Part shown: piece by piece, positions 1 through 64,000 of the stretch
Numbering within the stretch: the stretch's first letter is position 1
Layout of the letters: the number at the start of each line of letters is the position of its first letter
Assembly: GCA_977016875.1 (NCBI GenBank)
Contig: CDRNST010000088.1
Coordinates: 2,852,001-2,916,000 of the forward strand
From: Pavona decussata
Taxonomy: Eukaryota
DNA length: 64,000 bases
Direction of reading: 5' to 3'
Made by a program: the position numbers and the translations under genes
Notes under the pieces: generated by a model
Database searches by the model: none
Seen by the model: the letters and a program-made list of their open reading frames with translations, nothing else
Told to the model about the DNA's origin: nothing

Positions 1-931
1 TGAGATTCAGGTGAGTTGTCAGTGGTTGTTCATACCTGTTCTTTCTGATGATGGGTGGCAGAGAAGTGGGCAGGGGGGGGGGGGGGGGTTGACTGTTTTC
101 AATAGCACAAAATTCGAAAGAAATATTTAAGAAAGTGTTACGGCCTGATTGCATGAGCCGCCCTGGCCTGGTTAGCAAAACGGTCCATTAGTAATTCAAT
201 CTTTCCTTTTCTGTACAATGCATAAAGGTCTAGCAGACAGTCAAGGTTTATAAAACTTCAAAATAATGCACCAAAACGCTGGTTTATAATCCCTTAACGC
301 ATTTTTGTATGTGTTTTTGGAGTTATTTTCAAAACAACTGGTTCTAAAGTTAGCCGTTATTGGGCTGACCTGCCTCATGTAATACTGTTAGCGTGTAAAA
401 CCAAGCCAGCCTGGCTATCTAATCAGACCCTTAGTGTGGACAATGGCAATAATGAAATGATTTGATTGTAACAGCAAATGATGTACAGGCCTTGAAAGAG
501 GCGTTCCCAATTAAAGACAAAGAAGTTGTCCAGGCTCTTGCAAGTGCTGTGGGGTCAAGAAATTAAGCTGCGGAGTAACCTTTACCAGCAGGGTTGAGCA
601 GTGAAGTCACTGATCAAATTAGTAGGTATGTGCAGTACATAATCCAAAAGGGGAAAGGGAGGGGAATTGTTGCACCACATCTACAAGAAATGGAAAAAAT
701 AGGCAGTCTCAGACTGCATGTGTCTACTGCAGTTATGGTATAGAAATGTGATATAAAAGAATTGAAGAAAAGGGAAATAAGACTGAAATGAAAACGAAGA
801 GGGAGGAGTGGAAATAGGATAGAGATAAAAAAAATGGTTGTAAAAATATTGCACAGAATACTGGTGAGATTGAGATTAAGCTGGTATCGTTTACCACAAA
901 CATTTTGTAAGAAGAGAACTGTAACTTTTTA

Positions 932-1758
932 CACGGAATGCCCGCAGGGCATGACGTGTCTAGGTTTCGGTCGGGTATCTTTTTCTTCATCGGTGTCATA
1001 AATGTGCACATTAATTTATGCATTAAACTCTGTCCTCCCCTAGTAAGGATATATTGTTCTGTTTGTCTTCAACAGAAGCGGCCCAATCAAAATCTATTTT
1101 TCAGGCACATATCACGAGAGAGGGGACCCACTCATCACTTCTGTGTGACGTCAAATCATCATTTGATTTATTCATTAAAACTAGATTAAATTCTTCCCTC
1201 TCCCAGAAGGGATCTATTGTTTTGATTGTCTTGAACAAAAGCGGCCCAATCAAACTCCATTATCTGCGCGTATATCACGAGGGAGGGGACCCACTCATCT
1301 CTACTTGTGTGACGTCAAAGCAAATCATCATTTGGAAAAGTTGTTTTCGTTCAATGGCGGCCACATGTCTGAATTTAAGACTCCGGATCTGCCGTTTTCA
1401 GAGAGAAAACCAACCTTTTTCAAGCAGTAAATCGAAATAATAACTTCTAGGTAGTACTCGACAGTTGAAACGGCGGAAATTGGGAGAGTTCACAGCAAAG
1501 AAAATCTGCTTTAAAAAACAGATCGAATGATCAACGCGAAGGATTAGAGCTAGAGTAGGCCAGACCAGTTCAGCGGGGTCATGACGTTATTGCATAGTTA
1601 TTTCTGGTATGATTCCTAGTAACACAACGATAAGTATCACGCAATATATCTGAATAAAACCATTCAGACAATTATTTCAATGGCCAAGGGAGGATATTTT
1701 TTAAATATCTGCGAAACATACAATGGGGAATAATTTGGGCTACATTAAGCATTCCGTG
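932..1758. mobile_element. Non-autonomous CMC-type (CACTA/Mirage/Chapaev-like) DNA element
   Basis: Perfect 10-bp TIR CACGGAATGC (932-941) / GCATTCCGTG (1749-1758), flanked by TA on both sides (2-bp TSD). Contains an internal imperfect direct repeat (~1068-1165 vs ~1231-1333). Confidence 0.6.
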
Positions 1759-2668
1759 TAATGCCATTAGAGGGGCATCTTGTTTCTAACATAAACAATG
1801 TATTATATAATCTTACAACGTGAACCACAACTTTGTACTGAAAGCAATGCAGCAAAGTTCTAAACATAAAGTACTGAAAGCAAAGTTCTAACCTGAAACG
1901 TGGGCATAAAATGCAACGGAAACTATTAAATAAATTAATCTATACTGAACTTATGAATGGCAAGTAGCATTCTTTAACCCTTTGACTCCTGTCGTATTTC
2001 CATAGTTTTCGCATAAATTAACTTTTTCGTGCAGCGGTTCAAAATGCGCAGTAGGTAAATAAATATCGTTGGCTTCCAAAATTAACTGCATATTAAACTG
2101 GAATGATTAAACAAATGTTTTCTGACGTAAAATAATATCGTTACTATTAATCATTTGCCGAAAAACACACTTGAACGCAAAAATATCTAAAATTCACGGC
2201 ATATTGGTGAAGACCTTTGGCATATCAAATTTCAACCTTGATTACGCATTTGTCGCTTTTCAAACGCATATATGAATTGACAAAGACACAAAAATCAACA
2301 AAAAGCTTTTCCAACAAAACATTTTATTGAAATAAACGATGCATTTGCTATTAGAGGCCAAAACTTTCAGTTTTTTTTTTTGCGTGCGTGCAAACACGCA
2401 TGTAAAATTTGAAGACACTCCGTGTTTGTTCAAAGCGATCACTCGCAGTAAATTGGGGCACGTTTGCGATGAAAATTACAGAAGTTACAGAATTCTGGTT
2501 CAAATCATCACTTAAACTATTTGTAAAAAGCAAATCAACATCGGAAAACATCATTTACCGTATTGTCGCCATTGTCCTGATCCGCAAATACAATCGCTTA
2601 GATCTCGGTCAGTCGAGGATTAGCGTCAGCTTTCGATAGGATTCCATTTGGGATTCCTGTGGCATTTA

Positions 2669-2755
2669 CACTCTTACACTCTTTCACTCTTTCACTCTTT
2701 CACTCAACCCGATGACATAGTGTCTACGCTTCTCTAGAAGCCGTAGACACAAAAA
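2669..2755 (-). mobile_element. Helentron-associated (HINE/DINE-1-like) element 5' end
   Basis: Read on the minus strand: TTTTT, then inverted repeat GTGTCTACG...CGTAGACAC (2720-2750), then an 8-bp microsatellite (CACTCTTW)n at 2669-2705. No 3' end found. Confidence 0.4.
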
Positions 2756-3788
2756 CGAAGTGTAGTTCCACATATTTCTTCCAAAATAATGCAGTCATTT
2801 CCATGGCAAATTGTTCTTTCTTTCTTAAGCTTTAAAAACTTGCGTATTTATATAAGTTGTGCTAAACTCAGTTTACTTCTCTGTTTTGCTTGAGGAAACA
2901 GACGTCATTTCACTCTGCCAGTACTGGTTTTGCTGTATGGCCAATAAGGGTACTGCAAAACAAAAGTTAACATCTGCTTTCTTAAGCTTTCCTTTGTTGT
3001 GCTCAGGGAACAGTTTTATATAATTGGATGTTCTGAAGACATGCTAATGTGTGTGTAAAAGCTGAAGTGGATTTTCCTGGTATTTTTTTTACCTGAGGAC
3101 ATGATATGCAATACTGTTAATGATGATGTAAGCACTGGATATTATGTCTCCATGTCAAATTAGGGTTTTACTTTCTCTTACTTTCACAAGCAGGACTGGG
3201 ATGGAGTAAATGTCCGTAAAAGATAACACCATGCCAGGCCCTTGAGCCCACGGAATCGGCCACGAAAATCATCAGCGACTTGTTTTCAAAATGGCGGCCT
3301 GATTTGAATTACAAAAATTTAGCTAATTTATGACATAAATTTAAAAAGCTGAGATTTCTAGGAAGTTTGCAGGCCAGGCTGCAAATCACGAAGAAAGCGA
3401 AGCATGGTGGCTTTGTCGAGAATTAGTTTTGCCGCAGTTCAGGTGAGTTTTACTCGATTTTTAACCTATTTTTCCTTAGGATGTCGGGCCTACTCTATTG
3501 ACGTTTTATGTTCTTTCCTATAGAAATAAATTGTGATCTGGTCGTGGCAAACAAAATCAAAAACGGCAGAAACCTAGCGAGTAGCATGGAGGTCCCAAAA
3601 TGCTTAAAAATTCGTGTGAAACTTGGCTTTTTTCACCTAAAAAATGTACCCACGTTTCGGTGGTCAAGTCCCACTGGGACAGCCATTAAGTAGTCCATAG
3701 CCAACGAGGTCAATGTTTAACTCATTTTTTGTTGGTTGAACTGTAAGCTTTATATTTCATTTATTTTAAAGATTTCATCCTTTAAATA

Positions 3789-4342
3789 TATAACCTTATT
3801 TTATTTTGATTTATTTTCCCCTGATGCTTAATCCCCACTCCTAGTTTTCCAGGAAACCTAACCATTAATTGCTACCTGACTGCTTAATCGGAAGATCTTT
3901 AAAGTTGATTTTGAAAAGCATCTGAGAAATTATAGTGAATAAGTGAAACATACTGTTCATGAATTTACTATTGCACGAGTAGTTGATTTTTGAGAATCAT
4001 TTATGAAATTATAATGAAACATGCTGTTCATTAATTTAATAGTTCCTACTGTTAAACATCTCACTTATAACCTTATTTTATTTTGATTTATTTTCCCCTG
4101 ATGCTTAATCCACAATCCTAATTTTCCAGGAAACCTAACCATTAATTGCTATCTGACTGCTTAATCGGAAGATCTTTAAAGTTGATTTTGAAAAGCATCT
4201 GAGAAATTATAGTGAATAAGTGAAACATACTGTTCATGAATTTACTATTGCACGAGTAGTTGATTTTTGAAAATCATTTCTGAAATTATAATGAAACATG
4301 CTGTTCATTAATTTAATAGTTCCTACTGTTAAACATCTCACT
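3789..4342. repeat. Tandem duplication, 2 x 277 bp
   Basis: 3789-4065 and 4066-4342 are near-identical (tataaccttatttt...gttaaacatctcact). Confidence 0.95.
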
Positions 4343-5324
4343 CAAATGAGTTCTTCTTTTGATTTTAGGGTTATTGCCTTTCTAGTACTCTTGGCGTGTA
4401 AAGTCTATGTACTGAGCTGGTCAAGTGTGGCAGAATTTCATATTACTCATCGATTTTTTTTTTTACTTCACTTGAGAACAAGTACAAACTGCCACCAGCT
4501 GTAGCTGATGCTTTAGTTACATGCCCAGAAAGGGACGGAGCAAGAAAGCAATATCCAAGGCTTACTTTCCCATTGGACAGCACGCAAAAAACAAGAAGGA
4601 CTTGAGAGAAGTGTATTCGAAATTTCAAGAAACTCAAAGGAGGTTAAACTGTGTAAAAAAGGTGATTGTTAGAATCTCTCTTTAAACCACAGCCCTTTGC
4701 GTGCTTGTGTTATTGTCTTCCTGCTTTTCAGTGGTCTTCGGTCGCATGCGTAGCCGGCCTTCGCCTCTATATCTTGATATAAAAACTAAATAGAGCCTTG
4801 GTTGAGTTGAGATGGAGAGGATAAACGGCAGATTTGTTACCACAAGAGAAGATTCCCAATTTTGGTATTACCAAAAATGGCGGCGAACAAAGGGTGACGC
4901 ACGTAAAGGACTGTTGTTGAAAGACGCTCTTTAATCTTTATCCTTTGATCATGAATTGTGATTACATATCATGTGAAATACATTATTAAGAAGATTTTAA
5001 AATTTGATCATTGGGGTCTAAACCTTTTAAACCCCACTGGCCACCAAGACATGTTGGATGATGTTTGCTGATGTTAGTATATATGGTAATTTTTATTGTT
5101 CTTGCTCAAACTTACAAATAAATCATCAAGTTAAAACAATGGAAATCAGAACCGTGATGGTGGTTTCGGATATGTCATCTTAATTAGCATAATATGTTAT
5201 GTCTATTTCAGTAAGTTCATGGATAGAGCTGCCTTGAAAAAAGATCAACATAAAACTGCTGCTTCCAGAAGTTTTGTGTTAGCTAGATGAAGATTAATTT
5301 GGTGCTTTTTTTGTAAATGAATAG

Positions 5325-7624
5325 GTTAAGAGGGCAGAAGACCATATTGTAGTCAGTCAGGAAAAGTTAGATAGTTTACAAAGAAAAAGGAAGTCAGAAG
5401 ATAGTGAGCAGAGTTCAAAGGAACTAATTGCAAGAAAGAGGAAGAAGCTTAAAAGACAAAGAAGCAGTTCAAGGCTTCAGAAAGAAAACTCTGAACAATT
5501 TGAAGTACCCCAAGCAAAAAGGTCTGCTAGTAGAAGAAAGCAAGAGACTCTAGAAATATGTGGTGAATTGCATGGTGCAACTGATACTGATCAAAGTCCT
5601 GCCTTTGATGGCATGTGGGCTACATTGATAAATGCCAGTTCACCACTTAGGTTAGCTAGCTATATTTCACATTCTGCTAAGGCAAAAAAGAAGGTGTTAC
5701 CTATTGTAGTTAAGAAGGAGATCAATCAGTTTGAAAAAAGCAAAGATAACTTAAACAGAAGTATTAAGGTATTATATAGTGGGGGATTACTCAGTAAGGA
5801 GAAGTATAAATCCATCAGAACAAATTTGCCTATGACAAATAGCAGTACTGCAGTGAAAGGAAAATGCAGTATCAAAATTATGCCTAGTGTTTCCTTGCCA
5901 AAGTTGGTGCCTTATGATAAGCTGATAAACTACATTAAAACAATCGACTTCAATGAGAACATTATTGACATGGCTCCTGAATTTTGCTGGGGTTTACCTA
6001 ACAGTGAAGAAGTGAATGGAGCCTATCGGGAACTAGAGGAATTTGTTTTAAAACTTGCTGAAATGTTTATAGTGGTTGATCAAGCTCTTGGGTCAAAGTC
6101 ATTCTTTAACCACTTGGGAAGTGACAAATATCACTTTAAGCTTGCCATAGGGGCAGATGGGGCCCCTTTTGGCAAAGATGATGAGGCAACGGCATGGTTA
6201 ATTTCTTGTTTAAATGTGGCTAGCCACATTGCAAGTCCAAATCAAAATTTTCTTATTGCTGGTGCAAATTGTAGCGAAACTCATGTGTGCATGCAAAGGT
6301 ATGCTAGGAAATTAGTGAATGATATGAACAGCATGACAAGCAAAAGTTACAAAGTCATGGATTTTGATGTTAAGGTTCCGTTTGAACTTCTCCCCTCAGA
6401 CATGAAGTGGCTGGCATTCATGGGGGGAGAATTGTCCAATGCAGCATTTTACTTCTCCCCTTTTGGGAATGTTAATGATGACACAAAATCTACTGTCAAT
6501 GGGACCCTGGGTAAGGGTGGCCAAAACACTTGGCAGCCATGGCCTTATAACAAGCGCCTTGAGATAGCTGCAAAAGTTTCAAATTTAAAGCAGCAATTGC
6601 AGGAAAAAAACTATGCTAAGTCCACTAAACGAAAAAAAGGTGTTGGATTTTATCAGAAATCAGAAATCCAGGCAAGAGTTTGAGCCTCTCGTTGGTCCCC
6701 TGATTGATGTCGGTTATGCAGAACCTTTACACAATGGCAACAATGGATGGCAATTCTGGCACAGTTTGATTCTTGAGCTGGCTTTAGGCAAATCTCGTTT
6801 GCCTGGGGGTTGCAATGAGCTTGACAAATTGCCAGCTGATTCCCCTTTCATTTGTTATTTAAGTTGCCTTAGAAATAATTTTGGACTCACTCGCCTTGTA
6901 AAAAAGGTGAAAAAGTGGTTCACAGAGGGGAGGAAAAAATCTTTTGACTTCAGATTTACAGGCAAAGAGACAAAGAAAATGTGCCACAAGTTCATGCTCT
7001 TGCTTGACAGTGTTAGTAGGGAAAGTGACCCACCAGAAACCAAACTTAAGATAGCTACCTTGGCCTTCTGCGGCCTACAGCTTAAGAGATGCTGTATCCT
7101 TGTTTTCTAGGGTTGAAATTACAGGGAGCGAAGTAGCTAAACTAAGGATTGCTTGCCAGAATTTCTTTAATGCCAACTCTTTGCTCCTTCGAGTTTCCCC
7201 CACTGTTTGGACTATCGGGTACGCAATTCCATATCATGTCCAGATTCTGTATGAAAAATATGGTTTGGGCTTGGGCCTTAACAGCATGCAAGGGAGAGAA
7301 GCAAAGCATGTTAAGCTGAGTCAGTATGCAAAACATTCCACACTCTCTACACGTTGGAGACTAGTTCTCCGTCACGACTTTATAGTCTGTGTGTGGATGG
7401 GTAAAGAGGATCCACTTAATGTGTCTTATGTAAAAAGTAAGGAACACTGTATTCCACCTGAGATTAACTCTGAAGGGTTTTGCTACTGTGGGTTTCTCAA
7501 ACATGATGACGAGGAACTTTGTCAGTTCTGTTCCTCAAATCTCTACAAGGCAGTTAAGAATTCTGCAGAAACTGGGGTCTTGGCAAGAGAAATATGCAGT
7601 CTTGCTAGTGTGACAGCCTATTGA
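5325..7624 (+). pseudogene. RAG1/Transib/CMC-like DDE transposase, two frameshifts
   Basis: ORFs 5568-6683, 6613-7110 and 7100-7624 join into one protein; the frame is open from the splice acceptor at ~5324. Motifs in RAG1-core order: LAIGADG (D, 6156), ELLPSDMK (D, 6399), AEPLH, GLGLNSMQGREAKH (E, 7298). Basic NLS-like N-terminus; C-terminal CYC...CxxC. Confidence 0.7.
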
Positions 7625-7952
7625 GACTTTTTTAATCATGGATTCGCCATGCCACCCACAGTGACTTGGTAGCTTAAGGTAAATTTGTTCTAGTTTCCAC
7701 TGTTACTTCTTGAAGAAAACAAGGTTTAAATAATATATTAACATATTGTGATAGTTAATTTACTAATCTGGTGCCTGCTGTTCAGTGTTGCTTGGCATTT
7801 GTAGAAATTTCCCTCCTGCAATTTGTGGCACTATTATTGTTGCAACAATATTGTTATAAACGTTCAAAGGTTTCATCTGTTACAGGTAGTTCAGTGGAAT
7901 AAACTTTGACAATTTAACTGGGACTTGTATTTGTATATTATTTTAACTCTCA

Positions 7953-8370
7953 AACCCTTTAACTCTCACTCCCAGGATCTGATTACAAATTCTCCCTTGT
8001 AGCTGCTATTTATTTTACTGTACATTAGTTAAGGAATGTGGGGTTCTCAAGATTATGCCTTCTGGCTGATAAGTTTATCTATTCTCATCACCTGCCTACT
8101 GGACAATGTATGGACATTGTGAGGAGAAGTTACATGGTAATCACTAGATCTTGGAGTTATGTCTCGAACAATTCCAAGCGCGATCATCCCCCACTCCCCA
8201 GGCATTTGTTGGGCATTTGTCTTTTGATTTCCCCCCCCCCCTCCCCGCCCCGGGCTGACCTTAGGGAAATGCCCCACTGTGGGGAAAGAGAAGTGACAAA
8301 ATGCCCGACAAATGCCTGGGGGTGTGGGGTGCATGGGCTTAGGATCGATCAAGCCATTAGTTAAAGGGCT
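7953..8370. mobile_element. MITE (AACCCTTTAACT...AGTTAAAGGG) with a nested MITE at ~8158-8359
   Basis: Terminal inverted sequences present; the right TIR is split by a second element ttatgtctcgaacaattcc...ggatcgatcaagccatta. Confidence 0.6.
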
Positions 8371-8497
8371 ATTATCCTTTACAACCTAGCATCAATAAAG
8401 ACCCTTAATGGCCTTATTTAACACTTACAAACTCTAGAGCTGAACAGGTTAAATGCATTCACAACATAGTTAATTTCTCGTGTTGCTTTGCTTTCAG

Positions 8498-9117
8498 TTA
8501 AACAAGTGTGCGCTGAGGGATGCCATTCCTGTTGAAGTAACCATATCTTGCCTTAAAAGTAATTTTTTCTAAGGTCTTAGAGTAGTGGAAATAAGCTGGG
8601 TGGTCTTCCTCAACAATGATTGTGCTGTACGAGCCATCCTTTTCCTTCCTAACGAGCACATCAGCTACAGGTAGCGACGGCTTGTACTTGTTTGCAAGTG
8701 AAGTAAATAAATGGCGAAATTTGTCACGATTTGTGATCTGTAATTCTACAACACATCGAGTATTCTTGACGACAGCTCCGCCATTTTCTTGCATAACATA
8801 CAACATTTTAAGGTCTCGAATATTTCCTGAGGCAAATTCCAGGTGAAAGACACTGTGCATGGACGAGAAGCACTTGTTTTCTTCTTCATTCTCCGTAAGG
8901 TGATTTTGTGCCAGTGAACCACCGTACGGGACAACATTCTCGCCGGCTGGGAAAGGTGATATTTGAACGCTTTTTCTCCAGGCAAGGTATGCTTTTTGAT
9001 TACCGCCCTGGTCAGCTGCAACAGTTCATCACTAATTTCTATGGCCAAAGACTGATCATCAGCCGTATCGATGTAATTTTTCACGAGCTCGTGAACACTG
9101 ACGATAAGCTTCGCCAT
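8498..9117 (-). pseudogene. Orphan ~205-aa protein with one frameshift, convergent with the RAG1-like gene
   Basis: ORFs 8746-9117 and 8498-8860 overlap in different frames; the ATG sits in AAAATGGCG context. No recognisable domain. Confidence 0.5.
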
Positions 9118-9512
9118 TTTGAATTTGAACCACGCAGGCGCCTATTTCGCGTGGTAGCCGATTGTGGCTAGCCAGGAGCCCGCCATGCACATTATAACTC
9201 AGCACGTTGTAACACTGCCCAAATATGGCCATGGTGCACTCAATATCTGTCTTACATAGTCAACAGATATCCTGCAATATACGTAGTTTTGTGCGCCGGG
9301 AGAAAAATGACAAAATAAAGATTGTCTCTAGCTTTTTCTGCAATAAAGCTGTGCTTTGTTATCAGTGTCTTGAATAACAGAACAATTATCCTGCTCAATA
9401 TTGGCTGAATTTAGCTAATCTGCATCAGTCCGTGCCGGGTAAGTGTTAGGAGATATTCCACACGATTTTACAGGATAATTGTGTAATATTTATACCACTG
9501 TTTGCTTCTTTT

Positions 9513-10415
9513 TCAAAGCCTTGATGATATCTTGAGTGTCCTCGTAAGAAAAGTTAATCAGGAGGAATGGATTGATCGTCCCATTAACAGAAACGATATC
9601 TTGCCAAATGGCATCAGGCGGCTAAGAATTAAGAAGTAAGATGGTCTTTTGAAGATCCACTTCTTCGGGGATAATGGGGTAGACACCAGAGGCCTGCAGA
9701 AGGAGTTTTTATCCGGTAATGATTAATTTTTTCAGTAAACGGTTTGAACCCAGCACTATCTGTAGTTTGTTTAGTTTGATCATCCGGGTGAATGTAATTT
9801 TTAAAAGTAATGTTGTTGCTGACAATGAGTGATGTTTCATCAATCTTGAGCGGTAGCCATCTTCAGAGTCATTTTGCGGTGTTTATATCTCTAGTGGTAG
9901 TGTAATGTTATGGCTATGAAAACTCAATCTGACTATTGTTATTCATGTATTTTAAATAAAGGAATGGTAGTAATTCACAGTGTACCTTCATTTTCATAAT
10001 TGCTGGTTGTATTCTCATTTGTTTGCCTACCAGGTTATCAAAGCCTCAGCCAAATATATTCCTGTCCAGTCTTCCCACTCAATCAATACCTGTTGATGCT
10101 CCTAAACAGTATGTCTCCCCACAAATAATGTTAGAAAGGTATAAAGATATTACAAGTTTATTTCCCCATAAGTACATGTTTTAATTTATTAATTGCGGAC
10201 AGCATTTATTGTGGCAGCTCAGCCCACATTGTTTGAGGGCTGTTGAGCCTGTCGAGGATGGCTAATTTACAGTAAATGGGCAGCTGATGATCGTGTCTGT
10301 TCTCCAAGAGGGTCCACCACCAGCCTTTTTAGCTGAGTGGGTGACCACGTATTTGTGCACCACTCATGTCGCAGAAATCAAACTGACAGATGATATTATA
10401 AATCCAGACATAAAG
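9513..10415 (+). pseudogene. HECT E3 ubiquitin ligase (G2E3-like) remnant, spliced
   Basis: Exon ending at ~9715 encodes LKIHFFGDNGVDTRGLQKEFL (HECT F.GE.G.D.GG..REF motif) followed by a GT donor. Exon at ~10203-10415 encodes GQLMIVSVLQEGPPPAFLAEWV. Contains stops and is truncated at ~10416. Confidence 0.65.
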
Positions 10416-11475
10416 TGTTGCAGCCAAATTCTTCATGGTTTTTAGTATTTCCTTTCAAGTTTTAGAGTTTCTTTGACTTAGATAATTCTTAGTTCATGTG
10501 GTTAGGACAACAGAGATACGGCATATGGAACAAAGAAATGTATTATCTTTTGTATTAGGTAGTTTTTCTCACTACGTGTTTAGGAAAAACACCAGTTCTA
10601 GTCTACGAGTCACCGCACTTACGTCAAGCTTGTAACGTCTACCTTTTTGAGTCTAAGATCCCTCAAGTGGACACAGATGTAAGTTTTATACCTTTTTTGT
10701 ATCTAGTTTCTACTTTCGTATCAGCAATTGTTAACTTTCATTTCTATAGTTTGTAATACTAGTTTCTAGTAAGTCTTGTACTTGTTCCTTAGTTACATCG
10801 GATTAAGTCACTCCTACGTATGTTTCCTGAAGTTAGTGATAGTGTCATACTTAGTCCAACTATAGTTTTTATTTCGGTATTTCTTAGTTTTCTAAACTGC
10901 TTTGCCTTACAAACCCTTCAAATACAACTGCTTCAACGTTAAAATCGCTTCACTAGTAACTCTTCATTAACGTCGCTTGGTAATGGTTCAATAAAGGCTG
11001 TTTTATTAGACTTTGTCGCAACCATTGTTGTGGTGAACTTCAAAGTGCGTAATGAATTTCTGTGTTGATGCTGTAATGATAATGTGTTGGAATGAAAACA
11101 TCCCATAGATCTTTATGGACCAAAAGCCAGGAAGGAATCAACTTTAGTTCTCCTACAGAGGCTTATGGGATTTAAATGTGACATCGTTGACGGATTGCCT
11201 TCGAAAATATATGTCGGCCTTCCTATCACAAGATCCTCAAGTTTAAGACATTCACTGAAATGTTTGAAAGGTCCACAGCGCAACAAAAATCAGTAATTCG
11301 ATTTAGGCGCTGCAAAAGTGAAGGAGACAGCCATGACCAGGTAGTGACAGCCTGAACTTTCCAAGTTCTTCACAACTGAGTTTGGATTTTTGTTCAGTAG
11401 TCGGGCTGGAACGAGGTTGGATTTCCTTTTCACGTGTTTAGGTAATTTCGTCTGTCGATGGAGGGTCCATCATAG

Positions 11476-13153
11476 ATGCAACAGCGTAAAGTTAGCAGTC
11501 CTATTAACATGCTCCAACATCTCTTAGTATCAGGTGACACGCTGAAGATCATCCAGCACGAAACAAAACAAGATGTAATCATGCAAGAGCTGGAGGCTAT
11601 CATCAAGAATGGTTGGCCCGACAACCGAAACAAAGTTCCAGAAAATCTGAGGGACTGCTATTTCTCTCGTGATCAGCTAAGCCTACAGAACGGCCTGATC
11701 TTTAAAGGTGAACACCTTGTCGTGTTGGGTGGTGCAAAAGACTACATAAGGTCTAGAGTACACTCTAGTCACATCGGAATTCAGGGATGTCTACGCCACG
11801 CTAGAGAGTCAGTCTACTGGCCGGGTATGAACAGCAACATGAAGGAGTTCATTTCCAAGTGTCCCACCTGCAATGCCCACCAAGCCGGCCAACCCAAAGA
11901 ACCTATGATCTGCCATGAGATCCCCTCAAGACCATGGGAGAAGATCGCTTGTGAGCTCTTCGAACTTAACAAAAGGGATTATCTAATCATGGCAGACTAC
12001 TGCTCAAGTTCCTTCGAAATTGACTGCCTGCACAACAAAACTGCAAAAGAAATCATCTCTAAGCTAAAGGTTCATTTGTCAAGACACTGTTTGCCTCACC
12101 AGCTCATATCCGACAATGGACCTCCCTTCAATGCATTTGCGTTTGCAGACTTTGCGCATGCTTACAACTTTGAGCGCATCACTAGCCAGGTTACCCTCAG
12201 TCAAATGGCAAGATTGAAAACGCTGTCAAGACTGCAAAGGACCTCATGACAAAAGCTGGAGTCAAGACCCGCATCTGGCGCTGTTAGACTGGCGCAATAC
12301 GCCAACTGAGGGCCTTGGAAGCTCTCTGGCACAGCGTCTCTTTAGACGAAGGACGCGAACCCTACTGCCGACATCAACCACGTTGTAAAACCCAAAAATA
12401 CCAACAGAGGTTCCCCAGAACCTAATGAAACAGAAGGCCAAACAAGCCATGTATTACAACCACGGTACAAAAGAGCTAAATGACCTTCGCATTCGGGGTG
12501 TCGTTCGTATAAAACCCCTATGACCTGGCGAAGGAAAACAGGGGTGGAGAAAAGCCAGAGTTGAGAGCAAAGCAGACATTCATTCATACAAGGTTTGACA
12601 GAAGATGGGAGAGAGTACTGATGAAACAGGCGGCACTTAAGGCAGACCCAAGAAGATGCACAAGTGGACGGTCAGGAGCAGAACCTCACCCCAGGGCCTC
12701 CACCAACAGCAAGGAGCGAGACTCCGGATGCAGCTCTTTTGCCCAACATTGAGCCCCTGCAAGAGCCCATAGCACAACACTCACCACTTCAAGAGCCACC
12801 AGCAGCTGGACCGAGGGAGAATGCGTCCACTCCTCTCACTCGGACGAGTGGTAGCATTGTGAGTCCACCAGTGCACTTGAAGGACTATATCACTGGCTAG
12901 AAGTTTATATACCTAGCTACCCAACACGGGCTTGTCATTTTCGTATCTAGCTTCACTTGGACAGAGACATGCATGATTTAGTTTTCAATTTTTTTTGGTT
13001 TTGTTTTGGTCGTTTACCCCTGAGAAGGGAGGATGTGACGTTGTTTGACTTCCGGTCATAGGATAGCTCACAGCGTGTGACCTAGATTTCTCGGGTTATA
13101 TTGCTCAATCTTGAAACAACTCAGCTTTGTGAAGTAAAGCACACTTTTCAGAT
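11476..13153 (+). mobile_element. Ty3/Gypsy retrotransposon 3' part (integrase, PPT, start of 3' LTR)
   Basis: Integrase zinc finger H-SH-G...YWPGM...CPTC, plus LISDNGPPF. PPT GAGAAGGGAGGA precedes TG at 13034. The LTR is interrupted at ~13154. Confidence 0.9.
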
Positions 13154-13225
13154 CTTTTAATTTTTTAACAAAGACGAGTGAGCAGCACAACGGAAGACTT
13201 CTTGTAGTTGTATACTTTTCGTTTA

Positions 13226-13268
13226 TTTCTGACACGTTTCATCTCTATCGGAGACTTCTTCAGGGAAT
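13226..13268 (-). ncRNA. Minimal type I hammerhead ribozyme
   Basis: Minus strand reads ATTCC-CTGAAGA-A-GTCTC-CGATA-GAGAT-GAAA-CGTGTC-AGAAA: CUGANGA/GAAA core, 5-bp stem II, GUC cleavage triplet. Confidence 0.75.
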
Positions 13269-16154
13269 GATACAACTGACATAGGACAGCATATATATAT
13301 AGCACATGTTTGTTTGAAGTTGTTACGAAATAACTAAAACATGCTGTAAACGGACGTTACAAGAAACGCCTAAATACATATGTTATTGCATGTTCTATTT
13401 ATATTTTCGGGGCCATACGGTTAGCGCTAATCGTATGGCCCCCAAAAACAAGCTATCTACATAGGTGTGGTAAAGTAGTAGTAGATTTCTAACTAACAAT
13501 GCAGTTTAAATCTCGTAAATGCGTCTGGATAACCCGCTTGATTTTAGCGTGACTGCAATTAAAAGTAGATTTAAATACTACTATGCTACTACCGCTGCGG
13601 GATTTGCCTTTACTAGAGAACCACTTGGCTCTGTTAATGTATTTAACCTCCCTGAATAAAGGGAGTAGAAACCCGACTGGATAACCACGAAGCCTGACGC
13701 GCTTCCAGAATTTGTCACGCATTTCGCTAAAAGCTTTAAACGTAGAGCTATTTGTGGCATAGCACATAAGTTCACCTTTAATAAAGGCTTTCTTCTTGCT
13801 CGCGGGATAAAATGACTCAAAAGGAATGTACAGATACACATTAAGTGGCTTTTGATACGTAGTAAACTGCAAAGTGCTAAAATTAGCATCCTTATAAAGG
13901 AATAGATCCAGAAATGAAATACTACTTTGGTCAATAACATACGTCAGTTTAATACGATCATTCTTGCTGTTGAGATGACTAAGAAATTCTAATAAGGTTT
14001 CTTTGGGACCCCCCAGATAAAAAATATGTCATCAATGAACCGCTTGTACAAAAGTAGATTACTAGAAAATTGCGTGACAAAATCCTTTTCTAAGTAATAC
14101 ATAAATGCATTGGCGGCCGTGACTGCAAAAGGGGTTCCCATAGCAATCGCGAAGGTTTGGTGAAAAATATAGTCACCAAATTCGGATTTGAGAAAATTAT
14201 TCCCAAAAACAAGTATAGAAAACTGAATCAAAAGTGGAGCTTCAGGCGCTCTTGCCTCCCGAAGTAGAAGGTCAAGGGCCACCAATGCTTTCTTAGTAAC
14301 CACATTAGGATAAAGTGAGATAACATCTGCCGTGACAAGAAAGCACTGCGGTGGCAACCAGAGAGACTCCAGAGTTTGAACCAGATCTCCAGAATCCCTA
14401 AGAACAGTAGGCATGTTAAGCCTAGGCTTAACATATTTATCTACAAAGATATTTAAAGGTCTTGTGATGTAACTATGGGATGCTGCAATCGGCTGACACA
14501 CCATAGGGGTTTTGTGTATCTTAGGTATAATGTAGAACTTAGTGGGGCATAATAAATGATCGTAACTACGCAAGAATCTAGTGGCATTAGGAATCATGAA
14601 TCTGCTAAAAGTAGACATTAATTTTTCGCGAGTACTAATTACCTGACCGTGTTTCATGATTCATTCTTCAATAGAATTGATAGAATAGGACGGTCTGTCA
14701 TTTAGCTGTCTTAAAGTCTCACCATTTCAACCAATCGGTTGAAACCAGAGCGAGTCCGAGATTTTTATCGGTATCCAAAACCCTGACAGATTCATCACAT
14801 TTGATCTGATTGAGCTCCTAGCGATGCAAAGCAGAAAGATTTTAATTTCAGTGAGGCTTGTTTTGCTGGATGGTTTGCCGTAAGTCCCTGCAAATTTTGT
14901 GCAGTTTCTCCTCAAGATCTGGATGTTTGCGAGGAGGATTCCAGGTGGATTTTACATCAGGTCTTCGGTTAAAGTCGGGGTCTGCCGGCTCTCCTTTGAA
15001 CTTTTTATGCAAATGGATACTGCGACAAAGTCCTGAATTTGCATATTAAACTGCATCAGGTCAGGAGGTTTCAGTGTGGGCCTGAACTTCAGACCCAAGC
15101 CTAAAACCCTAGCCTGACTATCAGTCAAATGCAAAGAAGTGAAGTTGTGGATTTCCGAATTTCTAGGCAGGAGGTCATACAAAGGTCGTTTAGCCATGGA
15201 GAAGAGCCATTTGTCGTATGGGGCTTGACAGTCCATGTTCCGTGGCAGGCTCCTTTGCCGCAGCTGTTTTTTGGCAGTGAAACTCGCCGATTGTTGTTGG
15301 ACGATTGGTTCCGATGCTGTTTTCTTCTGCCCGTACTTTGGCTGCATTGATGAGTTTTATTGCCTTTGGATGAGGAACTGCGTTTTCGTTGACCTTTGTT
15401 TACATTGCCAGACGAATTGTCGTCTTTGCGGCTCGAGCGGCCACGACGAGAGTTTTTAGCTCCCTACTCGCTGCCGAGGCGTTGAGCTTCAGCCTTAACA
15501 ATGTCACGAATAGATTCCTCAGTCACTGTAAATTCGGTTTCCATTCTGAGCTGACGCTTCTTGGCTTTCTCTTCTTTTATCAGGGATTCTTGAAGAGCTT
15601 TGAATGTGTCAAGAGCTGCGAGCTGGAAATAGAGATCATCCTCGAATTTATCAGCGTATGCGGCCAATAAATCCGCTTTACCACTTGATGTCTCGTCCTT
15701 GAGAGGGAAGGAAGATCTCCATCTGCCAACAGTTGTTTTTAAGTCCTCCTTAAAACTATCAATAGAGTTTTTGTTTTAAGGACTTCTCTTTGCAGACTCT
15801 CCAGCGTGGCGTCCAGAAGTTTGAGTTCCGCTTCTTCTGACGATCCTCTGACTTGTTTTAGTTTTGATAGGCTTGATCTTCGGACCTTTAGGGATGGTTT
15901 TCTGCTGAAGTTGTTCCTCCAAATCTTTAATTCTCGCCAGGGAGCGGGAAAGACCATTCTCTGTATTAACCAGCAAATGTACTTTCTTTCTTGCAATTAG
16001 TGCTAATCGTATGGCCCCAAAAATATAAAAGCATGCAATAACATATGCATTTAGGCGTTTCTTGTAACGTCCGTTTACAGCATGTTTTAGTTATTTCGTA
16101 ACAACTTACGCACAAACATGTGCTACACATATGCTGTCCTATGTCAGTTGTATC

Positions 16155-16197
16155 ATTCCCTGAAGAAGTCTCCGATAGAGATGAAACGCGTTGGAAA
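16155..16197 (+). ncRNA. Minimal type I hammerhead ribozyme
   Basis: ATTCC-CTGAAGA-A-GTCTC-CGATA-GAGAT-GAAA-CGCGTT-GGAAA: stem I TTCC/GGAA, palindromic ACGCGT stem III. Confidence 0.8.
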
Positions 16198-16300
16198 TAA
16201 ACGAAAAGTATACAACTACAAAAAGTCTTCTGTTGTGCTGCTCACTAGGCTTTGTTAAAAAATTAAAAAATAAAAAAATAAAAAAAAAAGTTAAAAAAAA

Positions 16301-16691
16301 AAGCTAAAGGTTCACTTCTCAAGACACGGTTTGCCTGATCAGCTCATATCCGACAATGGACCTGCCTTCAATGCATTTGCGTTTGCAGACTTTGCATATG
16401 CTTACAACTTTGAGCACATCACTAGCAGCCCAGGTTACCCTCAGTCAAATGGCAAGATTGAAAACGCTGTCAAGACTGCAAAGGACCTCATGACAAAAGC
16501 TGTGGAGTCAAGACCCACATCTGGCGCTGTTAGACTAGCGCAACACTGCAATTGAGGGCCTCGGAAGCTCTCCGGCACAGCGTCTCTTTGTGACCCAAAT
16601 TTCTCGGTTTACATTGCTCAATCTTGTAACAACTCGGCTTTGTGAAGTAAAGCACACTTTTCAGATTGATATTCTCGCAAGTATCTTTACA
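16301..16691 (+). mobile_element. Second, internally deleted copy of the same Gypsy integrase/LTR sequence
   Basis: 16301-16589 matches 12061-12343; 16589-16667 matches 13076-13153; the sequence then continues to a CA end at ~16691. Confidence 0.85.
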
Positions 16692-16945
16692 GTAACCACC
16701 CTCAAAAATTGCAGTTCTAACTCCCACCATGCAAGCTTTCAACTCCCCCATGAGTGCTGTATGTGGTTCGGTGGAATGGTTTTGGGGACATTAGGGACTT
16801 TAAGATACAAGGACGCGACGGCTTTTAGAATGCGGAGGTTGATAAGAGACTGGGGCAAGACCGCCAATGTTTTCGCAGGGAAAATAAGGTTAAGATTTGT
16901 GACGCGATGCAAGACGACTTTAATGGGACGAAATCTGTGAAGTGA

Positions 16946-18671
16946 TGGCTGCGAAGTCATTTCAGAAAGTTCAAGAAATCCTTCTTTTTTCCTTAGAAGA
17001 AGAGATTATAGATGAAGTTTTTTCTGCTTTACGAGGCATACAGCCCTCAAAATCTTCCTTTTCCGCATTCAGCATATGAAACGTTTTCTCTCGTAAACAA
17101 AGACCCCGCCAAGTGTAAAGCTGATTTTTGGGTGGAAAAAGTGATACAGTCGAACCTCCACTAACGGCCACCTCTCCACAACGGCCACTTTTTTTTGTCC
17201 CGGCGGACAGTCCATACATTACCTCTTGGTTAAACCTCTCTACAACAGCAACAGCTACTAAAGATGGTCCCAACTGCCAAAATAACCTCTCGACAACAGC
17301 CAGTACAGCTCTTTTTTGTAAAAACCTTTTTTTGTAAGTTGATGCAGGAATCGACATTTGTCTTCGGAACATTACGTTTCTGTTTCCATTTTAATGATAT
17401 ACGTATTTTGATTGTGTTTTATTTATATCCTGCAGTAAGCATAAATTGTCTACAATAATACAGCAAATGTTGCGAACCTTACTCGTTTCGTCTTAACATT
17501 TTGATTCCAAAACATTATTTACGTTTTACTGTGTATTTTATCTGTATATATTATTTAAGATTGGATTGCCATTATAGGCTACAGTAAGCATGAACTTGGC
17601 ACAATAAACAAATTGTACTTCCCGAAAAAAAAGGTGTCATATTATACCCCTACCTCCCCATAACGGCCACTTTCTTCTGTCTCCAAGGTGGCCGTTGTGG
17701 AGAGGTTCAACTGTATTCCTCTTCTTGTTGAGGCATTCGGAGTTCCTCCGCTGTTCAAATGCCGGAATGGAACAATATGTGACGGTACTGAAGGCCTTTG
17801 TATAATGCTGAAGCGGTTTGCCTATCCATGCCGCTTTTCGGATATGATTCCAATTTTTGGACGATCCGTGCCGGAGCTAAGCATAATCAGCAGTGAGGTC
17901 CTAGACTGGATATATACCACTCATGGGCACAGAGTAACACAGGGGAATCATGCCATTTTGAACCCAGCTTTGCTGAATACCTACGCAGATGCAATTCACA
18001 ACAAGGGAGCAGCACTAGAACATTGTTTTGGCTTCATTGATGGAACTGTGCTTCCCATTTCACAAACAGTGGAACATCAATTGTTTATAATGGACACAAA
18101 CATGTCCATGCCCTTAAATTTCAGTCGGTAGTGCTCCCAAATGGATTGGTTGGCCATTTATATGGTCCTGTAGATAAGCTATGCTTTATATTTAACACCC
18201 ATTTCAGTTTTTGAAGGCATCACCTCAGATGCATGAACTATTCTTTTTGCTTTTACAGAAGGAAGGATGCACGATGCTAGAATGCTGCCAGTTTCCTATT
18301 TGTATGATGATTTGGAAAATTTTGCATTTTGCCCCGCTGGAAGGGAAATGTGTTTATATCGTGACCCGGCCTACCTCCTCCGGGGCCACCTCCAAGCCCC
18401 GTTCTGAGTTGGGATTTTAACCAGACAAATGGAGATTTTCAACGAATCTATGAATGCAGTACGTGAGTCCGTGGAGTGGCCTTTCTCAGACATCGTCAAC
18501 TATTTTAAATTTCTGGATTTCAAGAAGAACTTGAAGATTGGCTTAAGGCAAGTTGGGAAGATGTACATTGTTTGTGCCATTTTAAGAAATGCCCTAACCT
18601 GTTTTTATTCAAACACAACGGCAGAATATTTTGGAGTTGACCCTCCACCATTGCATGACTATTTTAACTAA
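16946..18671 (+). pseudogene. Harbinger/HARBI1-like DDE transposase (DDE_Tnp_4 type)
   Basis: Motifs LKRFAYPCRFSD, CFGFIDGT, YNGHKHVHALKFQ, GRMHDARML and FNESMNAVRESVEW. Intron ~18173-18259. Frameshifted and interrupted by a MITE. Confidence 0.85.
17147..17713. mobile_element. Tc1/mariner-pogo-type MITE
   Basis: TIR CAGTCGAACCTC...GAGGTTCAACTG, TA TSD. Confidence 0.85.
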
Positions 18672-18705
18672 CTGCGGCCTTAATGTACCAAACTAGGGGA
18701 TGATA

Positions 18706-18832
18706 CATCCTCGAAGACCCAGAGGCAGTTAGTGGGGCGGAAGAAAAAATTCAACGTACTTTAGTTCATAGGATTCTTTTTCTGCCCGTTTTGACTAGGT
18801 CTTTGGCCCCACTAACTGCGTGTCGGAGGATG
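18706..18832. mobile_element. Short MITE with 9-bp TSD
   Basis: Termini CATCCTC...GAGGATG; GGGATGATA duplicated at 18697-18705 and 18833-18841. Confidence 0.8.
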
Positions 18833-19193
18833 GGGATGATATAACCCAAATAGTCTGGTTATCAAACATTTAAAATTTTGGTATGTTGCATGTTATTTGT
18901 ATTGCTCAATTTACAAGATCAGCTCTCACAAAATTTTAATTCACTGACAGAAAGTCGCAAACCTTACTTGCTCGGCAGTTGTAAAGTAAACAGGAAAACA
19001 CTATCTTCAGTGTTCGAAAAACAGTTAAGCTCAAGCTTACCTTGGAGGTTTGGTTGAACTTGAAGCCTGACACTGAGGATCCGCCATTTCAGCTGAGTGT
19101 TTAGGCTAGCCTCGTTAACAGCATAAACAATACACCATTATTTCGACGGTTATCATCACTTGCCAAACACATAAATAGTTTTAGTCGCTATAT

Positions 19194-20310
19194 TTATGCA
19201 CCTATCAATGTTTTGCCTCAGGATGGGGGGGGGGGGGGGGGCAGGCAACCCACGGGCATTTGACTTGGTGAAGCTCCACGCGGGTAGGGATTTTGACATC
19301 CACAATGGCCCCGTGGGTGGGAAATTTGACTCAGTCGCCAACTTCCGTCGCCATCTTGGAAGTGGAGAGGGCCTGGGAATGAGCGGTCCGCCATCTTGGA
19401 AAATACCCAGAAGTCATTTTGATGAGTCCCCGCGCTCTTCTTCGCTCCGCGAACAATGGCTGAACGCAAGGTAAGGAGTATTTTGATGCTTTTAAAGTAA
19501 AAAGTTGCTGTTTTTAACACCCATCCGATATATGTCTTTGAAGTTTTATATTCATATAGTGTTTTTCTGCCGGATTTTGAACGAAATAGTTGCACAGAAA
19601 CTCATTTACATACTTATTAAATCTGAGTTCACTAGATGCTCTGCCATGAGGTTTTGACAGAGAGAGAAAGAGATCGAAAAATCATGTGTATAAGAGTGTA
19701 AAAAGGAATGAATGAATGACTCAGTCTGTAACTCAGATATATTGATTTCAAGTAAAACTAGATACCACACAGTTAATTCACAATAATATTTGATTGTAAC
19801 CTAAATTTTCATGATTTCATTTGTATGAATTTTACGTAACTGGGTACCTCCTTTTGTGCTTCCTTGCCTAAGGTACTCTGTGGCTACTGCAAGAAAGAAG
19901 ACCCAGAAGAGGAGGATGGAGCTGAAACTTTTCAGTGGATACAGTGTGATGCCTGCGATAATTGGTTTCACCAAGTTTGTGCATTAAACCCACTTGATGA
20001 TGACATGTTCTGGCATTGCATGTTTTGTACTGCTGTAAATACCATGTGAAGCAGTTCACAGGTATAGTGTTGAGTGAGCTTACTGCACCCTGGAGTCGTT
20101 GAGTTCTTTAATAAAGTATTGTGATAACCTCAGTCAGTTTATTGATATTATACAAGTTCTGGGATCCCCAGGGGTAGGAATTTGACTTTTAATGGATACC
20201 CAAGGGTGGGGAAATTGACATTTGAAAGCCTGAAAATGTCAAATTCCCGTGGGGTTGCCCCCCCCCCCCCCCCCCCATCCTGGGAGAAAAAAACATTGAT
20301 AGGTGCATTA
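19194..20310 (+). mobile_element. Non-autonomous TIR element carrying a PHD-finger exon
   Basis: ~70-bp TIRs TTATGCACCTATCAATG...polyG...GGCAACCCACGG and their inverse at 20237-20310. Internal ORF 19864-20049 with C4HC3 pattern. Confidence 0.8.
19864..20049 (+). CDS. PHD-finger peptide (probable last exon)
   Basis: CGYC...WIQCDACDNWFHQVC...WHCMFC; AG acceptor at ~19872. Confidence 0.65.
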   Translation: MPKVLCGYCKKEDPEEEDGAETFQWIQCDACDNWFHQVCALNPLDDDMFWHCMFCTAVNTM

Positions 20311-20886
20311 AGTATTCAGTGGTTAAAAAGTCAATTCCTTTGAAAAACATCACCAATGTTACTCACGTTTTCTCTGCAACGCCGCAAACCTGTGTTTGGG
20401 GTTGTGGACGTCAACACAACCCAGCAGGAAGCAGGTTTTGGCATGTGCAGAATGATTGTCTTGTGGAAAATTACTTCTGGTGACGTTGTAAAGTCATCAC
20501 GTCCTCATATCTTAAAATCCCTATTATACACTTTAAATTCATGGATTTTCATACGAACTTAGTAATCACTCTTAGCTCTGCAGAAAAAATGTCTTGCCAG
20601 TGGAATATTTCAAAATATCCACACCGAGGTTCTCCGACTTATAAGTTGCACGACCCTTTGAGTTAATGACCTGGTCAGCACTTTTCCACATAAATCATTT
20701 TATAGTGTCAAGTTTTCCCCCTACATTTTTGTCAGATTATCAGTCCAACATTATTCATAATTTACTGGGGACTTAACAGTTCATTAATGATTAAAAGCGT
20801 TTGCACATAATAGATTACTGTTTCATGGGTCATAATGAATTCTAAGGAAATAGTAGGCACCTTTTCATGGCAGTTGCATAATCTTG

Positions 20887-21245
20887 GGAGTTACACAGGG
20901 TAGCACACCGGGCACTCTACTGCTTCTACTGCTTGTAATTTACATTAACGACCTAACGGATGTGGTAGAACACACCCAAGTATCCCTGTATGCAGATGAT
21001 GCAGTATTGCCTTGCTTTCCTGTCAACCCCATTGATTTTGGAGGAGAAACTCAATGCTGATCTTCGTACAGTTTGTACTGGCTCCAAAACAACAAGCTTT
21101 AAACACCAATAGAACCAAATCTATGATTATTGGGAGCAGCTGGAAGCTGTCTAACGTTGGCACTGTTACAATCCCAGTTAATAGCAGTACAGTTGAGAAT
21201 GTTGAAAGTTTCTCATATCTCAATATGACACTGTCATCTAACAAA
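20887..21245 (+). mobile_element. Non-LTR (CR1/L2-type) RT fragment
   Basis: GVTQGS..G, INDL and SLYADD motifs with frameshifts. Confidence 0.7.
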
Positions 21246-21259
21246 TATCAAATAGAACA

Positions 21260-21450
21260 AAGATCCCGGCAGTTAGTATGCAACTTAAGCAGTTGCGAAA
21301 AGAAAGACTGAAAAAAATTCAGGCTTGAATGGGATTCAAACCCATGACCTCTGCAATGCGTGTGCAGTGCTCGACCAACTGAGCTATCAAGCCAACTGGG
21401 AGCTGGTCGTATTGTGAGTTCATAGCATACCCATGAAGGATGAATAAATG
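21260..21450 (-). mobile_element. tRNA-derived SINE-like repeat (pseudo-tRNA core 21321-21393)
   Basis: GGCTTGATAGCTCAGTTGGTCGAGC...GGGTTTGAATCCCATTCAAGCC cloverleaf with A/B boxes; the anticodon loop and T-loop are degenerate. Confidence 0.7.
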
Positions 21451-22628
21451 CAGATCACACATTTTGGGAGGCCTTCCTGAAGTCCTTGGACATTCCCAAA
21501 AAGAGCAATGCATGTAGTTCACTCACTGCGCAAAACAACATTGCAACAACTGAGAAGATTGAGACACAGTTAAGACACTTTACCGAAAAAATCAGGCTAC
21601 TATAACCATTTACCCAGAATGTTCAGATCGTCTGAAATAGAAATGTCATGCTCTTATACTTTCGTGTCTGTATCTCAATGTTTGCAACCTACAGAAGGCC
21701 AGTCCAACTTCGCAGTAGCAAGCTCTCACTTCTGAAGAGGTGCAGAAGTGATGTTTAGTGTCTGCACGACCCCCAAACCTTCAAATCTTTAGCTCCACCA
21801 GGAGAAGCAGTATTTCACTCACAGACTACGTGTTATTCATCCTCCAATCCACTTGTTATTGTTGCTTATGCAATAAGATCACCACTGCACATTGTTAAAC
21901 TCAAAGGGGTTAAATTTTATGTTCCTTCCAAATTTTATTTCTTTTGCCCCCTAAAGAAGTAACAATAAGTTAAGCCCTACTTCACCATTAAAATCACACA
22001 AAGATAAGCAGCTTTCTAATTTAAAACTGCCATTCAGGTGGCAGAGCAATAGAAACGATAAGGCGCTATACCTAAGGGCGACAGTTCGAAACAGGAAAAA
22101 ACACTTTTAAATACAGGTTGAATGTTGATAAATGAACAAAAACTCAGAATTTATCCACAGATTCAAACGTTGGGAACACCTTATGAAGAATAAGGAATGG
22201 CACAACACCAATTAAGTTCTACCGAATAGTTTATTTGAAAGGACACAGAGACTTCAGCTTTTCGTCCACAAGATAGTCCCCATCAATTTAAGGATTCACT
22301 CTGTATGTTAAAAGGTTAAGGATAAAGAAGCTATAGCTATGGCGCAAAATTAGTTATACCTTTTTGTCGTTGTTACTGTTAACTAAGGTCTCATTAGACT
22401 CAGTGTCCTTGCTTAACCAAAGTTCCCCTGATAGTGAAATTGTTTTTCTTTCACAATCACATTTCGTGGATTATGAGACTTTGAAACTGCTTACCTGATC
22501 AGGTTTGAAGGCTATGTAGGTAAAGCTTGAGAGGAACAGAAAGTATCTGGAATAGAGAAAAATGGAGCAGTGGTTGCATGATTAACTCTGGATTTTGGGG
22601 GAAACGGACATAAACATCTGGTACAATA

Positions 22629-23180
22629 GTGTTGCCTTTGGGCATGTACTTGCAAGAAGGTGACATGTTTGTCTGTGGAACTGCTCGAGCTAACAAAAAG
22701 CTGAATGAGCGAAGAGCCTCTAGAATGGGACCACAGAAAAGCAGGGAAATTAAAAGCTCCGGTGGGATTATTGCTTTGGCATGGAAGGCCAACAAGCTTG
22801 TCTATTTTCTGTCTACCATCCATCCACTCTCCAGATCAAGTGTCAACAATTCAGTGGCACCAGATGCTTAGGGCAGGTGGATACCAGTTAGTTGACGTGC
22901 ATGCACATTATTATAGACAACTATAATGCTCACATGGGGGAATTGCCAGGAACGACCAAATGACATTCAACAAACAAATGCTCTGGTATATGCTATTAGT
23001 TATACGGTTCTTAGAAGCTGCAGCTTTCAATGCATACATAAATGAAGGCTTTTTGTGGACCATAAAAGAGACCTTGCATTTAGTAAGGAACTGATTCGAC
23101 AGCTGGTGGGAAATTGGAAGACAGAAAAAGGAAAATCTGGAAGGAGACAATCAGAACCTATAAGACTTGACATTGTCTGT
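22629..23180 (+). pseudogene. piggyBac transposase C-terminal fragment
   Basis: MFVCGTARANKK, IIALAWKANKLVYFLSTIH and YNAHMGGI-RNDQ (canonical YN..MGGVD..DQ). Confidence 0.75.
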
Positions 23181-23191
23181 CTTTTGATCTT

Positions 23192-24026
23192 GTGCGATCA
23201 GACATGAAATGGGCGTCCACCTTTAGTGGAGAGCTACCTAACTCTGCTTACTATTTTTCCCCCTTTGGGCATGTGAGTGACGACAAAAGTACTTTAGGTA
23301 CATCTCCAGATTGCATGTGGAAACCCTGGCTTTACGAAGAAAGGCTTAAGACAGCAGCTAAGGTACAAACAAAGAGAAGGGAAGTGGAACAAACAAACCT
23401 AGCTGCATCTACTAAGAGAAATAAACTGTTAAATTACATCAGGGATTTTAAATCCAGGCAGGAATACCCCCCCATTTTAGGTCCATTGATAGATAACATT
23501 TACGCTGAGCCATTACATAATGGTAACAACGCTTGGCAACAGTTACATGCACATATTCTTGCCCATAGCAATGGTAAAAGTTCCATTCCAAGTTCATGCA
23601 CTGATCCATTTGAATTTCCAGAATGTGCATTAGGTTTGCATTTGGCCATCCTGAAAACAATTGGGGCAACTCGTTTGTACAAGAAAGTAAAGAAGTGGTG
23701 TGCCCGAGGGCGAAAAGGAAATCTTTCCTATCGTTTTACTGGCAAAGAGACAAAAATCATGTGTCACAAAGTTATGCATCTGTTGCAAGCCATTTCTTTT
23801 CCAAATGATACCCCAGTACAACAGCTGCAGATCTGTAACTTTGCATTTATTGGCTTACAGCTGAGGGATGCAATTAGCAGATTTAGTCGTGTCCCTGTGA
23901 CCCAGGGAGAAGTACAAGACCTCCGGGAATATTGCAGGAAGTATTTGACAGCGTCAAGCCTTCTTCTAGATTCAGTCACACCCCCAGTGTGGACCATAGG
24001 TCAAGCAATTCCATTCCATACTTATA
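23192..24026 (+). pseudogene. Second RAG1/Transib/CMC-like transposase fragment (distinct family member)
   Basis: Colinear with 6396-7236: SDMKW, GEL.N.A.YFSPFG, YAEPLHNGNN, FTGKETK.MCHK, VWTIG.AIP.H. Cut by a MITE before the catalytic E. Confidence 0.8.
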
Positions 24027-24862
24027 CAGTCGAACCTCCCGTAAGCGACCACCCATAATGTTAAGGATATGTGGTCGCTTAAGGGAGGTGGTCGCTTACC
24101 AGAAGTCAGTCCATAGGGGGTCTAAATTTTAAGTAATTTACATATGGTAATTTGAGGAGAATTAACCCTTTTGCCAGTGCTCATCGAAACCCATAGTGAT
24201 AACTTTTCTCAGCTACAAGTAGATTAAGACGGGTCCAAATTATTCTAAGCAAAAAAAATCTTAGAGTCTAAGGTGATTGTTTGTATCTCACAAATTACTT
24301 AATACAGCGATTACGACAATTATTTTGAAAAAAAGTTGACTCTTTTATTACTCCAGGTGACGCTGTCTCAATTTTTCAGGGAACGGATGATAAGCAAAAT
24401 GATAAGAAAGATAAAAGATAAGAGAATTTTTTTCCTACAAGGGATTCAATCTGATTAACGTTTATTTCAGTGTGAAGTAAAGTGCATGTGTATTTTATCA
24501 ATTGTTTCAATGCTAAACTATAAGGGGAAACACTTCCGCTGGCTCAGACTGGGAGACTTACAGCATCCACTGTAGTGATGTGGCCAATATGTCACAGCGA
24601 TACATTTTTCAATTTCCTTCCGTGGGATATACAGCAGGTTGTGTGTCGAGTGGCTGCCTACGGGAGGTTAAAAACAATTGAAAATTTTAAACAATCATCT
24701 ATCTATTAAAGTGGACGCTTACGAGAGGTGGTCGCCTATGAGAGGTTCCATCTATAATGATTTGACTTGAAAACCTTTGGTATTTTGGAGAAGTGGTGGC
24801 TAATGAGAGGTGGTCGCTTACGAGAGGTGGTTTCTTTGTTGATCCTAGAATGTTGTCAACTG
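24027..24862. mobile_element. Tc1/pogo-type MITE (possibly composite)
   Basis: Termini TA|CAGTCGA... and ...GTCAACTG|TA, with subterminal GAGGTGGTCGCTTA repeats. Confidence 0.7.
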
Positions 24863-25169
24863 TAGACGATCCAAGTGGTGCTAGTGACACCCAGTACAGT
24901 GAGATTTTAGATAGCACCCCAAGTGATTCAGAACAGTCCGAGAAAATTCGTTTTTCTAAGTGAAAATTATTTTCCCCTTAAAAGTCTTTAAAGATTTCCT
25001 ACCAAGTTAGTGTGAGTGAGCAAAAGTAGGCGGTTGGTGTCTTGGTCTTCGTCTTCAATTTATTTTACTTATAAGAAATGCTATAGCTACTTCATCTCAC
25101 GAAGGCAAACTAAGTAATTAGATTTTAAGAGAAATGTTTATGAGGCATGTTGATATGCTCTAGAATTTG

Positions 25170-28100
25170 CCACCAAAATCGACAAACCAGCAGAGCAGTT
25201 TCAACACGACAGCACTATCCAACTGTTCAGCGAAAGCCTTGAATTTAGTGGAAAGGCATAACCAATGAATTTGTTACGGGGTCCAGGATTCACCGGACAG
25301 AAAAGTGGAGGGAAATTTTCTTTTGATTGGAAATTTTGGAACTGTCCTTTCATTATGGGGAGAACAACAAGGGTAAAATATAAAGGTGGATATACAACAC
25401 GAGATGGAATCCAAAAGAGTTTATCGGAAGCCTTTCTGCTTATTGCCACTTCTGAGGAAACTCTTGTCTGTCCCATCATCTGTCAGCCTTCGCTGAAAGT
25501 GATTCCTGTTTCTTTTGCATCTGATGGTATCAGCCTGAAACCTGGTCTTCAATTTGATCCCCCTTAAAGGAGTTGGTAGGACTTCTCTTCCCAGTGGACT
25601 TGGCATATGCACAAGCTCACCCCAATCCCGACCCTCAACTGCTGAAGGCATCCTTTGAAACGGAAGCAGATGCTGCGATTCTTACCACTCTTGATGGAAA
25701 TCTTTCTCTGCCAGTTGATACCAGTTATAAAGGAAAGAGCTTGACTGGCCAGGCCGTCTTCGAAAAAATAACAAAAGAAGTGAAACAAATACAAATCTGT
25801 CTATGCTGCCTTCAACTACACGCTCGCCAAACACTAAATGTCATTACGTCTACTGAGGAGATATGTTCCAGTAACTGTCATGGTAAGTCATCCTTGAGGT
25901 AATATTTCAATATTTCATTGTGTTTCCAAACAGGAGAAAACTGATAAAGGGGTCGATAAAGGCATGCGGTCAAAGGCAGAGTACTTTAATTGTTTTCGAG
26001 TGTTTGGAAACCCTATGAAACACGAGGTACGCATTTCATTATGTCCAGATCTTAAAATCTTTAGTGCAGTTCAGCACAGGGATACAAGTTGAGGACACCG
26101 TAAACGAAATAAAGCCTAACATTACAGGGGCAAATTGAAATGGAACGTAAACATTCTTAAAAAAGGTGGAGGCAACTATTCAACCCCCCATTTACATAGT
26201 CTACATAGTGTGATCTGACCTGGTCTAGGATTTGAACACCACACTGGTCGTAAAACAAATCCAAATGAGCAGTCAAAGGCCAGGACAGGACATCTGGATT
26301 TCAAGCAACATTGGAAACTGATCAATGGTCATCAATATCATGTAAAGTATGTAAAGTTTTGTTTCAGTCTCAGTGTAGTTGTATTTACCAGTTGTCTTTC
26401 TTTTGACAGATTGTAATGAAAGGAAAGGTGTCTGTGATGACTGCACTCCTCTTGGTCAAAAGTTTTAAGAAAGGTGCCTCAGAGCTTGTGACACTTGTAT
26501 AGCGGCTGGGACCCGGTGTCAGAAACTACTTGTCCTTACTTGGGTTGCTGATTGCGAGGAGAACAACAAAAAGGGAATGACGATTTTGATGTTGAGCCAA
26601 GATGATAGTCTTCCATTGCTACAACCTCTGCCGGAAGCTGTACATGTTGGAAAGTGTATGAAATCTAGTTTTGCAAACTGGTTTCTACTTTATAAAGGAC
26701 AGAGATTGAATCTCTCAATCTTGCAAGCTTTATACAATGACTGCTCAGATGTGGTGAAACATTCCATACGGAAGACCCTGACCTTAAGGTCCGTGCGGAA
26801 CAGGGATAGGATGTCAGTCCACAACCTGTTGCTCATCTCCCAGGACAGCAATCTGAAAGCTGTCTCACAAGTGGCGTCAATCGTCCAAACAGTGATCCCC
26901 GAAACGTTTTGCCTACACAAGGGGAATTCGAGAGGTGTTTTGGAACACCCAGTGTCCATTTGTTGTGCCTTGCAGAGTAAGTTGGTGATCGTGGATAGGG
27001 CTCAGCCAAAGTTGTTTTGTGCACGTATGCACTATCCTTTCAATGTGGAAAAAGTTGCAAAAGGCCTGAGAGATCCTTCAAGCGTCATCTTTTTGGAAGG
27101 TGTTGCGTATGTAGCAGACTCGGGGCACAAGCAAGTGAGGTTTGTTGCTCTATTCAAGGCAGTCTTCCTGGAGCCCAAGAAGATGAAAGCAGATGATCTG
27201 CGCGAGGCAGTAGAGAAGAGAGGCATCCCATGTACTACTCGCACAAAGAAGCCAATGGCAGAAGCCCTTCAAAAATGGATCACCTCACGGCAGAAAGCAG
27301 GAAGAATGCAATCAGATGAATTAACCACTCTTAAGCTGAACGAGGCACTGATGCGCCCTGTCTCTCTTGCTGTGGGAGGAAATGAGGTCATTTTTGTTGG
27401 CGATACTAATTCCCATTGTGTTTACCAGATTGCCATTGACAACAATGGTGCTTTTCTTCATGCGCAGGTTTTGAGTGCAATTGCCATTGCTGATTCTCTT
27501 CCTTATCGCATCTCTGTCATGAAGAACTCTCTAATTGTGGCAGATGCAAGCAGCAAAGGCGGTCTGTGGAAGATCAACTCGCAAACTCACCAACAAGACC
27601 CTGTGTTGGCTAATGGCACTTCAACCCTCCAATGTGTGCATGGTGTTGCCGTTCGTGGAGAGAGAGTATATTTCACAGACCGCCAAGGATGCAAGGTGTG
27701 CAAGCTTGAAAGTGAACGGTGTCAGTCATTGCTGATTGTGGCCGAGAGGGAAGTACAGATGGGTCCCCGAGCAACGCCACATTTTCACATTCAACTGGAA
27801 TCTGCATTGAACAAGAGTCCCTCTTAGTAACTGATTCAGTGGTGGGGAGTATGAGAATGATAACACAGACCTGTGCAATGTGTAAATTCCTAGAACAGAT
27901 AAATTTACTTTATCGCGTTTATGGAGTACACCTGAAGGATTCTCCCGCCGAGTATCATTCCGTGGACAATGTAATCAAAGCTTTGGAGGGAATCTTACAG
28001 TATTGCAACACCTGGATGGCAGACATTTAGGTGTACACTGAAAGGAGAGGGGCTGTTCAAGGACCAGAGGGTATAGTTTCCTCAAAGACTATTGCAAGTG

Positions 28101-28211
28101 TTCAGATGATCCTACAGTCAACAAGGGAGCTTAAGACGTCCATTAATTACATCAATCCGCAATTTCTTGAACATGTCAATCCTTCTGCAATGCTTAACTT
28201 GGTTGTTGAAC
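25170..28211 (+). pseudogene. P-element/THAP9-like transposase with Cys-rich, NHL-like propeller and SAP insertions
   Basis: Motifs in order: KA..NLLRG, FASDGISLKPGLQFD (D), in-frame GT-AG intron 25883-26409, WVADCEENN (D), PEAVHVGKCMK, RDRMSV, repeats HPVSIC/DPSSV...YVADSG/RPVSLAV...FVGD/VHGVAV..YFTD, SAP-like MKADDLREAVEKRGI..TKK.M..AL, and LVVE (E). Contains stops and frameshifts. Confidence 0.6.
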
Positions 28212-29828
28212 TAGTCCGGTCAGTTGGAGTCGAAAATCATCAAAATCGTGACAAATTGCGTAAAAGCATGAAACTTGGCACAAATGTTCCTTGATATGTC
28301 AAGATTTGTTTTAGAAGGGGTGCCACAAAATTTACTATCAGGGGGAGAGGTTGGGGAGGTCTTTTTGTCCTAGGTCACAGACATTTCAGCTCAAGACATA
28401 TGTGCGTGTTATTACTCTTGCAGTTTCCCTAAAGTGCTTTCCTGCAAAAAAATTAAACAATAGAACGACTATACATTTGGGAGAAAAGTATGGATAGACA
28501 CCCTTGAAGCTTTGTTAAGTAATCACGTGTACATGACAAAGTTTCAATAGAGCGTCTTCTCCAATAAAACATGAGAAAAACCCCCCGGTTTTTGTAGGTT
28601 AGCAAGAGCTAAGTGTCTTGTCGTGTTAAATAAGGTATGTATGCATGCATAGATTGTATAATAAAAAAATTGTTCCTGGGTTATTTCCTACAATTATTGT
28701 AGATGACAATTCCTGGTCAGCGGTAGCTCTCACAGTTTAGTTTTCTTAGAAGTGAACTTCAAAAGATAGTCCATTTACAGAGCTTGTAGTGGCTGAAATG
28801 ACACGAGGTACCTGAAGTTTCCTTTCTGTAAATCATCCTCAAGTCAAGAGGCAGGCCAACAGACTACTTTTGCATCTTTTTATAGCGAAGGTAAGTGTTT
28901 ACTTGCTCCATTGAAAAGGTGGCGGATACCAAACAACTAAAATTATACAATTGTCAACGATCAATCAAAGAGCTTCTTTCTGTTCATTAACAAAACTTCA
29001 GAAATGAAACTTATAATTTTATTTTTGCGTGTTTAATAAACAAATAACTGTAGACATAATTTGAAATAGTTCATTCTTTGGTCACTCACAGAGCGCTTTG
29101 ATTTTGTCATTAAAGTTCTGTCCTATTCCAGTGATCATGAAATAGATTCGTTGAGTTAACTTTCTGTAAATCGGATGTTCTGTGAGGTTTGTCTTATCCG
29201 CACGCGTCCCATATAGAACGCATGTCTTTTTGCACGCGTCATATTGCACGTTCTGCGTGGCATTTTGCGATCGTGCGCTATTACCAGTGAAAAAGCTGGA
29301 ACATCTATCATAGAAAGCCCAGAAAAAAAGGGTATCAGGGTGGATAGGCATTCGCACAAATACCCCTCTGTCGCCAAAATTCATCATTACCACTAGAACC
29401 GCAAATACTCCTTTGTCGCCTACATCCATCATTATCTTAGATGCACCTCATGGTTACAAAATCCGACGTGTTTAGTATTAAAGAGAGTAATGTTTTATTT
29501 TGTTTGCGTGACATTTTCGGTCGAACTACATCACGTTTATCGCAAATATGATGCCTTAGACTCTCAGCGAATCTTTTATCGTTCACCTGTCACCAAAGAC
29601 TGAACTAACGTGCATGCTCAGATACTCCTAATACAACGGCGCCTAAGTAAACGCTCCCACAGCGTCTTGTTTTATTATGGAAGTGGAATTAGCATGTTTA
29701 GAGACAACCTTATCCAAAGTCTAAAACCATTCTTGGAAAGGGGTTCAGAGCCACCTTTAATGTAACCAGTTTTCCTGAGCCAATGAGAAAGCCCCTATAC
29801 CAAGTGACGTTTTAAAGGTGTGAATTTT
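28212..29828. mobile_element. Left end of an unclassified DNA element that truncates the P-like gene
   Basis: Abrupt switch from coding sequence to TAGTCCGGTCAG...ATGAAACTTGGCAC, a TIR-like sequence. Partner end not confirmed. Confidence 0.35.
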
Positions 29829-31025
29829 CAAGGCAGTAGCTAGTGGAAGGGCAAGGGGGACAGTTGCCCCCCCCCCAAAAAAAAAAAAAAAAAAACACAA
29901 AAACACTTCTTCTGTTTCTAGAGTGTTAAGCGTAGATAGTTTGAACTTCACTGTGGTTAGTTTAGCTTGGCAACGTTCCACAGCTGACTCCCTCGTCTTG
30001 ATGAAACAGCAAACAAATGGAAAGTGGTTCAAAGACAATTGACCATTTACAGCCCCTCTTTTCTCCATGTATTGTCAAGTTTTGGAAGAGATTATGGTTC
30101 CAGATAGAGACAATTGCTCAGGCTGTGGGAAACACAGTCGTAAAACCATGCACTGCCAACATCCAGCATCATCGTAATGCTAATGCAGGATGCATCTCTG
30201 ATCAGACTACAAATAATTACTGAAAAGTGAAAGTGTTCTTTCTTTCTTTTTCTTTTATTGACCATGTAAAACAAGAAATTGAGGCCAAATTCTGACGATG
30301 TCATCAAGGTTTGTTGCTTGCTGACAGGCTATCAATGGCAATGAGTATAGAGAACCGTGTTCAAAATGAAATACTATAATATTACAAGAAGTTCCTCACC
30401 TTCAAGGAATTAACCTATTTCCCAGTAGAGACTGCAAAGTGAAAAACGTACTATAAAAACATGTTGTTTGAAGAAAGGCTTTTAAATGCAAATTCAGCTT
30501 TGTCTGCCTCTGACCCTCAGATATTCCCAGCCATTTTCTGACTACACTCGGCCAGTGGCAAGTATTAGTGGTGAATGTTCATTCTCAGCTTTAAGGTGTC
30601 TTACATTGTGGAACTGTTCCACAAAGAATGGCGAACGATTAAGTGACCTAGGGATGCTGCTCATTCATCGTGGGATGGATTGCATTCCTAAACCTCATGT
30701 CATTTATCATATGAGACAACTGGTGTGTAAGTGATGGTACCTTACGTTTCACCTGAGTTAGGTCATTTAAAGTTATATTTTGTTCGGTACAAGCCTAACT
30801 TGAAAAATTATGATGGATTGAAAAAGAATTTTTTGATCAAAATCCAACTGAAGACATCTTTTAAACACGACATAGAGTAATCCGGTTAGTTAGCGATACC
30901 TGTTTAGTGTACCAGTAAGGCCGAGATATGTGTATGAGGCCAATGCTGAAAAAAACTTTACTGAGTGTTTGGATTTCAAGATTTTCTGGGGGGGGGGGGG
31001 GGGCATACCCTTAGAACCCCACAGA

Positions 31026-34000
31026 TGTGACCTTATTATGTAACGATGGCCCGAGGTGGCCTTCGCATGTGATCTAGCTAGTGTGACTAGGGAACAATTG
31101 TGACACTTCAAGTGAGATGAGAAGTCGCTTTTAGAACTTGTAAGCCCATAGTGTAGGAAACCTTACAAAAAGGCATAAAACACTGCTTCTTAAACATGGT
31201 GTCAGAAGCCAAGTAACCCACTCAAGACTTCCAGAACAGACACTCAAGCCAGCCAGCAAAGATGTCAGACGCAGAAGCAGCAGAAATAGCCGAAGAACCT
31301 ATGGTAAGCCCAGTGATGGGACAATAACATGCTCCCAAAAAAACTCAACTTTGATGCACAAGACCTTCTTCTGAAGTGGAAACGATAAAAGGAAGAAATA
31401 TCCCTGTACATGGATCTTGCCATGGCCAGAAAGCCAGAAGAAATGAAGGTAACATTATTCCTTTATCTTATCGGAATAGGGGCCGCGAGGTATACAAAAC
31501 CTTAAACTTTGACGCCGCGCTAAATGATCGTACCCTTGCTCAAGTAATCAAGGCCTTTGATGATCACTGTGATCCCCCCCCCAAAAAAAAAAAACGAGAC
31601 CATTGAGAGATATAAATTTTCTACAACATTTCAAGAGCAAGGTGAATCCGTAGAGAAGTTCATCAACGAACTCACAATTTTGGCGGCCCAGTGTAATTTT
31701 GAGACCTCAGATGATTCTCTGTTGTGCAATCGCATCGTGTGTGGCATTTTGGATTCCAATTTGAGAGAAAAATTGTTGAAAGAGCAGAGCCTTGATTTAA
31801 CAAAATGTATACAAATGTGTTGAGCGGCTGAGCTCTCGAAAGCAAGAAAGAAAACAATCGAAAAAAGCGAATCAATTCATAATGTGAGGAATGCAAGATC
31901 AGGGGATAGCCGAAACTGCAAGAGCAGATCAAATGTCACCAGCAGACAAAAGGAAGATAAACAACCCACGCATGTGCCTTGATTGTCTGCAAATACTGTG
32001 GTGATCGTCACGAACATGACAAATGCCCAGCGTATGGCGAAATGTGTTCCAAATGTTCCAAATGGAATCACTTTGCAAACGGTTGTCTCTCTTCACAAAA
32101 TAGCCAAGAAACCGTATGTTGCGTGGAAGCCACCAATGAAGAATTCAGCAATGCGGATCGCGATTACGATGACATCAATACGCTCCATTTGACACCAAAG
32201 CTCCAAACGAATGTCCTGACCGATCAAAAGTATCCAAAGCGGTTGTTCGCCACGTTAATCCTTAGAAAGAAGCCAATCAAATTCCAAATTGACAGTGGCA
32301 CGACCAATAACATCATCACAGAATGCTTACTACAGGAGTGTCTTGGCGTTTGTGAAGTCAAAACTACGAACCACGCGTGAACGATGTACAACAAGTCCAC
32401 AGAGACCCCCATCAGCCATTGTACAGTCAATGTGACGAGCCCAAAAACAACAAGTCCTATCAAACAGAGTTTGTGGTCCTCGCCAACAATAACTGTACAC
32501 CTAGTCCCTCTAGTCAGCAAATGGATCTCATTAAAGTCAGGCATGAGAATATTTTAGCAGTGGTACAGAAAGAGCACACCGAACCCCTGACTACAGACAT
32601 GTTGATGCAACAGTATCGAGACATTTTCAGTGGCACCGGAAAGGTTGATGGAAAGTATCATCTTGAAATACACGTAGATGCTTTTCCAGTAGTCCATCCA
32701 CCTAGAAGAGTTCCAGTTGCACTGACGCCTCAGCTTAAGGATGGAAGAACTGGGAATAATAGCCCCCATCACAGAACCTACCACATGGGTCTTCAGCATG
32801 GTGACCATAAAGAAGCCCAAGGGCCGGCTAAGGATCTGCCTCGACCCAAAAGATTTGAACAAAGTAGGGAAACAGAGTCACTATCCCTTGCCTACAATGG
32901 AGGAGCTCCTCCCGGAACTGAACAAAGCTAGAGTGTTCAGCATTTTTGACATAAGAAATGGTTTCTGGCATAACGAACTGGAGGAGTAAACATCAAGAGT
33001 CACAACCTTCAAAACCACATTTGGACGGTACAGGTGGCTTCGTTTACCATACTGATTGTCCACAGCGCCTGAAGTCTTCCAAAGGTCCCAACACCAAGCT
33101 GTAGAGGGCCTTCCTGGTGTCCTCTCAATACTCAATGATATTCTGGTCTATGAAGAGGGAGAGACAGATGATGAGGCCACTCGTGATCATGATTGCAAAG
33201 TGACGCGCTCTCATGGAAAGATGCCGAGAGCGAAACATAAAGCTCAACAAAGAGAAGGCGAGATTACACAGAAAAGAAGTTCCATTGATGGGCCAAAGTC
33301 TGAAGGCCAAAGACTGAAGGCCGACCCAGCGAAGCTCAAAGCTGTCTTGGAGATGCCAACGCCCACTGATGTTGCTGGAATTTAGTAGTTCATTGGCTTC
33401 ATGAACTACATCAGGAAGTTCGTACCCAAGCTGAGCGATAAATGTGAGCTGCTGAGAAAGCTTACAGTCAAGGATGCAGAGTGGTCCTGGACCCCCATAC
33501 GCGATGCAGCAGTAGATCTCATCAAGAAGCTAGTAACCACAGCACCTGTTCTGAGGTATTACGATCCACAAAAAGAGCTAACCTTGCAGTGTGACGCCTC
33601 TGACACAGGTCTTGGCACTGCCCTCCTTCAAAAAGGGCAGCCTATTGCATTTGCCAGTCGTGCATTGATGGAGTGTGAATGAAACTACGCCCAGATTGAA
33701 AAAGAGCTGCTGGCTGTGATCTATAGACTAGAGAAATTCCACCAGTATACATTTGGAGGCATGGTGACCGTACAGTCTGACCATAAGCTGCTAGAAATGA
33801 TAGTGCAGAAACCCCTGCTAAAAGCCCCGAACCGTCTTCAATGCATGCTGCTGAGGATGCAAATGTATGATGGGAAACTGATACATCGCAAGGGCACGGC
33901 CATGGAACTGGCAGACACCCTCACTAGAGCCTACCTTCAGGAACAAGTGATGCCTTTTGAGACGGAATTAGAAAGTATTAACATGGCCCAGTACCTTCCG

Positions 34001-37000
34001 ATCAGCGCTGCCTGTCTCAAAGCCGTCCGTTGTCACACCAAAACCGAACCAGACTTCCAGACCCTAAGTAGTATCATAGCAGCAGGATGGCCGCAAACGA
34101 AACGGGAAATTCCCGCAGCAGCAGTACCATACTTCTACTTCCGAGATGAGTTGAGTGAGCAAGATGGGATAATCTATCGAGGGAATCAAGCTGTGATTCC
34201 TGCTACTCTTAGGCGCGACATGTTAGAGCGAATACATTTAGCCCACATCGGAATAGACGGCTGTCTCCCAAGGGCCCGAGAGTGTTTGTATTGGCTGGGA
34301 ATGAGTGGTGCTCTTACAGATAGGTCCAAGTCGACCTTGGGCGAAAATAGGCACAGACCTATTCAGCTGCAACGACCAAGATTGCCTTGTGAGGGTTGAC
34401 TACTACTCAGGGTTCTAGGAAGTTGATGCCCTGGATGACAATAGATCCTGGACCATTATTCATAAGCTAGACAGTCACTTTGCACGGAATGGCATCCCAG
34501 ACGTGTGCATGTCCGACAATGGCCCGCGATTCTCGTCTGAAGAATTTAAAGCATTCAGTAGGAAATGGCAGTTCGAGCACAGGACATCCTCACTGGGGTA
34601 TCCTTAAAGCAATGGCAAGGCAGAACAAGAGGTCAAAGCAGCTAAAACCTTGATGAAAAAAGCAAAGAAAGCTGGGGAAGACCCATACCTGTCACTTCTG
34701 GCATAACAAAATACCCCCACACAAGGACTAGACTCCGGTTCTGCTCAGCAACTGATGAGCCGCAGAACTAAAGCCTTACTTCTAACCTCAGCTGCTTTGC
34801 TAGAGCCCCAGCTTGTTACCGATGTTGACAAGAAGCTACGAGCAAACAAAGAAAGACAAGCTCCATACTACAACCGAGGGGCGAAAGACCTTGCAGAGCT
34901 AAAAAATGGCGATTTCGTCCATTTCTCACTAGCTGCTAGCAGAGAGAAGGAACTTCAGAAGGCCATAGTACAGTCGAAAGTCCGAATATGTTCATATGAA
35001 ATCTGAACTGAGAATGGAAGGATGTATGTCTGCAATCTATGCCACCTGAGAAAATCACAAGAACCATTCAACAGAAACCACATCACGGTAAAGCACCATA
35101 CAGCCACCATTGAACAATGGCATCCACCAGGAATCAGAGCCCCAACATACAGTGCAACCGAGTCTATGAGCACAAGGCAATGGAACCCAAAGTAGCTCCC
35201 TATACAGTGTCACTAGAGCGTGAACCAGTTACCATGCCAACAGACACGGACAGGGCAGCTGGGCGTGAACCAGTTACTATGCCAACAGACAGGGACAGGG
35301 ACAGGGCAGCCGAGCTCCTGCAAGCTACAACCGGTCCTGTGGAACTGAGCTTTCGTTACAATCTCAAGATCCGGGAGACTTATAAAACCACCAGTGCGGT
35401 TCCAGGACTATGTATAGACTGTGCGCGTGTAACTTTCAACATCATGCAGTATTCACTTCGTGGTCTATACTGTTAGTTTTGAAACGCCCCTTTTGTTTTT
35501 GTACATTTCCTGTATTTGCCCCTTCGCGCGTTACTGTTCATTTGTTTCATTTCACGTTGACATGTGACGCAATAGTTGTCACTTTGGTCATTACACAATT
35601 TAGTCTATTACGTAGGGTCATGTTTCCATTCGACCGCCACGTGTGGAGAGCATATTATTGTAACACAGTTGCTACTCGCTAGCTAGAATTTGCTACTGCT
35701 ATTGACGTTTTGAGGTGCTACAATTACCTATTTCAAGGAGCTAGACCAAAGTAAGTTACTTATATTGTTTATGCTCCGTTTATTCTATTGTTTCGTTTTT
35801 CCTTTGTCCATTTCTCGCAAAGATTTCTGTATTGTTGTTTTACGGTTAGTTAATCAATTAATCAGCATCAATTTCGTTTTTGTTGCTTTTAGTTCGAACC
35901 ACAACCACAACCGCAATCACAATCATTGCCACAGCCATACATACGCATTTCAGCAATCGCTACCACAGTTACAATTGTATTGCTACAGTTCTGAAAGGCT
36001 ATCAAGTATTTGTGATGCTATCTTCGTCAAGTGTGATTCATTAAAGACATTAGTGATTGGAACTTTGATCTCTGTTGTTCTGCGTTCGTATTAATATGCT
36101 CCGTAACCTCAGCTACTTCGATCCTGTGACCCGTGAAGGTCATATTCGTTCGAATTTGCGGCTTCAAATCTCCAAGTTCAACCGTCCGCGAATTTGCAAT
36201 GAGCAGAAGCAAAATTGCAACATTGAAAAATAAGCAAAGTGTCAAATATCGCTGTCGCTAACTTTGTAACGTAACAGTTAGTCCCATTGCGAGAACGTGT
36301 TCTCTGCAAGTAGTCATGGTCATGGCCAAGGGTGGTACAAAGCAAATTAAAGAACGATCAAGTTCAAGAAACGGTGAAAGAAACCCGTATTCTCAACTGG
36401 GAAGCAATTGATTTAGAGAATCTACGTACGTTAAAGGAAGGGAGAGGTGCGAAGAAAGGTCTTATTACTAAAGGACAAAATGGGATTAAAGAATTAATGA
36501 CTGATCGCGCAAATGTTGATCTTGTTAAAGTTAAACTAGAGGAATTTAATGTGCTTGTGGAAGATTTTAGAAGCGCTCACGCCATTTATCATGACCAACT
36601 CGTGGAAGAGTGCGACATTGACGAGTCCCAAGGATATTTGAAGTCGTTAGAACAGTCAATTACCGATCTGGGAGGCGACAACGCAGCTTGGATCGTGACA
36701 TCCGGAACATTAGATCCCAACGACGATTTAGTGGACCTTAACCCGAAGACTCAATCAGTAATGCGGGTTCTTGTGCCATATCCAAACATACCCGTCGCTT
36801 AAAACCAAGTTCAGTCGGCTCAAGGGGATCATCTGCGAGTTCCGTTTCCGCCGCGCATGTCAAGGCCACCCCTATAAGAGCAATGTTGGAAGCAGAAGCA
36901 AAAAAAAAAGAAGCTGCTAACCTTGAGAAATTTAACAAAATTCAAAAAGAAGAGCTAAACTTGCAGTTGAGAAAGAAGGCCTTAGAGCTTCCGACCGAGA

Positions 37001-40000
37001 TCGCGAAAGTGCAAACCGAGGAGCTCACTTATATCAAAGCAGAAACCGACTACAGAAACCCTCGAAGCCCATTGATTTGCCTAACATCAAACCAGACCCG
37101 AACATGCATGGAAATGAGTCCAAATATAGTACGCCCAGCACGACAGAATCACTTGCAGAGAAGTTGTTGGAAGCTCAGTTTATACAAAACCAACAGTTTC
37201 AGGCGTTGATTCAGCAACAGCAAGAGAGTACACTAGCCTTGACTCTACCTCAGCCAAACGTGCCCATCTTTAGTGGAAACCCAATTAACTATTGGTGGTT
37301 TATAAGAGCATTTGAAAATGTCATAGAGAAGAAAATGACAAGCGAGAGCGCCTGCCTTATTACCTGGTTTAGTACACTACCGGCGAGGTCCAAATCTCAC
37401 AAAGAGCTGTCTCACAATGAGAGATGAAGTAGGATACTGGGAGGCGCGAGATCTCCTGCAGAAGAGATATGGATCGAGCTACAGGATGGCAAGCGCCTAT
37501 GTAGATAAGCTAACAAGAGGGCCTGCTATAAAGGCTGAAGATGGAGATGCATTGAGAAGATTTTCAATTGTGCTGACGGGATGCAAGAACACCCTCAAAG
37601 AGATCGGCTATTTAAACAAACTAAAAAATCGGGACAAGCTTAAAACCATTGTCCAAAGGTTGCCATACAGACTGAGGCAGAAGTGGTGAGATGTGGCTGA
37701 TAACATCACAGAAAACCAAAACAGGGACATAACCATTGCAGATTCAAGTGACTTTGTCACTGCTTAAGCCAGAACAGCCACTCACGCCATATTCGGAGAC
37801 ATCTCAGGCCAAGCATCGTTGTCCCATGGAGGTCCCAAAGCAAAACAGAAATTTTCATCTCGGAAGACATCAACCTTCACCACCCAAGTCAATCATAGAT
37901 GTAATGACGCCAGGAAACAGCCGCACCAAGCAGAGCGCAAGTGTCCCCTCTGCAGCTCTAGTCACTGGCTATCACAATGCGATGGTTTCAAAGGAAAATC
38001 CTTAGCAGATAGGTGGCAATTTCGTTAAATCCAGAGGGCTGTGTGTTAATTGCCTCGTCGCCTGTCATTCAGCTAACTCTTGTACCAAGCAAAGATTCTG
38101 CAGAGCCACCGGGTGCAATAGTAATCATTCAAGCTACCTTCATCCTAGAAGCATGGGAGCAGCTGCTAATAAAAATGCTGGCAACCATGCACCACCTCAG
38201 CCCCAAACACCAAATCAAGAGAATGAACAGTCAGTTCTTAACGGCTATGTCGAATGACAAAATCATCATTCATCCGCTCCCAGCTTGGCATTACTTCCAG
38301 TGAAGGTCAAAGAACCAGGACGCGATTACATTATCAAAACTTATGCCTTTCTGGACAGCGGTTCCAACGTTTCTTTTTGTTCAGAAGAACTAGCCAGCCA
38401 CCTGGGCCATTCAGGGCACCAAACATCGCTAGCACTAACAACTATGGAAAAGGAAGATAGTAAAGCTATCACCAGTGTCATCAGTCTTGAAGTAATGGAC
38501 CTCGAGGAGGAAAATGCTGTTGAATTACCGCTTGTGTTCACAAGGCCGAAGTTACCCGTAACAGTAGAGAATGGAGCTCAGCAAGAAGATGTTGATCGTT
38601 GGCCACACCTTTAAAAAAATAAAATTAATGCAAAGGTGGGCTTGTTGGTTGGAAGCGACGCCCCTGAAATTCTTCGACCAAAGAAGGCGAGAGAAAGCTG
38701 TCGTAATGGCCCTTATGCTACAACAACGATATTTGGCTGGGTGGTCGACGGTCCTTTGGGTAGAACTCAGGACTTCGTCCAGTACACTGCCAACTTCATT
38801 AGAGCTGATGTGGAGCTTAGCAAGCAGTTCCGAAGTTACTGCAATATGGGATTTAATGATTCCGCATATGGTAGAAAACCTTCTCTGTCGCAGAATGCCA
38901 AACGTGCTCTGGAAATAATGCAAGAAACTGCAATGTTAGAGGATGGCCACTACACCATTGCGTTGCCATGGAAGGACGACCCACCGTGCCTTGAGAACAG
39001 AAGAGTCGCAGATCTCCGGCTCTGTTTGTTGAAGAAACGTCTATTGAAAGACCGCGATTTGTTAACGAAGCATAAGGCATGCATCGAAGACCTAATTCAG
39101 AAGGGTTATGCAGAGAAAGATCCACCCACTGAAATCAAAGGAAAAGCGTGGTACCTTCCCCATCAAGCTGTCTTTCATCCACCAAAATCAGAAAAGATTC
39201 ACGTTGTCTTTGACTGCTGTGCCAAGTACCGTGGAAATTTGTTAAATGATAAGCTCTTACAGGGGCCGGAAATCACGAACTCACTCGTCGGTGTGCTGAC
39301 TTGTTTTCGCCAAGAGTCTGTTGCCATGATGTCAGACGTCAAAGCCATGTTCCACAAAGTCAACGTGAATTCTGAAGATTGCAATGCGCTACGCTCCCTC
39401 TGGTGGCCAAATGGTGACCTAGCTTCGCAACCCGAAGGGCTTATGATGACAGTGCATTTGGTTGGAGGAGTGTCGTCACCCAGCTGCCCCAACTTCGCCC
39501 TTAGGAAAACAGCTGAAGACAATAAAGCAAGCTTCGATCCAGAAACAGTGCATACTGTGGAGCGTAATTTTTATGTTGATGACTGTTTGAAGTCTGTTGC
39601 ATCAGAGGAGAGTGCTATCCTCCTTGTTAAGGATCTCACAGAGCTTCTAAGCAAGGGCAGCTTTCGTCTTACGAAATGGCTGTCGAATTCTCACAAAGTT
39701 GTAGAGTCAATTCCAGAAACTGAACGGGCAACGGTAGTCAAGAGTTTAGATTTTGATCTCCCTGTCATTGAACAAGCACTCGAAGTCCATTTGCAGGTGT
39801 CCTCAGACACTTTCAGATTCAGTATCAGTATCAAGGATAGACCGGCTACTAGAAGAGGAATCTTCTCTGTGATCAGCTCATATGTATGACCCGCTCATAT
39901 TCATTGCTCCTTTTGTTCTTCCAGCTAAGATCATCCTGCAGGATCTCTGTAAGAAGAAGCTCGATTGGGACGATCATATCCCAGCAGAAGGCCTCACGTG

Positions 40001-43000
40001 CTGGCAGACATGGTAGAGTGAGGTACGGAAAGTAGAGCGATTCCGCGTAGATCGATGTTTCAAACCTTGCGACTTTGGTGAAGTTGCGTCATGTCAACTC
40101 CACTTCTTTTCTGATGCATCTCAATTGGCCTATGGTGCTGTAGCCTACCTAGGGATGGTCAACATGCATGGTAAAGTGCATTGTTCCTTTGTGATGGGGA
40201 AATCCAGATTAGCCCAACTGAAGCCTATCACAATACCAAGAATGGAATTGTCTGCTGCTGTGCTGTTTACCAGATTAGACCAGTTGATTTTAGAAGAAAT
40301 CGAGTACACTATTGATAGCTCCGTCTTCTGGACTGACAGTATGTGTGTGTTACGCTATGTAGAGAATGACGAGAGGAGGTATCAGACCTTTGTTGTCAAT
40401 CGGGTCTCTGCGATTCGCGAGCAATCATTGCCATCCCTGTGGAGGTACGTCGACACAAAGTTAAACCCTGCAGATGACGCCTCATGAGGAATATCCGCTG
40501 ATGATATTATTCAGTATACATGCTGGACTAAAGCTCCTGCCTTTCTTTGGCACGATGAAGCAACTTGGCCTAAGCTCCCAGCCGCCATGATTCGAGACCA
40601 GGTGGAGAACTTCGACCCAGAAGTCGTCAAAGCTTCTTTTGTTGGATTGGCTCACCCTAGTGTAATACAGATGGGCGAAGTTTTTGAGAGATTCTCCTGC
40701 TCTGCTGGTACAAGCTAAAGAAGTTTGTAGCCTGGATTCTACGATTTAAAATTGGTACCTGAGATGCGGTTACTAGAAGAAGGCAAGAAGGAGACCCATC
40801 ACACCAAACTGACAAGAAAGTCAGACCGTTGGATGTTGAAGAGATGGAGAATGCTGAAAGAGCAATAATCTAAGTAGTGCAAGCTCAAAGGTTCAATGAT
40901 GAGCTTTCATCCCTTAAGGGAGCAAAGAGAGAAATCAAGAAGTCAAGCAGTATTGTCAAAGTTGACCCAGTCCTTGTCGACGGCTTTCTGTGTGTTGGTG
41001 GTCACCTACAGAATTCGCCAATTCAGGAAAGGCACAAGCATCCTGCTATATTGCCCAAGGATCACCATGTCTCCCTCCTTATCGTGCACTACTACCACTC
41101 AATCAGCAGTCATTCTGGGCTTGAGCACACCCTCTCCTTGACCTGAGAGAAATATTGGGTTACCCAAGCAAGAGATTTGCTGCGCCTCCTGTGTTGATTG
41201 CAGAAAAAAACAAGCAGCGTGGGTCAGCAGAAAAATGGCCATCTTACCTGCTGACAGAGTTGCCCCGTCAGAGCCCCCTTTCAGCTATGTTGTTGGAGAT
41301 TGTTTTGGACCACTGGAAGTGCCACGAGGAAGAAGTACTGTAAAGATATATGGTGTATTGTTCACCTACATGATGGTACGAGCCATTCATGTTGACATTA
41401 TTCACAGTTTGGATACAGACTCTTTCCTGAACGCGTTGAGGCGGGTTATCGCAAGGATGGGACAGCCAAAGCAGATCCGGTCCGACAATGGTAGCAGTTT
41501 CGTAAGGGGTGAGAAAGACCTGCAAGAGGCAGTATGCGAATGGATTCAAGCTTTCCTCCTCGCGAAGAATATAAAGTGGATTTTTAACCCGCCCGCTGGC
41601 TCCCATCATGGAGGTGTATGGGAGTGCTGTATCCATACCGTACTGAAGGCAATGAAAGCTCTTCTCAAGGAGCAGCCCTTAGATGACGAAGGCCTCACCA
41701 CGCTAATGTGTGAAGCAGAAGCGATCATAAATGGACGGCCTTTCACTTAGTGTCAGACGACCCAAGAGACCCCGAGGCTCTGACTCCTAACCACCTCCTG
41801 CTTCTGCGTTCGGGACCTACTCTCGCCCCAGGTGTATTCTCCAAAGATGATTGCTATTCCCGGTGCAGATGGCGCCACACTCAGTACATGGCAGACGTGT
41901 TTTGGCGACGGTGGATGCGTGAGTATCTTCCCACGTTTCAAGAGAGACAAAAGTGGAACCACTTAAGCAGGAATTTTTACAGTTGGCAATGTTGTTCTTT
42001 TGCTAGATGAGAATCTACTGCGAAGCTCCTGGCCTCTAGGGCGTATCCTAGAAGTGTTTCCCAACCAGAATGATGGCCTAGTACGGAGTGTAAAAGTGAA
42101 GACGAGGACATCTGTTCTTGTGCGTCCTATTGACAAGATTGTGCTGTTAGAGGCTGCCTGAACATGAAACTTTGGAGAACTTTGCATGCATTTTGACATT
42201 TAGTTTATGTCTAGTTCATAACTATTGACGGAACGTTTCAAACCTTGTGGTTTGTATTTAAGTTAAAGGCTACAAGTTGTTTCTGCCTTAAAAGGGGCCG
42301 GAATGTTAGTTTTGAAATGCCTCTTTTGTTTTTGTACATTTCCTGTGTTTGCTCCTTTGCGTGTTACTGTTCATTTGTTTCATTTCAAATTGACACGTGA
42401 TGCAATAGTTGTCACTTTGGTCATTCCATAATTCAGTCTATTACGTAGGGTCATGTTTCCATTCGACTGCCACGTGTGGAGAGCATATTACTGTAACACA
42501 GTCGCTACTCGCTAGCTAGAATTCGCTACTGCTTTTTACGTTTTGAGGTGCTACAATTACCTATTTCAAGGAGGTAGACCAAAGTAAGTTACTTATATTG
42601 TTTATGCTCGGTTTATTCTATTATTTCATTTATCATTTGTCCATTTCTTGCAAAGATTTCTGTTTTGTTGTTTAAATGGTTAGTTAACCAATTAGATCAA
42701 TTACATAAGTATCGATTTCGTTTTTGTTGCTTTTAGTTCGAACTACAACCACAACCGCAATCACAATCATTGCCACAGCCACACATACGCATTTCAGCAA
42801 TCGCTTCCACAGTTACGATGGTATCGCTACAGTTCTGAAAGGTTATCAAGTATTTGTGATGCTATCTTCGTCAACTGTGATTCATTAGAGACATTAGAGA
42901 TTGGAACTTTGATCTCTGTTGTTGTGCGTTTGTATTAATACGCTCCGTAACCTTAGCTACTTCTATCCTGTGACCTGCAAAGGTCACATATACCAACTTT

Positions 43001-43203
43001 ATACTAACAGATATATTTCTTTAATCTGTTCTTGTCTTGGGCTTCTTGTTTTGTTTTTAATCACATCGGAAAAAAAAAGAGAGGAAGGATGTGAGATTAT
43101 TATGTAACGATGGCCCAAGATGGTCTCTGGACGTGATCTGACCTTGCATGCCCATAGTGTAGGAAATCTGAGAATAAAGGCATAAAACACTGCTTCTTGA
43201 ACA
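31026..43203 (+). mobile_element. Full-length decayed Ty3/Gypsy LTR retrotransposon
   Basis: LTRs 31026-31196 and 43090-43203 (TG...CA), TSD ACAGA, PBS TGGTGTCAGAAG, PPT before 43090. gag with CCHC knuckles, protease FQIDSG, RT, RNase H (QCDAS) and integrase over 31262-35410, with many stops. Confidence 0.95.
35471..42988 (+). mobile_element. Full-length decayed BEL/Pao LTR retrotransposon nested in the Gypsy 3' region
   Basis: LTRs 35471-36144 and 42304-42988, TSD TATAC. gag, protease AFLDSGS, RT FYVDD, RNase H FSDAS/WTDS, integrase SDNG, and Pao C-terminal LTPNHLL / W.LGRI motifs over 36332-42161. Confidence 0.95.
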
Positions 43204-43599
43204 ACAGATGCTCACGCCTCCGGCGGTCACTTCATTGCCCCCCTGTTACGAACAGGCTAGCTACAGCCTTGATTTTGTTGTAAAAAGTGGTATGTCATAG
43301 GAAGTGTACTTAGGAACCATCAAGAAAGGGAATAGGCAACCGTACATGTACTTCCCAAACCACTACCAACAGTGATCAGGAGAGAATCGAAGACAACACA
43401 CACGAAGACCTTTTACAATTGCTGCTGAGAAAGGATCGCAAAGATTCTATCAAGCTAGCCAATGAAGATAGGGTTTTCCATCGTTTTTGTATGGTTTTAC
43501 ACAGTAAGCAATTGCAATGCTGCACCTAACAAGTACAGGTTATAGATTTGAAAATCATCAATGAGTACAATTTTTGTCAATTTTATTTTATTATTATTT

Positions 43600-43850
43600 T
43601 TGTCAAGGTCTTATGAACCAATAATAAGAGCTCTGGTGATCACACCTTTGCCTGCTTTGGGCCATTCCTTTTGAACAAACTTTCTTTGGAAATACGGGCC
43701 AGTCCAAATGTTACTGTTTTTAAATCTAAGGTCAAATGATACCATTTTATTACACATATTTTTACTTTTGAGGTAAGCATTGTGCAAAGCGCTTTAAAAC
43801 ATTTTTATAATGTTAGCACTATATAAATTTAATTTATTATTACAATTTAT
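43600..43850 (+). mobile_element. L2-type LINE 3' end remnant
   Basis: GDHTFA..GP.L.NKL..EIR.S.....FKSKVK-type C-terminus followed by an aagcgcttt...gcactatataaat...(tta)n tail. Confidence 0.5.
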
Positions 43851-44771
43851 TATTAATTCTTGATACAACATTTCCATGCATTTGAGGAGCTGTGTGCCTC
43901 AAAAATCAATTCCATTGCAATGAGTTCAAGGTTGAATAATTTTTTTTTCAACAGACTGATGGGACTAACAATGGAATTAAAATTATAGGGGAGATGTATC
44001 CCCATTCTGCACAAGCTATCATCTAGAGACAATGTGGCATTTAAATTCCCTCCTAATTCCTTGGTTTTTTTTCCTGGGACTGAAGATGGCATTGAAGTTG
44101 TCCTGTGATGGGACTGAAGAGAGCATTGAACTTTATGCTGCTTTTATTTACAATGAGAAGTCACTGTTGGAAAAACGAATTCAAAGACTACGGCCCTGAA
44201 AACGTAGCAATGAATAAACTTAATTATAATTTATTTATCGTTACCACAAAGGTAAGCCAATTTGCACAAATTCAAAAACATTTCATATCTTTGAATTTTA
44301 TGGATTTTGTACACAAATCTACCTTTCTAGAATACAAAAGTCTAATACCTTCAAAGAAAATAACTCCATGATAAAAGTGAGCCATTTAGTTCATCTTTGC
44401 TGAAAGCTGGTTTCTTAGCACACGACTAATGTTTGCCTGGGTCAAATTAATTATTTTCATCAAAGTAAATAAGTATGGTTTGGGCAAGATAAACCGTTCT
44501 CCAAAAAAAAAAACAATTATTAACTAAAAATACATTCAAACAGCAACTTACGAATGGGAAAACATCCTCCATTCAGACAATTAAAAAAGTTGTTTAAAAG
44601 AAAAATTCATATAGTTGCTCACATACCAATCAGCTTTGCACTGGAGGAAAATGGCCAACACCAGTTTGACACAAAGAACTGGACGTTTTCCCAGGCTAAT
44701 ACATGTACATAAATTTGAGAAAATTAGGTAAGCCAAAATCAGTGTTTAGCCAATATAGAGTTAAGGCTAGA

Positions 44772-46260
44772 TGAAATCCAAAGCAACCTCAAGCAACTTG
44801 AAAGTACTGAGTCAGCTGCATTTTATCAACAAGACACTAAGCAATTAATTCAGGAAATAGCAGGCAATGACACTAAAGAACTGCAACAACTGTTAAAACT
44901 TCGTTTCTCCAACTGGGAAACATTGCCAAATGATGCTTTCGGAAAAGCCTTAATGCCTGATAGTATATTCTTGCCTAAAAGGCAAACTGACCTTGAAGCT
45001 AGAAAAGTCACTGGTGATGGTAACTGTCTTTATCACTCCATTTCTCTTATTCTTCTAGGCCACAAAATTCTCCATCTATTGTCTAGGCTACTCACTACAA
45101 TTGAGCTCTTTTTGCATCCTTCTTTTTATGCAGAACATCCTGATTTCCTTCCTCTCCTTTTGTTGTGTGATATCTCAGAAGACATAGTGTTTACACTTTG
45201 CCTTTCTAACACTGGAACAAAGATATGGGAAGACACAAAATCCAGAGAAGATGCAGAGCAGGCACATGGAGTGTTATGATGCACCTGATGGTACTGGCCA
45301 CTCTCGTTGGGAGACCAATTTCTTGCAGTCACTTTTCCATGGGGAAATCTCACTCCAAGAATACTGTACTGATGCTAGTCCAGCAATGATACTTTGGTCA
45401 AGAGATGGGAGTAGTAACACCAGCCTATCTGGTTGGTATCAGCCTAACCACTTTGTTCCTCCTGTTAGAAGTCACTGTGGTGCTACCAATCTTTGTGAAA
45501 AGAAGCCTTCTAAAGTGCAGCCCAGCAGAGCAAAGGATGCAGATGGACCCCTGGAAAAGGAGTATGAAAAGAAAAGAAAAAGGGAGTTCAAAGTACACTA
45601 GAAGGAGACATATCCATGGCTTGAACATGATGCCATTTAAGATGTACATGTTATGTTCTGCAAGGTGTGCAGAGAGTACACAAAACTGGCAGACACCACA
45701 AGCCCACTTCACAATTTAAGCACTGGTGGTATTGGTAAATACAGAAAACGTGAAATCTCAGAGTAGATCAGCACACCATCTCAACCAGGGTAAGGCTGTT
45801 GAGCCACTTCCTAATTTGATGAAAACTGCTCTCACTAAAGTTGATTGAGAAACTGAATGCAGATTACACAGGCTTTTAATGCTACCTTCTCTGCTGCCAG
45901 TGAAAGCTTGGCCTTCAGCAAATTTAAAGGACTCTGTAACTTACAGCAGAAGAATGGTCTTGATATGGGGAGCTAATGCAAACATGACAAGGCATTCAAG
46001 GATTTTGTAGAAAGCATAACAGCAGTTGAGAAGACCCAACGCCAGAAGTAAATTGAAGGATCTTGATTCCTGTGTGTATATTCAGATAGGTCAGCTGACA
46101 AAAGTATAACTTAATGCTCCTTGCAGATCTTGTGCCAGTTAAATCTGCTGATGCCACTGGAGTTACTGCTGCTATCCAGGAACATGGATGAAACAATGTT
46201 AAAGGAAAAATTGACTTGTTGTAACTTTGATGGAGCTAGCATTACGATGGAAAAAAAAAA
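44772..46260 (+). pseudogene. OTU/vertnin-like protease + TTF zinc finger + hAT (ZNF862-like) transposase remnant
   Basis: VTGDGNCLYHSIS and NHFVP (OTU Cys/His boxes), YPWL...MFCKVC (TTF finger), LAFSKF..LC.LQ.KNG, and ADATGV...NFDGAS. Many frameshifts. Confidence 0.7.
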
Positions 46261-48999
46261 GAAGAGTTGTAACACGTCTAGCAGAGCATCTGCACTGGCT
46301 GGGTGGTGCAAAAACAGAGATATGAACATTTAAATTCTTTGTCATCAACATAAGTGACAAATATAGAAGCCCACTTAAGATATTTTAAACATTCTCAGAT
46401 GGATCCATATGTAAAAAGTAAATGCCACGAATCATTAGCTCAGGCAACCAGCTGAGAGAATCTAAAACAGTGGTTTCTGTAATATTAATTTTTGTAGCAA
46501 CAGTTAACAATGCAAGTGTAGATAAGACGATCTAAGTATAACTTGGATCTAATGCCTGTGTATATCCAATAGCTTTAAGTCAAATATTTCATATCAAAAC
46601 ATCTTACTGTTTGATTCCCTTTTTTTCTCTTGTTCTTACAAATAATTAATGTGTATGGGCAAGTGAGGGAATGCCTTGGGAAAGTGGGGTATACTAGCCC
46701 TACTGAGTTGTTTGTAGGTAGCCCAATGATATTTGGATCTACATTTAACAGCTTTGGTGTGACGGAAGTCAAAATCGTGCATTCATTCACACAATTCACG
46801 TAAACTCTTGAAGCACTTGGCTGGCAAACCCTCACAAAATGCAGACTTCTACATCATAATGTTCTTATTTGTAAATATGTTAATGGACTGATTGATTTTG
46901 ATCTCAATATTTTAAGACAGCAAGAACAATTTTCGTCTTGCCAGAGTACAAAGGAAGTATGGCATTGTATTTTATGAAGGACTTGCCAAAAGCAAGGATC
47001 AAAATCCACCAATCACCAACAACCATGGATACACAGCCAGTCGACACCAACCACTTCTGAAGAGAACAGTACATCAGTGAAACATTACGGTCCACATCAC
47101 AATGACTCAATCCTGAAAAAAATGATTATTCAAACATTGTATCGTCATTTCAAACCACAGTGATTAACATCTTTCATGATATGACCATAATTGATTTTCC
47201 TGGTCAACATCTGACCTGATAAGAATGGTGATGGTGGTCAGTGGCACTTCCTTAAACTGTATAGCAAGTTGGAGCAAAGTCTGGCCATAGTCTTGTAATT
47301 CCTTTGTTCTTCCAACTGGTATGAGCGGTATGTGAGCCCCAAAGGCCCTGGTGTTATAAAGTTCAAGCTCCATGCTCACATGAACAGTACATGAATGAAA
47401 TTTTGTGAAGCACATAAAACAAAAGCTAACTCAGTGTTTTTCACGGTGCTGACAGTGCAAAATTAATGAAAGGGAAAAGACATGCTTGGAGCTTACATAC
47501 ATGGCGCAAAAGAAGAAAGCTTTATACACGGTACCCAGAGAAAGTTGGGAAAGACAACTTTTTCGGTAAGATAAACTTACAATGATTAGATTACAATTTA
47601 TAATCCACAAAGTTAAACGCTTGTTCTCCGTTTCTCTCATTTCTCTTATCACTACAGTGGTGTCATTCTAGGCATGTTAATAAGCTTACAGAGGGTAGTG
47701 TGTACCTTATCATCTGAAAGCTTCCATAAGCTTAAACTTAAGTTTAGGTTTCATGACATAGCATTGCATTTCAACCCAGTTTGGTTGTTGAACAACCGAA
47801 AAATCAACCCAGCTTGGTCGCATAAGAACAACTTACTACAAATGAAATAAGCACAGTGTCAAAAAAAAAAAACAGAACTACTGTAACAGTTCTTATCAGG
47901 ACAGTAACATTAATTTATTTTTCGACAATAAAAACACCCATTGTGGGTGTCAAGTGGTACCAATTATCTATTGCTCTATGTTGCTTTGTTAGACATTTGA
48001 CATCTTTCAACTAAAAACGCAAAGGCAATGACCCAGGATTCCTCCACTCTGTTTCACCTCTGCAAAAATCAGCCAAAACAAACAGACTACTGTGTGTGTT
48101 CTTTGCAGGCCTGTCCAGCAAAATTCACCAGAGTACTTGGGTTCAAAGAAAAAAAACATGAACAAGCTCTACATTACAACAAAACTGGGAGTCCCTTAAA
48201 GTTGGTGGGAGTATAAGAACAAGATGGCCAACTATTAATTAATCAAACAACCACAGTTATTCAAGTGAATGCAAGTAAGAAAAACTTTTGATTCAGTAAA
48301 TCTCCACCTCATGATGAGAAAAATACTATCACAAATGATCAACTTGGAACTGTCCCAGCTGATATCAACTAAGGTGACACACATAAACTAACCTGTAACC
48401 AGGGAGTTAATGTCATAGTAGTAATAACCCCAGGGGAGTTACCACCTTAGAAAGTCACAAAGCAAAATAGTCAAATAGGAAAGTCAAAGAGGACAGTGTC
48501 ATTGAGGATGACACTGGTTATTCAACAATCCATTTGTGGGCTGATATAATCACCAAAATTTAAACCCCTAAATTCTATAGTATAAAAGACATAAGAGTAA
48601 AGACCGTCTCTGGAAATACCAGAGAACAAACCCATTAAGACCCTAAGCTTCATCAAAACGAATCTGCACTCCTGCCCTGTAAGGATAAAGGCCCAGGCAT
48701 ATATTTCGGTGGACAGACCCACATTGGAATATACAGGTACATTATGTGTTGACCAGCCGATACAGGCACGAACAGGAACAACTTGGTAAACACAACAATC
48801 AAACTTCATTCAGGCTGTCGGGCCATGCTTTCTACACACACAACACACACTTGTCCACATGCGCAACACCGCTGACCAATTACAGCAGTTCTACCAACAT
48901 CACCCCTTTTCAAAAGAAACTTTTTACGCCTTAATATGTTTTCTGGACAAAAAAAAAAAGAAAATTAATAAATTCTTAACAGGAACAAGCCATGTTGGT

Positions 49000-49535
49000 T
49001 AACAATCTGAGCTGTGTCTCGCTCAGCATTTTCGATGATTAACTGTTCACTGTCAAAGGTCCAGCCTCTGTGGTGGGGGATTGGTAGACCATAAGGAGAC
49101 TTTTACATTGGCCTTTCAACTGGTGAAGGTGTGGATCCAACAGAACAATCAGGGGTCGGCACTGCTTCGACTGGTGTAGGAAGGGAAACAACAGGGCTGT
49201 CTGAAGTGGGCACTTCTTGCTGTCCGACAGCGGGCATGGCCTGTTGTGTAAGGTTGCTGATTAGATGAAAGCGAAGCCTCAGCAGGTCTTCGGTTGGTTC
49301 TATTCTGTCAACCAATCCCATTGGCGTTTTAATGAGGTATGAGCGTGGTCTCACCTCATTTAAGACCTCTCCAAAGTTCCACCTTTCACCCCGGTGATAA
49401 TCATTGGGTTTGCTATAAACAAATTGCCCAGGAACTATTGGCGCTAGCTCCTTACTCGCAGTTTTGTTAAAGTAGGATTTTGCTTTAGTTCTTCTGTCAA
49501 GATGCTCATTGCGCACCACCGTCACTGGTGGCACA
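49000..49535 (-). mobile_element. Gypsy pol C-terminal remnant
   Basis: KAKSYFNKTASKEL...GQFV...W..G.V....PRSYLIKT, matching the post-integrase tail of the other Gypsy copies here. Confidence 0.6.
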
Positions 49536-49540
49536 GACTT

Positions 49541-50725
49541 TGAGAAATAACTGACAGTTCATAGTCACGTGATTTGGACCACATGCTTTTGCAAGCTAGC
49601 TAGGTTTCAGTTTCTCATTACAATCTTGTATGATTCTCACATAGTTATGGTGGAATTTGAATCGATTATACAAGTTAAAACTGGTGCTGGACAAACTCTA
49701 AATAGTTGACATGGCACCCAACGTGGGGCGGTAAACACACAATCGACGAAATAAGCGAGGAATTAGCGCAGTCTCGTGCTTAACGTGGTGGTAATTGAAC
49801 TGTATTGATGAAGCTTGCGAACGAAGCACATGGTTTGCTGAAAGACAAGATCTTGAATCAACCACGATTGAAAACTATGGCTGAATCGTTAGTAGAGAAG
49901 TTGGAAATTGTGAAATCCCTCGACGAAGCGATTGTTGAAACGTGTAAGGTCGAAGACATCAAACTCAAAATAGAAGAATCGTACGAAATTAACGAAAGAG
50001 CGTTAGAAATACGACAAAGGATCATGGATGTGATACCCGCTGTCAAGACAGGCCCCGACAAGTCCAATAACAAGGAAATTTGTGGAAATAATGTGCATTG
50101 GTGTCTCTTGAATTGCCTCCTATTTCTGGAGATCAACACACAAATGAAACGTTAAATTTGGATTCTGGAAATCCCCAAGTCATGTACCGGCACGCTTGAA
50201 TGCTAACACAGTACATGCTGGAACCACGCAATTGTTGGGGAGCTCAAATGCGACTGTAGTACATCCTGCAAACACACAATCATTGGGGAGCACTGATGAT
50301 GCAGGTATGGTTCAACAAACTAACTTTAGCTCGTTAGCTAATCCAAAGGCAAAGTTACCAAAGCTCGTTCTACAAAAGTTTAGAGGTGAAATTACTCAAT
50401 TCCATTGACGTGAATCCTTATCTAAGCCTGATCGATAAATTCAATCATTTGCTCTTGTTGTTGGAAGGCCAAGCACGTGCACTATACAAGGATTGACTCA
50501 AACAGACGCAAATTATCAATCAGCTATTGAAATTTTGAAGAATCGTTTTGGAAGGCCCCAGAGCACAATTTCAACCCACATGGATGAGTTGCTGAAAATT
50601 CCTGGGTGTACTAGCTACAAGGCTTCACAGCTCAGATTCGTGTATGACAAGATTAGTGAAATGTGCGCGGTCTGGAGTCCCTTGGTGTCAGTTCTAGCCA
50701 GTATGGAAGCTTGTTTATTCCCGAT
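49541..50725 (+). mobile_element. BEL/Pao 5' fragment (LTR, tRNA-Lys PBS, gag)
   Basis: CA|TGGCACCCAACGTGGGGC PBS at 49712-49729; gag motifs KLPKLVLQKFRGE and TDANYQSAIEILKNRFG. Confidence 0.8.
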
Positions 50726-52038
50726 GAGTTTTGTTAACCGTTCAATTCAATTTCCATGTTCATCACAGTTTTCTCTGTTGCTACTAGGCCTATTGGAAGA
50801 CCCAATCGCATTCACCATTTTATGCTATACACCTACTATTCAATCGCTTTCAGCACCCTACACCCTGACACATCTCCCTCGCTTCTCCCAAGCTATTTTC
50901 AACTTAAATCATGTCAGCCAAAGCACATCTCCAACTGCACTTCCTAACCATTGGTTACTGGTAGTATCTTTAGATATAAAGTCATTGTAATAAACAAGTT
51001 CATTGTGAACATTAGCCACGGATATTGCAATTTTGTCACTAATTTTAAAGAAACTATTTCAAGTTTGTTCCAGACATAAAACATACCATTTGATACTAAA
51101 AGAAGCCGACCCATTAGGGCTTTGACTGTCACTGAAACTGTGGTCTGCAGTCCACGTGAAATGTATTTGGTGCTCCATCTTACAAACAATAGTTATCCCC
51201 TTATGGTATTCTGGTTATTTACACAGCTATACTTTACGTAATTACATGCATGTTTCTAAAGGTAGTGAACACTGTTTACAAGAGAGCTATGTTGTCATGA
51301 TTTTTGAAGTACTCAAAAAGACTTTTCATCGAAGGGCACCTGTTGCTACTGTTTTTGTAAACACCTGAGCAGTAAAAAAAATTTCAAGTGAAATCTTAAT
51401 GAAGTCAATTTCAAGCCTCTTATGAGCAATTTGTGAATGCAGAGGATATATTAATATATAAATGTGATTGTTGCAGTTGGGCATCATCTTTCTATTTTGC
51501 ACTTATTTTTTGTTAAATGCACGACATTTATAATAGGATAATTGGAGAAGTAATGCATTTCGTTTTGTGGCTATCAATAAACAGATACAACTAGTTGATG
51601 GTTGTTTAACGAGGCAATTTTTTCATTAAATGAAAGGTCAATGTTTATTAACTATTTTGTAAGAATACCAACATATCCTGCAGATTTGGCTGATAAAGAA
51701 TAAATATGGAATTAGTTTCATTATAATGATCATCACGTAAATCGAATGCAAATCAAGGATTTTGGCCGTAACTCAATGATTAACAATGACGTCAAGCTTG
51801 AAATAAATTATTTTGCTCTGTTGCTAAAAAATGTTTCCAACCAAAAATATTGAGCTCTACACTTCCAAATACGAATAAGAAGATTCATTTCATGAAATAA
51901 GCAAGTTGACAAGCTGATCTAAACAGCATTTCCCCGCATTTCAAGACTAAGAATTTGCCCAATTGCATGCATCAACTCTTTGCCTTCAATTTGGAGCTGA
52001 CGGACCAAACTAGTCTCTCCACTATACATTTTATCCAG

Positions 52039-52274
52039 GGCCCAGTTTTTCAAAGCCTGATTAAGCTAATCCTGGGTTAACGTGAACTTTGATTCGAGTT
52101 TAATTACTAACGAATAAAGTTTTGCCAAAAGATTCTTGTCCCTCAGTTTTTACATCGTCTTTTCGTTACTATTAGCTTACAATTAGCTTTTAAGAACCTT
52201 CTTAGGTAGCGTGCTGAAAACCTTGGTTAACTTTTAATCGTGGATGTGTTAACTGGCTTTCGAACAACTGGGCC
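52039..52274. mobile_element. Harbinger-type MITE
   Basis: TIR GGCCCAGTT.TTC.AAAGCC, TSD CAG. Confidence 0.8.
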
Positions 52275-52842
52275 CAGATCATTATTGCCTTCTGAAATAA
52301 TGTTAAGCAGCTCTCCTGGATCATAAGTGACGGATGTCTCAGTTGAAATTATAGTAAGTAAAGTTTCCACACATACCAATAAACACACCCAGTAATCAAT
52401 GGACAGAGTGTGAGCTCACAATTTACCGGTAATGAAAGGCTCCTGTAAGCCAACTCATGAATGGAGAAGGGAATAGTGGTAACTGTAAGCCAGTACTCGC
52501 ATCAAACTACACAGCAACTACGGATTCATGAATGACATGCGGGACTGAAGTGTGAGCTGAGAGGTATAAAACGTGGTTGCATTGTGTTTGGTTGGCCAAG
52601 GACTCGAAATATAGATCATTTTTAACAAGAAAGCCATAAAGGCTTAATAAGGGGCCGTTCCCCTCAGCAGGATTGAGGTCCTTGAATAGTTTTCTTTTGG
52701 AGTGCTTGGCTTTCACAGACGAAAAAGAAACAAAAATATTCAGTTTCATTACATGGGTAGGTTTAGACAATAACAACAACATTTCTTAACTCACACTTTA
52801 AATAGTTACAGAGGATCGTTATATGCATCATAGGTTACTTAA

Positions 52843-52924
52843 GGACGGTGCCTACTAATACCAAAGTATTTTTGTCCGGTTTCTGACTATGCGGGAAAAG
52901 CAGATCTTAGCAAGGGCTATTGGA

Positions 52925-52960
<36 letters not shown>

Positions 52961-53190
52961 CAGAGATAACTAAGCAATAATATCTCTAAAAAGTGCCAAA
53001 ATATAAAGCAATGTATGGGATTTTTTCCTAAATTGAAGCTTCATTATCTCTGAAAAATGCATGGTTATCCCCAATTTTCTTATGAGATACCAAAAGCATT
53101 TGCTAAGTTCTGCTTTCTCCGTATAGTTTTAAACCGCGCAAAAATATTCCTGTATTAGTAGGCACCACCCATAGGAAACCCGAGTATCTC

Positions 53191-53231
<41 letters not shown>

Positions 53232-53235
53232 ATCC
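52843..53235. mobile_element. Kolobok-type MITE
   Basis: TTAA|GGACGGTGCCTACTA ... TAGTAGGCACCATCC|TTAA. Confidence 0.8.
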
Positions 53236-53457
53236 TTAAAGAGAATAATAAGAAAAGTAATTTAGGTAATTGGAGCCTAGGGGCTAAAGGAACCGTAAGG
53301 TTTTTGAGTTAACCTCTAGTAACTATTTACAATTAATTTTGATAAAAAAGGAGCAACGAAGGAGAAAGAAATCAGACCCAGTTAATAATGCTTAATAATA
53401 TTATAATTTAAAAGTGTTTTTACGCAATTCCTAAGAGTATTGTTTAAACAGCAGATA

Positions 53458-54863
53458 CAGTCAACTCTCTCGTAAGCCCTTGGATCAGGACAAAGCGGTC
53501 ACTTACGAAAGGTGGTCGCTTATGGGAAAGGTCAACAAAATAAGCCTAATACTAGATTGATTAATTAATTACATTAAGATATTACCTTAGCAGCTTCTGA
53601 TGAAACTTTGTATAACATTTTGGAACAGATTCCCCTTTACCTACAGATTCAATTATAGCCATCTCCTCTGTCTGTAAACTGTTATTATCTGTCAGCAGTC
53701 AGGGGTAGCGTCATTAAAAACTGAACTTTTGCCGGGTCCGACAAATACTGAACCCAAATGCCCGGAACAGGCTGAAAATTTTACTGGGCAAGTGTTCTGT
53801 TTCTCTAAGAAGCCTGCCAAGCCGTGGTGGTTTACTGACAAGTTATTTTGTGTAAATTGCTGAAATCTATGCAATGTTTACCTTTTGCAATAAAAACTTG
53901 AGGCATTTTGGCGTACAATACAGACCTTTTTGTGGACATGTCGTCAAGTTTCCTTCTGTGTTTTTATTGGTTTCAATCGCCATTTTTACGTGCTCCGTAA
54001 CTTTCAGACCCAGTTTTTCCCAGTACAGGCCAAAAGGCCAGGCCACTATTCCCCTAACAATGTGGCCTTCCACCATTATCGTGCGATCATGGATAACTTT
54101 GTCACGAAATGACCAAAGCCCGTTGCCGATAACACAAGCGCCAAAAAAAGAAAAACGCAAAATGGAAGACAAGATAAGACAATAAGGAGTACAACTTCAA
54201 AAGATGCACAAAAGGGTATTCCAAACGAGGTGGCTTCAGGAATTTCCTTGGCTAATGGTGGATGCCGAACGCAGCGGAATTTATTGTCTGTATATTCTAC
54301 AAATGAGACAGATAGCGACCTTCATCGTAAAGAAAAATGTTTTACCTAAGTCATAGAGTCAACATGTTGTTGCAAATAGAGAAAGATGTTGCAGTTACCT
54401 GCAATTTTGCTTTTGGTACAAATATATTGGAATATTGTACTTTGTTCACTCTTTTACTTTGCAAATTATAGGAATTGATTTTGCTAGACTTTCTTCCATC
54501 ATGCTATATATTGGACAACCAGGTCCTCCTGCTGGGCAAGTGCTTTTTGCCTCCCACTTGCCCAGGGACAAGTTTTGTCAAAAATATTTGTCAGACCCTG
54601 TTTCGTCACTTCTTAGTAATGATTTACTAATAATCATACATGATTATGTTGGGTGGTCACTCACTGCTGACAGAAAACAAAAGAATATGTGTAATTTCTG
54701 GCCTAAGAAGTGGTCGCGGTCCCTTAAGAAATTTGAGTGGTGGTTGCTTACGAGAGAGCTCTTAAGGTAGTATTTAACTGAGGAAGAAAACGGTTGTTTA
54801 TGAAGTGGTTGCTTACGGAAGGTGGTCGCTTAGGAGAAGTGGTCGCAATGAGAGAGTCGACTG
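53458..54863. mobile_element. Tc1/pogo-type non-autonomous element
   Basis: TA|CAGTCAACTCTCTC ... GAGAGAGTCGACTG|TA, with subterminal GGTGGTCGCTTA repeats. Confidence 0.8.
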
Positions 54864-54865
54864 TA

Positions 54866-55005
54866 TTGTGTTACCTCTTTGGCAAAAGAAAATCTACCAA
54901 GATCTTTCAAGTGATGAAGGATATCATGCCAGAGGTCAATCGCCTGATAGGCAAACATTTGTTTCCCAGTGTTGGTCCGAATATGTGGTTTGCAGAAATT
55001 TTGCT
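54866..55005 (-). mobile_element. LINE (CR1/L2) ORF2 3' fragment
   Basis: KPHIRTNTGKQMFAYQAIDLWHDI..HLK motif. Confidence 0.55.
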
Positions 55006-55585
55006 TTGATGCGTACCTTGTCAGTTGTGTTGTATGTATGTCGGCTCTAGGCATATTGGAGCGCGACCTTCCGCAAAAAAACACAACGCACCACAACACT
55101 GCTCCACAAATCCCTGAGGATGACTTGATTAGTCGATAACGTTTGGTTTTTTAATATCTTTTTTAACTTTTTAGCCTTGTAAATAGTATTGTAAATCTTG
55201 ATCTGCCTGAGCAGCTTTCAATGGTGCTTTTCTCCCCAAAATAAAAATGTAAGAAGACTATATGCATGGGTGGAGTGTTCTTTAGGCTATTTCTTTTAAT
55301 TCCGAACTATAAAAAAATGTATATCTATAATTGAAGTAGGAGAGAAACTTAAGCAAACTGTGAGAAAATGCCATTTTTGAAAGTTTATGACCCATCGATG
55401 GAACAATGGACCGACCCAGCAAGTGGCATTTTCCCAGATTGTGATAACTTGTTCACTGAGCATGCTTACATTCACAAGTAAAAGAGGTGAGTGAGCAATT
55501 AGGACATCTCCCTTGTATACGCCCATGGATGTCACCTTACAGGCAGCTAAATTTATAGCTGCCTGATTCAGCCTATATTTGACTA

Positions 55586-55746
55586 AAGTCAACTCTTGCC
55601 TTGTAGACACCCTTCTGTTAAGGTCAGGAGCTAGTTCCCTTGGCCAAAAGAAACTACAAAGGAATGAATGGAAATACATGTAACTCTCGCTGTTACGGAC
55701 ATCAAATGACGATCCTGAAAGTGTACTCTATAACAAGAGTTGATTG
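55586..55746. mobile_element. Short Tc1/pogo-type MITE
   Basis: AGTCAACTCTTG...CAAGAGTTGATTG with TA flanks. Confidence 0.6.
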
Positions 55747-55870
55747 TACATGGGTACTGTATGGGGCGAGCTCTCAGTCAACTGCAGTGTGAGTCTGCAG
55801 CAGTTACAGAACTGTGCTGCTCATATCATCCTGTGTAAGGAAACTTCCAAAGAAGGGTGTGAAATTTTAA

Positions 55871-56495
55871 AGTGCCCCTAACCCTTCAATTTGTTTTCTT
55901 TTGGTAGATTTCCATATCTTTCAAGAACTCAATTTCACATACATACATACATACATACATACATACATTGAATCCTTTTTTTTTTTTACGAGCGCAGAAG
56001 TGAAGGCAGTCTTGTCGATATTTTCACCTATCGTTCGCATTAGTCCCCCACTTGGCCAAATGTGTCCAAATATGGAGCGTGACGTAAGAAAAGGACATCG
56101 CGCAAAAATATCCGAAGATTCACGGTGATGCTTCAATTGTAAATAGAGAAAATGGTTGAAAAATGTGTGGTTTTTAAATGCAGCAACTCTCGAAAATTAT
56201 GTAGAGAAAGGAATCAGCATGCCGAAGATTCCTTCTGATAACGATCCTAGGCCGTTGTGCTTTGGAATGGTCTCCTTTTCTTACCTCACAGCTTCTTATT
56301 GGCTTGTTCCTAATGTGCCCACGAGACAAAAATTTGTCCAGCGGGGCTTAAAGCGCGCAAAAAAATTAAAATTTCAGTAACTTTTAGCGCTCGTAAAAAA
56401 AGGATTCAATACTTCTAAAACAAAATTTCGAAATTGAGTTCTTCACAGATATGGAAATCTACCAAAAGAAAACAAATTGAAGGGTTAGGGGCACT
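55871..56495. mobile_element. Kolobok-type MITE with long TIRs and an internal (TACA)n microsatellite
   Basis: TTAA|AGTGCCCCTAACCCTTCAATTTG... with perfect inverse ending at 56495|TTAA. Inserted in a LINE RT remnant (~55760-56750). Confidence 0.85.
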
Positions 56496-57049
56496 TTAAA
56501 CTGGGTTGATCTAGCCACCAGTCAGCAGATGCATAAATATAAATGCTTGTACCATTTAGCTCTGACCTGGATATCCAAGCCAACAGTTTGCAAGAAATTC
56601 TAGTATTTACACTTTGCATGAGGATGAGTCTTGTTAAGTGTACCTTCACATTTTCTGGGTCTTAAATTTTTAACTCTCTACCATCTGGCCTACACTCCCA
56701 TCCTTTAAGAATCTCCTCAAATCTTTCCTTTAGGTTAATAGTAATACATAGCTGGCTTTTAGCTTTTCTGTACAGTGGCATATAACTAAGGAATTATATT
56801 TTATACTTTGTGCATTTAACTGTGATATTCTTCACTAATAAAAGTTTAGTATTGTAAATAGTTTTCTTTTTTTTTATTGATCACTGTAAATTCTGTTATG
56901 CAGGGCCCTGCTGGCATTCCAGCCTCATTGCTGACTGTGACTCCCCGCCTAATTATTTCAGTGTTTTTTAGTAAACACAGTGCTGGCAAATGAAGATTAT
57001 GTCAATATAATCACAAATAATGCAGAGATGATTTACACCTGAACATCAA

Positions 57050-59100
57050 AAATCTGGATAGCTACAGAAACTTATAGTTTTGGAGTTCAAGCTACTGGCA
57101 TTTTCCATCACAATATGGCTATTAATCAAAAAGGGCAAGGAGGCTCGCAATAGTTTCCTGACCTGGAGTGGACCTTTTGAAATCAAAATGTTGCATAGAA
57201 GGCAAGCTTTGATTTCCCTAACACTACATCTCCACTTCAACCCATGATGAAAGTTTACTTCTCCATTGGTTTCCAAGCAACAGATGTTACCATAGCTAGA
57301 GTAATCAATAGCCCTTCTTTTTAATCAATGTCAATTATCTCAAAATCTAGTCACACTCTAAAACAAAACTTTACAAAAAACATTAAAAGATGCCAGGTCA
57401 AGTGCAGAATAGTTTTGAAGCCAAGTACTTTTAGCAGAGTCTGAATTCAGCAGGGAAAATTTTTATTACCACAGTGCTACAAAAAATGGATTCAACAATT
57501 TAAAAATTTATCACTGGGCACAAAGAAATTAATTCCAAATGTGGACTCTGCTATTCAATATCTTTGTTTCCAATGTGATAAGAAATTTGGGCTTCTAATT
57601 AATAGTTAATTCAAGGAAACAATGGTGAGTCACAGCATCACTCGAGCATGAAACTGCAAAAAAAAATGTATCACCCAACTTCAAAGGGTTTTCATTCTTA
57701 CACATCTTTAGCAACATCTCCAGAAATTATTCAACTTGTGTAAACGATACACACTCAATTAGAACAAACAAAAGAGTACATGTATGTGAATACTAATTGG
57801 AGCACTAAATGTGGGTGCACAATTAAAACTGTGCTGAAATTGTCATGAGTACAGACACTTTAAATTCATTTATACCTTACAAAATAGCCAATTTACTTCA
57901 GAAAATAATAAGTGAGTAAGATCTTCCAGGTAAAAGATGGCAAAAAGCAGTGGTGTCTGTGACAATATCATATGACTGCTATTATCCAATGAATTACTTA
58001 GCTTTCATGTGCTTGAGGTCTGAGGTTTTAGGACCAATGTTTACTTCCATTAACTACTGCATTAAGTGTGTTGAGTTATCATAAGACTGTGGTGCCTTGA
58101 ACTACATGGTAGATGATAACATTACATTGTTGTTTGTGTGCTAAGAGTAGCTTCTTCGTGAATTTCGGTGGTTTGGGCCACAAAAATATGAGCAAAGGCA
58201 TTATTTACCCCCTAGCTATAGGAGATGGACAACGTTGAATGTTTGGAGATATCGAACCAATTAGATTGAGTAAACATGATGACATGATCTGGTCAGAGCA
58301 TTCTAAATAGCTCTTCTATATCTGTACCACCTCACTTACATTTGTTGGAAAGATTTCCGAACAGCTCCATACATTAAGAAGGTTAGTGTGACAGTGATGC
58401 ATGTATAATTATTATACATGCGTCACTGTCACACTAACCTTCCTACACAAAGAACGAGCATGAATAGAGTTTCGCAAAATGTATACCTAATTAATGTATG
58501 GGGCCGTGCGGAAATCTTGCCAAAATTATTGATGGTTTGCATGTGACATCATGGCAGCCATGTTGGTGGTCAGAAACAATAAGATTTGTCTACTCTGGGA
58601 GTTAACTCCATTTTTATGCAAACTATGTGAGCAGATTTTCTTTTGTTGTGTCCACCAACATGCCCTGGTATTCTATTCTTCTTCCTCTAGCTTATTTAAG
58701 GCATAGTTTTCAGTAAATTCAATAGCTAATCCGATCCAAGAAGGAGCATGAAAACCAGACATGAACTAGACCTACATACACAAAACGAAAAGTTTTCCAA
58801 AAGGAAAGAAAGCAAATGGAAACATAAGGAGCCTTTTAAAAAGCACCACCCCGAGCGCGAGGAATACTTTACCTTTTTGCATCCATTTTGAGTTCACATG
58901 CATAAATAAACATGGCGTGCGCATGCAGCATGATTCCACATATTATTATCCCAAAGGAAGCAATATTCGAACCTACAAATATTTAACTACACAGATGGAT
59001 TTTTGTGCATGAAAAAGTCTGCAACTGACTTACCGTTTGGGTAGTTTCAGTCCGCGTTTCTGTGCAACAGACAAAACACAAAACACTTCTTCTGTTTCCC
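57050..59100 (-). pseudogene. Decayed spliced WD40-repeat gene (WDR77/MEP50-like by eye)
   Basis: Exon-like GT-AG segments (58874-58972, 58338-58442, ~57875-58020, ~57050-57295) giving VTSVAWKP...FIMG..SG.V.L, VHSRS and DIVTD. Many stops. Confidence 0.35.
58378..58442. repeat. 65-bp near-perfect palindrome
   Basis: 32-bp arms GAAGGTTAGTGTGACAGTGATGCATGTATAAT / ATTATACATGCGTCACTGTCACACTAACCTTC with one mismatch. Confidence 0.95.
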
Positions 59101-59226
59101 GACTCCGCGCGGAAATCGCGCGCGCGGAGCACCATGGGTAAGAATATACATGTATGGGGTGCCGTCCAAAATTTTCGCAAATTTCTTTTTAAGTCATCGA
59201 TAGCAGTTCGGTCAAAGACCAGCAAC

Positions 59227-60814
59227 TATGGCGTTTCATTGCGGACAAAAATCCCCTCCCTAACCAAAAGAAGTGACTTACTTGGAGAAATAAGCAATGA
59301 AATTAAAAAAATGAGGTCGATGAATTGAAAATTTTACTTCAAAAAAAATTAATAATAGTCCACAAGTTAAGAAAAAATTTAGATCGAAGTCTAAAAATTG
59401 AGTCGAGTTTCTAAAAAATATGTCTGACGCAAAAAGTCAGTCAACCGGAAAATCAACACCGAATTAAAAAAAAAATTGTCGAGAGGAAGCGGAAACTGAT
59501 TTGCGCCTCAACCGGATGTAAGGAGCATATCCTTTTCTGGTTTTACAGGAAGTGATGTGCTATGCATACGGGAATGTGAAATTCTTCGCGCGAGAATTCC
59601 TCAAAGCAGCAAACACGGCCGGTAACTCGCAATCTGCGAGTTCTGTGCAAGAAAGTGTTGACAGGCCAACGCGACTCCTGCAGTTCGCAAAGGAATTTCT
59701 GATAGAGCCTTCAAAAGTACCTTAGCTCTGCTTAATGATTTTCATCTTAATGATGAAGGGAAAAACTCAAATATATTGAATGGAGGTTTTCTTAATGATC
59801 ATTCTGAGCCGTTAGGAGAAGTTTTTCACGTGCCATTGGGTATGCTAGCTCTGTGCCATTTGTTTACCGACTCGGATCAACTGCAAGATTATAGATATCA
59901 CAGCGCTAATTAAATGCTATCTATGAAGACATAGGATCCGTGGATTTCATAACTCGTGATTCATGCTTTTCTGCAGTGAGATTGCAGGATGTTCGTTTAT
60001 CACGTATATGAGAGTGTAGCAGATCTGCGTCTTTGCAAAAATGATCAATGTTGTCTCTCGCTGTCGAGAGCTTTGGCCTCTTGTCGCTTCGTTACTGAAT
60101 AATGACATGTATCTCCATTGTTTTGTGGGTAAGCTCGCATCCGGTAGATATCAAAAGCTAAGACAGTGAGTAACTGTCATGGGAGTCTCTAGGATGCTTC
60201 AGCGAGTTCTTCTGACAAGTGTTAAGTGTTGTTTCTCAGGCAGGTGGTTTAACTGAGCAATGCAGGTTTGCTGGGAATCTGCTTGCCCATACACCTCACA
60301 AAAACGGGCTATCAAAGTTGACAGTGTTCGCTCGTATTCTTCTAATCGAGGGACCAAAAACTCTGAGGTATCATAAGAAGCTGAAGTCAACTGTTCTTCT
60401 GAACTTTCTATCAGTCTTCCCAAAGAAAGAAAGAAGTCTTCAAAGTTGGGAAGCCAACGCGTCATTTTGTTTTTGACCGCGGGTAGCCTAGCGTGGCCCA
60501 CACATCACTTCCTGTGATACCATATAAGGATATCCGGTTGAGGCGCAAATAAGTTTCCGCTGTTTCCGCTTCCTCTCGACTAGTTGTTTTTTTTTTTTTT
60601 TTTTTTCGGTGTTGATTTTTCCGGTTGACTGACTGTTTGCGTCAGACATATTTTATGGAAACTCGACTCAATCTTTTTTAATTGTGGACCGTTATTATTT
60701 TTTTGAAGTAAAATTTTCAATACATCGACTTCATTTTTTTAATCTCATTGTTTATTTCTCCAAGTAAGTCACTTCTCTTTGTTGGGGGATTTTTGTCCGC
60801 AACGAAACGCCATA
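59227..60814 (-). mobile_element. IS3EU-like non-autonomous DNA transposon
   Basis: ~330-bp TIRs beginning TATGGCGTTTC; 6-bp TSD AGCAAC/GGCAAC (1 mismatch); internal helical ORF remnant 60199-60465 on the minus strand. Confidence 0.75.
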
Positions 60815-60975
60815 GGCAACCGGGGATCGAAAAATTGGAACGAAACTTTCCAAATTTTAATAAGCGATCGAATTGAATGTCGGAACTTTCTTCTCCATTC
60901 TCCCGCTCGGTGATCTCCTCAAACCATAATAACGATGTAAATAAAAAAAAGCAAACAAACAAACAACAACACTTT

Positions 60976-61394
60976 AAGCCTGTTCCAGGCTTATAGAGAG
61001 ACGCGTGAAGGAGAGGGTTAGGTCAAGGGACGAAAACGAGGGGGACTGGGAGAGAGAAAAAGCGGGAAAGAAGAGGAGCCTGTGGTCATTTTTTTTAAAC
61101 ACCTCATGCCGACCACTTTTTCTAAAATGTGTCAACATGTCAAAATGTCAAACTTCTCATTGTCACGGGTTTCGATTACTCGCGCGAGTTCTCGAGTTCG
61201 CACGGTTGTCCTTACATCGCTTCGATGTCGCGGACACCGAAAGGTTCTCTGGGTTTGGGATTTCAACCCTCAAAATCCTGTAGATTTTGCCAAAAAAAAT
61301 TCTTCTTTCCCTCTTTTTCTCTCCTCCAGCCCCCCTCGTTTTCGTCCCCTCACCCTCTCCTTCGCGCGTCTCTCTAGGAGCCTGGAACAGGCTA
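60976..61394. mobile_element. MITE with 9-bp TSD (AcademH-like termini)
   Basis: TIR AGCCTGTTCCAGGCT; CAACACTTT duplicated on both flanks. Confidence 0.8.
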
Positions 61395-62528
61395 CAACAC
61401 TTTATTAAAACAGACAGTTACAAGCTGGTTACATACCCACCCGCAAATAGCTAAAGCTAGTCGAGGCGGGTAGGTATGTATATTACGATGCATATGCTCG
61501 GTGAAGATTGAGCTTGTAGAGGAGGAATGGGACGACTTTAAATCGCGTGCTTGGCTATTTTGAGGCTTCACCACTCTTGTATCGTTTATAAGCAATGTTT
61601 AAAGAATTACCGCAAAACAGAGAACAATACGACAATTACTAGTATTGACCAGAAAAAAATCTTGACAATTAAAACTGGTAATACTTGTATAACCTGCGTG
61701 ATAAAAACTACTCGTACATCTAATTTCAACCCACGAATTGTCAATGTTTCAAATACAAACGTTCCGTTTGACAGCGATTAACCGTTTCTTTACCGTAGGG
61801 AAGCGTTTGAAAACTTTTGGCCTTATGAAAGGGTCCTAAGGGTCTGTTGGTACATGATAACGTAACACTGAACAGTATCAGCATCCAATAACCTAAGAAA
61901 AGCAAGGTCGACACATTAGCCCCCTTCTGACTCTTTCCCTTAGAATACCGAGACTTTGAAAGCTCTTCCCACAAGTAAAAGAACCTTCTTGGATAATTCA
62001 GTAATGACTGGGCGTTAGCTGCAAGGGGACTGGGCCTCTCAGATATGCTAAGTAAACATAAAATTGGTCATAGGGTTTGGATAAGTCATGTCTCTCCATG
62101 CATACAAAGTAAGCGACCTTAAATTTCGTCACTGATCCACCTCGATAAACACAAGCGAAGAGGAAAATACATAATGCTCGCAACTGGTAGCAATTTGACA
62201 GCAATATTGCTTCGTAGCAAGATGAAAAGATGGCATTTTTATTTTTTTTAATTTCTAATGGGGTAGAGGGAGGTAATATGCATTTAGGTCGCGAGCATGA
62301 AGGCAAAGACTCGTGATACCGAGAGACCGGAGTGGGCTTCGGGCCAACAAATTTCAATAATTAAACTGAGAAGATGTTTTACTCTATATCACATCAGTGG
62401 TGGAGCCCGAATGATAAATAATGAAACCAAGACTGGTGTTTCTCGTGTTCAGTTTCATTTAAAAGTTGGTAGAGAACTGAACAGCGACTTCGTAGCAAGG
62501 CCGATGGCTTTCTCTCGTACGAGATCGG

Positions 62529-63365
62529 ATGCTAACAAGCAAGGAAGCAGCGGCAAGTCACACAAACAGTGACAAGATAAAAACAGTTAATACTACAGAG
62601 CGGAACACTGACCATACAGAGACAAATCTAAACAACAGGTTCCTTCTAACAGCAGCTTATTTCATTTTCCTATTGTGGAGATTTGTAAGCATAGCTTTAT
62701 ATTCAGTGTACGCCACAGATTGTTTCTTGAGAGCAAAGCTTGCCACGTTACGATGTGAAAACTTTACCCTCTATCCAGATCCCACGAAATTCGAAATCGC
62801 CTGGCAGTCCACTTCGGCTATAAATGGCTTCATCGCGATTGCGATTCTATTCAAGCTACCGAAGTTTCCTGGTTTAAAAGTCGTGTATACTCGTCTCGTC
62901 CGTCTTGCTCGGTTTTGGTCTTTCTTCTTCCAACTGATTGTAGTGGTGACATATAATGTTATCCTCTTCTTTCACGAACATTTGCCCGAGAGTGCAATCA
63001 TCGAAGTTGGATTTATTGTCGACGAAATTATCATCTGGATGGTGGTTTGCTTGTGGAATTTTGTACCCGCACCAGACAGCAAGTCCCCCAGCGGGTACTT
63101 ATGGCTACTATTCGCTTACAAATTGACGCTTGTCGTGTTCTTTTTAGAGAACTTTTTTCTCTTCTTGTTAATGACTTCCCAAGCTGCGTTAGATATCACT
63201 GGTATTCACGAATTCGAAAGTAGATCGAAGGGCTTACAGGCGCTGGGGATTGTCTTAAACGCAACCGAAGCGACGTTTTATTTCGCTGTCATGAAGTTTA
63301 TGTGGAATAAACTGTTTGAATTCAACTCTGAGCCAGAAGACCTTTTAAAAAAGGACACAATATAG
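62529..63365 (+). CDS. Uncharacterised multi-pass membrane protein, 278 aa, single exon
   Basis: Uninterrupted ORF with ~6 hydrophobic segments and polar termini; no TE motifs. Confidence 0.75.
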   Translation: MLTSKEAAASHTNSDKIKTVNTTERNTDHTETNLNNRFLLTAAYFIFLLWRFVSIALYSVYATDCFLRAKLATLRCENFTLYPDPTKFEIAWQSTSAINGFIAIAILFKLPKFPGLKVVYTRLVRLARFWSFFFQLIVVVTYNVILFFHEHLPESAIIEVGFIVDEIIIWMVVCLWNFVPAPDSKSPSGYLWLLFAYKLTLVVFFLENFFLFLLMTSQAALDITGIHEFESRSKGLQALGIVLNATEATFYFAVMKFMWNKLFEFNSEPEDLLKKDTI

Positions 63366-63593
63366 CCGACAGCAATTATATATCTGAATGGGTTACGTCA
63401 AATTCATATTGTATAACTTAGTGGTTGTTTTTTTTTTTTGGAGCAACTTGAGCGATCACCTAGTAAATCTCCTAATTGTTTATAAACAAAATCCATATCT
63501 AGCTAAATTCGGTTAAGGCCGGGTAAATCCCTTATCTAATATCCCACGCGAAAGGGAATTGTAACACTCATATAGTACAAACGCAATAGCTAA

Positions 63594-63990
63594 GGGCGCG
63601 TTTTTTTATCCACAATTCTGGAATAAGAATGGTTGGTATGGAATGCTAGGCGGAATAATTCGGATTGTCTGCATAAAAAAACCCCCGTCGGTCCTGGCCG
63701 AGTAAACATTGCGTAACCAATATGGCAATTAGAAACAATGTTTCATCTTTTCCAAAAGTGTAACCTGATTTTTTTTTCTCCGGTAGAGACGTATTTGAAT
63801 CCGCAGCGCTCATCTCGCCGTCCGCCATCTTGGATTTTCATTCGCAACAGTCTATTCATTCTGCCCCTGGGAGCAGAATGGATGGAATGGTATTCTGTCC
63901 ATTCCGGAATAGGAATGCGGAATAGAAAAACGCGCGCATTTTACATTCTGTCCATTCTCATTCCAGAATTGTGAATAAAAAAACGCGCCC
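63594..63990. mobile_element. Tourist/Harbinger MITE
   Basis: TAA|GGGCGCGTTTTTTTAT.CACAATTCTGGAAT ... inverse |TAA. Confidence 0.9.
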
Positions 63991-64000
63991 TAAATTTCAA

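Follow-up and report, generated by a model that had tools for sequence, protein, structure and literature searches.

Within the window, the 64,000-nucleotide stretch of Pavona decussata DNA analysed here, positions 3230-9187 hold a 5,958-bp element whose bounds were obtained from a copy on C8 and an empty paralogous site on C98. A decayed DDE transposase gene on the plus strand and a short gene, ORF2, on the minus strand face each other tail to tail inside it (Table 1). The initial annotation had proposed a multi-gene transposon that has terminal inverted repeats (TIRs) as well as CAC tips at this locus, and the TIRs, the tips, target-site duplications (TSDs) and two genes were all found.

Table 1 Features of the element and its right flank (window coordinates)
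Feature	Position	Strand	Remarks
Left TSD, CAC	3227..3229	.	Junction compared with C98 empty paralogue
Left TIR, ~45 bp, imperfect	3230..3275	+	Tip now CATG, was CACG; C8 alignment begins at 3230
Probable 5' intron (GT..AG)	3443..4368	+	One run X1 contig joins 3440/4367 (cut +2)
Tandem duplication, 277 bp, two units	3789..4342	.	Within probable 5' intron; in both copies
Putative first coding exon, MPRKGRSKK...VKK	4521..4661	+	ORF with donor-like site, GTGATT next
Transposase main exon, pseudogene	5325..7624	+	Single-base insertions near 6632 and 7084
ORF2, about 206-207 aa, pseudogene	8498..9117	-	1-bp deletion at about 8790; tail-to-tail with transposase
Right TIR	9143..9187	-	Minus-strand tip CATG, was CACG; C8 alignment ends at 9187, C98 resumes at 9188
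Right TSD, CAC	9188..9190	.	Junction compared with C98 empty paralogue
HECT-like pseudogene remnant in host flank	9188..10052	+	Outside element; in-frame stop 9637-9639

Ends of the element and its insertion site

The C8 copy is 98% identical to window 3230-9187, and the alignment starts exactly at the first of these positions and stops at the last, with unrelated flanks beyond. The C98 paralogue represents the empty site: CAC stands there once, but on both sides of the element in the window (..taaCAC/CATGCC....GCCATG/CACatta, slashes at the junctions). Aligning the left with the right end gave a score of 27, whereas shuffles averaged -17 and peaked at 18, and the pattern CAYGSCRGGC occurs in the window at 3230 and 9187 only. 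Every undecayed copy has the tips CACGCC...GGCGTG, the left end of the C8 copy reading CACGCCAGGCCC, while both tips in the window have decayed to CATG. Thus, the left end lies at 3230 and not at 3249, where it had been placed, and the right end, thought not to be visible, is present at 9187. The 8-bp motif CACGGAAT taken for the left terminus lies at 3249-3256, within the left TIR and 19 bp inward of the end. It matches five times in the window against 1.15 expected, including 932-939 and, on the minus strand, 1751-1758. The reported sharing of these 8 bp with the TIR of a neighbouring element at 932-1758 is therefore real, but that element is an unrelated high-copy repeat whose copies align over about 926/929-1785.

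Six independent insertions carry a 3-bp TSD: CAC in the window, GTA on C8, GAA on C104, ATT and TTT on C214/C245, and ATA in another coral assembly, the insertions on C104, C214/C245 and in the other coral having the same CACGCCGGG tips. Contigs from other samples break off at the element tips and then show different flanks. The element thus combines TIRs, a TSD, an empty site, copies in differing flanks and a DDE transposase, as is general for an autonomous TIR DNA transposon. The window copy itself is dead, with both tips mutated, two frameshifts in the transposase and one in ORF2. Just two full-length copies of its subfamily were found, as would also be the case if the two were a segmental duplication and ORF2 a neighbouring host gene. 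The junction sequences contradict this: similarity ends exactly at the TIRs, each copy has its own 3-bp TSD, and an empty site exists. In addition, ORF2 is enclosed by the TIRs, its start codon 70 bp away from the right tip, and is linked to the transposase across subfamilies and phyla, so that we find a segmental duplication barely credible. Separately, A-rich blocks (ACGAAAATC, TTCAAAATGGCG) 33-68 bp from the tips prompted a comparison with the heptamer-spacer-nonamer layout of recombination signal sequences (RSS); this reading was rejected because the blocks shift position and orientation among subfamilies.

The flanks decide whether the element carries cargo. According to the initial annotation, a single element of ~7.2 kb (3249-10415 or longer) with a lost right end included a HECT ubiquitin ligase gene, a proposal that draws on three adjoining genes, all decayed. 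Window 2761-3229 matches C98:248952-249427 at 92% and window 9188-10052 matches C98:249427-250301 at 90%, so that the two sides of the element are contiguous on C98. Since the HECT-like sequence runs continuously across this empty site, it is flank and not cargo: the element inserted into a HECT-like pseudogene and captured nothing. The quite different flanks of the C8 copy, which ends at the equivalent of 9187, and the matching TIR and CAC duplication at 9187/9188 likewise speak against HECT cargo, and no HECT sequence was found next to other family members. A cargo-bearing element is accordingly highly improbable. The plus-strand, head-to-head HECT gene reported at this locus survives as a HECT-like remnant from about 9520, yet Pfam searches of the single exons, in the window as in the C98 paralogue, returned nothing, and the locus is not among the matches of a genome-wide PF00632 scan. 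Its HECT identity is a lead, provided by a language-model link to G2E3-like HECT clusters.

The two genes and their linkage

The plus-strand DDE gene had been described as spliced, and a main exon with a possible upstream exon was indeed recovered. The main exon has no start codon and is preceded by an ..aatag acceptor at 5324; it may be spliced to the putative exon at 4521-4661, a junction suggested by the sequence. The runs are RNA only by guess, and since their contigs retain the putative intron 4662-5324, this splice stays putative. Further upstream, the probable intron is bordered by CAG/GTGAGT and TTTTAG/GG (slashes at the splice sites), the supporting run X1 being likewise RNA by guess; the tandem units inside it (3789-4065 and 4066-4342) match each other at 97-98%. 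Comparison with the C8 copy and with population contigs makes the main-exon indels evident.

The catalytic triad is encoded at 6156-6158 (D), 6399-6401 (D) and 7298-7300 (E), as confirmed codon by codon, and a C-terminal CxC...CxxC lies at ~7481-7531. The genome contains at least 67 relatives of the transposase, whose intact ORFs span 701-744 aa. Across 24 family sequences, D247/D330/E628 and C687/C689/C700/C703 are invariant, and the triad falls on RNase H fold positions, with D247 on strand 1, D330 after strand 4 and E628 on a late helix. Three transposase and two ORF2 pieces of the window, entered into Pfam separately with exons unjoined and frameshifts unbridged, gave no match, and the naturally intact paralogues L003, L007, L010, L013, L018 and L043 stood in for the decayed window genes.

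The C8 copy has kept ORF2 intact (L013:2087-2704). The gene encodes a basic protein, whose relatives are annotated as Pfam DUF8238 (PF26709), a family without assigned function that proves here to be a transposon's second gene. Its predicted structure (pLDDT 80.5) combines a helical part, made of three long helices, with a small alpha/beta domain; the model contains no kelch propeller, matches no PDB structure and has no recognisable fold, and a profile search against PDB sequences returned chance rows only. DUF8238 found no mention in the literature searched.

At least 17 loci of the genome carry the transposase-ORF2 pair, which recurs in two further coral assemblies as well as in the nemertean Lineus longissimus. 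The convergent orphan gene does therefore belong to the element, as had been proposed, and gene order is conserved among copies for the transposase and the orphan gene, but not for HECT. ORF2 remains convergent to the transposase in subfamilies with 48% and even 36% transposase identity; between the ORF2 of the latter and the window-type ORF2, hhalign gave a probability of 95.6% (E 1.3e-8). At the amphioxus locus L049, the A2 profile found no ORF2 relative, and a lone upstream CACGCCAGG is at chance level. The linkage suggests that ORF2 may serve as an accessory or regulatory subunit. A complex prediction for the transposase and ORF2, in which alignments went unused, scored 0.00 and weighs neither way. 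En/Spm also needs two element-encoded proteins, a point of likeness to the present family.

Transposase fold and affinities

RAG1 is the enzyme that cuts antibody genes. An AF2 model of the transposase (pLDDT 89) was compared with the PDB by Foldseek, and RAG1, BbRAGL or HzTransib account for every one of the best 49 matches, which reach down to E 1e-12. The modelled protein has the RAG1/Transib core fold over the whole catalytic region, where the shared parts are predicted to include the dimerisation/DNA-binding module, pre-RNase H, RNase H, the helical insertion and the C-terminal domain. Its neighbours in a structural atlas include RAG1, Transib-like and Transposase_21 clusters (TM about 0.56), the last being a likeness to CMC elements. 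Sequence searches behaved differently from the fold: identity to the RAGL/Transib/RAG1 group is ~10%, none of the 24 family members matches Pfam RAG1 (PF12940) or Transposase_21 even at E 10, and the transposase profile retrieved chance rows only among PDB sequences. Profile-profile alignment by hhalign with 10 CMC transposases taken from this genome gave a weak probability of only 2.7% (E 0.017), although collinear over D1, D2 and LH.

One reading of these results is a Transib/RAGL member, namely a genuine RAG1L whose partner would be a divergent RAG2L. The structural matches over the whole core, the CAC tips, a zinc-finger-like C-terminal tail beyond the catalytic E, and a convergent second gene as in RAGL (PMC7204232) are in its favour. 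In contrast to the 5-bp TSD of RAGL and Transib (PMC7204232), all six insertions have 3 bp. Besides the missing Pfam RAG1 match, the ZnC2 cysteines are absent and the tail reads CxC...CxxC in place of Cx2Cx3GHx4C; the tip CACGCCR has CAC alone in common with the RSS heptamer (CACAGTG / CACTATG); and the modelled 207-aa partner, helical plus alpha/beta, is no RAG2-like kelch propeller. The parallel with ProtoRAG drawn by the initial annotation thus extends to the architecture and stops at the partner protein and the TSD, and membership in Transib/RAGL appears quite improbable.

The ends point elsewhere. CAC...GTG tips are a hallmark of CMC (EnSpm/Mirage/Chapaev) elements (PMC4079192), and together with a 3-bp TSD they characterise Chapaev and EnSpm (PMC12730594, PMC4079192); TSDs in CMC range over 2-4 bp and are mostly 3 bp. 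Within the 'CMCT clade' (CACTA-Mirage-Chapaev-Transib; Kojima 2025, PMC12730594), the combination found here therefore fits the CMC/Chapaev side rather than RAG/Transib. The motifs of this clade are C(2)C, LH and H(4)H, of which C(2)C is common to all described lineages (PMC12730594, PMC4079192). LH is present as the invariant L439-H440, and of the H(3-4)H pair only the second His, H607, is invariant. C(2)C is absent, with no conserved Cys between D330 and C579 in 24 sequences.

A Chapaev or EnSpm family of the ordinary kind, catalogued before, would account for the tips, the TSD and the LH motif, is consistent with the collinear though weak hhalign result, and has a host range, as reported for Chapaev (PMC4411706), that overlaps the cnidarians, amphioxus and nemertean found here. 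However, C(2)C is lacking. Chapaev also has a 'Chapa' domain at its N-terminus, rich in cysteine and accompanied by RING or not (PMC4411706), whereas the first 190 residues of our transposase have no conserved Cys column and no zinc-finger or RING Pfam domain was found in it. None of the 24 family members matches Transposase_21, while 63 genuine CMC loci of this genome do. Chapaev is also described as a single-gene element (PMC4079192, PMC4411706), while the second gene here is a convergent DUF8238 gene, itself without mention in the literature searched. We consider a catalogued CMC family rather unlikely. The absence of the C(2)C zinc motif and of a Pfam signature instead indicates a probably separate, unnamed CMCT lineage, set apart from the named families by their published descriptions; the family may already bear a name in Repbase or Dfam.

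Taken together, window 3230-9187 is likely a dead copy of an autonomous cut-and-paste transposon of a CMC-side lineage, with two convergent genes for a RAG1-fold DDE transposase and a DUF8238 partner. More tentatively, as a proposal that is plausible but short of likely, the family may form a separate unnamed CMCT lineage across Cnidaria, Nemertea and Cephalochordata, in which a RAG1-fold transposase without the C2H2 zinc site works as a two-protein machine with a tail-to-tail DUF8238 subunit.

Proposed mechanism and significance

In the main reading, Gene 1 encodes a DDE transposase of ~730-790 aa and Gene 2 a basic DUF8238 protein of ~207 aa that always accompanies it. The transposase would cut at the CAC tips, probably by a nick followed by a hairpin on the flanking DNA, by analogy with RAG1/Transib, and integration would proceed with a 3-bp stagger. 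In role, though not by descent, ORF2 may resemble the RAG2 of RAG-like transposons or the TnpA of En/Spm.

The window itself is ordinary, a dead copy in a HECT-like pseudogene. The wider family is more consequential: clustered at 50% identity, transposase relatives fill at least 3,265 clusters, all labelled 'hypothetical', and this large unlabelled family is now recognised as RAG1-fold transposases, with both the transposase and the DUF8238 families gaining annotation and Pfam DUF8238 emerging as the obligate companion gene of these transposases. A RAG1-fold enzyme with a tail-to-tail, non-RAG2 partner and a 3-bp TSD also offers a natural point of comparison for RAG origins, serving the questions of why transposases of the RAG1 type take on a second subunit, what role the zinc site plays and what sets the integration stagger. 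If true, the two-gene machine would parallel the RAG1-RAG2 pair independently, within the very animal phyla in which RAG-like transposons are found.

Bounds of the element and its flanks

We searched the eukaryotic source genome (602 Mb, 1,180 contigs) with window 2500-11500 as the DNA query, and matches were checked by BLAST and by eye. In this whole-genome search a second copy on contig C8, 98% identical, covers window 3230-9187 and nothing outside, and contig C98 carries an empty site, at which the counterpart of window 2761-3229 (92%) joins directly to that of window 9188-10052 (90%). The junctions read ..taaCAC/CATGCCAGG...CCCGCCATG/CACatta.. in the window and ..gtaGTA/CACGCCAGG...CCCGCCGTG/GTAagg.. 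on C8 (slashes mark the element ends), and the empty site reads ..ttaaCACatataa.., giving a target duplication of 3 bp. The element is therefore 5,958 bp long, and the bounds 3249-10415 of the initial annotation do not hold: the CACGGAAT from which it started is present at 3249, but sits 19 bp inside the left repeat.

At its two ends the element has imperfect inverted repeats of ~45 bp that score well above shuffled sequence, and these ends are the only two places in the window with the pattern CAYGSCRGGC. Other family copies retain CACGCCGGG...CCCGGCGTG tips with 3-bp duplications (GAA; ATT and TTT; ATA). The original tips were CACG...CGTG, both changed to CATG in the window copy by CpG-type substitutions. 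In addition, contigs from other samples, both of the same organism and of related ones, stop at the element tips (window 3233 and 9184) and differ in their flanks (..TCTAT/CACG.., ..CGTG/ATACAAA.., ..CGTG/GTTGAG..); these are additional insertion sites, and their tips are undecayed.

The plus-strand stretch from ~9520, reading ..KIHFFGDNGVDTRGLQKEFL.. with an in-frame stop, exists as first described, but the HECT cargo proposed from it lies wholly beyond the element ends and runs unbroken across the C98 empty site. Thus, the HECT-like gene is flank, and the element landed in or beside it. Its identity as HECT is weak: Pfam, run exon by exon, gave zero matches for the HECT-like sequence in the window or in the better-preserved C98 paralogue, the locus is absent from a genome-wide HECT scan, and a language model alone pointed, as a lead, towards G2E3-like HECT clusters.

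The 932-1758 element, once taken as the source of a shared terminal repeat, belongs to a very-high-copy family unrelated to the 3230-9187 element, with copies aligning over ~926/929-1785. Among 2,459 first-look candidates for this ~857-bp repeat, at least 40 were scored as copies at 98-99%, some of them in tandem; the copy alignments extend ~27 bp beyond the supposed right terminal repeat at 1751-1758, which rules out 932-1758 as the bounds of the repeat. The other neighbouring repeats are listed in the table.

Features in the window
Feature	Position	Strand	Remark
High-copy repeat	926-1785		
~256-bp repeat	2500-2760		at least 30 copies, 95-100% identity; missing from C98 flank paralogue
Element	3230-9187		
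TTCAAAATGGCG, left	3285-3297		56 bp from left tip
GT..AG joint	3442/4369		seen in one contig
Putative start-codon exon	4521-4661	+	predicted splice to 5325
Transposase main exon	5325-7624	+	1-bp insertions at ~6632 and ~7084
ORF2	8498-9117	-	1-bp deletion at ~8790
TTCAAAATGGCG, right	9111-9123		65 bp from right tip
Repeat	10396-11063		84-87%
Repeat	11061-11500		~91%
ORF following these repeats	within 10396-12249		Integrase_H2C2 (integrase zinc-binding domain), E 1e-10; probably LTR retrotransposon
Further transposase-family fragment	23177-23440		49% aa identity to query residues 270-362

The transposase and its fold

The long plus-strand frame initially read as a DDE gene exists, split into three pieces. 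The C8 copy carries a different 1-bp insertion, at ~5733, and 77 substitutions and 12 indels (~1.3%) separate the two copies. The single-contig GT..AG joint suggests a 5' intron in the element; all searches were run without joining the putative start-codon exon to the main exon. The genome holds at least 67 transposase relatives, whose intact frames encode 701-744 aa; among proteins, the closest relatives come from stony corals.

Every database relative is labelled 'hypothetical'. The family comprises 3,265 clusters at 50% identity (E <= 0.001) and has members in amphioxus and in a nemertean; P0268, P0282 and P0266, from amphioxus, have an extra C2H2 finger and SAP domain at the C-terminus. 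Pfam matched none of 24 family members, even at E 10, and a PDB sequence search with the transposase returned zero matches. In the alignment D247, D330 and E628 are invariant, as is L439-H440, and a CxC...CxxC lies C-terminally. The AlphaFold model (pLDDT 89, pTM 0.82) places the three acidic residues at canonical RNase H positions, and among PDB structures Foldseek ranks RAG1, BbRAGL or HzTransib in each of the first 49 places. Fold comparison gave 23.5 for RAG1 (residues 460-1005, 475 aligned), 20.5 for BbRAGL, 18.9 for HzTransib, 12.4 for P element transposase, 7.4 for ISCth4 and about 6 for Hermes. Predicted-structure neighbours fall into RAG1, Transib-like and Transposase_21 (CMC) clusters at similar TM (0.56-0.58). 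A profile comparison with ten CMC transposases of the same genome, statistically weak (probability 2.7%, E 0.017), aligned the LH motif and both D motifs collinearly. The same genome is rich in canonical CMC (Transposase_21) transposases (63 loci, e.g. C93:5733060, C225:1410352), whose open frames measure 780-998 aa, and has only a single weak RAG1-Pfam fragment (C11:1220833-1221096).

The convergent second gene

The minus-strand orphan gene, ORF2, exists in the window as two overlapping ORFs and belongs to the element, its linkage being kept in relatives; on C8 it is one unbroken frame of 206 aa. Pfam PF26709 (DUF8238) is the family assigned to its relatives, which form 35 clusters, almost always ~207 aa long. 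The tail-to-tail arrangement recurs in a subfamily of 48% transposase identity (C138, C104, C273) and in subfamilies of 36-39%, where the local ORF2 (205 aa) matches the window type in hhalign at 95.6% probability, making at least 17 paired loci in the genome. The pair is also found in two other coral assemblies and in the nemertean Lineus longissimus, where the convergent DUF8238 gene is kept; an ORF2 relative sought alongside the amphioxus gene was not found.

The protein is basic (pI 9.6), and in its model (pLDDT 80.5) three long helices precede a small alpha/beta domain, with no match among solved folds past generic helical hairpins. We rejected a RAG2-like identity because the modelled fold is not a propeller. 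ORF2 starts with an ATG at 70 bp from the right tip, inside a TTCAAAATGGCG motif whose mirror copy stands at the left end; this confines the ORF2 promoter to the final 70 bp or to sequence beyond the element. Elements of the C138/C104 subfamily similarly have a subterminal inverted repeat, 183 nt long, that takes in the 5' coding part of ORF2.

Placement and proposed mechanism

EnSpm, Mirage, Chapaev, Transib and others form the 'CMCT' clade, with CA..TG tips, 2-5 bp duplications, and C(2)C and H(3-4)H motifs (PMC12730594). For Chapaev the defining features are CAC..GTG tips with duplications of 3-4 bp (PMC4079192), while RAGL and Transib make 5-bp duplications and RAG1L is paired with a kelch RAG2L (PMC7204232). 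The family has CMC-side DNA hallmarks and the fold of the clade, but the C(2)C cysteines are missing, the histidine pair is reduced to one invariant His, and the Chapa and RING domains of Chapaev are absent. It is therefore filed under neither RAGL/Transib nor Chapaev but as a variant CMCT lineage, which may already bear a name in Repbase/Dfam. The two-gene transposon is real, and the RAG1/CMC-related neighbourhood first proposed for it was right.

The DDE triad, RAG1-type fold, CAC tips, 3-bp duplications, empty site and several insertion sites are shown here. The tips would be cut, as by RAG1/Transib, by nicking and then hairpin formation on the flank; integration would proceed with a 3-bp stagger, and ORF2 may act as a helper. 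The strict, ancient linkage of ORF2 to the transposase argues that transposition would require ORF2 or be under its control. The window copy is dead, and the interest lies in the family behind it.
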